From positions 1 through 51,296 of the forward strand of contig JAAOYB010000017.1 in NCBI GenBank assembly GCA_018221135.1: DNA of 51,296 bases. The letters run 5' to 3'. This document shows, one piece after another, positions 1 through 51,296 of this stretch. Within the stretch, counting starts at the first letter, position 1. The number at the start of each line of letters is the position of its first letter. The notes beneath the pieces were generated by a model. The model did no database searches and was not told where the DNA came from. It was given only the letters and a program-made list of their open reading frames with translations. This stretch comes from Candidatus Woesearchaeota archaeon. Its GTDB lineage: Archaea > Nanobdellota > Nanobdellia > Woesearchaeales > BM511. The position numbers and the translations under genes are program-made.

Positions 1-16
1 CTTATTAACCAAAACT

Positions 17-24
17 TTTATAAA
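17..24 (+). promoter_or_regulatory. Archaeal TATA box of the ribosomal protein super-operon
   Basis: TTTATAAA preceded by an A-rich BRE-like stretch (CCAAAAC). It is the only clear TATA upstream of rpl3. Confidence 0.6.
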
Positions 25-49
25 TAGACCGGGGTTTCTCAGAGGAATA

Positions 50-310
50 ACAAAGGCTTATCCGAGTAAAAAAAAGCAGTTATCATGGTTTTTTTCAGAT
101 AAGAAACGCATAGGTTCCTGAAAAGAAAGAATTTTTTACAAATCTGATAAAGGAAAGCTCAAACCCAGTAAAACTTGTTGCTGGGCGTATACGAGTGGTT
201 AGGACACACCAGAAATGGTCTCCTAAAAAAAAATTCTTTGATAGGATTAATCTTTCAATAATAGGAACGTTAAAAAAAAGTTAGTGTAGTAGAGTAGGAA
301 TAATTATAGA
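50..310 (+). ncRNA. Structured 5' leader of the rpl3 operon (candidate ribosomal leader)
   Basis: Nested complementary segments: 114-119/263-268, 126-137/228-239 (12 bp), 164-171/178-185, 199-204/221-226, and 208-211/216-219 closing a GAAA loop. Confidence 0.5.
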
Positions 311-1303
311 ATGGCAAAGACTGGAAAACCTAGAAGTGGAAGCATGCAATTTTGGCCTAGGAAACGGGCTAAGAGACCTCAACCTAGAATAAGGACGTTT
401 ACCAAGATTGATAAAGCCAAACCTGTCGGTTTCGCCGGGTACAAAGTAGGCATGACTCACATATTATTCACTGATAACAGAAAGCACAGCATGACAAAAG
501 GAGAAAGTCTACGCTGGCCGGTCACCATAATAGAAGTGCCGCCACTACAAGTAATCGGTGCTAAGTTCTACAAAAAAACTTATGGAGGGGCAACGAACGC
601 CTCAACCCAAGTAATGTATGATAAACTTGACAAAAACCTTGCTAGGAAGCTTACTCCAAAAAAAAGTAAGGAAGAAAAAAAATTAAGCGACTTAAAACCA
701 GAAGGTTACGATGAGATAAGGATTTTGTTCGCTACGCAGCCAAGCCTCACAAGCCTTGGCAAGAAAAAACCAGAAATATTCGAGATGGGAATCGGTGGAA
801 GCTTAACCGAGCAGTACGAGTACGTAAAAGAAAACCTCGGCAAAACAATAAGCGTAAAAAGCGTTGTTGAAGAAGGAAACCTCATCGATACTCACGCCAT
901 AACAAAAGGTAAAGGATTCCAAGGACCTGTTAAGCGCTTCGGCATCGCTCTTAGAGAAAGTAAAAGCGAAAAGACAAGGCGAGGTCCAGGAAGTCTGGGG
1001 GGTTGGAAAGGCCACGCGCACTTCATGTACCGAATAGCTCACGCTGGTAAGATGGGATTCCATCAAAGAGTCGAATACAATAAACTACTCTTAAAAATCG
1101 GTGAGGACCCAAAAGAAATCAACGTCCCAGGAGGGTACGTTAGGTACGGAGAACTAAAAAACGATTACTTATTAGTAAAAGGCGGAGTAGCCGGCCCAGC
1201 TAAGAGACTCATAATTTTCAAAGAAGCCATAAGGCCTAATAAGAAATTGGGGATGGAAACACCTTCAATAGAACACATCAGTGTCAGTAGTCACCAAGGA
1301 TGA
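311..1303 (+). CDS. rpl3: 50S ribosomal protein uL3
   Basis: PRSGSMQFWPRKRA, FAGYKVGMTH, TKGKGFQGPVKRFG motifs; first gene of the operon. Confidence 0.98.
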   Translation: MAKTGKPRSGSMQFWPRKRAKRPQPRIRTFTKIDKAKPVGFAGYKVGMTHILFTDNRKHSMTKGESLRWPVTIIEVPPLQVIGAKFYKKTYGGATNASTQVMYDKLDKNLARKLTPKKSKEEKKLSDLKPEGYDEIRILFATQPSLTSLGKKKPEIFEMGIGGSLTEQYEYVKENLGKTISVKSVVEEGNLIDTHAITKGKGFQGPVKRFGIALRESKSEKTRRGPGSLGGWKGHAHFMYRIAHAGKMGFHQRVEYNKLLLKIGEDPKEINVPGGYVRYGELKNDYLLVKGGVAGPAKRLIIFKEAIRPNKKLGMETPSIEHISVSSHQG

Positions 1304-1309
1304 TAAGAG

Positions 1310-2161
1310 ATGAAAGCTAAGATAAGAAACATAACCGGAGCTCAAAGTAGCAAAGAAATAGTTTTCCCTAGTCAATTCTCAGAAGAAATTCGTCCTGACT
1401 TAATAAAAAGAGCTGTTTTGACAATCCAAGCAAACAAGAGACAAGCATATGGTGCTAAGCCAAGAGCTGGTATGAGGCACTCAGCAGAGCTTAGCAGGCG
1501 AAGAAGAAAGTATAGGGGTAGTTACGGTCTTGGTATAAGCAGAGTCCCTAGAAAAATATTATCAAGGAGAGGTACTAGGATGATGTGGGTAGGAGCAACG
1601 GCTCCTGGAACCAAGGGAGGAAGAAGAGCTCACCCTCCAAAAGCAAGCAAAGGTTGGGCTCAAAAAATTAATGTTAAAGAAAAAAGAAAAGCTATAAGAA
1701 GCGCTCTTAGCGCAAGCATCAATAAAGAACTCGTAGAGAATAGAGGTCACCGAGTACCAAGTGAGTACCCTTTAGTTATTGAGTCAAAAGCAGAAGAGTT
1801 AACCAAGACAAAACAAGTCGTTGATATGCTTACAAAACTTGGATTAGGCGAAGAATTAGAAAGATGCCAAGAAAAAAAGATTCGGGCAGGCAAAGGAACT
1901 ATGAGAGGAAGAAAATACAAGAAGAAAAAAGGTCCTTTACTAGTGATTGCCAAAAAAAGTAATTTGTTAACTAGTGCGAGAAGTATTAGCGGAGTAGACG
2001 TAGAAATCGTTGACTGCCTAAACACAGAACTATTAGCTCCGGGGACTAGTCCTGGAAGACTCACGATTTACACCGAAGACGCTATTAAGCGATTAAACGA
2101 AGAAAAACTATTCACAAACGCCATCATCAAAAAAGTTGAGAAAGTAGAGGTTAAGAAATGA
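1310..2161 (+). CDS. rpl4: 50S ribosomal protein uL4
   Basis: IRPDLIKRAV, GGRRAHPPK, RAGKGTMRGRKY, LLAPGTSPGRLT. Confidence 0.98.
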   Translation: MKAKIRNITGAQSSKEIVFPSQFSEEIRPDLIKRAVLTIQANKRQAYGAKPRAGMRHSAELSRRRRKYRGSYGLGISRVPRKILSRRGTRMMWVGATAPGTKGGRRAHPPKASKGWAQKINVKEKRKAIRSALSASINKELVENRGHRVPSEYPLVIESKAEELTKTKQVVDMLTKLGLGEELERCQEKKIRAGKGTMRGRKYKKKKGPLLVIAKKSNLLTSARSISGVDVEIVDCLNTELLAPGTSPGRLTIYTEDAIKRLNEEKLFTNAIIKKVEKVEVKK

Positions 2162-2412
2162 GTCAAGTAATAATTAACCCTGTCTCAACAGAGAAGAGTT
2201 TGCGATTGATGGAAGCAGAGAACAAACTCATATTTAGGGTTTCAACAAAAGCCAATAAGCAAGAAATAAAAAAAGAAATCGAAGAATTACTAGGCGCAAA
2301 AGTAAGAAGTGTGAACACAGCAATTACGCCTAGAGGACATAAAAGAGCATATGTTAAGTTTGATGATTCAACACCAGCTATTGATATAGCTACAAAGCTA
2401 GGACTGATGTGA
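2158..2412 (+). CDS. rpl23: 50S ribosomal protein uL23
   Basis: PVSTEKS...ENKLIF...KRAYVK...IATKLG; synteny. Confidence 0.97.
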   Translation: MSQVIINPVSTEKSLRLMEAENKLIFRVSTKANKQEIKKEIEELLGAKVRSVNTAITPRGHKRAYVKFDDSTPAIDIATKLGLM

Positions 2413-2419
2413 TAATAAA

Positions 2420-3124
2420 ATGGGTAAGAGACTTATACAACAAGCAAGAGGAAAAGGCGGACCTACTTATAGAGCTCCGAGTTTTCGGTATAAGGGAAAG
2501 AGTAAGCTTCCAAGAAAAGACGTAACTGGAAAAATCGTTGATATAGTTAGGTGCCCGGGACACTCAGCTCCGCTTTTCGAAGTAAGATATGATGATAACA
2601 CTAAGGGTTACTTAGTAGCAAGTGATAACGTACGAGTAGGAGACACCATATCCACTCAACAAGTAAACCCTGACTCGCTAAACGTAACAGAATTAAAAAA
2701 TATTCCTGAAGGAGCAAGTATTTTCAATGTTGAAGCAACCCCTAATGACGGCGGAAAATTCGTTCGAGCAGGAGGGACTAGTGCGAGAGTCATTACTAAG
2801 CTAAAAGACAAAGTAATAGTTGAGCTTCCATCAAAGAAACAAAAAGTTTTCCATCCGGACTGCCGGGCTAGCATCGGGATAGTCGCTGGTGGTGGAAGAG
2901 TTGAGAAACCAATACTTAAAGCTGGAAAGAAGTATTATAAGATGAAAGCAAAAAACAAGTTATGGCCTATTGTTTCAGGAACAGCTCAAAACGCTGTTGA
3001 CCACCCTTTTGGTAATAAGAGAAGCAGCAGGAAATCAAAGGCTAGACCTACTAGTAAAAACGCGCCTCCAGGAAGAAAAGTAGGAATGATAGGTGCTAGG
3101 AGAACAGGCAGGAAAAAAAAGTAA
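2420..3124 (+). CDS. rpl2: 50S ribosomal protein uL2
   Basis: MGKRLIQQARGKG, DGGKFVRAGG, NAVDHPFG, PPGRKVG. Confidence 0.98.
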   Translation: MGKRLIQQARGKGGPTYRAPSFRYKGKSKLPRKDVTGKIVDIVRCPGHSAPLFEVRYDDNTKGYLVASDNVRVGDTISTQQVNPDSLNVTELKNIPEGASIFNVEATPNDGGKFVRAGGTSARVITKLKDKVIVELPSKKQKVFHPDCRASIGIVAGGGRVEKPILKAGKKYYKMKAKNKLWPIVSGTAQNAVDHPFGNKRSSRKSKARPTSKNAPPGRKVGMIGARRTGRKKK

Positions 3125-3144
3125 TGTTTTGGTGAGATGATCAA

Positions 3145-3528
3145 ATGAGCATAAAAGAATTCAAATACAGAGGAAAAACAATTGAGGAATTAAAAAAGTT
3201 AAGCGATAAAGAATTCGCAGAACTCCTCCCATCTCGTGAGAGAAGAACAGTGCTTAGAGGTTACACCGAAGAGCAAAAAAAGTTCATAGAAAAAATTAAT
3301 GCTGGAAAAGACAGGATAAAAACGCATTGTAGAGATGTTGTTATCCTTCCAAGAATGGTTGGGAGAACCCTTCTAATCCATAGAGGTAATGATTTTAGAA
3401 CTATTACAGTCATGCCTGAGATGGTTGGGCATAGACTTGGCGAGTACGCTCAGACTAGAAAAGGCGTTGGTCATAACGCTCCAGGAGTAGGAGCTACTAG
3501 GAGTAGCGCTCACGTATCAGTAAGATAA
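3145..3528 (+). CDS. rps19: 30S ribosomal protein uS19
   Basis: FKYRGKT, KTHCRD, PEMVGHRLGE, PGVGATRSS. Confidence 0.98.
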   Translation: MSIKEFKYRGKTIEELKKLSDKEFAELLPSRERRTVLRGYTEEQKKFIEKINAGKDRIKTHCRDVVILPRMVGRTLLIHRGNDFRTITVMPEMVGHRLGEYAQTRKGVGHNAPGVGATRSSAHVSVR

Positions 3529-3540
3529 AAGTGATGATTT

Positions 3541-4173
3541 ATGAGTTACGCAAAAAACGATTTTGACGAAAAAACCATGGCTAGAGCCAAAGGATTAGGC
3601 TTGTCTATTAGTACTAAGAACGCTATAGAAATAGCTAATTTTATTCGTGGAAAAAAAGTTGTTTTGGCAAAAAAGATTTTAGAAGATGTAATAGGTAAGA
3701 GAGTCGCTGTTCCTTACAAGCGCTTCAACGGAGACGTCGGACACAAAAAAGGAATTGGTCCTGGGAGATACCCAAAGAAAGCTAGCGAACAAATCCTTAG
3801 TGTTATTAAAAGCGCTGAGAGCAACGCTTCGTACAAAGGACTCGAACCAGCAGACTTAGTTATTAACAAATTAGTTATTAACAAAGGACCTACTCAGTGG
3901 CATTACGGTCGCCAGAGGAGGCGACAGATGAAAAGAACTCATGTTGAGATAGTACTTGAAGAAAAAACATCAAAGAAAAAAGAAGCAGACGGAGTTAAAG
4001 ACTCCGGTGCACCAAAGTCAAAGACTTTGAGTGAGCCTAAAGTTAAGGAAGCTCCAAAAAAAGAAGTTGGAGTTGCTAAGCCCGAAGAAGAAGAAAAGGC
4101 TGTAGAAAAAAAAGAAAAGAAAACCGAGAAAAAAGAAGTTAAGAAAAAAACTAAGAAAGTTGATGATAAATGA
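3541..4173 (+). CDS. rpl22: 50S ribosomal protein uL22 with K/E-rich C-terminal extension
   Basis: ISTKNAIEIANFIRGK, GRYPKKA, THVEIVLEE, then a ~65-aa charged tail. Confidence 0.97.
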   Translation: MSYAKNDFDEKTMARAKGLGLSISTKNAIEIANFIRGKKVVLAKKILEDVIGKRVAVPYKRFNGDVGHKKGIGPGRYPKKASEQILSVIKSAESNASYKGLEPADLVINKLVINKGPTQWHYGRQRRRQMKRTHVEIVLEEKTSKKKEADGVKDSGAPKSKTLSEPKVKEAPKKEVGVAKPEEEEKAVEKKEKKTEKKEVKKKTKKVDDK

Positions 4174-5021
4174 TTGAGAGAGAGTTCGTAAAACAAAAAC
4201 TAAAAGAGTTCGAGATTCGAGAATACCTTGAAAAAAATCTTAAGAGAGTAGGTTACAGCACTACTAAGATAAAAAGGAGTCCTTTAGGGGATAAAGTAAT
4301 AATTTATGCTTCTAGACCAGGCTTGATAATTGGTAGGCAAGGCGCAAATATTAAGACTTTAACAAAAGCTCTTAAGAATCGTTTCAAACTTGAGAATCCT
4401 CAAATCGAGATCGAAGAAATAAAAAAGATTTATGAAGATGCCCAGATAGTAGCTGAAGAAATCGCTAATAACCTTGAGCGTTACGGGCCTCAACGATTCA
4501 AAGGAATTGGTCACAGAGTCATGACTCGAGTTTTAGAAACAGGAAGCTTAGGTGTTGAGATACTAATAAGTGGTAAGATTCCGAGCAGTAGGTCTAAGAC
4601 TTGGAGGTTTTATGCTGGTTACCTAAAAAAATGTGGGGATATCGCGGTTAGTTATGTTAAAAAAGCGTACGCCACCGCAGAGCTAAAAACCGGGACTGTT
4701 GGGATAATTGTTAAGATCATGCCAAGCAATATTAGGCTTCCATATGATATTAGATTAATAGGTGAGCCTGACGAAGAAGTAATCGAAGAAGTAATCGAAG
4801 AAAAAGAAGTTGAAAAAGTAGAAGAAGAAATAAAAAGCGTAGCAGAAAAACAAGAAGAAGCCACAAAAGAAGAAGTTGAAAAAATAACAGAAAAAGAAGA
4901 AAAGAAAGTGGTAAAAAAAGTTGCTAAACCAAAAAAAGAAACTAAGAAAAAGGCTGAAGAAAAAAAGCCGGCAACCAAGAAGAAAACCGCTTCTTCTTCG
5001 AAAAAGAAAAAAGAAGATTGA
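4170..5021 (+). CDS. rps3: 30S ribosomal protein uS3 with E/K-rich C-terminal extension
   Basis: KH-domain RPGLIIGRQG, GVEILISGK, GYLKKCG. Confidence 0.98.
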   Translation: MIEREFVKQKLKEFEIREYLEKNLKRVGYSTTKIKRSPLGDKVIIYASRPGLIIGRQGANIKTLTKALKNRFKLENPQIEIEEIKKIYEDAQIVAEEIANNLERYGPQRFKGIGHRVMTRVLETGSLGVEILISGKIPSSRSKTWRFYAGYLKKCGDIAVSYVKKAYATAELKTGTVGIIVKIMPSNIRLPYDIRLIGEPDEEVIEEVIEEKEVEKVEEEIKSVAEKQEEATKEEVEKITEKEEKKVVKKVAKPKKETKKKAEEKKPATKKKTASSSKKKKED

Positions 5022-5027
5022 TGATTT

Positions 5028-5225
5028 ATGAAAGCAAAAGAGATAAGACAACTAAGCGTTGAAGAACTCGGAAAAAAAGAAGTTGAGATAAAAAAAGAAT
5101 TGATGAAACTTAACGCTCAAGTAGCCATGGGTGGAGCTCTTAAGAGTCCAGGGCAGATCAAACAATACAAGAAAACAATAGCGAAAATAAACACGATAAG
5201 AAAAGAGAAGGAGGAAAAAAAGTAG
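5028..5225 (+). CDS. rpl29: 50S ribosomal protein uL29
   Basis: MKAKEIRQLS...SPGQIKQYKKTIAKINT; synteny. Confidence 0.95.
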   Translation: MKAKEIRQLSVEELGKKEVEIKKELMKLNAQVAMGGALKSPGQIKQYKKTIAKINTIRKEKEEKK

Positions 5226-5534
5226 ATGAGTGAGATATGCACCACTTGCGGGCTTCCACAAGAGTTATGCGTTTGTGAAACCATAGCGAAGGAGAGCCTA
5301 AAAATAAAGATATACACTATAAAAAAGAAATACGGGAAGAAATACACTGTTATCAAAGGCATAAATGACAAAGACGTCAACATAAAAGAAGTGACCAAGA
5401 AGCTAAAAAACACTTTTGCTTGTGGAGGCACAGCTAAAGAAGGAGTAATCGAGCTTCAAGGTGAGCACAAACAAAGAACAAAAGACGTCCTTGCAAAGAT
5501 GGGTTTCCCACCAGAAACCATAGAGGTCAGATGA
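5226..5534 (+). CDS. sui1: Translation initiation factor aIF1 (SUI1/YciH)
   Basis: CTTCGLPQELCVC, LKNTFACGGT, IELQGEH. Confidence 0.96.
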   Translation: MSEICTTCGLPQELCVCETIAKESLKIKIYTIKKKYGKKYTVIKGINDKDVNIKEVTKKLKNTFACGGTAKEGVIELQGEHKQRTKDVLAKMGFPPETIEVR

Positions 5535-5776
5535 ATGCGAAAAAAGAAGTGCTTCGAGGCGAACTAATCGGAAAACACGCTGTGATAACAACCAAGAACA
5601 ACCAATGTTTCAAAGGAAAAATCATTGATGAAACAAAAAATACTATCACGATAAAAACAAAAGACGGGAATAAGATGATAATCAAAACACAATCAACAAT
5701 CAAAATCGAAGAAGGCGTCATTAACGGAGCAAAAATAGCTAAGCGACCAGAAGACCGCCTAAAAATAAGAGGATGA
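5531..5776 (+). CDS. rnp1: Ribonuclease P protein component 1 (Rpp29/POP4)
   Basis: ELIG...GKIIDETKNT...RPEDRLK; canonical position between SUI1 and S17. Confidence 0.93.
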   Translation: MNAKKEVLRGELIGKHAVITTKNNQCFKGKIIDETKNTITIKTKDGNKMIIKTQSTIKIEEGVINGAKIAKRPEDRLKIRG

Positions 5777-5787
5777 ATGATTAGAAA

Positions 5788-6123
5788 ATGGTTAAGAAAA
5801 GCATAGGTGTAAGCGGCGTGAAAATGCCAGAAAAAGTTTGCGAAGACAAAAATTGTCCTTTCCACTCAAATCTTCCTCTTAGAGGTAAGATCTTCGCCGG
5901 AGAAGTAGTAAGTAACGTTTTTCAAAGAACCGTTAGTGTTTTTTGGCAGAGAAGAGCAAAAATACCAAAGTATGAAAGATATGAGAAAAGAAAAACAAAG
6001 ATTCGGGTTCACAGCACGCCATGCATAGAAGTAAAACTCGGAGACCTTGTTCGGATTGCTGAGTGCAGACCATTATCAAAAACAAAGCAGTTTGTCATAA
6101 TAGAAAAAATCACAAAAAAATAA
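5788..6123 (+). CDS. rps17: 30S ribosomal protein uS17
   Basis: CEDKNCPFH, KYERYEKR, ECRPLSKTK. Confidence 0.98.
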   Translation: MVKKSIGVSGVKMPEKVCEDKNCPFHSNLPLRGKIFAGEVVSNVFQRTVSVFWQRRAKIPKYERYEKRKTKIRVHSTPCIEVKLGDLVRIAECRPLSKTKQFVIIEKITKK

Positions 6124-6139
6124 AAAAAACGATTTTAAG

Positions 6140-6541
6140 ATGAAAGCGAAAAAAGCAAAAGTGACGCGAGCACTCCAAGTAGGAAGCTACCTTGAGACTT
6201 GTGATAATAGCGGGGCTAAAAAAGTTAAGATAACCGCTGTTAAGCGTCACAAAACAGTTAAGGGAAGAATCCCCGCCGCTGGTGTTGGAGATATGGTGCA
6301 AGTAACCGTGAAAAAAGGTCGGCCAGACGTTCGAAAACAAGTTCACTTCGCAATCATCGTAAGACAAAAAAAAGAATACAGACGCCCTGATGGGACAAGA
6401 GTTAAGTTCGAAGACAACTCACTTATCATATTAAAAGATGATAAGGGAAACCCTAAAGGAACAATATTCAAAGGCCCAGTAGCTAAAGAAGCCGCTGAGA
6501 GATGGCCTGCCCTTGCAAAAGTAGCGAGTATGATACTATAA
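6140..6541 (+). CDS. rpl14: 50S ribosomal protein uL14
   Basis: CDNSGAK, RQKKEYRRPDG, FEDN, GPVAKEAAERWP. Confidence 0.98.
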   Translation: MKAKKAKVTRALQVGSYLETCDNSGAKKVKITAVKRHKTVKGRIPAAGVGDMVQVTVKKGRPDVRKQVHFAIIVRQKKEYRRPDGTRVKFEDNSLIILKDDKGNPKGTIFKGPVAKEAAERWPALAKVASMIL

Positions 6542-6546
6542 AAAAA

Positions 6547-6930
6547 ATGGATAGAAATAAGTTTTCAAGTATGTGGAAGGCATCAAAAAAGCCATCAAAA
6601 CAAAGAAAATATGTCTCAAAAGCTCCGCTTCACTTAAGAGGTGCTTTTTTGAATGTTCACTTATCTGCTGAGCTTAGAAAGAAACACTCAAAAAGAAGTG
6701 TTAGAGTAAGAAAAGGAGACAAGATAAAAGTGCTTAGAGGAACTCACAAAGGAAAAATGGGGAGTGTTGAGAGCGTAAATGTTAAAAAATCAAAAGTGTA
6801 CGTCGTAGGCGTTGAAAGCATAAAAAGAGACGGTTCAAAAACTAAGTATCCGCTTAGCGCATCGAACCTTTTAATCACTGATCTAAACATTAATGATAAG
6901 AAAAGAAAAGAAAACCTTGAGAGGAAATAA
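6547..6930 (+). CDS. rpl24: 50S ribosomal protein uL24
   Basis: SKKPSKQRK, LSAELRKKH, VRKGDKIKVLRG. Start moved to ATG 6547, after the rpl14 stop. Confidence 0.96.
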   Translation: MDRNKFSSMWKASKKPSKQRKYVSKAPLHLRGAFLNVHLSAELRKKHSKRSVRVRKGDKIKVLRGTHKGKMGSVESVNVKKSKVYVVGVESIKRDGSKTKYPLSASNLLITDLNINDKKRKENLERK

Positions 6931-6940
6931 TTAGAATAAA

Positions 6941-7630
6941 ATGGTTAAATCACACTTAAAAAGAATAGCGACACCAAAGACTTGGAAGATAAAAAGAAAA
7001 AAGAACGTGTTCGTAACTAGGCCGAAACCCGGCGCTCACAAAATAAGTATGGGTGTTTCTTTGAACACTTTTTTCAAAGAAGTCCTAAGGTATTGCAAGA
7101 CCACAAAAGAAGTAAGACAAATATTGCATAATAAAGAAGTATTAGTCGATGGTAAGAGAAGAAAGAACCCAAGGTTTCTTGTTGGCTTAATGGATGTTGT
7201 AAGCATCCCTAGCATAAAAGAAAATTATAGGTTAGTACTAAGTGATAAAGGAGTATTAACCCACCTAAAAATTGAGGGTAAAGAAGCAAATCTAAAACCA
7301 TCTAAGATCATGAACAAAACCCTAATCAAAGAGGGTAAGGTGCAACTTAACCTAAGCGATGGAAGAAACATATTACTAAAAAAAGACAGTTACAAAACAG
7401 GAGACACCTTGCTTTTTGAGTTGCCTTCTCAAAAAATAGTTAAGCATCTAAAACTAGGTGTTGGCAGCTACGTAGTCTTAGGTCGTGGTAAGCACGCAGG
7501 CATGGGAGGAGTAGTATCTGAGATAAAAGATAATGATATCAGTTTTAAAAATAAGGACGGCGAAGTTCTCAAAACAAAAAAAGCTTATGCTTTTGTAGTG
7601 GGCGAGAAAAAAGCCGAGATAAAAATATAA
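6941..7630 (+). CDS. rps4e: 30S ribosomal protein eS4
   Basis: HLKRIATPKTW, PGAH, VGLMDV, QLNLSDGRN. Confidence 0.97.
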   Translation: MVKSHLKRIATPKTWKIKRKKNVFVTRPKPGAHKISMGVSLNTFFKEVLRYCKTTKEVRQILHNKEVLVDGKRRKNPRFLVGLMDVVSIPSIKENYRLVLSDKGVLTHLKIEGKEANLKPSKIMNKTLIKEGKVQLNLSDGRNILLKKDSYKTGDTLLFELPSQKIVKHLKLGVGSYVVLGRGKHAGMGGVVSEIKDNDISFKNKDGEVLKTKKAYAFVVGEKKAEIKI

Positions 7631-7631
7631 G

Positions 7632-8183
7632 ATGAGCAAAACAAAAAAAGAAGTCAAGAAAAAGAAAGGGGAAAACCCGATGAGGATGATTGGCGTTGAG
7701 AAAATCACGCTTAATTTTAGTGCGGGAAAAGACCAAAACCTCCTTAATAAAGGCGTACAACTCTTAGAGCACATCTCAGGTGTAAAACCTGTTTTGACTA
7801 AGACTAATAAAAGGATTCCTACTTGGGGGCTTAGACCGGGTCTTCCTATTGGTTGCAAGATAACTCTTAGAGGAGAAAAAGCAGAAGCTCTTCTTTTAAG
7901 GTTGCTTAAAGCCAAGAGTATGACTCTTCAAGACTCCTCTTTTGATGGTAATGGAAACATAAGTTTCGGGATTCACGAATACATTAACATCCCGGATGTT
8001 AAGTACGAGCCAGACATCGGAATTATAGGCTTGCAAGTAAGCATCACTCTTAGAAGACCTGGTTTTAGAGTTAAGAACCGAAGTGTTAAGAAGAGTTTTG
8101 TTGGTAAAAACCACGTTGTTAACAAAGATGAATCAATTAATTATTTTGTTAATAAATACGGTGTTAAACTAGGAGAGGCATAG
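7632..8183 (+). CDS. rpl5: 50S ribosomal protein uL5
   Basis: [35 protein letters not shown]. Confidence 0.98.
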
Positions 8184-8188
8184 GAAAA

Positions 8189-8419
8189 ATGACTACTAGC
8201 GATCACAAAAAAGTTTTAAAACAAATAGGCAAAAAGCCTGGAAAACTTGAGAAGTTCAAAAAGCATAACACTCCAAAAAAGAGGAGTTGCGGGATAGCCA
8301 CAAAGAAGTGTAGGCGTTGCGGAAGAAACGGAGCCCACATAGACAAATACGGCCTTGATCTTTGTAGGCAGTGTTTTAGGGAGAACGCTCTTAGGATAGG
8401 TTTCAAAAAATATTATTAG
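8189..8419 (+). CDS. rps14: 30S ribosomal protein uS14 (Zn-binding)
   Basis: CRRCG...[13 protein letters not shown]...GFKKY. Confidence 0.97.
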
Positions 8420-8433
8420 GTGTTAATAAAAAA

Positions 8434-8826
8434 ATGGTGTTAAATGACCCAGTAGCAAACGTGCTTAGCCACATACAAAATTATGAGAAGATAGGCAGAA
8501 AAGAGATTGTGTTAAATCATAGTTCAAAAGTGATAAAAGAACTCTTAAGAGTTCTTAATGAGAACAGTTACATTGGGAGCAGCGAAGTAATCGAGTCGAA
8601 TAGAGGCGAAAAACTTCGTCTTAACTTGTTAAACCACATAAATAAGTGCGGGGTTATAAAGCCTCGGTTCAGCGTGAAAAAAGATGAGTATGACAAGTTT
8701 GAGAAAAGGTTTTTGCCAGCTAAAGGCTTTGGGATACTAATACTCTCTACGTCGCAAGGAATAATGACTAATGATGAAGCAAAAGACAAAGGTATCGGAG
8801 GACGACTCTTAGCATACTGCTACTAA
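8434..8826 (+). CDS. rps8: 30S ribosomal protein uS8
   Basis: INKCGVIKPRF, FLPAKGFG, STSQGIMT, GGRLLAYCY. Confidence 0.98.
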   Translation: MVLNDPVANVLSHIQNYEKIGRKEIVLNHSSKVIKELLRVLNENSYIGSSEVIESNRGEKLRLNLLNHINKCGVIKPRFSVKKDEYDKFEKRFLPAKGFGILILSTSQGIMTNDEAKDKGIGGRLLAYCY

Positions 8827-8846
8827 AAAAGGATTTAAGATATAAT

Positions 8847-9392
8847 ATGAAAGTCGAAAAATATGTTGATTCAGTGGAAGTTCCACAAGGTGTTAGCGCG
8901 TCTTACGAATCAGGAATCTTTAAAGTAAGCGGTGAGAAAGGAGAAGTCTCTAAGAAATTGTTTTATCCCAATTTAAAGGTGGGTGTTTCTTCTGACAAAG
9001 TAGTCTTTGAATACGCTAACGCTACAAAAAGGGAGAAAAAAATTATATCAACTTATAAGGCGCATCTAAGAAACCTTTTTAGAGGCGTAATCGAAGGGCA
9101 CACGTACGAATTAAAGATTTGCAGCGGTCACTTCCCAATGAATGTAAGCATAAAAGATGATAGTTTTATTGTTAAGAACTTCATAGGAGAAAAAGTGCCG
9201 AGGACTTACAAGATACGAGACGGCGTCAAAGTAAAAATAGACGGAGACAAAATAATTGTTGAAGATGTTAATAAAGAAAAAGCCGGTCAAACCGCCGCTG
9301 ATATCGAGCAGTTAACTAGGCGGACCGGTTTTGATAGAAGAATATTTCAAGACGGGATATACATAACGTTAAAGGACGGTAAAAAATTATAA
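8847..9392 (+). CDS. rpl6: 50S ribosomal protein uL6
   Basis: HFPMNV, NFIGEK, GQTAADIEQ, DRRIFQDGIYI. Confidence 0.98.
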   Translation: MKVEKYVDSVEVPQGVSASYESGIFKVSGEKGEVSKKLFYPNLKVGVSSDKVVFEYANATKREKKIISTYKAHLRNLFRGVIEGHTYELKICSGHFPMNVSIKDDSFIVKNFIGEKVPRTYKIRDGVKVKIDGDKIIVEDVNKEKAGQTAADIEQLTRRTGFDRRIFQDGIYITLKDGKKL

Positions 9393-9405
9393 GGATTGAT
9401 TTATC

Positions 9406-10002
9406 ATGGTTAAAAAATTACTTGATTTAAAAAAGAAGATGAAAAAGAAACTTCCAAGTTTCACCAGAAAAGACAGTCATAAAAAAAAGAAAATAAGTCG
9501 TGGTGGTTGGAGAAGTCCTAAGGGATTGCATAATAAGATGCGACTTCAAAGAAGAGGACATAAAAGAATAGTTAAGACTGGTTACAGAACACCAATTAGT
9601 ATTAGGGGTTTAAACTCTCAAGGATTAAGAATTATGTGTGTATCAAATCTTGATGAGATAAGAAATATTAACGCAGAAAAAGAATGCGTGGAAATCTCAA
9701 GTACTGTTTCAAAAAAGAAGCTTATAGAAATGCTAGGAATTGCTAAAACAAAAAAAATAGTTGTTTTATCATATAAAGACGTCTCAGAAAAAATTGAGGA
9801 GTTAGAGAAAAGTTTTGAGTCAAGAAAACTTGAAAAGAAGAAAAAACTTACTTCGAGAACTAAGAAAAAAGAAGAAAAAGCCAAGAAGGTCGAAGAAGAA
9901 AGCAAAAAAGAGGAAAAAGAAAAAGAAGTTGATGGCGGCGACGAAGAAAAAAAGGTTGAGGAGAAAAAAGAAAAAGACAAGCTCCTCACAAAAAAACAAT
10001 GA
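9406..10002 (+). CDS. rpl32e: 50S ribosomal protein eL32 with K/E-rich extension
   Basis: PSFTRKD, WRSPKGLHNKMR, GYRTP; synteny. Confidence 0.93.
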   Translation: MVKKLLDLKKKMKKKLPSFTRKDSHKKKKISRGGWRSPKGLHNKMRLQRRGHKRIVKTGYRTPISIRGLNSQGLRIMCVSNLDEIRNINAEKECVEISSTVSKKKLIEMLGIAKTKKIVVLSYKDVSEKIEELEKSFESRKLEKKKKLTSRTKKKEEKAKKVEEESKKEEKEKEVDGGDEEKKVEEKKEKDKLLTKKQ

Positions 10003-10024
10003 GTATGAATGAGTTGATGTTTAT

Positions 10025-10492
10025 ATGAAGCTTAAAAATCAGAAAAGAATCGCGGCGAGCGTTTTTAAAGGCAGCAAAAAAAGAGTTATTTTTGAGACCT
10101 CAAAACTCGAACAAATAAAAGAAGCCATCACCCGGTTCGATATTAGGAACTTAATAACTCAAGGCGTGATTAGCGAGAAGCCAAAAAGAGGAGTTAGTAG
10201 GGGTAGAGCAAGAAAAGTTAACGAGCAAAAAAGAAAAGGAAGAAGAAGCGGCGCGGGTAATAAGAAAGGAACCAGGACTGCTAGGACTCCCAAAAAACTT
10301 GTTTGGATGAATAAGATACGATTACAAAGAAGCTTCCTAAAAGAACTAAAAGAAAAAAAATTAGTTGATGACAAAATTTTTAGAGACTTGTACAGAAAAG
10401 CCAAAGGCGGTTTTTTTAGGAGTAAGCGTCACATAAAACTATACGTAAACGAGCACGGACTAGTAAGAAGTGATGATGATATTAAGAAATAA
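10025..10492 (+). CDS. rpl19e: 50S ribosomal protein eL19
   Basis: QKRIAA, AITRFDIR, SRGRAR, LYRKAKGGFF. Confidence 0.97.
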   Translation: MKLKNQKRIAASVFKGSKKRVIFETSKLEQIKEAITRFDIRNLITQGVISEKPKRGVSRGRARKVNEQKRKGRRSGAGNKKGTRTARTPKKLVWMNKIRLQRSFLKELKEKKLVDDKIFRDLYRKAKGGFFRSKRHIKLYVNEHGLVRSDDDIKK

Positions 10493-10505
10493 TTAAAGAA
10501 AAAAA

Positions 10506-11060
10506 ATGGTTAAGAAAAAAACTCAAGTGGTAATACACCGACGTAAAAGAGAACAAAAAACTAATTATAAGAAGCGACTAGCTCTTCTAAAAAGCAAGAA
10601 GAATCGCCTCGTAATAAAGATTTTTAACAAGCACGTATTAGCTCAGCTAATAAAATATGATCCTAAAGGAGATATCGTTATTGGAAGCGCGTATTCTAAG
10701 GAGTTAGGAAAACTTAGTTGGGATCAAAGCCTTAGCAATACTAGTGCGGCTTACCTCACAGGATTATTATTATCTCAAAAAGTCAAAGAAGAAGAAGCCG
10801 TGCTTGACACAGGGCTTCAAAGAGTTAGTAAAGGCGGGAAAATCTATGCTTGTCTTAAGGGTTGCGTTGATGGAGGATTAATCGTTCCTCACTCAGAAGA
10901 AGTCCTCCCAGCTGAGAACAGGGTAAAAGGAGAGCACGTAGCTAGTTACGCAGCGTTAACTAAGAATAAGAAACAGTTCTCTAAATTAAAGAACACTAAG
11001 AAAATCGTTGAGAACTTTGAGAAAACAAAAAAGAACATACTTAGTAAAGGTGGAAAATGA
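10506..11060 (+). CDS. rpl18: 50S ribosomal protein uL18
   Basis: RRKREQKTNYKKRL, NTSAAYLTG, LDTGL, DGGLIVPH. Confidence 0.97.
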   Translation: MVKKKTQVVIHRRKREQKTNYKKRLALLKSKKNRLVIKIFNKHVLAQLIKYDPKGDIVIGSAYSKELGKLSWDQSLSNTSAAYLTGLLLSQKVKEEEAVLDTGLQRVSKGGKIYACLKGCVDGGLIVPHSEEVLPAENRVKGEHVASYAALTKNKKQFSKLKNTKKIVENFEKTKKNILSKGGK

Positions 11061-11854
11061 GAGAAAACAAATCACAACAAAAAACTGGTAAGCCACAAAC
11101 CAGAAGAAATGATAGGCGTGGTTCAAATATGCCTGTTCAAGAAGTAGTTTGGCATCCTAAAACCAAAATAGGTCTAGAAGTCCAGAAAAAAGAAGTCACT
11201 GATGTTTACGAATTATTAGATAAGGGAACTCCTATATTAGAGCCTGAAATAACTGATATGTTAATCCCTGATGGAGAAACAGATCTTTTACTAATCGGTC
11301 AAAGCAAAGGAAAATTTGGAGGGGGTCAAAAAAGAGTTTTTCGTCAAACTCAAAAAAAGACTCGTGAAGGAAACAAGCCTCGATTCGCTACCATGGCGGT
11401 TTTTGGAAACAAAGATGGAATAGTAGGTATTGGTTATGGAAAAAGCAGAGAAACTGTTCCTGCAAGAGAAAAAGCATACCGAAAAGCTAAGATTAACATT
11501 TTTAAAATTCATAGGGGTTGTGGTAGTTGGCAGTGCGGGTGTGGTAATCCTCACACAGTTCCTTTTAAGGTTAGCGGAAAAGAAGGAAGCGCAGAGATAG
11601 AATTAATCCCTGCTCCTAAAGGTACCGGTCTAATTGTTGAGAAAGAATGCGCAAAAGTATTAGAATTAGCAGGCATCACAGATGTGTGGAGTAAGACTCG
11701 CGGTCAGACCAAGACTAAGATAAACTTGGTTAAAGCTTTAGAAAAAGCATTAAAAATGCTTAGTAAGACAAAAGTAAGACACGAATTATCTGAGAAGCTT
11801 AGAATAACTCAAGGAAGAGCTGAAAAGCAACCTGAGAAAGTCGCAGAGGAATAA
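11057..11854 (+). CDS. rps5: 30S ribosomal protein uS5
   Basis: WHPKTKIG, RGCGSWQCGC, PAPKGTGL, AGITDVW. Confidence 0.97.
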   Translation: MRENKSQQKTGKPQTRRNDRRGSNMPVQEVVWHPKTKIGLEVQKKEVTDVYELLDKGTPILEPEITDMLIPDGETDLLLIGQSKGKFGGGQKRVFRQTQKKTREGNKPRFATMAVFGNKDGIVGIGYGKSRETVPAREKAYRKAKINIFKIHRGCGSWQCGCGNPHTVPFKVSGKEGSAEIELIPAPKGTGLIVEKECAKVLELAGITDVWSKTRGQTKTKINLVKALEKALKMLSKTKVRHELSEKLRITQGRAEKQPEKVAEE

Positions 11855-11859
11855 ATAAG

Positions 11860-12285
11860 ATGAGTGAAAAGCAAAAAAAAGGCGCCGAGAAGAAAAAGGA
11901 AGAAAAACCTAAGACTAAGAAATTAGTTGTTATTAGGATTAGAGGCGTTACGGGCATCAGAAAAGACATAAAAGACACTCTTGACATGCTTCGCCTTTAC
12001 AAAAAACATTTCTGCGTAGTACTAAGAAGTGATAAGCCCACCGTTGGCATGATAAAAAAAGTCAAAGATTACGTTACTTGGGGAGAAATAAGCGAAGAAG
12101 CTCTAAAAGAGTTAAAAAAGAAGAGAGAAGCAAAATACGCTGATAACACGCCTAAACCGTTTTTTAGGCTTCACCCACCAATTGGTGGTTTTGAGAGAAA
12201 AGGCATTAAGAAACCATTCTCGATAGGAGGAGTCCTTGGGGATAGAAAACAAAAAATTGATGATTTACTAAAAAAGATGATGTGA
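11860..12285 (+). CDS. rpl30: 50S ribosomal protein uL30
   Basis: VIRIRG, DTLDMLRL, VKDYVTWGE, FRLHPP. Confidence 0.97.
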   Translation: MSEKQKKGAEKKKEEKPKTKKLVVIRIRGVTGIRKDIKDTLDMLRLYKKHFCVVLRSDKPTVGMIKKVKDYVTWGEISEEALKELKKKREAKYADNTPKPFFRLHPPIGGFERKGIKKPFSIGGVLGDRKQKIDDLLKKMM

Positions 12286-12294
12286 TGGATAAAC

Positions 12295-12834
12295 ATGGTT
12301 ATTAATAAGCGAAAAAAAGTTGTTAAGATGCGCGGAAGCAAAACTCATGGCGGAGGAGCTATGAAGAAGCGAAGAGGCGCAGGGAACCGAGGCGGCCGAG
12401 GAAACGCGGGTAGTGGTAAAAGAGGAGACGCTAAGAAGCCAAGATATAGTAAGAGCAAAGCGTACCGCGAAAAAAATAAGGGGTTCTCATCTCCTTTGAT
12501 TAATAAGAAAGTAAGAACTATTAATTTTGGAGTCATTGAGCAACGACTAGAAAAACTCGTTTTGGATGGCTTCGCTAAGAAAACAAAAGATTCTTACGAA
12601 ATAGATTTGTCAAAGTTCGGCGTTGATAAGCTTCTTGGAAGCGGCGCACCAACTAATAAGTTAATGATTACTGTAAGTACTGCTTCCAAAAACGCTATTA
12701 GCAAAGTAGAAAAAGCAGGCGGAAAAGTAAAGCTTTTAAAACAACCAATACAAAAAGAAGTAAAAGAAGACGTATTAGTTGATGAGAAAAGCGAAGATGA
12801 AATTAGTAAAGAAGAACAAGAAACTAAATCTTAA
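12295..12834 (+). CDS. rpl15: 50S ribosomal protein uL15
   Basis: RGSKTHG, RGAGNRGGRGNAG, KLLGSG, KVEKAGG. Confidence 0.97.
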   Translation: MVINKRKKVVKMRGSKTHGGGAMKKRRGAGNRGGRGNAGSGKRGDAKKPRYSKSKAYREKNKGFSSPLINKKVRTINFGVIEQRLEKLVLDGFAKKTKDSYEIDLSKFGVDKLLGSGAPTNKLMITVSTASKNAISKVEKAGGKVKLLKQPIQKEVKEDVLVDEKSEDEISKEEQETKS

Positions 12835-12880
12835 AAATGATTTTCTTGGTGTTCTTTAATAACTGGGTGAACAAGTAAAG

Positions 12881-14305
12881 ATGACGTTTTTTCAAAAAGT
12901 AATGGATTACTTCCCTGAGATAAAATCTCCTACTGAGAAAAAGCTTGGTTTTAAAGAAAAACTAAAATGGACTTTGCTAGTAATCGTCTTATTCTATGTT
13001 CTCGGCCTCATACCTTTATTTGGTCTTGGAAATAACGCTTTAGAACAATTCGAGATGGTTTCTATAATCTTAGGCGCGGAGTTCGGAAGCATTATGAGCC
13101 TCGGAATCGGCCCCATAGTAACCGCTAGTATTATTTTGCAGTTACTTAACGGAAGCGGAATACTAAAATTTGACATGACTACCAGCGAAGGAAAAAGAAA
13201 CTTTGAAGGTTTCCAAAAAGCTGCGACTTTGTTCTTTATAATATTTGAAGCAATCGTTTATGTTTTTATGGGGGGCTTAGCTCCTGGAAGTTTTTATGAC
13301 CCAGCAACTAACGCGTTTCTTAGCCAAAGCGCTCCTGGTGTCATAGCTCTTGGTGCTAGTGCTTTAGCCTTTGTTAAGTTCGGATTAATCTTTCAGTTAT
13401 TTCTTGGCGGAATCATTGTTATGTTAATGGATGAGCTAACTACTAAATGGGGTTTTGGAAGTGGTGTTAGTTTGTTCATCGCCGCAGGTGTTAGTAAAAG
13501 TGTTATGATACAAGCTTTTAATCCTTTACCTAGCCCTACAAATCCTGGGATTGCTAGCGGGGCAATACCTGCTTTGTTTCAGAGTTTAGCAGCAGGGGAT
13601 CCAACAACAGCGATTTTGATGCTTAGCGCAGTACTTGGTACCATCTTTGTTTTTATGATAAGTGTTTATGCTCAGAGCATGAAAGTAGAAATACCTCTTT
13701 CTATGGGCCGGGTTCGTGGTCACACGATTAGGTGGCCGCTGCAATTCTTATACACCTCTGTGATACCAGTTATCTTAATCGGCGCTTTAATGGCAAATAT
13801 TCAGTTATGGACTCGTCTCTTTGGAGGGGAGAGGGCTAGTTTAGCTATTTCTCCTTGGGTTACCGGCCCCAACATTATCGGCACAATTATTCAGCAAAAA
13901 ACTATTCTTATTGGTGTTATTCCTTACTTGCAAGCACTTGTTTACTTACTCATATTAATGGGCGGATCAGTGGTTTTTGGGATTTTCTGGGTTCAAACAG
14001 CGGGGCTGGATGCTAGAAGCCAGGCTAAGCAGATGATGTCTTCAGGCTTGCAAATCCCTGGTTTTAGAAAAGACCAAAGAATCTTAGAGCGTTTACTTGA
14101 TAGATACATCGGCCCATTAACTGTTATGGGCAGCTTAGGTATTGGTTTCTTGGCTGGAATAGCTGACTTGATGGGAGCTCTTAGTAGAGGAACAGGTATT
14201 TTGCTTACGGTGATGATTGTTTACAAGTTATATGAGGACATCGCTAGGCAGCACTTATATGATATGAATCCTCTTATGAGAAAGTTTATGGGAGGACAAC
14301 AATAA
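12881..14305 (+). CDS. secY: Preprotein translocase subunit SecY
   Basis: LGIGPIVTASIILQLL, KWGFGSGVSLFIAAGV, IPGFR, GTGILLTV; about 10 TM segments. Confidence 0.98.
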   Translation: MTFFQKVMDYFPEIKSPTEKKLGFKEKLKWTLLVIVLFYVLGLIPLFGLGNNALEQFEMVSIILGAEFGSIMSLGIGPIVTASIILQLLNGSGILKFDMTTSEGKRNFEGFQKAATLFFIIFEAIVYVFMGGLAPGSFYDPATNAFLSQSAPGVIALGASALAFVKFGLIFQLFLGGIIVMLMDELTTKWGFGSGVSLFIAAGVSKSVMIQAFNPLPSPTNPGIASGAIPALFQSLAAGDPTTAILMLSAVLGTIFVFMISVYAQSMKVEIPLSMGRVRGHTIRWPLQFLYTSVIPVILIGALMANIQLWTRLFGGERASLAISPWVTGPNIIGTIIQQKTILIGVIPYLQALVYLLILMGGSVVFGIFWVQTAGLDARSQAKQMMSSGLQIPGFRKDQRILERLLDRYIGPLTVMGSLGIGFLAGIADLMGALSRGTGILLTVMIVYKLYEDIARQHLYDMNPLMRKFMGGQQ

Positions 14306-14309
14306 AACC

Positions 14310-15068
14310 ATGGTTTTTGATAACTTATTAAACCCTGTTTTTAATCCTTTGCTAAGTTTTCCTCCTCTTATTAGCATATTAATTATTAGTTTCTTAGTTA
14401 CGCTTATTATCACTATTATTTACAAGTTAGTAACTGATCAGGAAGTGATGAGGACTCTCAAAGCTGACCTTAAGGCTTTTCAGGCTGAGATGAAAAAATT
14501 CAAGGATAACCCTACTAAAGTCTTAGAAGTCCAAAAAAAGGCCATGGAAAAAAACATGCAGTACATGACTCACAGCTTAAAACCAACTTTTTTTACGTTG
14601 ATTCCTATACTAATCATTTTTGGTTGGTTATCATCTCACTTAGCATATCACCCTATCATGCCTGGTGAGGAGTTCGGTGTCACCGCAGAGTTCGCCAAGG
14701 GAAGTATTGGCGAAGCAGTTATTAGTACTCCTAGTGGCTTAATAGTTTTGAGTGAGGAATCTCAGAAAGTTCTTCTAGACGAAGCTGCATGGGTGTTAAA
14801 AGGTGAATCCGCCGGGGATTATAACGTAGTGATTACTTATAATGATCGCGCTTTTGAGAAAAGAGTTATTATAAGCGACGAAAAAGAGTACGCTAATCCC
14901 ATCTTCGAAGTCAAAGATAAGGGCACTAACCTTAAAAGAATCGTTGTTAACTACGAGAAAGTTAGGCCTCTAAACTTGTTTGGGTGGCGAGTTGGCTGGC
15001 TTGGAACCTACATCATATTCTCAATAATTTTTAGCACTGTCCTTAGAAAAATATTGAAACTACACTAA
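14310..15068 (+). CDS. DUF106 / EMC3-TMCO1 (Oxa1 superfamily) membrane insertase
   Basis: TM1, coiled coil, KP-FFTLIP TM2, GWLGTYI TM3; directly downstream of secY. Confidence 0.88.
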   Translation: MVFDNLLNPVFNPLLSFPPLISILIISFLVTLIITIIYKLVTDQEVMRTLKADLKAFQAEMKKFKDNPTKVLEVQKKAMEKNMQYMTHSLKPTFFTLIPILIIFGWLSSHLAYHPIMPGEEFGVTAEFAKGSIGEAVISTPSGLIVLSEESQKVLLDEAAWVLKGESAGDYNVVITYNDRAFEKRVIISDEKEYANPIFEVKDKGTNLKRIVVNYEKVRPLNLFGWRVGWLGTYIIFSIIFSTVLRKILKLH

Positions 15069-17605
15069 GATATTTTTTCTATGTTTTGTTCTAGTTCTTT
15101 TTTGAATCTAGTTAATGTTTTTGGTATGTGTTCTGGTTGTGTTCGAAGAATATCCTTTAATACGCTTAGCACATCTGAGTCACTTCTTTTCTCTGGGTTT
15201 ATATCAAAGATTGATAAATCCTCTACCTTCTTTTTTTTGCTAACTGCTTTTTTTGCTTTCTTCCAAGCCGAGAATAACTGAGTCGCTGCGCTTATGATCT
15301 CATCTCTCTCCACAGATAAAATCCTTTGAGCTTCCACCAAGATGTAATCTTGTGAGTCTTGTGTTTTCTTAGCAGTGCCCCCAGCGGTGAACTCTAATCT
15401 TACTACGCCATCTTGAATCTTTGATGACTTAATTATTTTGATTTCCCCAATTTCTTTTGTGTTATCAAGATGTGTGCCACCACAAGCTTCTACATCCACC
15501 CCTACTACTTCTACTATTCTTATCTCGCTTCCCGGAACGGCTCCTCCTTGGTATATCTCCATGCCGTGACGTGCTTCTGCTGTTTCTCTAGGCATGAAAC
15601 CTTTTTTTATTGGGTGCGCTTCTCTTACGAGCTTGTTTGCTTCTGCTTCTATGAGTTTTAATTCTTTTTCTTTTAAGCTGTCGTAATGTGTTATGTCAAG
15701 CGTTGATTTCTCCATTGTTTTCCTGGCGCCTGCTTGGTATACGTGGCTTCCAAGAATTCTTCTCGCCGCCGCGTTTACTATGTGCGTCGCTGAGTGATGT
15801 TGTGTTAGTTGGAGGCGTCTATCAAAATCGAGGCTTCCGCTGATCATGTCTCCTTTTTTTAGACCATGGTTTTTGTTTAGTCTGTGTATTATGAGGCCTC
15901 CTTGTTTGAAAACATCCAAGACTTCAAAGTCATTTATCCTTCCGATGTCATGGAGTTGCCCTCCGCTTGTAGGGTAATAAAGTGTTTGATCTAAAACTAC
16001 ATATTCATCTTTTACTCCTAAGACTTTTGCTTCAAACTTTGTAAGTTTGTAATCATCAAAATATAACGCGTCAGTATCAGGTAAACCTTTTTCGAACTCG
16101 ATTACTACTTCTTTTTTTGTCGCCGCTGCGCTTCTTTCTTTTTTTGCGTGGAGCTCTGAGACCTTAACATAGAAGTCGTCTGGCACAACTATTTTTTTCC
16201 CGTGTTTTAATGCTTCTTCTTTGATTATCTCAGGACTAATACCATTAGAGTCGTAGAGTTGTAAGAGTAGTTTTTCGTTTATTTCTTGTCGCACGATTTT
16301 TTGGATTATTGTCTTTGCTTTTTCTTTGGTTGCTTCGTACTTGGTTTTTTCTACCTTCAATATTTTTTTTACGTTCTCAAGATTGTTCTTAAGCTCAGGA
16401 AACACAAATTCTAATTCTTTTGCGTGCCACTCAGCGACTTCTCCTAAGTCTACTTTCCATCCGAATTGGTCGATGAAACTTAGTGCTCTTCTAAGAATAA
16501 CCCTTAAGTTATACCCGCCGCCGGTATTACTTGGTAGTGCTCCGTCGCTAAGGGAGACTAGTAATGCTCTTGCGTGCTCTGCTATAGAATAAATAGCTGC
16601 CATTGGCAACACCTTTTTTTTTAGTGTCTCTACGCTTATGCTTAGCTTATCAGCTACTTTTTTCCATTCTGCTTCTATGTTTTCTGATTCATCAACATTA
16701 AGGTATGCGCTGTACCTTGAGAATTCTTTGTATAGTTCGTGGTCCATTTCAGTTTTTGTTTTTTCTCTTAGTTTCTTTAGGACTTTTGGAAATATTGCTT
16801 CGTACATGTTTGGTGTTCCTTGAGAAAACCAAGCGACTCGCTCCATTCCGAGTCCCATATCCAAGACTTTTATTGATAATTCTTTTGATTCCCCGGTTGG
16901 TGTTAATTCGTATAACATGTATACTTGGTTGAATAATTCTACTCCTCGACTGAAGAATTCCATGCATGGCCCATAATTACCTCCTCCTGCCCAAGCGTCT
17001 TCGTGAAGTGTTAATTCGTGTTTTGATAACCCGACGCCTACTGTGATGAAGTCGTACATGTCTTGGAATGCGTCTTCTTGGCTCCACTCCTCTGGTGGCA
17101 CGAATTGGTGTTGTCCTATCATAACAAAGCCTGTGCAGTGACTCCCTGTTATTCCCACGTTGTCTATGTCTCCGAATCTTAAGCAGAACTGAGGTATTAA
17201 GAGTTTCTTCGCAGGGGGTTTTACGTCTCCTGAGATAACGTATGGTTGAAACGCCGCAATTGATGCCAGGGTGTACTCCATCGTGGGGTTCCATCTAGCA
17301 ACTGTGGGATACCTTTTTATTGGCTTGTACCCTCTTGGTTCTAGTACTTCTACTATTTTATCCCAGACCCCACCAAATGATAATTTGTGCTTCGCTGGGG
17401 TTCCGCTTGCTATGTCAAACCCTCCAGAACAAGCAGGGTCTCCGCAGACAACTCGGTCTTGGTGCGTAGTCCAAAAATAGGTTTTGCACTCGCATCTTTT
17501 TCTCATGAACCCTTCTCTTTTTAAGACGGTTGTTGCGTAGTACTCATCCGGATTTTTTGATGCTATTAGTTTGAATTCTTTTTTTAGTTGTTTATCTGAC
17601 TTCAT
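15065..17605 (-). CDS. alaS: Alanine--tRNA ligase (archaeal type)
   Basis: ASIAAFQP, WAGGGNYGP, DMGLGMER, GGGYNLR; editing domain HHSATH and CGGTH. Confidence 0.97.
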   Translation of the reverse strand: MKSDKQLKKEFKLIASKNPDEYYATTVLKREGFMRKRCECKTYFWTTHQDRVVCGDPACSGGFDIASGTPAKHKLSFGGVWDKIVEVLEPRGYKPIKRYPTVARWNPTMEYTLASIAAFQPYVISGDVKPPAKKLLIPQFCLRFGDIDNVGITGSHCTGFVMIGQHQFVPPEEWSQEDAFQDMYDFITVGVGLSKHELTLHEDAWAGGGNYGPCMEFFSRGVELFNQVYMLYELTPTGESKELSIKVLDMGLGMERVAWFSQGTPNMYEAIFPKVLKKLREKTKTEMDHELYKEFSRYSAYLNVDESENIEAEWKKVADKLSISVETLKKKVLPMAAIYSIAEHARALLVSLSDGALPSNTGGGYNLRVILRRALSFIDQFGWKVDLGEVAEWHAKELEFVFPELKNNLENVKKILKVEKTKYEATKEKAKTIIQKIVRQEINEKLLLQLYDSNGISPEIIKEEALKHGKKIVVPDDFYVKVSELHAKKERSAAATKKEVVIEFEKGLPDTDALYFDDYKLTKFEAKVLGVKDEYVVLDQTLYYPTSGGQLHDIGRINDFEVLDVFKQGGLIIHRLNKNHGLKKGDMISGSLDFDRRLQLTQHHSATHIVNAAARRILGSHVYQAGARKTMEKSTLDITHYDSLKEKELKLIEAEANKLVREAHPIKKGFMPRETAEARHGMEIYQGGAVPGSEIRIVEVVGVDVEACGGTHLDNTKEIGEIKIIKSSKIQDGVVRLEFTAGGTAKKTQDSQDYILVEAQRILSVERDEIISAATQLFSAWKKAKKAVSKKKKVEDLSIFDINPEKRSDSDVLSVLKDILRTQPEHIPKTLTRFKKELEQNIEKIS

Positions 17606-17620
17606 CTTTTATTTTGTTAT

Positions 17621-18682
17621 TTATGTGTTATTAATATAGTTTTTTATTCTTCTTAGTCCTTCTTCTATCTTATCTGTTTCTAAAGCGTAACTAAGACGTA
17701 TCCTGTTTGGGCTTCCAAACCACTCACCAAGATATGTTATGACGTCATGGTTTTTGTATAGTTCCCAAACCGTTTTTCTTGGGTTTTTTATTTTTGGAAA
17801 AACATAGAATGCTCCTTCTGGCTTCCACAAATCCAATCCTAGGTCTTGTAGTCCTTTGTATATCGTGTCTCTTCTATTCTCCCACCTAACTCTTTGTTCT
17901 TCTATCACACTTTTTGGTGTTTTTAAGGCTTCTATAGCCATTTGCTGCGCTAAGATATTAGTGTTCATTGAGCTATGCGTCTTGATATCAATTGCTCTTT
18001 TCACTATTGATTTGTCATTTGAGTAAAGGTACCCTATCCTGAATCCACACATACTAAAAGTTTTTGAAAAACTGTTTATTGTAATTACGTGATCACCTGA
18101 TAACATGTAGTTTTCTCTCTCGTAGATTAAATCTTTGTAGACTTCGTCACTTATTATTACTTTGCCTAAGTCTTTGGCGAGTTTCTCTATTTCTTTGAGT
18201 GTTTTTATCTCTTGAATCCTCCCTGTCGGGTTCGAGGGACTGTTTATTAGTATTGCTTTACACTCATGTATTTTTTGTTCTACGTCATCTATTTGTATCC
18301 TGCCACCTATTGTTTCTGTGATTACTGGTTCTATATGGTTTGCTTTTAGTAGCGGTGGGTAAGAGTAGTAGTACGGCGCGTGGATTAAGATTTTGTCCTT
18401 TGGTTTGCATATGCTTCTAAAGGTTAAGTCTATTGCTTCTGATGCTCCGTTTGTTATTACAAAATTGTCTTTGTCTGCGTCTTGATTTAAGAATTCGCTT
18501 CTAAGAGAGTTTCTTAGTTTTTCTTCTCCTTGGATGAGGCCATAAGCAAAGTTCGTGTACTTTGGCAGTATGTCATATATTCCTTTTGGGGGCGGCATGT
18601 CTGGTTGTCCGCTTCCAAAACTTATCAAGTTTTCTTGTTTTATTCCTATAAACATTGATGGGCTGCTTAGTTTATCTGTCAT
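17621..18682 (-). CDS. PLP-dependent class I/II (aspartate-type) aminotransferase
   Basis: GQPD, TNGASEA, NSPSNPTG, DEVY, SFSKTFSMCGFRIG, EGAFY. Confidence 0.93.
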   Translation of the reverse strand: MTDKLSSPSMFIGIKQENLISFGSGQPDMPPPKGIYDILPKYTNFAYGLIQGEEKLRNSLRSEFLNQDADKDNFVITNGASEAIDLTFRSICKPKDKILIHAPYYYSYPPLLKANHIEPVITETIGGRIQIDDVEQKIHECKAILINSPSNPTGRIQEIKTLKEIEKLAKDLGKVIISDEVYKDLIYERENYMLSGDHVITINSFSKTFSMCGFRIGYLYSNDKSIVKRAIDIKTHSSMNTNILAQQMAIEALKTPKSVIEEQRVRWENRRDTIYKGLQDLGLDLWKPEGAFYVFPKIKNPRKTVWELYKNHDVITYLGEWFGSPNRIRLSYALETDKIEEGLRRIKNYINNT

Positions 18683-18770
18683 TTTATTATCACCTTAAAT
18701 AATCCTTATTTTTTCAAAAAAAAAGGGTTTTTTATTTTTTTAACAGGGTTTTAACTATGAAGTAGAATTC

Positions 18771-18815
18771 TTATCCCGCTATTGCGTCTAAGTCACCTGT
18801 TAAGCTTGTTTTCAT
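18771..18815 (-). other. 14-codon leaderless small ORF (MKTSLTGDLDAIAG) within a structured leader of the aminotransferase gene
   Basis: ATG lies ~26 nt downstream of TTTATAAA (18841-18848). It overlaps the 8-bp inverted repeat TTAACAGG/CCTGTTAA (18740-18747/18796-18803). Confidence 0.35.
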
Positions 18816-18972
18816 AATAGTATTTATTTGTTTTTTTTTATTTATAAACTTGTCGAAAATCTTATTTTTTTGCTTGTCGAGAACGCTTTTTTCACTAAGT
18901 GGTGGGTATACTTTTTTGTATACTGGTTTAACTATATTTTATAGGATAGAAAACTATATAAATATGAAAAAT

Positions 18973-19020
18973 CAACAACATATTGATAGTTCATGGGTAT
19001 TCGACCACAACCGGTTGTGG
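18973..19020 (+). promoter_or_regulatory. Tandem NrdR-box-like operators
   Basis: caaCAACATATTGata (18973-18988) and ccaCAACCGGTTGtgg (19005-19020) start 32 bp apart, just downstream of TATATAAA (18955-18962) and upstream of an NrdD-like gene. Confidence 0.65.
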
Positions 19021-19086
19021 TTTGGTCGATTTGTTGTGTGCTCTGGGTAGAGACAAGGATTGGGGAGATGTAGGAGGCAAGTAAAG

Positions 19087-19308
19087 ATGCAAAAAAGTGA
19101 ATGCAAGCAATGCGGGAGCACAAACACACATGGCATAAGCAGAGTAGTTGGTTACTATAGTATAATTGAGAACTGGAACACTTCTAAACAAGCTGAATTC
19201 AAAGATAGACAAATAGGAGATTATAAGCTTAACGAGTCTGAATTAATCCCTGAGCGAGCTGAGAGATTACAAGCAAAAGGCGAACAAGAAGTAATCGTAG
19301 TAATATAA
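19087..19308 (+). CDS. Stand-alone C-terminal glycyl-radical domain of anaerobic ribonucleotide reductase NrdD (73 aa)
   Basis: CKQCGS...ISRVVGYY...NWNTSKQAEFKDR; Shine-Dalgarno AGGAGG at 19072-19077 before ATG 19087. Confidence 0.85.
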   Translation: MQKSECKQCGSTNTHGISRVVGYYSIIENWNTSKQAEFKDRQIGDYKLNESELIPERAERLQAKGEQEVIVVI

Positions 19309-19363
19309 CCAAATTCTTTTTTTGGATTAATTTTATATAATAACTAGAACCTTCTATTATTTT

Positions 19364-20107
19364 ATGGCTAGAGTTTTTTGGAATGATGTAAAAAGAGTCA
19401 TCGCTGAGAGCGATGTAATCATTGAAGTTCTTGATAGTCGCTTCGTTGATCTAAGTAGGAACTCTGAAATCGAAAAAAAGATTGAGGCTGCTGGCAAACC
19501 AATAATTTTTGTTATTAACAAATGCGACTTAGTAGAAAAAGACGTACTTGACAGAAAGAAAAAAAAGTTGAAGCACTCAGTATTTGTTAGTTCTAAAGGC
19601 CACCTCGGCACTACTATTCTTAGAGACAAAATATTAAGTGTTGCTAAAAAAGATAAAGTAGTCGTCGGAGTCGTTGGTTACCCCAACACAGGAAAGAGCA
19701 GCTTGATTAATGCGCTGGCCGGAAAGGCTAAGGCTAAGGCTAGTAGTGTTAGTGGCTACACCAAAGGGTTCCAATACGTAAAAGCTGATAATCGTATAAA
19801 ACTCATTGACTCGCCAGGCGTTATTCCTTTTCGAGAAGATGACGAAATAAAACACGCATTGATAGGTTCTAAGAGCCCAGAGAAGATGAAAGAACCTGAC
19901 TTAGCAGCCATGAATCTAATCGAAGAACTCGGAGGATTAGTCGAACTTCATTATGACGTCGAGATACAACGCGACGGTTACGAAGCAATTGAAGCAATCG
20001 CCAAAAAAATAGGAAGACTCGCTAAAGGCGGCGAAGCAGACATTGACACTACAAGCAGAATAATTCTAAAAGACTGGCAAACAGGACGGATAAAACACTC
20101 AAAATGA
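19364..20107 (+). CDS. Circularly permuted ribosome biogenesis GTPase (RbgA/YlqF family)
   Basis: G4 NKCD precedes G1 GYPNTGKSS, G2 GYT and G3 DSPG; C-terminal LKDWQTG. Confidence 0.93.
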   Translation: MARVFWNDVKRVIAESDVIIEVLDSRFVDLSRNSEIEKKIEAAGKPIIFVINKCDLVEKDVLDRKKKKLKHSVFVSSKGHLGTTILRDKILSVAKKDKVVVGVVGYPNTGKSSLINALAGKAKAKASSVSGYTKGFQYVKADNRIKLIDSPGVIPFREDDEIKHALIGSKSPEKMKEPDLAAMNLIEELGGLVELHYDVEIQRDGYEAIEAIAKKIGRLAKGGEADIDTTSRIILKDWQTGRIKHSK

Positions 20108-20116
20108 AGAAATTGT

Positions 20117-20129
20117 ATGCGTCGACCGG
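20117..20129 (-). repeat. 13-bp direct repeat of the tRNA-Gly 3' end
   Basis: ATGCGTCGACCGG at 20117-20129 and 20182-20194. Confidence 0.8.
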
Positions 20130-20182
20130 ATAAAGAAAACACAAAAGAAAGTGTTTTCGAACCCGTTCTTACATTCTTTGAA

Positions 20183-20253
20183 TGCGTCGACCGGGAATTG
20201 AACCCGGGCCTAAGCGTTGGCAACGCCCAATTGTACCATTCAACCACCGACGC
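20183..20253 (-). tRNA. tRNA-Gly(GCC), no intron, CCA not encoded
   Basis: Cloverleaf: acceptor GCGTCGG/TCGACGC, anticodon arm GGGCG-TTGCCAA-CGCTT, T arm CCGGG-TTCAATT-CCCGG. Confidence 0.96.
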
Positions 20254-20365
20254 AATAATTGATTTAGTAGTGGAGAATTGAGGTTTTATTTATAAAATTA
20301 ACCCAAAAAAACACTTTTTTAGTATAACAATAATTTTTTAAACAAAAAAGGTTTTCTAATATATT

Positions 20366-21292
20366 ATGAGTAAAGAAAAGTATGACTTAATAATTATAGG
20401 AGCAGGCGCAGCTGCTTACTCAGCCGCGATATATGCTCAAAGAGCGAAGCTAAGCGTGTTAATAATCGGAAAACTAATCGGTGGGACCACGACAGAAGCC
20501 CATCTAATCGAGAACTGGCCAGGAACAAAGAGTAAACCAGGACTAGAATTAATGAATGAATTCAAAGCTCACACAGAAAGTTACGGCGCAAAAATATTAA
20601 TGGATGAAGTAGTCAGGATAAACAAAAAAGACGACGACTTCTTAGTACACACCAAGAGCAAAGAAGAATACCAATCAAGCTATATACTACTAGCAATAGG
20701 ACTGGATCGAAGAAAACTAGGAATACCAGGAGAAAAAGAATTACTAGGTCGAGGCGTGAGTTACTGTGCGACATGCGACGCTTTCTTTTTCAAAGACAAA
20801 ACAGTCGCCGTGGTTGGCGGAAGCGACGCCGCGACAATGACAGCAATACTATTATCAGAGCACGCCAAAAAAGTCTATATAGTATACAGACGTGATAAGT
20901 TAAGAGGTGAGCCTGTCTGGATAGAAAGAGTACAAGAAAATCCAAAGATAGAATTAATTTTGAACACGACGCTAACAAAGATAAACGGAGAAAAAGCAGT
21001 TGAGAGCGTCTCATTAGATAAAGGAGAAAACTTAGCAGTTGAAGGAGTATTCATCGAAGTTGGAAGCGTCCCAAGCAAAGTCTTAATTAACGCTTTAGGA
21101 GTAGAAGTTGATAAAGAAGATTACATAGTAGTAGATGAGACCCAAAAGACTAATGTAGACGGTGTCTACGCAGCAGGAGACATCACAAACGCTAGTAACA
21201 AATTAAAACAAGTGGTGACCTCAGCATCAGAAGGAGCAATCGCTGCAAATAACATCTTCAAAAAAAACGCTGTGAGAGTAGCCAAAAAATAG
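20366..21292 (+). CDS. trxB: Thioredoxin reductase
   Basis: IIGAGAAAYSAA, GRGVSYCATCD, VVGGSDAA, GVYAAGD. Confidence 0.95.
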   Translation: MSKEKYDLIIIGAGAAAYSAAIYAQRAKLSVLIIGKLIGGTTTEAHLIENWPGTKSKPGLELMNEFKAHTESYGAKILMDEVVRINKKDDDFLVHTKSKEEYQSSYILLAIGLDRRKLGIPGEKELLGRGVSYCATCDAFFFKDKTVAVVGGSDAATMTAILLSEHAKKVYIVYRRDKLRGEPVWIERVQENPKIELILNTTLTKINGEKAVESVSLDKGENLAVEGVFIEVGSVPSKVLINALGVEVDKEDYIVVDETQKTNVDGVYAAGDITNASNKLKQVVTSASEGAIAANNIFKKNAVRVAKK

Positions 21293-21296
21293 TTCT

Positions 21297-21647
21297 TTAC
21301 CATTTTTCTAGTTCTGCCAAAACTTTTTTTTGCCACGCCTCAAAATTTTCGTAAATCAATTTCTTGATATTATTCTTGTCGCTTATCTCGTAAACAAATA
21401 AGTATCCTCCACTACCTATGTTTATTTGACGTCTACTAATAATTTTTTTGTCTAGTAAGTTCTTTATGCTTTTCTGAGTGGTTGAGCGATCACGTTTTAG
21501 CTTCTTTGCGATTTGGCTTATCTCCAACTCCTTATTATTTGATAAAAGAGTTTTGAATACTTGATAATCGGTTTTGCTCATCGCAAACGCGCAGCGTATC
21601 ACTTGTTCTATAGGAACTTGTTTACATGCAAAGTTAATCATCTCCAT
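21297..21647 (-). CDS. Winged-HTH transcriptional regulator (TrmB/MarR-like) with N-terminal cysteines
   Basis: IAKKLKRDRSTTQKSIKNL helix-turn-helix, GGYLFVY wing, C8 and C19. Confidence 0.85.
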   Translation of the reverse strand: MEMINFACKQVPIEQVIRCAFAMSKTDYQVFKTLLSNNKELEISQIAKKLKRDRSTTQKSIKNLLDKKIISRRQINIGSGGYLFVYEISDKNNIKKLIYENFEAWQKKVLAELEKW

Positions 21648-21690
21648 GTTTGACTAGAAAAAGTTTTTGTTATTTAAATAATTTGTTGGT

Positions 21691-21709
21691 TGTGCAAAAA
21701 AACCGCACA
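21691..21709. promoter_or_regulatory. Palindromic operator TGTGC-N9-GCACA between divergent TATA boxes
   Basis: Lies between TTTAAATA (~21672-21680, regulator) and TTTATAAA (21731-21738, trxA). Confidence 0.5.
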
Positions 21710-21780
21710 TTTTTTCACTTTAACAAACGCTTTATAAATAAATAACTCTTAACCAAAAACTAATCTCAAAAAAAATAGTT

Positions 21781-22116
21781 ATGGAGGAAAATAATATGGT
21801 TGTTGAATTAAGCATTGAGAATTTTGATAAAGAAATAAAAGAATCAAGCGTGCCAGTAGTAGTTGATTTCTGGGCTCCTTGGTGTGGTCCTTGCCAGATG
21901 ATGGCACCTGTTTTTGAGGAGTTATCAAAAGAGTTCAACGGAAAAGTTAAGCTTGTGAAATTAAACACTGATGAGAACCAGCAAATAGCTGGGGGCTTTC
22001 AGATTAGAGGAATCCCTACTCTCATAATATTAAAGGATGGTAAAGAAGTTGATAGAATAGTTGGCTTTGCTCCAAAAGAAGTCTTAAAACAAAAAATTGA
22101 GAGCACAATAGCATAA
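21781..22116 (+). CDS. trxA: Thioredoxin
   Basis: [17 protein letters not shown]. Confidence 0.97.
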
Positions 22117-22118
22117 AA

Positions 22119-22484
22119 ATGAGTGTTAAGATAAGTGTTTTTACGTCTCCGACGTGCCCTCACTGCCCCGCTGCTATAAACGTAGCTAGGACTGTCTCTA
22201 AGGAGATGGGTGTCAGATTAGTTGAGATAAGCACCGCTACAAATGAAGGCAGTAAAAAAGCAAGAGCTCATCAGATTATGAGTGTGCCTACAACTATCAT
22301 TAAGGGTGATGGCTATGATCAAAACATTGGTTTTAAGGGTGCGCCTAGTAAAGCAAGCTTGATTAAAGCTGTGCGTATCGCTAATGGTGAAGAAGGATTC
22401 CAAGAAAAAAAGAAGAGTTTTGGTTTGGGTCAAAAAATTAATTCTTTTATTAAAGATAAGTTCAAGATAAAAATAAGATTATAA
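22119..22484 (+). CDS. Thioredoxin/glutaredoxin-like protein
   Basis: FTSPTCPHCP, IMSVPT cis-Pro loop, GAP. Confidence 0.9.
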   Translation: MSVKISVFTSPTCPHCPAAINVARTVSKEMGVRLVEISTATNEGSKKARAHQIMSVPTTIIKGDGYDQNIGFKGAPSKASLIKAVRIANGEEGFQEKKKSFGLGQKINSFIKDKFKIKIRL

Positions 22485-22606
22485 GAATTCTTTTTTTATT
22501 TTTAAAAAAAACAATAAGTTTTTATAAGGGCGTACTCACTTATTATTGTTAGAGGTGGCGCTGTAGAAAAACTATTTAATAGTTTTTTTTTGTGGGTGAG
22601 TGTTTT

Positions 22607-22912
22607 TTGAACCGGTTGGCGCGAATAATAAACGAATTGTCTTTTGAAGATCTTAGATTAATCAAAAAAGATTTAGAAGAAGGTAACATAGAAAGATTAA
22701 TAAATAAAAAGATTACTCATTTTCGAAAAGGTGATGAGGGTGGGGTTTGCCCGATTTGTCACGCGGTTGTCGACGAAGAGAACGATTTGGTTTTTGAGTT
22801 TGGTCATGGTATCAGGAAAAAGGCTGTGTTTGACGCGATTGACTGCTTAGAGTATTTTTTGTACAAGTTAAAAAGCCAAAAACAAAACAGTAAAAAAGAA
22901 GAATTAGAGTAA
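22607..22912 (+). CDS. Hypothetical protein with TRASH/YHS-like Cys motif
   Basis: CPICH...FDAIDCLEYF; GGTGAG ribosome-binding site before TTG 22607 (ORF open from 22592). Confidence 0.65.
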   Translation: MNRLARIINELSFEDLRLIKKDLEEGNIERLINKKITHFRKGDEGGVCPICHAVVDEENDLVFEFGHGIRKKAVFDAIDCLEYFLYKLKSQKQNSKKEELE

Positions 22913-22923
22913 GAAGAACAAAA

Positions 22924-23217
22924 ATGGTTTTGAGCGAACTCTCCCGGATTTTTGAGAAAAGAAAGATGGAGTTATACCAACTCTTAAATGATCGAAACGA
23001 GGAGTTGAAACCAGAGACTCAACACCAAATGTATGGTGCTATGAACGAAATCGACATCTTCTTAGAAACAATTCAGCATTACAGACATAAAGAAGTCGAC
23101 GACGAAATCAAAAAGCTCAGGTTGGTCGGCCCTATTATTAAGGAAAGAAAAATAACTAAGTTCTTCAACAACATAAATGATAGCTTATCTAATATAAGAT
23201 TCAAAAAACAAAACTAG
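22924..23217 (+). CDS. Hypothetical protein
   Basis: 97-aa helical ORF, tightly packed in an operon. Confidence 0.7.
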   Translation: MVLSELSRIFEKRKMELYQLLNDRNEELKPETQHQMYGAMNEIDIFLETIQHYRHKEVDDEIKKLRLVGPIIKERKITKFFNNINDSLSNIRFKKQN

Positions 23218-23231
23218 AGGTATAAAATAAA

Positions 23232-23471
23232 ATGGCTGGGATTAGACGAATAGAAAAAGAAATGGAAAATACTGCTATAAAAGCTAATCATTTACTCACT
23301 GTAGCAATGCATAAAGTTCCTAAGTTCATATCTGATAGAGACGTCTTAAACAACTTAGAAGGTGCTTCAAAGGAATTAGATAAATTATTAAAATTGATTT
23401 TAACTGAAGAACGTTACTCAAAACATATTCAAGGCTTAGCTGAACACATTAAAAGATTTACAGAAAAATAA
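23232..23471 (+). CDS. Hypothetical protein
   Basis: 79-aa helical ORF with GAGGT ribosome-binding site. Confidence 0.65.
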   Translation: MAGIRRIEKEMENTAIKANHLLTVAMHKVPKFISDRDVLNNLEGASKELDKLLKLILTEERYSKHIQGLAEHIKRFTEK

Positions 23472-23562
23472 ATGTTTTTCCCTTCTTCTTTTTTTAGTTA
23501 ATTATTTAAAGCTTAGAACTCATTTTTTTGTATTATTATAAGAAGTGGGTGGCTAAGCAGTT

Positions 23563-26304
23563 ATGGATTATTACAAGTTAGAATCAGATGACGTTCTAAA
23601 AGCGCTAGGTAGTTCAATAGAAGGCCTAAGCGAAGAAGAAGCAAAGAAATTACTAATAGAACACGGTCTTAACGAGATAAGAAAAACAAAAGATTACTCG
23701 GTAATGAAAAGTATTCTTTCTCAATTCACAGACTTAATGGTAATAATTTTAATAATTGCTTCCTTGATTAGTTTCTTCTTAGGAGAATCAGCAGACGCGC
23801 TTGTAATACTAGGGATAGTGCTCTTAAACGCGCTCATCGGCTTCTTTCAAGAGTTCAAAGCAGAGAAAAGCATCGAAGCACTCCAAAAACTAGTAAGCCA
23901 AACCGCTATCGTGATTCGCGACGGAGCACAAAAAGAGATTCCAAGCACGCAAATAGTGCCCGGAGACGTAATAGTATTAGAAGAAGGAAGCAAAGTCCCA
24001 GCAGATGCCAGGCTACTAGAAGAATACATCTTAAAAACTGATGAGTCAAGCCTCACTGGCGAGAGCATACCACAAAAAAAAGTAGTGGAATCAATAAGTT
24101 GCGACAAAGTAGTATGCGACCAAAAAAACATGGTTTTCTTAGGGACAAGCGTAGCGCACGGCCGAGGCATCGCAGTCGTTGTAAGCACTGGTCACGAAAC
24201 TGAGTTTGGCAAGATAGCGAATCTAACAACACAAACAAAAACAGAGACGAGCCCCTTACAAAAAGAACTACTCCAAGTTGGAAAATTCATAGCTAAAGCA
24301 ACATTCGTATTAGTATTCTTAGTGTTCATCGCAGGCTTGCTAAGTGGAGGAACACTCCTAGACATGTTCTTATTTAGTATTAGCATGGCAGTAGCCGCGG
24401 TACCAGAAGGACTCCCAGCCACTGTTACGATAGCCTTAGCATTGGGTGTTAGTAGAATGGCTAAGAAAAACGCTATTATACGTCGCTTATCTAGTGTTGA
24501 GACTCTTGGTTGTACTAATATTATCTGCACAGACAAAACTGGGACATTAACAAAGAATGAGATGACAGTGACACAGATATACGCTAATAACATCACTATT
24601 GACATCTCAGGCGTTGGGTACGATCCTAAAGGAAGCCTAAGCGTTGATGGCAGAAGATTAAAACATGAAGACTTAGATGAGTACGAGATGCTTTTTAACA
24701 TCGCTGCGCTAGTAAATAATAGTGAGTTAATCAAACCGTCTAAAAAAAAGAGTGCGTGGGACATACTAGGCGACCCCACTGAGGGAGCGTTATTAGTTGC
24801 TGCTAAGAAAATTGGGATTGATCATAAAGCCTTACTAAAAGAGTATCCAAAAATCGATGAGATTCCTTTTGATAGTGATAGAAAACGCATGATAACTGTG
24901 CACGAACACGAAAAGCACAACCACGCGTATATGAAGGGTGCTTTCTCAGAAGTCATAAAGCTCTGCGACAGAATCTCAATTAATGGTGTTGTTCATAAAT
25001 TAACAACTCAAAAAATTGAGGAATTAGAGAAAAAAAACGAGGAGATGGCTGAGAAAGGCCTTAGAGTCCTTGCTTTTAGCATAAAAAAAGTAGAGAAGAA
25101 ATACGACGTTGAAAGCATTGAGAAAAACATGACTTTCGTCGGATTAATAGGAATGATAGATCCTCCTAGACACGGAGTTAAAGAAGCCGTGGCCATGGCG
25201 AAGAAAGCAGGGATAAGAGTAATCGTGATAACAGGGGATTTTGGAGTCACAGCCAAAGCAGTCGCTAAACAAGTCGGGATAATAAGCGAAGATGCTAGGA
25301 TAATAACCGGGGACGAACTAAGTAGTATGAGCGATGAGAAACTCAAAAAAGTGTTGGACACAGAAGTCTTGTTTGCTAGGGTGAGCCCATCACACAAGCT
25401 TAGAATCGTTAAGATTCTTGAATCAAAAGACTTAGTAGTTGCCGTGACAGGGGATGGGGTTAACGACGCACCAGCGCTTAAAAAAGCGAGTATTGGCATC
25501 AGCATGGGTCTTAGCGGCACCGATGTCAGTAAAGAAGCGTCTAACATGGTATTAGCAGATGATAGTTTTGTAAGCATCATAAGCGCTATAAAAGAAGGCA
25601 GAACGATTTATGATAACCTAAAAAAGTTCATAACTTATATTCTCTCAAGTAATATTGGTGAGTTAGTAACTGTGCTCTTAGCTTTAATAATAGGGTTTCC
25701 CTTGCCTTTATTAGCGTTGCAGATATTGTTGATTGATTTAGGAACTGATGTGCTGCCTAGTCTAGCTTTGGGTGTTGAGCCATCAGAACAAGGCGTGATG
25801 AATAGGAAGCCTAGGGATAGAAAGCAAAAAATCATGAACAAAGACCTTCTTAGTCGCCTCTTAATGATTGGTGGAGTGCTTGGTGTTGGAAGCTTATTCT
25901 TATTTTACAACACCATTACTAGTTTTGGTCTTAGCCCATTTGACAAATCTATAGTTGGAAGCGCGGCGTACGTTAAGGCTACTACAATGGTTTTTGTAAG
26001 TCTTATATTGTTTCAGATGGTTAACGTCTTTAATTGTAGAAGCGAGAAGAAAAGCGCGTATAGCGTCCCGTTTTTTAGCAATCCCTTCCTATTATTTAGT
26101 GTTTTTAGCTCTGTAGTTATTAGCGTGTTATACGTTTACCTCCCATTTTTTAATACGTTCTTGCACACCTCGCCTATTGGCTTTGTTGATTGGGCGTACA
26201 TATTAGTGATTGCTTTTAGTATTAACTTAGCTGATGAAGCAAGAAAATTTTTTATAAGAAGAAAAGAAGGTTTAGTAGTTGAAAATGTTAGAGTTACTCA
26301 GTGA
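23563..26304 (+). CDS. Type IIA (Ca2+-type) cation-transporting P-type ATPase
   Basis: TGES, PEGL, DKTGTLT, KGA, DPPR, GDGVNDAPAL, SSNIGE. Confidence 0.96.
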   Translation: MDYYKLESDDVLKALGSSIEGLSEEEAKKLLIEHGLNEIRKTKDYSVMKSILSQFTDLMVIILIIASLISFFLGESADALVILGIVLLNALIGFFQEFKAEKSIEALQKLVSQTAIVIRDGAQKEIPSTQIVPGDVIVLEEGSKVPADARLLEEYILKTDESSLTGESIPQKKVVESISCDKVVCDQKNMVFLGTSVAHGRGIAVVVSTGHETEFGKIANLTTQTKTETSPLQKELLQVGKFIAKATFVLVFLVFIAGLLSGGTLLDMFLFSISMAVAAVPEGLPATVTIALALGVSRMAKKNAIIRRLSSVETLGCTNIICTDKTGTLTKNEMTVTQIYANNITIDISGVGYDPKGSLSVDGRRLKHEDLDEYEMLFNIAALVNNSELIKPSKKKSAWDILGDPTEGALLVAAKKIGIDHKALLKEYPKIDEIPFDSDRKRMITVHEHEKHNHAYMKGAFSEVIKLCDRISINGVVHKLTTQKIEELEKKNEEMAEKGLRVLAFSIKKVEKKYDVESIEKNMTFVGLIGMIDPPRHGVKEAVAMAKKAGIRVIVITGDFGVTAKAVAKQVGIISEDARIITGDELSSMSDEKLKKVLDTEVLFARVSPSHKLRIVKILESKDLVVAVTGDGVNDAPALKKASIGISMGLSGTDVSKEASNMVLADDSFVSIISAIKEGRTIYDNLKKFITYILSSNIGELVTVLLALIIGFPLPLLALQILLIDLGTDVLPSLALGVEPSEQGVMNRKPRDRKQKIMNKDLLSRLLMIGGVLGVGSLFLFYNTITSFGLSPFDKSIVGSAAYVKATTMVFVSLILFQMVNVFNCRSEKKSAYSVPFFSNPFLLFSVFSSVVISVLYVYLPFFNTFLHTSPIGFVDWAYILVIAFSINLADEARKFFIRRKEGLVVENVRVTQ

Positions 26305-26971
26305 AGTAGTAAGTGGTTTTCTCACTATCTTTGTTAGTCCTAGTAATGACTGGAGCGTTTTCTGGTTACTCGCACCAATATTTTTGTTCTGGGTAGTCTT
26401 AGAATTCTATTTTGACAAGCACAAAAAAGAGGAGTTGGGTTGGAACACCGCTCTTGGTAATGGGCTTAGCTTGTTCTGGGTCGCGATTAGCTGCGTCAAG
26501 TACATCTTTACTTTAGAATTTACTATGCAGACGTTTTGGAGGACGTTTTGGATATTCACTATTTTTAGTTACGCGTTATTTATTATTAGTATGAGTTTCT
26601 CTCATCAAATAAAAGACAAGCAATTATACTTATTAGCGAGCCCCACACCGATTTATTACCTAAGCGCGGTGTTAGTCTTGTTGTCGTATGGTGTTTTGGA
26701 ATTCACATGGATTATTCTTTTTGACCTAGCCTTCCTTTATGGAGCAATCATTGGGTTAGAGGTTTTGATTAAGAAAATAATCCCTGAGCCGGGAGCTAAA
26801 CGAGTCGTTCAAGTAATAAAAAAAGACGCGACTCCTAGTCCTAACGCTTACGAAATAAAAAATGGGCGACCTATGCCTATCAACGTAGACCAGCAAGAAA
26901 ACGTGGCTCTTGATGATTCATTAGATGAAAAAAATGAAGAGTCTGATTTTGAGTTCGAAAACTTCAAATAA
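26285..26971 (+). CDS. Hypothetical multi-pass membrane protein
   Basis: About 5 hydrophobic segments, LGWNTALGNG motif, acidic tail; overlaps the ATPase stop. Confidence 0.8.
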   Translation: MLELLSEVVSGFLTIFVSPSNDWSVFWLLAPIFLFWVVLEFYFDKHKKEELGWNTALGNGLSLFWVAISCVKYIFTLEFTMQTFWRTFWIFTIFSYALFIISMSFSHQIKDKQLYLLASPTPIYYLSAVLVLLSYGVLEFTWIILFDLAFLYGAIIGLEVLIKKIIPEPGAKRVVQVIKKDATPSPNAYEIKNGRPMPINVDQQENVALDDSLDEKNEESDFEFENFK

Positions 26972-27004
26972 AAAAAAAAGAAAATAAGAAAAAAAGAAAA
27001 GAGT

Positions 27005-27760
27005 TTATTCTGTTTCTTCTTCTTTAGGAGTTTCTTCTCCTTCTGCTTCTTCAGGTTTTTTCTCTTCTTCTTTTGGCAAGGATTCTTCAATGATTTGGCC
27101 TGGGAGCTCTGCTTCCTGCATTGCTTCTTTTATATCTTTGATATCTTTTCCTTGCATTGCTGAGACGATTTCTTTTGCTTTTGCTTCGTACTCACTTCTT
27201 TTCGCTTCTAACTCCTCAGCTAACCTTTTTTGTTCTTCTTCGATTTCTTTTAGTTCTTCTGCTGTGAGTTCTGTCTTACCACTAGCGAATTTTTTGTCGT
27301 AGACGCCTTTGTTTACGTCTTCTAAGAATTCTTGTGCGATTTTACCTTCGATGTAGACCCCCATTGATTGGCATGTCCCGATGATTTCTTTACTCTTCTC
27401 CTTTAGGGTTTTGCCTAAGAGTCCGTCTTCTTTTGTCTTTGCAACTTTCATTACTTGCTCGATTTTGAGATCTGCTACTTTGTCAGTTGCTGGGTTACTA
27501 GCAGCTTTTTTAATCCCTGCCGCTTGTTTTATTAATGCGCTAGCAGGAGGGGTACCTACACTAATACTTACTTGTTTTGTGTCTGTGTCTACTGTTACCT
27601 TGACTGGTACTTGCATTCCAGAAAGAGCGCTTGTTTTCTCATTGATATCGCTTACGACTTGTGCGATGTTAATTTTTAGTGGTCCCAAAGCGGGTCCTAG
27701 TGGCGGTGCTGCTGTTGCTTTGCCGCCTTCGATTACTACGTCAATTGATTCTTTAGCCAT
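27005..27760 (-). CDS. rpl11: 50S ribosomal protein uL11 with long acidic C-terminal extension
   Basis: GGKATAAPPLGPALG, GTPPAS, IIGTCQSMGV; start at MAKES. Confidence 0.96.
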   Translation of the reverse strand: MAKESIDVVIEGGKATAAPPLGPALGPLKINIAQVVSDINEKTSALSGMQVPVKVTVDTDTKQVSISVGTPPASALIKQAAGIKKAASNPATDKVADLKIEQVMKVAKTKEDGLLGKTLKEKSKEIIGTCQSMGVYIEGKIAQEFLEDVNKGVYDKKFASGKTELTAEELKEIEEEQKRLAEELEAKRSEYEAKAKEIVSAMQGKDIKDIKEAMQEAELPGQIIEESLPKEEEKKPEEAEGEETPKEEETE

Positions 27761-27933
27761 TTTATATTTCTCCCACGACAACCACAAACTCTATTTGGTT
27801 TCTTGGTGCGTGTTGGATGCCTATTCACACAACAAATATGTTTTCAGCTACCGGTTATATGCGTAGAAACAATGATTTCTTTATAAAAGTGACGGTTCAG
27901 TACCATAATCTTTAAAAATTAGTCATTTTTCCT

Positions 27934-28443
27934 ATGATTGTTATGAGCGAGATAATATTACTTAGAGACGTTGATATGAATACTATACCTTACCATCAAA
28001 AAACAGGTCTTGTTGATGGAGAAGTGCTTCCTATTAGAGAAATAGTTGGGTACACAGACTTAGCCAGAGGCATTGTTAGAAGCATCGTTGACATCCCTTC
28101 TGTAATAGCAAATAATAGGATAAATTTTTTTAGAGTTGAGATAACGCCCGATCTTAATATGCGTTTTGCAGAAGAAATAAATGGTGCTTTGCCAGTGAGT
28201 GTTTACGCTTCTGCAACTCAGATGGCGGGTGTTTATGGCATGGGTGAAAAAAAAGTTAGAGATATTATTAGTGAATGCGACGAAGGCTTATTCTTAGAAA
28301 CATTCGATACTGGCAACGGCGTTTTATACCTAACTAATAGAGATAACAGGAAAAAAATAGTTAAATATTCTCGTGAACCTTTTTTTAGGAAAAAAGTAGA
28401 AGAACCAGATTTTCCAGAAAGCGATTTAGAAAAATCGCTTTAG
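27934..28443 (+). CDS. Hypothetical protein
   Basis: 169-aa ORF; no motif recognised. Confidence 0.65.
   Translation: MIVMSEIILLRDVDMNTIPYHQKTGLVDGEVLPIREIVGYTDLARGIVRSIVDIPSVIANNRINFFRVEITPDLNMRFAEEINGALPVSVYASATQMAGVYGMGEKKVRDIISECDEGLFLETFDTGNGVLYLTNRDNRKKIVKYSREPFFRKKVEEPDFPESDLEKSL
28418..28441. terminator. 10-bp hairpin at the end of a convergent gene
   Basis: AAAGCGATTT-agaa-AAATCGCTTT. Confidence 0.35.
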
Positions 28444-28505
28444 AACTATTTCTTATTATTGTATAAAAAAGAATAAAAAAAAGAAATTAATCTTTTCCTG
28501 TTTTT

Positions 28506-30290
28506 TTAGCATTGTCCTGTGCTTGGCGCAGCTGCGGTGCTTGGTGTTGTGACTTGTATGTTGTCACACGGAGCAGGGGGTTCTTCGAAAGCGGCGCATA
28601 GACTTGCCATGTACCCTTCAGCGGTTCTTGAACCACTGTATTCTTCTCCGTCAATGAAGACTGTTGGGCTGCCTCTTACTCCAAGTTGGACGTTTAGGTC
28701 GTAATCAGCTTTTGAGTACTCAACGCCTTTAGCGTCTTCGCAAGCACTAATTTTTGCTGTGTCGTAACCTAATCCTTGCGCTACTGCTTCCCAGCAAGTA
28801 TCCGCGTTTTGTGATGTGCAAGCTGTGTTCATTTCTAAAGCGAACGTAAACCATGCATCTATTCCGTACTCGTCTTTTACGCAAAGTTCTCTAACGTTTT
28901 GGTGAATCTCTGGTCCTCCGTGAAGACTGCAAAGCTGAACTCCGTCGTCCTCGTAACACCCGTTTCCTTGGTTGTAAATCACGTATTTCGGGTTGAAATC
29001 CGCGTAGTCTTTTAACTCGTCAAAAACTAGTTTGATAGCTTCTTCTGCTTGGTTACCGTAAGGGCAGTAACTCATAACGTAAAAATCGATTTGGGGTCTG
29101 TTATCTCCTTTGACAACTCCGATGCTCTCATGTAGCTCTGCTCTTTTCTCTTCGGAAATGTAGTACTTGGCACCGGTTACTTCATCTTTTAATTTGTAAC
29201 TACTTCCTATTTTTTCGAATACTGCTGCTAGTTGAGGATTACTAGTATACGCTTCTTCCTCAGCTACTTGTTCATCAAAGATGTACGTGGGTACTAATTC
29301 TATGTTGAATTCATCAATTAAGTCTTCTCCGGAACTACTACTTACATCAACTGTTGTTGTTTTAAGACCTGGGAACATCCTCTTAAGAGCCCCTAGTAAT
29401 TGGCTTGTGTCGCAGTTATTGCAGTTCTTATCAGTAACAATTGTTAATGCTACTTCTTGAGGAACTGGGATGTCATCGCACTCAGCGGGTCTATTCCCAC
29501 TATAAGCGTTGCATATAGCCACTAAGAAATCTCTCTCGGTTCTTCCGCCTTGGTACAACTCGTCGTTGAGGTAGATCGTTGGGCTCCCCCTAGCATTAAC
29601 TGCTTGGGCTTTCTTAACTGATTCGCTAAGAAGAGTTTTTCCTTCTTCTCCTTCAAAGCAAGCTTTGATCTTGTCAACGTCTAAATCGTTTTGTTCGGCG
29701 CATCTCTCCCAATTACCAGGGATTGCTTTTGCGTTTTTGTTCTGGCAAATTATCATGTCCATATAAGCCTCGGGGTTGTACTTAGCAGCGCATAACTGCA
29801 CGATGTTACCTTGGGTTTCTGGTTCTCCATGAAGACTTCTGAACTGTCCGCCTCCTAGGTCTGTTGAGATGAAATCCACGTTGAAATCGACGTCTCCACC
29901 GATTTTTTGTAATACTGGATAAATCGCGTCTTCTGCTTGGGTTCCGTAAGGGCATTGGCTCATAACGTAGAAATCAAGTTTTACCTTTTCACCAACACCG
30001 CCACTTGGCGTCTTCTTGGTTTCTTCTTTTACTTCTTCTACTTCTCTGTACTCTTCGAGTGTTGTTTGAAAGCCTTCAAGTTCTGTTCGTAGGGCATCGT
30101 TGCTCGTAGTCTCGCTTAGTTTCTCAACGCTTTTTTGCAAACCACTAACACTATTAGTGCCAAAGTTAAAACCATTAGTGTACAAAGAAATTATTAGTAA
30201 TACTCCTAATACCATGGTTGCTATTTTGTAAGTATCAAGCGTTGACTTTTTCTTCTTCAAAAGTATTGAGTGTTTTTTTCTTTTTTTCAT
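28506..30290 (-). CDS. Membrane-anchored extracellular multi-domain thioredoxin-fold protein (two GILT/DsbA-like domains)
   Basis: Basic N-terminus plus TM; duplicated FYVMSxCPYG...SLHG...GSPT domains flanking a CNNC domain. Confidence 0.8.
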   Translation of the reverse strand: MKKRKKHSILLKKKKSTLDTYKIATMVLGVLLIISLYTNGFNFGTNSVSGLQKSVEKLSETTSNDALRTELEGFQTTLEEYREVEEVKEETKKTPSGGVGEKVKLDFYVMSQCPYGTQAEDAIYPVLQKIGGDVDFNVDFISTDLGGGQFRSLHGEPETQGNIVQLCAAKYNPEAYMDMIICQNKNAKAIPGNWERCAEQNDLDVDKIKACFEGEEGKTLLSESVKKAQAVNARGSPTIYLNDELYQGGRTERDFLVAICNAYSGNRPAECDDIPVPQEVALTIVTDKNCNNCDTSQLLGALKRMFPGLKTTTVDVSSSSGEDLIDEFNIELVPTYIFDEQVAEEEAYTSNPQLAAVFEKIGSSYKLKDEVTGAKYYISEEKRAELHESIGVVKGDNRPQIDFYVMSYCPYGNQAEEAIKLVFDELKDYADFNPKYVIYNQGNGCYEDDGVQLCSLHGGPEIHQNVRELCVKDEYGIDAWFTFALEMNTACTSQNADTCWEAVAQGLGYDTAKISACEDAKGVEYSKADYDLNVQLGVRGSPTVFIDGEEYSGSRTAEGYMASLCAAFEEPPAPCDNIQVTTPSTAAAPSTGQC

Positions 30291-30342
30291 CGTTAATTAA
30301 TCACCTCAAAAAAAAATTAATAAAAAAAAACAAATGTTTTTT

Positions 30343-31587
30343 TTATTCTGCTTCGTACATCACGACTTCTGACTCATTTCGTAAATTCGATACAAAATCT
30401 TGGAATTCTGTTTGTCTATCCTGCGTTTCTAACTGTGCCATTATCCCTTGTTTTGCATCTTCGAAACTCGCCGCGGATTCTTCTTGTTTATCAAAAACTT
30501 TGATAATATGGTATCCGAACTGAGTCATTACGGGTTCTGAGACGTTGCCTACTTCTAAGCTAAAAGCGACTTCTTCAAATTCTCCTACCATGACTCCTCT
30601 TGGGAATAATCCTAAGCTTCCACCATTAGGACCGCTTGGCCCATCGCTGTACTTAACTGCTAATTCAGCGAAGTTATCTTCGTCTTCATCTATTAATCCT
30701 GTTATCATCTCTGCTCTTTCAAGCGCTTCTTCTAAGCTTCTATTCTCATCGCAGCCAGTCACGCTATCAACATAACAGATTAAGATGTGGCTCGCGTTTA
30801 CTTGCGCTGGGTTCGCTACGAATAAGTCTTGGTTCTCATCATAGTAAGTCAAAGCTTGTTCTTCAGTAACGTTTTCTAAGACTACTACTACTTCGATGAG
30901 TTTTGTAAGAGTTATTTGTTTTCTTATCTCATCTCTTAATTCGTCTACGCTCATGTTTTGTTCGGCGAGTCTTACTTCGAGTTCTTCTTCTGATAACTGA
31001 TTAGTAGCTAGTACTAATTCAAAAAATTCTTCTACTTCAGAGTCTTCTATGCTGATGTTTAACTCGTCTGCTTTTTGCAATAATAACTTCTCAGTTATTA
31101 ATTGGTCAAGCAAAGCTTCCTTGGTTAACAGAAACCTGTTCTGTGGTGGTATCTTTGAATAGATATCATCTATTTGTGCTTGTGTTATGTCTTCTCCATT
31201 CACACTAGCAAGAACAAGTAATGCGTCTCCATCGCTAAAGCTTGGGGTTTGTTCGTCCCCAACTGGTTTTTTGATTATGAAAAAAGCTATTAACGCTATT
31301 GCTACCACAACAGCTACTGTAGCGATTATAGTTGTGTAATCCTTTGGTTTTTCTGTTTTAGCCTTTTTTTTGGGCTTTTCTTCTTTCTTAACTTTTTTTG
31401 GTTTTGCTTCTTTAACCTTCGCCTTCTTAACAGGTTCAGGCTTAGCCACAACTTTTTCTTCTACTATTTTTTTAGGCTTATCTTTTGCCTTTTTAGATTT
31501 CTTTTTTAGTTTTCTGCTTTTAGCCATCAAAGCTTCTTGTCTTTTTATAAGCTCCAATGAGTCTTTAGATAAATTTTTCTTAGCCAA
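30343..31587 (-). CDS. SurA/PrsA-like parvulin peptidyl-prolyl isomerase, membrane anchored
   Basis: ASVNGEDIT SurA N-domain, ASHILI, FAELAVKYSDG, GGSLG, TQFGYHIIKV. Probable TTG start at 31587 after GAGGGTG (ORF open from 31608). Confidence 0.92.
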   Translation of the reverse strand: MAKKNLSKDSLELIKRQEALMAKSRKLKKKSKKAKDKPKKIVEEKVVAKPEPVKKAKVKEAKPKKVKKEEKPKKKAKTEKPKDYTTIIATVAVVVAIALIAFFIIKKPVGDEQTPSFSDGDALLVLASVNGEDITQAQIDDIYSKIPPQNRFLLTKEALLDQLITEKLLLQKADELNISIEDSEVEEFFELVLATNQLSEEELEVRLAEQNMSVDELRDEIRKQITLTKLIEVVVVLENVTEEQALTYYDENQDLFVANPAQVNASHILICYVDSVTGCDENRSLEEALERAEMITGLIDEDEDNFAELAVKYSDGPSGPNGGSLGLFPRGVMVGEFEEVAFSLEVGNVSEPVMTQFGYHIIKVFDKQEESAASFEDAKQGIMAQLETQDRQTEFQDFVSNLRNESEVVMYEAE

Positions 31588-31802
31588 TATTACCACCCTC
31601 ACGTACACCTAAAAAGTGTAGTTGTTAAGACTCTGCCACCCCTCTTATACAACGCTAAAATACTAATAATATAAAAGCTTATTGTTTTTTTTACTCCTAA
31701 AAAATAAAAAAAACTTATTTAACCCTTAAAAAAAAGGTTTAAAACACTGTTTTTCTTTGTGGATAACCTTTATAAAGACGCTTACACATAATGCTTTTTA
31801 AT

Positions 31803-33152
31803 ATGAGCATGGACGTAATTATTGGGAGAAGCAAAGAAGACAGAGAAAAGTTTGGCATGAAAGGAACTGTTTTTCTAGGCAAGCAATACGTTACCATGGG
31901 CAAAACAACTAGTTTATCTAATAATATCTACTTGGATGTTGCTAGTGCTCACGTAGTTTTTATCTGTGGGAAACGAGGAGGTGGTAAGAGTTATACTATG
32001 GGCGCCATCGCTGAAGGATTTCACTTATTAGAAGAAGATGTAAAAAAGAATTTGAGTGTTATAATGCTTGACACAATGGGTGTTTATTGGACTATGAAAT
32101 ACCCTAATAAGCAAGACAAAATCCTTCTTGATGAGTGGGGGCTCCCACCTCAGAAAATCCCTGTTGAGATCTTTACTCCGACAACGTATTATCATAAGTA
32201 CAAAGAGCAAGGCATACCAACAGATCACCCTTTCAGCATTGACCCCTCCGAGATCGACCCGGATGATTGGTGTAACGCTTTTAGGATAGAAAAATATGGT
32301 GAGCAAGGAGTCTTGATTAGCAGGACTATTCTAACATTAAAAAATGAGAAGGGAAAGTTTAGCGTAAAAGACGTCCTTGAGAGCATAAGAAATGATGATA
32401 AGGCTGAAAAGCATATCAGAGACGCGGTTGATAGCATGTTCTTAATGGCTGATACGTGGGGTGTTTTCAGCGATAATCCCACAACGCTCGCTGAACTCGC
32501 AGCACCTGGAAAAATCAATATCTTGGATGTTAGTTGCTACGCTACTATGCCGGGGGGTTGGGATGTAAAAGCTTTAATTATTGGTATTGTTTCTAAGCAC
32601 TTATTCATTCAACGTATGACTAGCAGGAAGTTTGAGGAGTTCAGACAAGTTCATAGAAGCCTTAATTATTTCAGCGAGGACTTACCTGAAGAAGAGGAGA
32701 GTATGCCTTTGGTTTGGTTAATAATCGATGAAGCTCACGAGTTCTTGCCAAATAAGGGAAAAGTAGCTTCAACAGATGCTTTAGTTACTATTATGCGTGA
32801 AGGAAGACAACCAGGGATTAGCTTAATTTTGGCTTCGCAACAACCTGGCAAGATTCACACTGATGTCATGACCCAATCAGACACAGTACTATCTCATCGT
32901 ATCACTGCTAAGATCGACGTTGAGGCTTTAGGGATGCTTATGCAGAGTTATATGAGAAGCGGATTAGTCGAGCAACTCGACATCTTGCCAAGGGTTAAGG
33001 GCGCCGGGATATTATTTGATGATAGTAATGAGCGAATGTACAGCATGCGGGTCAGGCCTCGTTACACGTGGCACGGAGGAAGTAGTCCTATAGCGATTCA
33101 TCCTAAAAAAGAATTTTTTAAAGAAGTAAAAGTTAAAAATAGTAAAGAATAA
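31803..33152 (+). CDS. HerA/FtsK-family (DUF87) ATPase
   Basis: Walker A GKRGGGKS, Walker B LIIDEAH, REGR arginine finger, ASQQP. TATA at 31769-31776 favours start 31803. Confidence 0.88.
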   Translation: MSMDVIIGRSKEDREKFGMKGTVFLGKQYVTMGKTTSLSNNIYLDVASAHVVFICGKRGGGKSYTMGAIAEGFHLLEEDVKKNLSVIMLDTMGVYWTMKYPNKQDKILLDEWGLPPQKIPVEIFTPTTYYHKYKEQGIPTDHPFSIDPSEIDPDDWCNAFRIEKYGEQGVLISRTILTLKNEKGKFSVKDVLESIRNDDKAEKHIRDAVDSMFLMADTWGVFSDNPTTLAELAAPGKINILDVSCYATMPGGWDVKALIIGIVSKHLFIQRMTSRKFEEFRQVHRSLNYFSEDLPEEEESMPLVWLIIDEAHEFLPNKGKVASTDALVTIMREGRQPGISLILASQQPGKIHTDVMTQSDTVLSHRITAKIDVEALGMLMQSYMRSGLVEQLDILPRVKGAGILFDDSNERMYSMRVRPRYTWHGGSSPIAIHPKKEFFKEVKVKNSKE

Positions 33153-33192
33153 CCAAGTTTCTAATATTAAATTATTAGGGGGATTGATTTTT

Positions 33193-33492
33193 ATGGTTTT
33201 TAGCAAGACTTTTCCAAAAACAGTTGAAGGAAGCAATTATCCTACGTGGGAAGAAGTATACCTAAGCGACGCCGAAGAAGAAAAAGCAGAGAGCTTAGCT
33301 AGGCAAGAAAACCTTGAAGTACTTCGAGAATGCGTCGATGATGCCAAAAAAGTTTTTGTCGAGAAAAATTTAAAAGAGTACCAAACAGATATTATTAACG
33401 CCGCGATTGCTTTGTTTGAGAAGCGTGCTAGTCACGCAGTTTTTTTCAAAGAACAAATAGCTAAAACAAAGTTTGACGAAGAACACAAATAA
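33193..33492 (+). CDS. Hypothetical protein
   Basis: About 99-aa ORF, GGGGA ribosome-binding site, downstream of the ATPase. Confidence 0.7.
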   Translation: MVFSKTFPKTVEGSNYPTWEEVYLSDAEEEKAESLARQENLEVLRECVDDAKKVFVEKNLKEYQTDIINAAIALFEKRASHAVFFKEQIAKTKFDEEHK

Positions 33493-33496
33493 AGCT

Positions 33497-33742
33497 TTAC
33501 TTTTTTTTCTTGTATGCTTTTTTGGGTTCGTGAATACTAAGGTGGTGTAGGAAGTCTTCTTCTGTCGTGGCTTTTGTCATGCTAATCATACTACTAATAA
33601 ACATTAACACAAATATTAGACTAAAAGCGAAACTCCATGTAGGACTAAGACTTGATATGTACAAAGCGCTTATAAGAAAGCCAAAAATGCTGGTGAGAAA
33701 AAACGTGCTTGATAGCGGGGCTGCTTGAAAACTCTTCTTCAT
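33497..33742 (-). CDS. Small two-TM membrane protein
   Basis: Two hydrophobic segments; GAGGTGA ribosome-binding site upstream. Confidence 0.75.
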   Translation of the reverse strand: MKKSFQAAPLSSTFFLTSIFGFLISALYISSLSPTWSFAFSLIFVLMFISSMISMTKATTEEDFLHHLSIHEPKKAYKKKK

Positions 33743-33838
33743 ATTACCATATCACCTCTTATAATAAGTCTTAACTATTAATTTTTGTTTTTATAAGCTT
33801 TATGGAAATACTTAAAAACAACTAAGAACTACTAATAG

Positions 33839-33900
33839 TTTGCTGTGATGAAGTGAACACCCGCTGATACTATGATGAGAAGGAGTAACTGCTGAGCAAA
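33839..33900 (+). ncRNA. C/D box guide sRNA (2'-O-methylation guide)
   Basis: C box GTGATGA 33845-51, D' CTGA 33864-67, C' ATGATGA 33872-78, D CTGA 33892-95; 12- and 13-nt guides; terminal stem TTTGC/GCAAA. Confidence 0.9.
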
Positions 33901-33985
33901 ACTTTAAATAAAAAAACAAGATTCTTATTTTTTATTAAGAGGTTGACACATAAAACCTCAGAACTATTTCTGAGAAATAATTAAA

Positions 33986-35158
33986 ATGAGAGAAGACTTA
34001 ATACTCAGAGATGAGCCTAGAGCTAAAGAACTAGCGAGTTTAGTGCTTGATTATTCTGTTAATCTAAACGAAGAGGACCGATTGCTTTTACAGTTTGATC
34101 CAAAGTTTAGTTTTTACGCTAGTATGTTCGAAGAAGAAGCAAGAAGAATAGGTGCAAAAGTAAGATATGACCCTCTTAGTTTCGATCCTGTTTATCTATG
34201 GGGTTTGATAGATAGAAATGATAAAAAGAAATGGGAGGAAGATCTTGAAAGAAGAATAGAATTGGCTTTGTGGTGTACTTCAAGAGTCTTGATTGATTGT
34301 GATAGTAACCCTGAATATGCAAAAGGAATACCTAATTCTAAAAAAAGAGTTGCTGAGTATAATGAGTTAGTCATAGGCCCATTTAAGCATGCGCTTTATA
34401 GGAAAGGAGAAAAATATTCTCATATACCTCTAAATAAATGGAATATTGTGGGGTTTCCTTATACTAGAAAAGCAGAAGAAATAGGTATGACACTAGATGA
34501 ATACTCAGACTTTGTTTATTCTGCCACTATAAATGTCGATTGGCAAAAGCTAGAAGAAGAAATGAAAATTGTAAAAGAAGTTTTTGATGCTGGAAACGAT
34601 GTTCAAATAATTGTTCCTGGCCAAACAGATATTAGCCTAAGCCTTACTGGCCGCGAAGGTTATGTCAGTGGAGGAGAACATAACATGCCTGGAGGAGAAG
34701 TGTTCTACGGCCCTGTTGAGAACTCAATAAATGGGGAAATCTTTTTTCAACACTCCTACATGATGGATGGAATAGGACGAATTAGTAAGATAAGACTAGA
34801 ATTCGTTGATGGAAAAGTGATGAGTAGTGAAGCTAATATAAACGATGAAGGATTAAGAAGTGTGTTATCTATTGATGAAGGAGCTAAAAAAATTGGTGAA
34901 TTAGGTCTTGCTTGTAATTATGGCATAAAAAAAGTTACTAATGAAGTATTATTCGATGAAAAAATAGGAGGGACTATTCACTTAGCTCTTGGAGACGCGC
35001 ATAGAGAATACGACCTTGATAATGGGGGAGGTCTTAATGAATCTAAGATTCATTGGGATTTAATATGTGATCTTAGAAAGCTAGGAAATGGTTTTCCTGG
35101 TGGAGAAATCAGAGTTGACGATGTCTTAGTCCAAAAAGATGGAAAGTGGCTAATATAA
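33986..35158 (+). CDS. M29 family aminopeptidase (AmpT/AmpS type)
   Basis: NMPGGEVF, IGELGL, LFDEKIGGTIHLALG, SKIHWDLI. Confidence 0.93.
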   Translation: MREDLILRDEPRAKELASLVLDYSVNLNEEDRLLLQFDPKFSFYASMFEEEARRIGAKVRYDPLSFDPVYLWGLIDRNDKKKWEEDLERRIELALWCTSRVLIDCDSNPEYAKGIPNSKKRVAEYNELVIGPFKHALYRKGEKYSHIPLNKWNIVGFPYTRKAEEIGMTLDEYSDFVYSATINVDWQKLEEEMKIVKEVFDAGNDVQIIVPGQTDISLSLTGREGYVSGGEHNMPGGEVFYGPVENSINGEIFFQHSYMMDGIGRISKIRLEFVDGKVMSSEANINDEGLRSVLSIDEGAKKIGELGLACNYGIKKVTNEVLFDEKIGGTIHLALGDAHREYDLDNGGGLNESKIHWDLICDLRKLGNGFPGGEIRVDDVLVQKDGKWLI

Positions 35159-35176
35159 AATAAGAAAAAGTTTTTT

Positions 35177-36304
35177 TTACCCGAACATTTTGATGTATTC
35201 GTCGCCGTGTTCTTCTTCGTTCTTCTTTACTTTCTTAACTGCTTTTAAGAAATCGTCTTCTACTACTTTACTCCTATTCTCACGAATAGCGAAGTAACCA
35301 GCTTCGGTGACGACGGCTTTTATCTCAGCGCCGCTAAACCCCTCGAGTTTCTTAATAATCTCAGCACTACTAAAATCTTTATCGAACTTCATGTTTTTTG
35401 TGTGAATCCTAAAAATCTGTCTGACCCCATCCAAATCAGGTTGAGGAACCATTATATGCCTATCCAAGCGACCCGGCCTCATCACAGCGGGGTCTAGTAT
35501 ATCTTTTCTGTTAGTACAAGCAATGACTTTGACATCTCCTAAGTGCTTAAAACCATCAATTTCAGCTAGTAACTGCATGAAAGTTCTTTGAACCTCTCGC
35601 TCACCACTCGTACCGATCTCGATGCGCTTAGCAGCTAACGAATCAATTTCGTCAATAAAAATAATGCTGGGGCTCTTCTCCTTAGCTAACTGAAAGATTT
35701 CTTTTACGAGCTTAGCTCCTTCCCCTATGAACTTCTGGACTAATTCGCTGCCAACAATTTCTATGAAAGTGCTATTAGTACTCGTCGCGACTCCCTTAGC
35801 CAATAATGTTTTTCCTGTTCCTGGGGGCCCGTGTAGTAAGACTCCTTTTGGGGGTTGAATCCCTACTTTTTTGAAAAGCTCAGGTTTTAGAAGAGGTAAT
35901 TCTACTACTTCTTTTATCTCGTTTATCTGCTCAGACAAACCACCTATTTCTTCCCAAGGAAGATTAGGTTTCTCGATAATAACGAATTTCTCAACATTAA
36001 AACTTTTTTCTTGCCCTATCTTACGAATAACATTAAGGTTTTTTTGATCAACTAACACTGTGTCCCCCGCTTTTATCTTCTTAGCCTGGTTGCTAAGAGT
36101 TACGTAGAACTGGTTCCCATTAGGAATCTTGATAATAGCGTGATTATCCGGTAATGTTTCTTGGACGTCACAAACCATTAATGGTGGCGTCCTGTACCGA
36201 TCGAGCTCGTTTTTTAATTGGTTAATAGTTTCTCTAAGAACCCTGTTTTCTTCTTCTAACTCAGAATCTTGTTCGGTGTTATAAGAATATAATACTTTAT
36301 CCAT
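35177..36304 (-). CDS. pan: Proteasome-activating nucleotidase
   Basis: N-terminal coiled coil and OB domain, GPPGTGKT, KFIGEG, DEID, GEREVQRT, RPGRLDR. Confidence 0.95.
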   Translation of the reverse strand: MDKVLYSYNTEQDSELEEENRVLRETINQLKNELDRYRTPPLMVCDVQETLPDNHAIIKIPNGNQFYVTLSNQAKKIKAGDTVLVDQKNLNVIRKIGQEKSFNVEKFVIIEKPNLPWEEIGGLSEQINEIKEVVELPLLKPELFKKVGIQPPKGVLLHGPPGTGKTLLAKGVATSTNSTFIEIVGSELVQKFIGEGAKLVKEIFQLAKEKSPSIIFIDEIDSLAAKRIEIGTSGEREVQRTFMQLLAEIDGFKHLGDVKVIACTNRKDILDPAVMRPGRLDRHIMVPQPDLDGVRQIFRIHTKNMKFDKDFSSAEIIKKLEGFSGAEIKAVVTEAGYFAIRENRSKVVEDDFLKAVKKVKKNEEEHGDEYIKMFG

Positions 36305-36458
36305 ATTGTTTTTTTAGCGTCGCTCTTACGCCCCTCACACACTTAGAGTAAGGTAATGCTTTTAAGTATATAAAACTAACTATCCTGCACAAAAACAAAA
36401 AAGGATGGTTTTTTTTCCTATACGTTTATAAATACATTTTTGTTTTTGTAGTTTTAAC

Positions 36459-36725
36459 ATGACTGATTTTGACGAGATAATTAGGATTCAACGCCACATG
36501 CAGAGACGATTAAGTGACGAGAAAAAAATGGAGGACACCGTCGAAGTACTCATGGTAATAAACGAAGTCGCACCTGATCCAGAGCAAAGAATACATAAAG
36601 AAACAGTGATGGTAGAAGCAGGTATTCGAGGCTACTCAGAAGGATACGTTGAGAAAATACTCGATCAATTAATAAGAGATAACGTACTCTTCGTGCCCGC
36701 ACCAGGATATCTAAAAAGAAGATAA
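36459..36725 (+). CDS. Small winged-helix protein resembling the archaeal MCM C-terminal domain
   Basis: EAGIRGYSEGYVEKILDQLIRDNVLFVPAPGYLKR pattern. Confidence 0.7.
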   Translation: MTDFDEIIRIQRHMQRRLSDEKKMEDTVEVLMVINEVAPDPEQRIHKETVMVEAGIRGYSEGYVEKILDQLIRDNVLFVPAPGYLKRR

Positions 36726-36734
36726 AAAAAATTT

Positions 36735-39047
36735 TTAGTAGTTGAACAAGTTCTTTTGACTCTCACCTTGTATTAAGTCATCAAACTTCTTATCAAAAAA
36801 TACGAGTACGCTATCAGCTATTGGCTTGATTTGTTTTTCTATGTAGTGATTATAATCAATGTTCGAAGTGGTTTTCTGGGTTGGTTGCGGCCCATCAACT
36901 GTCATGACGTAACTAATAATCGTGCTATCAATCTTGTCAAGGAGACGCGCGGCTTTTACGTGCGGCGGAGTAGTCTTAACGTATTCATCAAGGTTCTTCC
37001 TGAGCGCTTTTTTGTATATTAAGTCGTTATCATAACTGCCTTTTTTTACGTCTTTTACGAAGCCCTGTATGAACGACTCTACTGGTTTTTCTTTGAATAC
37101 TAAATCTAAGAGACCGAGTTGAAAGTGCTTGCTGACTTCTGTCCAGTCACGTCTTACAAACTCTAACCCTGTGAATTCTAGTTTTGTGCTACCATCGCTT
37201 TTTTCTCTAAGACCCGCGTACCTCTTCTTACTACCCTGTTCTCCTCCTCTCACTTTTGGCATAAAGAATTTTTTGAAGACTTTATCGAACTCTATTTCTA
37301 ACATGTTCTCTCTAGAATAATTTTTTTTGATTATTTTTGTGAAGTAATCGTTGATGTAAGAACTAATCGTGTCCCCTATTTTCTTTGCTTGCGCGTAGTT
37401 TTTGGCGTCTGCGTTTACGAAAACGCTGTCTGTGTCTCCGTATATGACTTCGTAGCCTTTCTTCGATATTAACTCTGATGTTTTCTTTATGAGGAACTGG
37501 CCGAAGTGAGTGATTGCGTTGGCTACTTCTGTGCTGAAAAACCGACACGTTGGGTTAGCAAGCACTCCAAAGAAACTGTTCATCAAAATCTTTATAGCGT
37601 AGCTTTTCAAATCATTATTTTCTTTTTTGGCTTTGTCACGTTCTTGCCATAATCGTTGAATAATACCTGGCAGTATTCCTTCTTCGTTTCTAAACAATGC
37701 TCCGTTAGGAGCCTCGACGACGCTCCCGGTTTTCTTGGTGGTGTGACTGTAGGGGTCTATGTTGAACGTTCTGATAATACTTGGGTATAGGCTTTTAAAA
37801 TCAAGTACTAATACGTAATCATAAATCCCTGGTTGTGACGCTTGAACATACCCTCCAGTTATTCTTTCTTCTTTACTAGCAAACGGCGTTGTTACCGCGA
37901 CGACTCCTTTTTCTCTTAGCGCCCTTAAGTACAAGCTATCTAAACTAGCAATACTTGCCTTAACCCGCTCTAATGGGAGGCCTGTTAAGAAACTCCTGCT
38001 AATAGTAATACCCATAACACCTGTTTTGTCAAGGATTCCGAGTACTAACTCGGAGTCTTTTAAGTTGTAATCGACGAGTTTTTGTTTGTTATTAGCGTAG
38101 GCTTCTTCTATTTCGAGTCCTTTGTTCTCGTCTCCTATAATCTTTTTTTCTCCTAGTAATTCGTGCGCAGCAGTTGATAATTTGTAATCATCTAAGCTAA
38201 CAAAACTGCTTTTTAATAGGTGAATCCCATCAAGGACGACCCTCCCATTAAAATCCGCGTTTGAATCCCTAAAATAATCTCTTTCCACCCTTATACTTAC
38301 TTCTTCACTGCTTCTGCCAAGATTGAATTCGACTCCGTGTTTTTTGTACATGCGTCTAAGAACGTTAAAATCGAAGTCGATAACATTCCAACCCACTATG
38401 ACGTCTGGGTCTAACTCCTTTATTTTTTGTTTGAATAATATGAGGGCTTCCTTCTCAGAAGAAACACTTATCGCATTCTTTAGTTTTTCTTCTGCCACGA
38501 TTATTACGTTCTTATAATCTTTTAAGACCAAAGATATACTGTAGAGTTTCTTTGCGTCTTTGCTCGTCTCGATATCAATTGATAAAACTTTGAGGTTTGG
38601 GTAAAACTCATCTATTGGTTCGATTTCTGGATTGGTAAATATTAAGTCAACAAAATCGCCTTTGACAGGTTTAGAATCAGTCTTGAAAGTTCTAAGAATT
38701 TCTAAGTCCATAAGTATTCTTTGAGGTGTTAAGATGTCTGCTTCGAACACGCTTATCTGGTTATCAACAAATAAGTCTCTGCCGATTTTTAATTCTATGG
38801 AATTCTTAAAAATCGCTTTTACAACTTTTTCGCCATCAAAATTCTTGAAACTCGTTTTCTCAAAATCAGCGTTTCTGAATAAGCCAACCGCTTTTTTTCG
38901 GTCTTTTTCTCTGATATAAAAATAAGGCTTGGTATCATCTAATACTATCTTGAAACTCTCGCCGCTTCTTAGACGCCCGTAGTACTCCACCAAGTTTTTT
39001 TGGTTTACTACCTTGCTTCTCTGATACAAGATGTAACCGGTATACAT
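36735..39047 (-). CDS. polB: Family B DNA polymerase, bacterial Pol II-like
   Basis: Exonuclease DIET, GWNVIDFD, YNLKD; polymerase DFKSLYPSIIRTFNIDP, KILMNSFFG, YGDTDS, GSKKRYAGL. Confidence 0.93.
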   Translation of the reverse strand: MYTGYILYQRSKVVNQKNLVEYYGRLRSGESFKIVLDDTKPYFYIREKDRKKAVGLFRNADFEKTSFKNFDGEKVVKAIFKNSIELKIGRDLFVDNQISVFEADILTPQRILMDLEILRTFKTDSKPVKGDFVDLIFTNPEIEPIDEFYPNLKVLSIDIETSKDAKKLYSISLVLKDYKNVIIVAEEKLKNAISVSSEKEALILFKQKIKELDPDVIVGWNVIDFDFNVLRRMYKKHGVEFNLGRSSEEVSIRVERDYFRDSNADFNGRVVLDGIHLLKSSFVSLDDYKLSTAAHELLGEKKIIGDENKGLEIEEAYANNKQKLVDYNLKDSELVLGILDKTGVMGITISRSFLTGLPLERVKASIASLDSLYLRALREKGVVAVTTPFASKEERITGGYVQASQPGIYDYVLVLDFKSLYPSIIRTFNIDPYSHTTKKTGSVVEAPNGALFRNEEGILPGIIQRLWQERDKAKKENNDLKSYAIKILMNSFFGVLANPTCRFFSTEVANAITHFGQFLIKKTSELISKKGYEVIYGDTDSVFVNADAKNYAQAKKIGDTISSYINDYFTKIIKKNYSRENMLEIEFDKVFKKFFMPKVRGGEQGSKKRYAGLREKSDGSTKLEFTGLEFVRRDWTEVSKHFQLGLLDLVFKEKPVESFIQGFVKDVKKGSYDNDLIYKKALRKNLDEYVKTTPPHVKAARLLDKIDSTIISYVMTVDGPQPTQKTTSNIDYNHYIEKQIKPIADSVLVFFDKKFDDLIQGESQKNLFNY

Positions 39048-39153
39048 AAAAAATGATGTAACAAAATTGTTTATTTAAACTTTATCAATAATAGTCTGGT
39101 GAAGAGCTTTTCTAGGCAATTTTTATAAATAAAACACGACCACCAATACTATT

Positions 39154-40890
39154 ATGACTCGTTTAGCAATTATTAACAAGGATAAGTGCAGCCCTGTGAA
39201 GTGTGGCGAGCTTTGCGCAAAGATATGCCCTGTTAATCGTATGGGAGAAGAATGCATCAAGATAAGCAAGAAGGCCGTGATAGACGAAGTCCTATGCACG
39301 GGTTGCGGGATTTGCCCAAAGAAATGCCCGTTTGACGCTATCATGATAATAAACTTGCCAGAAGCCTTGAATAAGCCACCGATTCATAGGCATGGTATTA
39401 ATGGATTCGAATTATTTAGTCTTCCTACGCCTACTTTTGGTAAAGTAACAGGGATTATTGGTCGCAACGGCATTGGTAAAAGCACTGCATTAAAAATAAT
39501 CGCGGGGTTACTAAAGCCTAACCTGGGGCGTATCGGAGAAGAAGCAAGTTATGATGAATTAATAGATTATTTTAAAGGAACAGAAGCTCAGACCTTCGTA
39601 GAGAACCTGCGAGACGGCAAAATCGTGGTTAGTTATAAACCTCAAGAAGTAGAGCAAATACCCAAGCACTTCAAAGGAACTGTAAAACAATTATTAAAAA
39701 AAGTCGATGAGAAAAAAGGGTACGAAAAAATAATAGAGGCTCTTGAGTTAGAAAAATTTCTTGACACAGACATCTCCAAAATTAGTGGTGGGGAATTGCA
39801 ACGAGTTGCTATCGCGGCGACCGTGCTAAAAAAAGCCAATCTGTACTTATTTGATGAACCGGCTAGTTATCTTGATATCAAGCAACGAATAAAAATCTCA
39901 AAATTTATTAGGGGTTTAGCTGACGAAGAAACCGCGGTTCTCGTAATCGAACACGACTTAATCATCCTTGATTACATGACTGACGCTGTTCACATAATGT
40001 ATGGTAGAGAAGGCGGGTTTGGGATTGTTAGCCAGCCAAAAACTACTCGGGTAGCAATCAATGTTTACTTGGAAGGGTACTTACGAGAGGAGAACATTCG
40101 TTTTAGGGATTACGAAATCAAGTTTTTGTCCAAGCCTGCTGAGCAAATCAAAGCTCAAGTCGACTTTGCTAGTTGGAATGATATCAAAGAAAGCTTTGGT
40201 CGCTTTGAGTTAAGTGCTAAGAGCGGCAAAATCAAGACTAACGAAGTCGTTGGGATCCTTGGAGAGAACGGGATTGGTAAGACTAGCTTTGTAAAAACAT
40301 TAGCTAGTAAAGCTAAGGAGTTGGGTCTTGGTGAGGTTAAGATTAGTTACAAGCCTCAATACCTAGAAAAAAACGACACCGTGGTCAGGGCGTTCTTGGA
40401 TAAAGCGATAAAGAAGTATGGTAATACTTTGATAAAACCTTTGAATCTTGAGCCTTTACTTGATAAGACTCTTGAACAAGTTAGTGGTGGGGAGCTTCAA
40501 AGAATTTACATCGCTAGAGTGCTTAGTGAGCCTGCTGAGTTATTCTTGCTTGATGAACCTTCTGCTTACCTTGATGTTGAGCAACGATTAGTTGTTAGCA
40601 AGGTTGTTAATGAGATGATGAGCGTTATGGACGCCTCAGCTTTGATTGTTGATCACGACTTGTTATTCGTTGATTACCTTAGTGATAGATTACTTGTTTT
40701 TGAGGGTGAACCCGCGATTAGAGGCGAGGCTAAAGGACCCTTCTCGATGGGGGAGGGTATGAATGTATTCTTAGAAGGTCTTAACATGACTTTTAGAAGA
40801 GACCCCGACAGCAATAGGCCGAGGGCGAACAAACCTGAAAGCCAAAAAGATAGAGAACAAAAAACAGCGGGGAAACTATATTATATTTAG
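39154..40890 (+). CDS. rli1: Ribosome recycling ATPase ABCE1/Rli1
   Basis: N-terminal twin Fe-S Cys motifs, two nucleotide-binding domains (GRNGIGKS, GENGIGKT, SGGELQR), RPRANK. Confidence 0.97.
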   Translation: MTRLAIINKDKCSPVKCGELCAKICPVNRMGEECIKISKKAVIDEVLCTGCGICPKKCPFDAIMIINLPEALNKPPIHRHGINGFELFSLPTPTFGKVTGIIGRNGIGKSTALKIIAGLLKPNLGRIGEEASYDELIDYFKGTEAQTFVENLRDGKIVVSYKPQEVEQIPKHFKGTVKQLLKKVDEKKGYEKIIEALELEKFLDTDISKISGGELQRVAIAATVLKKANLYLFDEPASYLDIKQRIKISKFIRGLADEETAVLVIEHDLIILDYMTDAVHIMYGREGGFGIVSQPKTTRVAINVYLEGYLREENIRFRDYEIKFLSKPAEQIKAQVDFASWNDIKESFGRFELSAKSGKIKTNEVVGILGENGIGKTSFVKTLASKAKELGLGEVKISYKPQYLEKNDTVVRAFLDKAIKKYGNTLIKPLNLEPLLDKTLEQVSGGELQRIYIARVLSEPAELFLLDEPSAYLDVEQRLVVSKVVNEMMSVMDASALIVDHDLLFVDYLSDRLLVFEGEPAIRGEAKGPFSMGEGMNVFLEGLNMTFRRDPDSNRPRANKPESQKDREQKTAGKLYYI

Positions 40891-40895
40891 TTAAA

Positions 40896-41588
40896 ATGTC
40901 TTTGTTTAAGCTTAAAAAAAACGTTTTTCGAAAGAAGAACACCAAAAAAATTAGTAGTAATCAAAAATACTTAGTTAGTATTGCTGGTTTTGCCTTGACA
41001 TTACTAGTGTTTTTACTTGTTTTTCAGTACTACGCGTTTGATACTAACACTCACCAAGAAAGACAAAGACTAGCTAAAGTTTATCAAGATTTTAATAATG
41101 ACACATTAGTTGATGAGAAGACAAACGAAGTCGTCGGCTTCCTAAAAAACAAGAACGGCCTTGACCCAACTTTTTTTGGTAGTGATGAGATAAGTCATTT
41201 AGAAGATGTTAAAAAAATATTTAGGACAACAACTTATATTACTTACGCGCTAATAATCTTAATAGCTTTCTTGTTCTACAAGATTCATGAACAAAAAGAA
41301 AAAAAATTATTGTATTATTACACTTTTTTGGTTAGTGCTTATTCTGGGATGGCTTTAATCTTGATTGGTAGCATTAACTTTTTCTTCTTATTTGACTTGA
41401 TGCACGCCGTGTTATTTCCTCAAGGAAACTATGCTTTTAACCCAGCAGTTAGTAATATGATAAGATTATTTCCAGTAATGTTCTTTTTTGGAATCTTTTC
41501 AAAAATACTAACTATGTTACTATACTTTCTAATACTGTTTTTGATAACGGCTCGTATCATTAATAAAAAGAATAAAGGTTTTTTTTAG
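40896..41588 (+). CDS. DUF1461-like integral membrane protein
   Basis: EISHLEDVKKIF, FDLMHAVLFPQGNY, MIRLFP..FF. Confidence 0.8.
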   Translation: MSLFKLKKNVFRKKNTKKISSNQKYLVSIAGFALTLLVFLLVFQYYAFDTNTHQERQRLAKVYQDFNNDTLVDEKTNEVVGFLKNKNGLDPTFFGSDEISHLEDVKKIFRTTTYITYALIILIAFLFYKIHEQKEKKLLYYYTFLVSAYSGMALILIGSINFFFLFDLMHAVLFPQGNYAFNPAVSNMIRLFPVMFFFGIFSKILTMLLYFLILFLITARIINKKNKGFF

Positions 41589-42301
41589 TTAATCTTCCTA
41601 GCTAGTGTTATAAATCCTGTGTGTTGGAAATCCTTTGTTACTGGGCGAACACTTCTACCCTCAGCATTCCATTCGCGCTCGATTACCTCAACGGTTTTTA
41701 CATGCATATAATTCTCAGGCAATGCGTTTACTAACGTGTTGTTTTGTGTGATGCAAGGATTATAAGACGCCAAGAAACCACCAATTTTTAGGGTTTTATC
41801 AACGTTAGGCAACGCTTTTTCTGGGCTAGGCACATCAAGAACGAAAAGGTCTCCTTTTTCTTTAACACTTATCTTGTCAACGTAGATATCGAGTTTTTTT
41901 GCGGTTACGTTTTTTAATCCGAGCTTCTCTGCGTTTTCTTTTAATATTTTGATGTGGTCTTCTCGGTTGTCAAAACTGTAAACTTTCTTAGCATAATTAG
42001 CAAAGAAACACGCCGCTGCGCCGCTGCCACTACCACAATCAAAGACTATTGAGTTCTTATCAACCATGGTGTTTGATAGTATGAATCCCAAGTCTTTTGG
42101 CACCATTATCTGTGCTCCTCGCTTAATGTTTTCGTACTCGTCTTTTTTAGTACTATCAAAGCAAAAGAATTCTTTTTTGGTATTAGTCTTAACAACGCCT
42201 TTTTTGAAGTCCGCGCTTTTTATCATGCCGTCTTTGCAATGAAAATCTTTAGTGGAGTCTTTTACTAAGTAAGTCTTTTTTTTATCAGTTAATACTTTCA
42301 T
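41585..42301 (-). CDS. trmI: tRNA (adenine57/58-N1)-methyltransferase TrmI
   Basis: RGAQIMVPKD, DCGSGSG, LDVPSP, YNPCITQ, HTGFI. Confidence 0.92.
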   Translation of the reverse strand: MKVLTDKKKTYLVKDSTKDFHCKDGMIKSADFKKGVVKTNTKKEFFCFDSTKKDEYENIKRGAQIMVPKDLGFILSNTMVDKNSIVFDCGSGSGAAACFFANYAKKVYSFDNREDHIKILKENAEKLGLKNVTAKKLDIYVDKISVKEKGDLFVLDVPSPEKALPNVDKTLKIGGFLASYNPCITQNNTLVNALPENYMHVKTVEVIEREWNAEGRSVRPVTKDFQHTGFITLARKIN

Positions 42302-42337
42302 ATAAAGAAAAGAAAAGAAATACCTTAATTATAAGTT

Positions 42338-45300
42338 TTATGCTTCTGCTATTACTGGGTCAATGACTCCGCCATCCCAACCAGCTTGTACTAATAAATC
42401 CCTTATATGGGTGTGCTCTACGCCTTTTGAGATCATGTTAGTAACGTAGTTTTTTACTTTCTCCACGTCGTCATGGACTTCGTGGACTTCGTGAAGTACC
42501 ATCTCAACGAAGTGCTCAGCCCACTTAGCATTGATTAAGTGGTGCTTGATAGTGTCATTGCTAAGCCCCGTCGCCTTGGCTTTTTTGATATACTCTGCTA
42601 ATACTTTTAAGTTATCTCTGCAACTCTTCCTCTTCAAGGCTTCTTCTACTAAGTCAGCAGGCCAACCTTTCTCTTTTAGCATCTCTTTAACTTTTGATAT
42701 AGGAACCCCTTTTTGGTGCGTCTCATTTAAGTACTTAACAACTGGTTCTAATTCTTGTTCTGAAAAACCAATCTTTTCTTTTTCTATACCTTCCAATTGG
42801 ATTTTTCTCTCTTTAAGTGGGTCTTCGTTTAAGTGTTCCAAATCACTTATTTGTTTTGGGGTACTCATAGCAACGCTGACTTCAGGAACAGGAACTACCG
42901 GGGTGGGTGTTTGTATAGGTACTCGTTGCGCGACGCTTTGACGTATCAATTCATCAGGTGTCAACTCATCATCATCTTTTTTCGGTTTCTTTTCCTCGTG
43001 CTTTTTCTTTCTAACAAAGACTACTAATAGTATTGCTCCTGCGATGATTAGTACTAGGGCAGTGATTCCTCCACCTATTAAGACCCAAGGATTCTTAGCA
43101 AAAGACAAGATTGTTTGCCATAAGTTTTCTTGGCCTGCGCCTGTCTCGCCTGGCTGAGTTGGTTGCGTAGTTGGGGGTGGTGGAGGAACTACTGGAGGAG
43201 GCACTATAGGAGTAGTAGGGGAAGTGCTAGTAGCTGGGCATCTGAAAGGACAACTGCCTCCGCAATCGATTCCTTCTTCGTCTTGGTTTCTAACACCATC
43301 TGTGCAAGTCTCTATTCTGCCGATGATTGGTTCTTCACTACGGCTAGAAGAAGAGGAGGTGGAGGAGCGAGATGGAGGATTTTGGGGGGAACATTGTTGG
43401 TCAGAACCAGAGTAATCCTCATCTACTCCATTACCACACACCTCAGAGTCAGCTTGATCCTCAGCTAATACGAAAGCGCTAAAAGCGTTGACTACTAAGT
43501 AGATAGTCTTAGCAGATGTGTTTATCGTAAAGCTGGTGTGAGTAGTCATATCAGTGTAATCTATTTGGTTGTTTGAGAAGTTGTATCCGAACTCGAATAT
43601 TATTAAGTCTCCAGAATTATTTATCATCGCTTCGTACGCTGAGTAATTCAGTTGAACGTAGTACTGCCCGGAGAAGTCTGAGAGTATTTCTACGCCGACT
43701 GCGTCTAAGACTTCGTACCTGTCTCCTTCGTAAAGGACGCTTGTGTTGCTTCCTAGTCTTATCGCGTCGTAATCAACAGTTACAACGTTGATATCAAAGA
43801 AGCTCACATTCAAATACGAGAAGTCAAGTATGTTGAATCTCTCAGTTCCGAACTCGTAACTCGTCGCTTGTGGTGTTATCCTCATGCTGAAATTGGTTTG
43901 GTTAGGAAGTATTATGCTTGTGGGGTTTATCTGAGTAGAGTGTAGTGAGCCGTCTGATAAGTTGTAAAAGTCAAAGATTAAGTTTACTGAGCTGTTTATA
44001 CTAACATTATTAGTTGAGCTATCAATTACTGATACGCTCACATTGTTTGAGAGAGCTGTTTCCCCACCTGAATCTGTGACGTTAAAAATAACCCAGGTGT
44101 CACCGAAGTAATCCGTTGCTGGGGTGATGTTAACTATGGAGTTATTCCAAGTAAGGGTAAGGTTGGGTCCGAATAAATAAAAATCCAGTTCTAATATTTC
44201 ATTATCATCGTAATCAGAGATGTAAGGAAAAATATCAAATGAGTAACTATCATTAAGCAAAATCGTTAAGTCATTTATTTCATCTAACCCTGTAGGAGCG
44301 AATTCTTTAGTGTAAATTCCTAGTTCGTCAAGCCAAACAACTCCGCTTGGAATCAAGTCATAAATAGAACTAAATGATGTTTCTATTAATACAGGATAAT
44401 GCTCGCTTAGATCATAGTAATAAGCAGATCCTGATAAGTAATCTAAAAAGAACGAAGAAGTTATTTTTGGATTTGATAAATCATCTATGTTTAGTTTGGT
44501 TGATTGATTGCTTGATAAGTTATACTGATAAACTGAGAGGTTATCATAATAAACAAATTCTGCGTTCTCATCAAAGACTAAATAAGAGATTATTGTGTTG
44601 CTAAAAAGAGGTGTATTTGTGTATGTATTGCTTGATAAGTTATGCTTGATTAAATAGTAATCATAAAGCCCTCCAGAAAAATTAAAATGATAAGCATAGA
44701 TTACTCCATTAACTATCTTAGCAGAGTAGAGATACGTTAGGTTTTGGGGTAATATGACTTGATTTGTAATATTATAATATACTAAAAACTCATTTGATTG
44801 ATTAGAAACTTCATAAATTTTCTCGTTGTTATCATTGTAAACTGTTGAGAGAAGACTCCAATTATTCAGTGTTGGAGAATACTCAGCTACCATACTACTA
44901 TTGGTTAAGTTATAATATATGATTCCATAATAATCTGTTAATACCTCGGTGTTGTTAATTGTGTAGTTAAGAATTGTGTAAGAGATTATGTCGTCTTTTA
45001 TTGAGCTATCAAGATAAAATGATTTATTATTTGAGTACAAGGAATAAACTAGTGAATTAGTTGTTAAGTTGTAAACTGATAGTCTTGACTCGAAACCCTC
45101 TGTTGAGTAATTAACATTGTCCACCACGTACGAAACTATTAATTTATCATTATCGTAACGTATTGCTTGAGAATCAAGATCTGCGTAGTTATGACTTGTA
45201 ACTACTTTTTTGTTTCTTCCAAACCAAGGAGCCCGATTCCTAGGAACATAATTAAAGCTCAAACTACCAATGTTTCCGGCGGTGTCATTAGCGTAAATCG

Positions 45301-48300
45301 TTATGTTACTCTGATTATTAGGACTAGCAAAGTTAGAAACAAAATACATCGTAGCACCGTAACCCACATAGTTGTCGTACTTAGAAGTGAAGTTATGAGT
45401 CGTTGTGTTAATAGGTGTTTCTTCAACCACCCAGATTTTATCGTAAGCATTGGCTTCGCCGATACCAAATATTATCTCAAAGTAATCAGTGAATAAGTAA
45501 TCAGGTATTGTTAAGTTCTCCACACTAGGCGGCGTGGTATCAAGAACAAAGCTTTTCCCAAAATATGAGCCTCCACCGTACAAATCACTATAAGTAATAA
45601 TAATGGAGTAATCCCCATCACCTGCTGAGCTAATATTGATTAATGAGACGTTATTGATGTATTTTTCTTCGGGTGTGTTATTTATTTCATAATACTGCGC
45701 TACTCCCCCAGTTGAGTTCGTAATGTTTACTTCTAAGAACCAAACAAAACTCGTGTTAATTGTTAAGTTAAAAACTCCGGGGGTGATGCTTGGAATCTGA
45801 GCTAATATACTAGCTGAGTCAATGCTTGGAGTTGAGGTGTCATAATAGAATGGAACAATTATGCTAGCTGAATTGTTGGATTCATCTGTTAAGTTAAACT
45901 CTATCTCTAATGATTCATATTCTAAAGTATTATTAATGAAGTAAACTGTGTAGTAAGGAGTTAAGTATCCTTCTACGTCTTCGGTGTTATTCAAAAAAGT
46001 GTTAGTAGCGTTCTTTACCGCGTAACTCACCGTTTTTGGCGTCAAATCCCCAAGTAAGAAAGTAAAGAATCCCATGTCTTCAAAAACTGTGATTGAGGAG
46101 TTGTACATGTAAACTCCTCCGCTTCTTTGAGGATAACTAAGCGCCGGAGTCGTAGAATTATAAACTTGGATTACCGCGCTTGTTAGCGTAGTGTTTGCTT
46201 GGACAAAACTTATATTGTTTAATTTTATTATGACGTCGTTGTTTGACGCCGCGTAGTAAGAAGCGCTGCTACCAACACTTATGCTTTTTGGCTGCAAATC
46301 AACTAGTACTTCTATGTGAGTCTGGTTGATATCAAGTATTTCTACGAATCTGGTGTTGTATGTGAATGTGTCGCCTTGGCTTACTCTTAGCTCATCACTA
46401 AACAAGGGTCTTAGGTAGAAGAGTTCTGGATTTGAGCGATCAAGCAATATTATTTGTTCGTATGAATCGTACTCAAAGAACTCATTTGCCGCGATGACTT
46501 TTAATGTGTAGGCTCCGTCACTCAGTGAAGAGACGTCTATAGTGTTTTGTAGGTTTTGTGTTAGTTGACTAACATTACTAGAGTTAAGTGTTTGGTTAAA
46601 CCAAGCAACTACGCCTAACTCATCTACTAGTTGATAAGCTAATACAAACGAATCAGTAGTATTGATACTTATGTTAAAATCACTCTGCGTCTTGTTAGGC
46701 GCACTGACAGATACTATTTCTGGGCTGTACTCATAAATCGTGATGTTTATTATTTCTTGTGCGCTTTTATTAAAGTAATCTGTGCTGTTAATCGTGACTG
46801 TGTGAGTGTCAAAACTGTAACCAGGATCGTAATTAATACTGTAATATATTGTGTTGTTATCTATATAATCATAAAATATTGATTGGTTCTGTACTAAGTC
46901 ATTGTTTGAATCTCTAGCCTGATACTTAGTAATCACGCTTGGAGAGTACTGCGTAACTGAAAAACTTAGAAGTAAAGGCGTCTTCGAGAACATCAAGGTA
47001 TTATAGTAATCACTAAAAACTACTTGGCTGCTTGGAGCATAATAATTATCAGGTAAAGTAACACTCTCATTTTTTATGTAGACAAAAGCCTTTGATAAGT
47101 TGTCAAAGCCTTCTATTATGAAAGGATGAACGTTAGACAAGTACACTCCCTCAAATAATGAGGAAACGCCCTTTAATAATGTGATTGTTGTTTGGTTAAC
47201 AAGCACAGTAATATAATTATTGTTAAGGCTGATAAGAGTGATGTTCTTTCCATAAGCTAAGATTGTGTTGTTTATGTATAAGTAGTAATCATCACTGGTC
47301 TTGCCTGTTGGCGTATTTATTATTGGTGCGTTGTGGGCTTTTACGAAACTCACATCGACGTTTTGCTCGGATGTTTGCTCATTACCACTACTATCAGCGC
47401 AGACAACGTAATAAGTGTAATATCCTTCTTCTGTAAGATTAATTTCACACTCATAATTCGTTCCTGAAACAGCTTGGCAGAACCCTTCTCCGTCCGCTGC
47501 GTTTGGTGTTTTGTAATTCACGTCGTACGGGCTGTAAACACAATTCAAGCCAGTCTCGCTACCACTAAAATATATGGTTGTGTTGGTTTGTGTTGAGTCA
47601 TAATAATACCCTAATATTGGCGTGGTCCAGTTATCAACGCTTGTTATTTGTATACTAGCTGGCGGGTCGACGTCGAAGTAGTATATCCCGTTTGTAGAGC
47701 TAAGATTACTAGTTAAGTTTAAGTGGTTAACAGCGTAGACATCAAAATAATACTCTACAGCGTTTTGTAAGGGTAAGTCGTACTCTGTTACTTGCAAGTA
47801 CTCTGTTTGAGTCCAATCAACTATGGTTGTGGTGTTATCTCTTAATCTATAAACATAGTAATCTATTCCTGATTCCAAATCAATACTCTCACTCCACTCC
47901 GCGCTTAGGCTCTTACTTGTAGTCCACGCTCCGTAATCACTAGCAATCACGCTTGATGGCGGCGTGCTGTCTACTCTTATACTTATTATGTTGCTGGTGC
48001 TTGGGTACTCAACGTAGTTGCCCGCATTATCCCAAGTTCTTAGCTTAAAACGATAACACCTACCATCACTAAGACCAACAAGGGTGCTTGAGCCGTTAGG
48101 GCTGTGTGATAAGTTACGGTAAGGATCAAAACTCGTGTACGCCCCGCAGTTACCTGTGATTACGTTTATCGGAGACCAACTCATCAATAATTCTACTTTG
48201 TTTATGTTTATCCCGCTTAAGTCATCGTAACCACTCGCGTATCTTATACTAACATTTCTTATGGTGCTTGAGATGTTCTCGTAAACTGCTCCGCTATAAT

Positions 48301-50617
48301 TGATGTATCCGCCGTAAGGAGGGGTTCCGTCGTACTTTATTGGTATTGATGAGTAACAATCACTTAGGCTTTCTTTTATTATCTCGCTGTTCTCAGCCCA
48401 CGCATTAACGTAGTACGAAATGTTCTCAATCATTGGCAAGTTGTAGGCTATTGGGTTGTTGTAAGCTACTCTTGCTTTGTTTCTTAGGCTATCGTGCCCG
48501 GTTAAGTAACACGTATTGGTTCCTATCTCGTAATCGTAAGCTATGATGCTGCTCTCAGGTTCGGTGAAGTCAAGTTCCAGGTATATTTCTTTTTGGTTAG
48601 TCCACTGCGTTGGTCTTAGTGATGCGTCTCCGCTTATAGTTATGCAATTAGAGCAAACAGGTGGTGTGAGGTCTACGTACATTATCCCATCACTACTACT
48701 CCACGGACCTTTTGAGCCGTCTTGGTAAACGATTCTTACGCTTATGAAGTACATGGTGTCAACTTGTAATGGAATCGTTTCGGTTGTGTAATTATTCATT
48801 GTGTTTTCTAAGAATACCACATTATTCCATTGTCCTGGCACGTCGTGTTTATCGTTTCCTATAGCGTATTCGTAAAAGCTAAACGCGGGGTTCGAGCTAT
48901 TACTCCAAGTAAAATACAAAGTTGTGCTATTAGTCTCGGTCCCGCCATCAGTTATGTTACTCACGGTTTCTAGCGTGCTATAAATAGTGATGTTGCTTGT
49001 TTGGATGTTTAGGTTTCCAAACACATCATAGACATAGAAAGTGACGTCGTAGAACTCTTCTACTAAGCTAGTGTTTATGCTACAACTACTATTTATTTGT
49101 GGCCCTGAACAAGTTATGTTTTGGTCCGCGGCGTAATAAGCGTAGTCGTATGAGAAGCTCTCGTTATAAGACGCGCTTGTAATATTAACTATAAGCGTTG
49201 TTAAATTAACACCATAATTATCATAGACGTTAAAGTTTATTACAGGTCCTTCACTAAAATAATAAGGAGGGAGATCTGTTAAGTTAACAAAGGGTGGGCT
49301 TTGATCTAAGAATACCTCTGCGTACGTTGACGAAACTGATTGCGTTAATGAATTATTTACTCTTACTCCTATCTTATTAGTCCCGTTATAAGCAAGGTTT
49401 AGTGTTACATTAAACCACGCCGGCGGCGTTGATGAATTAGTAAGGTTGAAAGCATCACTTACTTGCAGGGTTGCTGGTCTTGGGCTGTCAAGTATTAATG
49501 TGTAATACGTTGTTTGGTCTAATACTTGTGTTATGTTGTACCCAGTTAAGTCGCTTTTTTGGTAGTCATCAAAGTAGAGGTATCTTCCTTGCGCAGCACC
49601 AAACAATGCAACGTTGTATGGTACGTTTATCCTGCTAGTGTTCGATGGTAAAGTTTGAACTGTGCTAGAACCATAAGTAGTGATGTTAACATACGGATAA
49701 AAGCTTTGGGTGAAAGCACTTACAAAATCAGGGTCTCCGGTGTCTGTATAGGTATAAACTCTTAAGGTTATATTATTGCTAGCCCCGTAGCCGAGTATGT
49801 TAGTGACGGCTGCGTTGTTAGTGCTTAAGTTAAAATATTTTATGAATGGGAGGGGGAGTCTTGGAATATCAACTATGCTGATGTTGTCGTTGTTCTCTAA
49901 AGGTTCATATCCACTAGCTGTGCAGTTTATCTTGTAGTTATAATTACTAGGAGTAGTGAATGAGTGGTCGTATTCGTATCTGTCATCTCCTGCGTCGTAA
50001 CTCATAGCGTAATCAGTGCTTTGTGTGTTTAGGATGCACGTTGCCCCATTAATAAGTAATCCGCTCGTAATATTAGTGTAATTCGCCCAGAACGTTATTG
50101 TTTGATTAACCATTTGTAAACCGACGAAATCCGTACTAAGAGCTGAGTTATTACCTGTGCTGTAGGCACTAAAAGAGGCGATGTCAAAGACTAATCTCTC
50201 AGTTGCTGGGTTGTAAGTCTTGGTGCAAGCCGCGCATTCATTCCAAGTCCCGCTTGAGTTTAGTTGTCTTGTTAGTATTATCGGCGTTGCTTGGTATCCT
50301 AAGTTAAAAAACGTAATCGTCGCGGTAGTGTTTAGGTTTGGCATCGCTGCTGTGTCTACGTATACATGGTTTTGGCTTATCTCAATGTCTGCGTTTAAGT
50401 CGTAACCAGTAAGGTTTAGGTTCGATGCGCTCCAGTTTATTTGTGCTAAGCCTGTTTTTCCTACGTAGGGATTAGTCACATCAGAGATGTTCTCTGCTGA
50501 GAAATTCATTGTTAGGCCTTCATCAAAGTCGGTGCCTGTTGTGTTTATGAATAATAGTGACGCCACTATTAAGAGAGATGTTAATATTTTTGTTAAGGAA
50601 GTGCTTGTTTTTTTCAT
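42338..50617 (-). CDS. Giant (2759 aa) type I membrane-anchored cell-surface protein with FN3/Ig-like repeats
   Basis: Signal peptide, many D-x-T-P-P domain junctions and N-x-S/T sequons, Cys-rich motifs, Pro/Thr linker, TM, cytoplasmic tail with three repeats. Confidence 0.9.
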   Translation of the reverse strand: MKKTSTSLTKILTSLLIVASLLFINTTGTDFDEGLTMNFSAENISDVTNPYVGKTGLAQINWSASNLNLTGYDLNADIEISQNHVYVDTAAMPNLNTTATITFFNLGYQATPIILTRQLNSSGTWNECAACTKTYNPATERLVFDIASFSAYSTGNNSALSTDFVGLQMVNQTITFWANYTNITSGLLINGATCILNTQSTDYAMSYDAGDDRYEYDHSFTTPSNYNYKINCTASGYEPLENNDNISIVDIPRLPLPFIKYFNLSTNNAAVTNILGYGASNNITLRVYTYTDTGDPDFVSAFTQSFYPYVNITTYGSSTVQTLPSNTSRINVPYNVALFGAAQGRYLYFDDYQKSDLTGYNITQVLDQTTYYTLILDSPRPATLQVSDAFNLTNSSTPPAWFNVTLNLAYNGTNKIGVRVNNSLTQSVSSTYAEVFLDQSPPFVNLTDLPPYYFSEGPVINFNVYDNYGVNLTTLIVNITSASYNESFSYDYAYYAADQNITCSGPQINSSCSINTSLVEEFYDVTFYVYDVFGNLNIQTSNITIYSTLETVSNITDGGTETNSTTLYFTWSNSSNPAFSFYEYAIGNDKHDVPGQWNNVVFLENTMNNYTTETIPLQVDTMYFISVRIVYQDGSKGPWSSSDGIMYVDLTPPVCSNCITISGDASLRPTQWTNQKEIYLELDFTEPESSIIAYDYEIGTNTCYLTGHDSLRNKARVAYNNPIAYNLPMIENISYYVNAWAENSEIIKESLSDCYSSIPIKYDGTPPYGGYINYSGAVYENISSTIRNVSIRYASGYDDLSGININKVELLMSWSPINVITGNCGAYTSFDPYRNLSHSPNGSSTLVGLSDGRCYRFKLRTWDNAGNYVEYPSTSNIISIRVDSTPPSSVIASDYGAWTTSKSLSAEWSESIDLESGIDYYVYRLRDNTTTIVDWTQTEYLQVTEYDLPLQNAVEYYFDVYAVNHLNLTSNLSSTNGIYYFDVDPPASIQITSVDNWTTPILGYYYDSTQTNTTIYFSGSETGLNCVYSPYDVNYKTPNAADGEGFCQAVSGTNYECEINLTEEGYYTYYVVCADSSGNEQTSEQNVDVSFVKAHNAPIINTPTGKTSDDYYLYINNTILAYGKNITLISLNNNYITVLVNQTTITLLKGVSSLFEGVYLSNVHPFIIEGFDNLSKAFVYIKNESVTLPDNYYAPSSQVVFSDYYNTLMFSKTPLLLSFSVTQYSPSVITKYQARDSNNDLVQNQSIFYDYIDNNTIYYSINYDPGYSFDTHTVTINSTDYFNKSAQEIINITIYEYSPEIVSVSAPNKTQSDFNISINTTDSFVLAYQLVDELGVVAWFNQTLNSSNVSQLTQNLQNTIDVSSLSDGAYTLKVIAANEFFEYDSYEQIILLDRSNPELFYLRPLFSDELRVSQGDTFTYNTRFVEILDINQTHIEVLVDLQPKSISVGSSASYYAASNNDVIIKLNNISFVQANTTLTSAVIQVYNSTTPALSYPQRSGGVYMYNSSITVFEDMGFFTFLLGDLTPKTVSYAVKNATNTFLNNTEDVEGYLTPYYTVYFINNTLEYESLEIEFNLTDESNNSASIIVPFYYDTSTPSIDSASILAQIPSITPGVFNLTINTSFVWFLEVNITNSTGGVAQYYEINNTPEEKYINNVSLINISSAGDGDYSIIITYSDLYGGGSYFGKSFVLDTTPPSVENLTIPDYLFTDYFEIIFGIGEANAYDKIWVVEETPINTTTHNFTSKYDNYVGYGATMYFVSNFASPNNQSNITIYANDTAGNIGSLSFNYVPRNRAPWFGRNKKVVTSHNYADLDSQAIRYDNDKLIVSYVVDNVNYSTEGFESRLSVYNLTTNSLVYSLYSNNKSFYLDSSIKDDIISYTILNYTINNTEVLTDYYGIIYYNLTNSSMVAEYSPTLNNWSLLSTVYNDNNEKIYEVSNQSNEFLVYYNITNQVILPQNLTYLYSAKIVNGVIYAYHFNFSGGLYDYYLIKHNLSSNTYTNTPLFSNTIISYLVFDENAEFVYYDNLSVYQYNLSSNQSTKLNIDDLSNPKITSSFFLDYLSGSAYYYDLSEHYPVLIETSFSSIYDLIPSGVVWLDELGIYTKEFAPTGLDEINDLTILLNDSYSFDIFPYISDYDDNEILELDFYLFGPNLTLTWNNSIVNITPATDYFGDTWVIFNVTDSGGETALSNNVSVSVIDSSTNNVSINSSVNLIFDFYNLSDGSLHSTQINPTSIILPNQTNFSMRITPQATSYEFGTERFNILDFSYLNVSFFDINVVTVDYDAIRLGSNTSVLYEGDRYEVLDAVGVEILSDFSGQYYVQLNYSAYEAMINNSGDLIIFEFGYNFSNNQIDYTDMTTHTSFTINTSAKTIYLVVNAFSAFVLAEDQADSEVCGNGVDEDYSGSDQQCSPQNPPSRSSTSSSSSRSEEPIIGRIETCTDGVRNQDEEGIDCGGSCPFRCPATSTSPTTPIVPPPVVPPPPPTTQPTQPGETGAGQENLWQTILSFAKNPWVLIGGGITALVLIIAGAILLVVFVRKKKHEEKKPKKDDDELTPDELIRQSVAQRVPIQTPTPVVPVPEVSVAMSTPKQISDLEHLNEDPLKERKIQLEGIEKEKIGFSEQELEPVVKYLNETHQKGVPISKVKEMLKEKGWPADLVEEALKRKSCRDNLKVLAEYIKKAKATGLSNDTIKHHLINAKWAEHFVEMVLHEVHEVHDDVEKVKNYVTNMISKGVEHTHIRDLLVQAGWDGGVIDPVIAEA

Positions 50618-50904
50618 ATTAAGTCAAGCCCTCCTTTCTTGGTTTTTTTGTAAGAAGTAATTGTTTTGTCTACGTTTTCTTTTTTTACGCCTATCTTAGT
50701 TGCTTTCTCGTTTATTTTTTGTATTATATCGTCGTCTTTTTCTAGTGTTGCTTCTTCGACTTTTTTTAGAAGTATGCCCTCATTAGTTACTATGAACATG
50801 TAGAACCCTGCGCCTTCTTCTATTCCGAGGTCTTGTCGTACTTCTTTAGGTATTACTATTTGGCCTCTTTTGTCGCATTGTACGAGTTTGGGGTATTTTT
50901 TCAA
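50614..50904 (-). CDS. AbrB/MazE/SpoVT-family DNA-binding protein
   Basis: DKRGQIVIPKEVRQDLGIEEG motif; GGAGGTG ribosome-binding site before TTG; 4-nt overlap with the giant gene. Confidence 0.9.
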   Translation of the reverse strand: MKKYPKLVQCDKRGQIVIPKEVRQDLGIEEGAGFYMFIVTNEGILLKKVEEATLEKDDDIIQKINEKATKIGVKKENVDKTITSYKKTKKGGLDLI

Positions 50905-50945
50905 GTTTTACACCTCCAAGCAAAGAGTAAGAATGTTGCTTGGTT

Positions 50946-51077
50946 TCACATACAACACCCCCACTCGTACATGCCTAGTTCATGGTTGTAGAACATGCTG
51001 TACTCATGCAAAAAAAACCGCTCTTTAGTCCTGCGTATCGCTTCTCGGATTTCGTCTTTGTTTTGTTGGCGCCTCAT
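50946..51077 (-). CDS. 43-aa small ORF (MRRQQNKDEIREAIRRTKERFFLHEYSMFYNHELGMYEWGCCM)
   Basis: Translated by hand (below the ORF-track cutoff); fills the gap between the promoter region and the AbrB gene. Confidence 0.45.
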   Translation of the reverse strand: MRRQQNKDEIREAIRRTKERFFLHEYSMFYNHELGMYEWGCCM

Positions 51078-51092
51078 CAAAAACAAACCTTA

Positions 51093-51189
51093 TTTCTGAA
51101 AATCAGAAAAATTAACTGATTATAAGTTTTTTATTCTGATTTTATCAATTTTTTTCTTATTTTAATAAAAATTTTCTGATAATCAGAAA
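51093..51189. promoter_or_regulatory. Two palindromic operators TTTCTGA-N3-TCAGAAA
   Basis: Copies at 51093-51109 and 51173-51189 (80 bp apart), with CTGAT half-sites between them. Confidence 0.65.
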
Positions 51190-51296
51190 TAATTGTTTTT
51201 GTTGTTATATAAAACTTTCGATTAGAAAGGCTTTGTGTAAAAAAGGCTTAGTCTGTGTAAAAACTTGCTATTTTATTACACAAAGCCGATTAGAAA

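Follow-up and report, generated by a model that had tools for sequence, protein, structure and literature searches.

The window under study, by which we mean the whole stretch of 51,296 nucleotides from a contig of a Candidatus Woesearchaeota archaeon, harbours a short gene whose coordinates, together with those of its internal motifs and of the signals surrounding it, are collected in Table 1. The encoded protein of 73 residues matches a single Pfam family at E≤10, namely PF13597 (NRDD), with a score of 39.6 bits (E 3.6e-10) against a cut-off of 26.2, and the match places residues 4–42 on profile positions 522–560 of 562. The placement is the same on the longer model TIGR02487, where the protein falls on positions 541–579 of 581, scoring 44.3 bits against a cut-off of 326. 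As judged from these matches, the protein is a domain-level relative of NrdD and not an enzyme, as both the barrel and the loop that carries the thiyl-radical cysteine are absent. It had been described in the initial annotation as an NrdD C-terminus made up of a CxxC pair, an RVVGY loop and a WNxxKxxExxDR helix, and this description is borne out by the two profiles as well as by the structural alignment given below. The same annotation had remarked that only one CxxC pair is present: indeed, the four-cysteine zinc site is incomplete in this chain, which contributes C6 and C9 only, the first knuckle being found on a separate protein encoded on contig C54 of the same assembly. What had escaped that annotation is a tail of 32 residues which follows the helix, lacks cysteines and ends in EQEVIVVI, an ending that the window protein has in common with P0002–P0005, P0008, P0009, P0012 and P0028 among the 81 small family members collected.

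Table 1. Features of the window gene and of its flanking regions (positions are those of the window).
Feature	Position	Strand	Details
Predicted archaeal promoter, purine-rich BRE-like stretch and TATATAAA box	18948..18962	+	Read from the sequence; conserved upstream of the G002 orthologue, flanks diverged
NrdR box 1, 16 bp	18973..18988	.	6/6 highly conserved positions (C4, A6, A8, T9, T11, G13)
NrdR box 2, 16-bp palindrome, arms CCACAA / TTGTGG	19005..19020	.	Four critical positions (C4, A6, T11, G13)
Shine-Dalgarno-like AGGAGG	19072..19077	+	9 nt before the ATG; read from the sequence
Gene for a stand-alone NrdD-type glycyl-radical subunit	19087..19308	+	ATG 19087, TAA 19306–19308 (stop included), 73 aa
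C6-K-Q-C9 codons, second knuckle of the NrdD zinc ribbon	19102..19113	+	Aligned with the second CxxC of unsplit relatives and of 8p23_A
R19-V-V-G22-Y-Y codons, glycyl-radical loop	19141..19158	+	Gly22 codon 19150–19152; invariant in 20/20 aligned homologues
W30–R41 codons, WNTSKQAEFKDR, helix after the glycine loop (W30-N..K34..E37..D40-R41)	19174..19209	+	Pfam match, homologue alignment and 8p23_A alignment
E66–I73 codons, C-terminal EQEVIVVI tail motif	19282..19305	+	Ending common to 9/81 small family members
T7 run after the stop, terminator-like for archaea	19317..19323	+	Read from the sequence; terminator role putative

An alignment of 20 small homologues contains 20 invariant residues, a degree of conservation which argues that the reading frame does not arise by chance. 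Using the profile of these 20 proteins, the sole solved structure that is matched is the NrdD of Prevotella copri (8p23_A, residues 698–735), the CxxC of the small proteins being aligned with the second cysteine pair of the structure and RVVGYY with RITGY. According to PMC11226230, residues 676–739 of P. copri NrdD form the glycyl radical domain, in which a structural zinc site is joined by a short helix, a tail at the surface and the buried loop whose Gly711 is the radical site. Since the chain in the PDB is 4 residues longer than the native protein, Gly22 of the window protein is the equivalent of Gly711, and Tyr23 that of the conserved Tyr712.

The gene seems to be equipped for independent expression, in agreement with the initial annotation, which had credited it with its own promoter and a strong ribosome-binding site. 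The TATATAAA box, the AGGAGG element and the T7 run are all in place, the TATA box being also conserved in the promoter of the orthologue from another genus (genome G002, see below), and the block that contains it probably acts as the promoter. The GTPase gene that comes next begins at a separate start after a further 55 nt, and the combination of own promoter signals, T7 run and separate GTPase start thus makes the window gene look monocistronic. Profile searches confirm that neither an nrdD body nor an nrdG gene is present on the window contig, as had been noted. The thioredoxin system that had been pointed out 1–3 kb away is likewise there, and comprises a Pyr_redox_2 reductase (20366–21292), a thioredoxin (21781–22116) and a Thioredoxin_3 protein (22119–22484), the latter from the same Pfam family as the redoxin of the nrdD operon described below. 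The complete arrangement within 20182–22484 consists of a tRNA-Gly(GCC) on the minus strand, the thioredoxin reductase-like gene, a TrmB/MarR-like regulator gene on the minus strand, the thioredoxin gene and that of the Thioredoxin_3 protein. Analysis of positions 18500–19500 with Rfam gave no credible RNA family, the sole match having an E value of 0.54 and 12.8 bits in respect to a gathering score of 60, and a repeat search of the upstream region returned A/T-rich matches only. Among sequencing runs the gene is listed for one, a sediment metagenome kept as contigs, with no RNA run listed.

Downstream of the putative promoter lie two 16-bp boxes which, together with the 16-bp linker that separates them, read CAACAACATATTGATAGTTCATGGGTATTCGACCACAACCGGTTGTGG (18973–19020). 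In PMC13584703 and PMC2892513, the NrdR site is described as two partly palindromic 16-bp boxes 15–16 bp apart, in which positions C4, A6, A8, T9, T11 and G13 are highly conserved and C4, G13, A6 and T11 are critical; these published positions, established for bacterial NrdR, constitute the definition on which all counts given here are based. The window operator shows the paired boxes, the 16-bp linker and the location at a promoter, and the genome encodes an NrdR composed of a zinc ribbon and an ATP-cone (191.5 bits on TIGR00244). The NrdR-like boxes of the initial annotation are confirmed, and a pair is present at the nrdR promoter as well. The centre of box 2 is CCGG, so that only 4 of the 8 positions between C4 and G13 are A/T, below the 63% limit given for bacterial NrdR in PMC13584703. 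Box 1 is predicted to coincide with the transcription start, approximately 25 nt after the TATA box, and repression would then operate by occlusion of this start.

Within the 1.05 Mb genome there are 95 boxes with 6/6 positions and 3333 with the four critical ones, and tandem pairs number only four: that at the nrdR(-nrdD) promoter, that at the window gene and two inside ORFs. The arms of box 2 recur at the nrdR promoters of the window's own genome (G000) and of its relative G001, as well as at the G002 orthologue of the window gene; when the latter is compared with the window gene, the 400-nt spacer proves to have diverged except in the TATA box and the two boxes, which are conserved. Linker length varies slightly, being 15 bp in the G002 orthologue and 17 bp at two nrdR promoters of the window's family. 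In a further scan, box pairs precede 2/2 window-type genes and 4/4 nrdR genes with a correctly placed start (a fifth nrdR gene, whose start is misplaced and which could not be evaluated, is outside this count). No pair was found before genes encoding NrdR-NrdD fusions (0/2), at the other orphan loci (0/6) or at any of the small genes of 80 metagenome loci. The occurrence of pairs at window-type and nrdR genes, and at none of these other sites, therefore puts the window gene in the operator class of the reductase operon and marks the operator as a lineage-specific feature. Comparison of the upstream region with a 16-nt NrdR consensus yielded at best 10/16 matches, which is chance-like; it is through the cross-genus footprint and the published positions that the boxes become clear.

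The initial annotation had proposed that nrdD and nrdG be looked for elsewhere in the genome, and that NrdD be inspected for a glycine loop of its own. Both genes are indeed found in the assembly, which amounts to 1.05 Mb in 62 contigs and is 95% complete. A search with PF13597 returned four matches, corresponding to one NrdD body on contig C54 and to three short C-terminal pieces located on C54, on C48 (the window gene) and on C1. The body covers profile positions 1–517 with 384 bits and ends in SPEFTVCNDC plus an acidic tail, i.e. it stops after the first CxxC (CNDC) and is devoid of a glycine loop. Overlapping the last 17 nt of the body gene, in another frame, is a 58-aa gene that carries the missing elements, namely CGNC, RIVGYY and the helix, and this is followed on C54 by an 84-aa Thioredoxin_3 protein and by a 233-aa radical-SAM activase. 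The activase scores 208.4 bits on NrdG2 (TIGR02495, cut-off 131.15); assignment to the NrdG model TIGR02491 was considered and rejected, as only weak matches were obtained, and the activase is of the NrdG2 type. At its end, contig C8 carries nrdR, the last part of which is overlapped by the start of nrdD, and in G001 the genes for nrdR, body, small protein, redoxin and nrdG lie on a single contig; the same operon is also present in G002.

Unsplit relatives from the same clade have two CxxC pairs separated by 7–34 residues, from which it follows that the chain break falls between the two zinc-ribbon knuckles, and that the zinc site, if formed at all, needs two chains. The genome thus encodes a class III reductase in two genes, with a body ending at the first CxxC and a small gene contributing the second CxxC and the glycine loop. 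No class I/II reductase (PF02867), pyruvate formate-lyase-like body (PF02901) or PF01228 domain was detected in this genome, the assembly of which is 95% complete; judging from this assembly, split NrdD is its only reductase and the only possible glycyl-radical body, which makes the C54 body the only plausible partner of the window protein. We can also specify the partner that had been suggested for it, an NrdD either cleaved by O2 or naturally split: the second option stands, while for the first there is no intact parent that gets cleaved. All genomic tests proposed in the initial annotation gave results in favour of its interpretation.

With a small subunit already present in the operon, the window gene counts as a supernumerary paralogue, three existing in all, and cannot be regarded as the body's only partner. 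The three copies measure 58 aa (operon), 63 aa (C1) and 73 aa (window), they all keep the 20 invariant residues, and the genome has a single body gene. The C1 copy starts 24 nt after a gene for a 4Fe-4S protein and is divergent from an HxlR-type regulator gene. At this third locus (L003, 1441–2522 on the minus and 2556–2915 on the plus strand, contig C1), the paralogue is co-transcribed with a protein of 274–288 aa which has an N-terminal 4Fe-4S dicluster domain and a Cys-rich C-terminal part, the pair as a whole being divergent from the HxlR-type gene. The genome also encodes a second NrdG2-like radical-SAM activase, whose score of 128.3 bits is just below the cut-off of 131.15. Its gene always lies beside a dUTPase gene, an arrangement conserved in G000 (L006, 1039–1776 and 1883–2365, both on the minus strand, contig C51), G001 and G003 (L052, L053).

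Stand-alone small genes occur in all four genomes of the window's family, with 3, 2, 3 and 1 copies. In G002, which belongs to another genus, a syntenic orthologue of the window gene with 72% identity is found in the order alaS – small gene – GTPase, and there is also an orthologue of the C1 copy beside an HxlR gene. The evidence for purifying selection, which the initial annotation had asked for, is clear in direction. Over 41 core codons, window gene and orthologue differ with pS 0.86 and pN 0.106, and all 36 pairs analysed have pS of 0.74–1.08, i.e. saturated, and pN of 0.10–0.29; because of this synonymous saturation no pN/pS ratio is computable, yet the direction, purifying, is plain. In a tree of 36 small proteins over 47 columns, 25 of 31 inner branches are open, and the orphan copies may be old or recent duplicates.

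Two relatives depart from this scheme. In G003, of the same family and 95% complete, the only small copy is an intact orphan gene (L012, 1453–1692, minus strand), and neither an NrdD body nor a close NrdG orthologue was detected, the best NrdG relative (28% identity) being the second NrdG2-like activase. This genome encodes in addition the large subunit of a class I/II reductase (650 bits), which its three relatives lack. Given its 95% completeness, the NrdD operon of G003 may lie in an assembly gap. In G002, the orphan beside the HxlR-type gene (L026, 1498–1767, minus strand, contig C74) reads RVVWYY, with a TGG codon where all others have GGN. The tryptophan at the position of the radical glycine means that not every copy can carry a radical, and the G002 sequence could represent an assembly error, a dead copy or a decoy.

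More widely, a match is found in 17 of 41 genomes (the window's own and 40 relatives), and in 110 of the 301 genomes sampled from the order, the window's own included. The latter comprise 140 match rows, which by hand count divide into 68 in frames below 200 aa, 5 in frames of 289–490 aa and 67 in frames of at least 555 aa, with the proviso that some short frames may be cut by contig ends; 10 of these rows come from six genomes marked unpublished (G245, G184, G123, G211, G207 and G134), on which only the 301-genome count rests. Strong matches (at least 91 bits) correspond to 20 small genes in 13 genomes from 5 families, 12 of them behind a body ending in SPEFTxCxxC and 8 unlinked, two of the unlinked ones, from another family, being located beside an endonuclease III-like gene in two genera.

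A word-index search retrieved 18 small proteins, and an exhaustive profile search 1836 proteins at E≤0.001 and 172 at E≤1e-10, with 128 of the best 150 having at most 200 aa; of 168 proteins collected, 81 are of the small one-knuckle type to which the window protein belongs. When the 120 closest body homologues (64–100% identity) were analysed, 95 were found to lack a glycine loop in their last 110 residues; the source names given to some of the 120 include Woesearchaeota, Aenigmarchaeota, Heimdallarchaeota, Omnitrophica and 'bacterium'. The 80 metagenome loci, out of 262 relatives found and several being the same protein from different samples, comprise 48 with a small gene behind a loop-less body, 12 with a small gene and no body within 2.5 kb upstream, 8 long unsplit frames, 6 with too little flank and 6 outside the motif used. 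The ESM Atlas contains clusters of 54–78 aa NRDD-domain proteins from bacteria, archaea and viruses, which we take as a lead only.

Several other arrangements were noted along these searches. A second kind of split is present in other families of the order, where in all six loci inspected (L018, L020, L021, L022, L023 and L025) the body ends after a zinc site of the form CP.HGY..GEH.CP.C and is followed by a gene of 39–81 aa starting from about CEVYSRVVGY, often overlapping the body stop, and then by nrdG. Tandem pairs of 81–101 aa genes, encoding a Cys-rich, zinc-ribbon-like N-terminus and an NrdD-type glycine loop, occur at L036 (3787–4373), L037 (3149–3665) and L038 (3291–3847); these are not beside nrdD, the genomes G080 and G075 have full-length NrdD frames elsewhere, and the situation is nearer to that of true GrcA. 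Many body homologues carry an N-terminal NrdR-type zinc ribbon and an ATP-cone (PF22811 + PF03477 + PF13597), as in P0185–P0193 and others and at L039 (723–3236) and L041 (4000–6498), one such fusion bearing the source name 'transcriptional regulator NrdR'. Proteins of approximately 95–135 aa without CxxC (P0099, P0105, P0108, P0112, P0113 and some 40 more) consist of an N-terminal domain of about 65 residues followed by the NrdD-type glycine loop and helix. Finally, in P0065 (189 aa) and P0143 (176 aa) the small radical subunit is fused to a cysteine-containing C-terminal extension of about 120 residues, redoxin-like by eye, so that the domain order equals the operon gene order, small subunit and then redoxin.

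Taken together, these results lead us to the reading that the window gene is probably an additional, NrdR-controlled gene for the detachable radical subunit of a class III reductase made of two pieces, supplying a surplus of the one part that oxygen destroys. The NrdD barrel chain ends just after the first CxxC of its C-terminal zinc ribbon, and the second CxxC, the buried glycine loop and the closing helix are encoded as a separate protein of 58–73 aa; this protein would dock into the barrel, hold a zinc ion jointly with the body and be given its radical by the NrdG2-type activase. A first such small gene is translationally coupled to the body within the nrdR-nrdD-small-redoxin-nrdG operon, and the window gene is an unlinked, apparently monocistronic extra copy, which would be repressed by NrdR through the two boxes over the predicted transcription start. 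As these boxes are shared, the window gene is expected to be switched together with the reductase operon. A damaged tip could in this way be exchanged and the enzyme repaired without remaking the 730-aa body, and the window protein would most likely be used as just such a part, to be replaced when oxygen has damaged it. A detachable radical subunit gains plausibility from the single-chain NrdD of P. copri, whose radical domain becomes too mobile to be seen upon dATP binding (PMC11226230). We can tentatively conceive of a bolder version, possible although doubtful, in which the small proteins of 6–8 kDa act as exchangeable radical cartridges: they would receive their charge while off the enzyme, either from NrdG or from the second NrdG2-like activase, be plugged in via the shared zinc and be discarded after O2 damage, with NrdR setting the size of the pool.

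Since an operon-encoded small subunit exists, the window copy may also be plain redundancy. A plain duplicate or condition-specific isoform would form the same holoenzyme as the operon copy, serving dosage or, through its tail, another reductant or partner, a possibility which we regard as rather unlikely but deserving attention. The core is near-identical in the three paralogues, whose tails differ in length and ending, and other family members end in cysteine pairs. Such endings recall the redox-shuttle tails of class I/II reductases. The genes for thioredoxin reductase, thioredoxin and the Thioredoxin_3 paralogue of the operon redoxin that lie 1–3 kb downstream would fit such a role; however, the tail of the window protein has no cysteine, and the GTPase, tRNA-Gly and regulator genes separate the redoxin genes from the window gene. 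Moreover, a gene that is monocistronic and has both an NrdR operator of its own and a strong site for ribosome binding is expected to give an excess of small subunit, which would be useful mainly if this subunit turns over faster. It is improbable, on the other hand, that the orphan radical proteins function independently of the body, with the second NrdG2-like activase beside the dUTPase gene or with some other partner. G003, having an orphan copy and the second activase-like gene and no detected body or close NrdG, could be taken in this sense, as could the 128.3-bit match of that activase to NrdG2 and its conservation beside dUTPase in G000, G001 and G003; but the operon of a genome only 95% complete may be located in a gap, all residues invariant among the operon-linked copies are retained by the window protein, the operator of its gene is common to the nrdR-nrdD operon, and no other glycyl-radical enzyme body was detected in G000.

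A free domain might alternatively compete with the operon subunit for the body or for NrdG and thereby tune or shut down the reductase, and the G002 orphan with tryptophan at the radical glycine would be just such an inert competitor. For the window protein this is very improbable, as it keeps Gly22, Tyr23 and the whole loop, and co-repression by NrdR of an inhibitor together with its target would not be expected. Least probable of all is that the gene is a functionless, decaying fragment of a duplication, an idea to which only its shortness and the name given to its orthologue at NCBI lend themselves. The frame, start, ribosome-binding site and promoter are intact, pN in respect to the orthologue is low and synonymous sites are saturated, synteny and operator are conserved across genera, and small homologues form dozens of clusters. 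The view of the initial annotation that this is no dead fragment can therefore be upheld, and the opposite one is rejected on conservation (pN against saturated pS), as far as sequence can do so.

Should the cartridge version be correct, a spare-part system would for the first time be known from a glycyl-radical enzyme that is not a formate lyase, and a class III reductase would for the first time have as its radical cofactor a separate, replaceable protein. A June 2026 review knows spare-part proteins for formate lyases only, and whether other members of the family have proteins of this kind is a question raised in the work on YfiD rescue (PMC8683613). A full-text search of the literature returned no publication in which a class III reductase is split; two papers by Burnim and co-workers, in the portions accessible, deal with split class II NrdJa/NrdJb and do not mention a split class III enzyme, though their supplements may list such sequences. 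The system offers a concrete, clonable test case, with one body, three small radical subunits, an NrdG2-type activase and its close paralogue, a redoxin and an NrdR operator, in a 1-Mb genome whose sole detected reductase is the split NrdD. It also shows that the class III catalytic chain is divisible inside the zinc ribbon, a point of relevance for the movement of the radical domain into and out of the barrel when the enzyme is activated. In terms of annotation, the G002 orthologue is named 'hypothetical protein' at NCBI, while bodies without a radical domain carry the labels of complete reductases.

Comparison with known systems helps to place these findings. The zinc knuckle, the RxxGY loop and the helix that follows are those of the single-chain NrdD enzymes, represented by P. 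copri (8p23) and by those of phage T4 and T. maritima, which are named in PMC11226230; in the same way, the C54 body is a normal NRDD barrel that is accompanied by an NrdG2-type activase and by predicted NrdR control as in bacteria. Unlike in these enzymes, the radical domain is here a separate chain, with a break between the CxxC knuckles such that the zinc site would span two proteins, and the small piece has three genes, the body one. The operator resembles bacterial NrdR sites (PMC13584703, PMC2892513) in having 6/6 positions in box 1, the four critical ones in box 2, a 16-bp linker and a putatively autoregulated nrdR with the same layout, and differs from them in that the promoter is archaeal, the boxes come after the TATA box and the centre of box 2 is CCGG instead of A/T-rich. 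A catalytic chain encoded by two genes, with the C-terminal zinc-finger part on the second chain, is also known from the class II NrdJa/NrdJb of Pseudomonas aeruginosa, as cited in PMC9669993; however, class and cofactor are different there, NrdJb carries no radical and, in what is available of that source, no extra unlinked copies are described.

For pyruvate formate-lyase, autonomous glycyl-radical 'spare parts' are known in GrcA/YfiD of E. coli and in Y06I of phage T4 (PMC8683613, PMC13450708), which are close counterparts in proposed function. As in those cases, a small stand-alone radical-domain protein is encoded apart from the body, here by a monocistronic gene on a contig other than that of nrdD; by analogy, it would plausibly be activated by the enzyme's own activase and be able to re-arm a body without a working radical domain. 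Unlike GrcA/YfiD, the window protein has no PF01228 match at E≤10, belongs to the NRDD family and carries half a zinc ribbon, and the parent body is born without a radical domain and does not lose its glycine loop to oxygen, an operon-encoded small subunit being at hand. Of the GrcA-like system that had been proposed, the functional likeness thus persists, whereas membership in the GrcA family does not and the operon already supplies the small subunit: with no intact enzyme from which a tip could be cleaved, any likeness to GrcA would lie in function and not in family.
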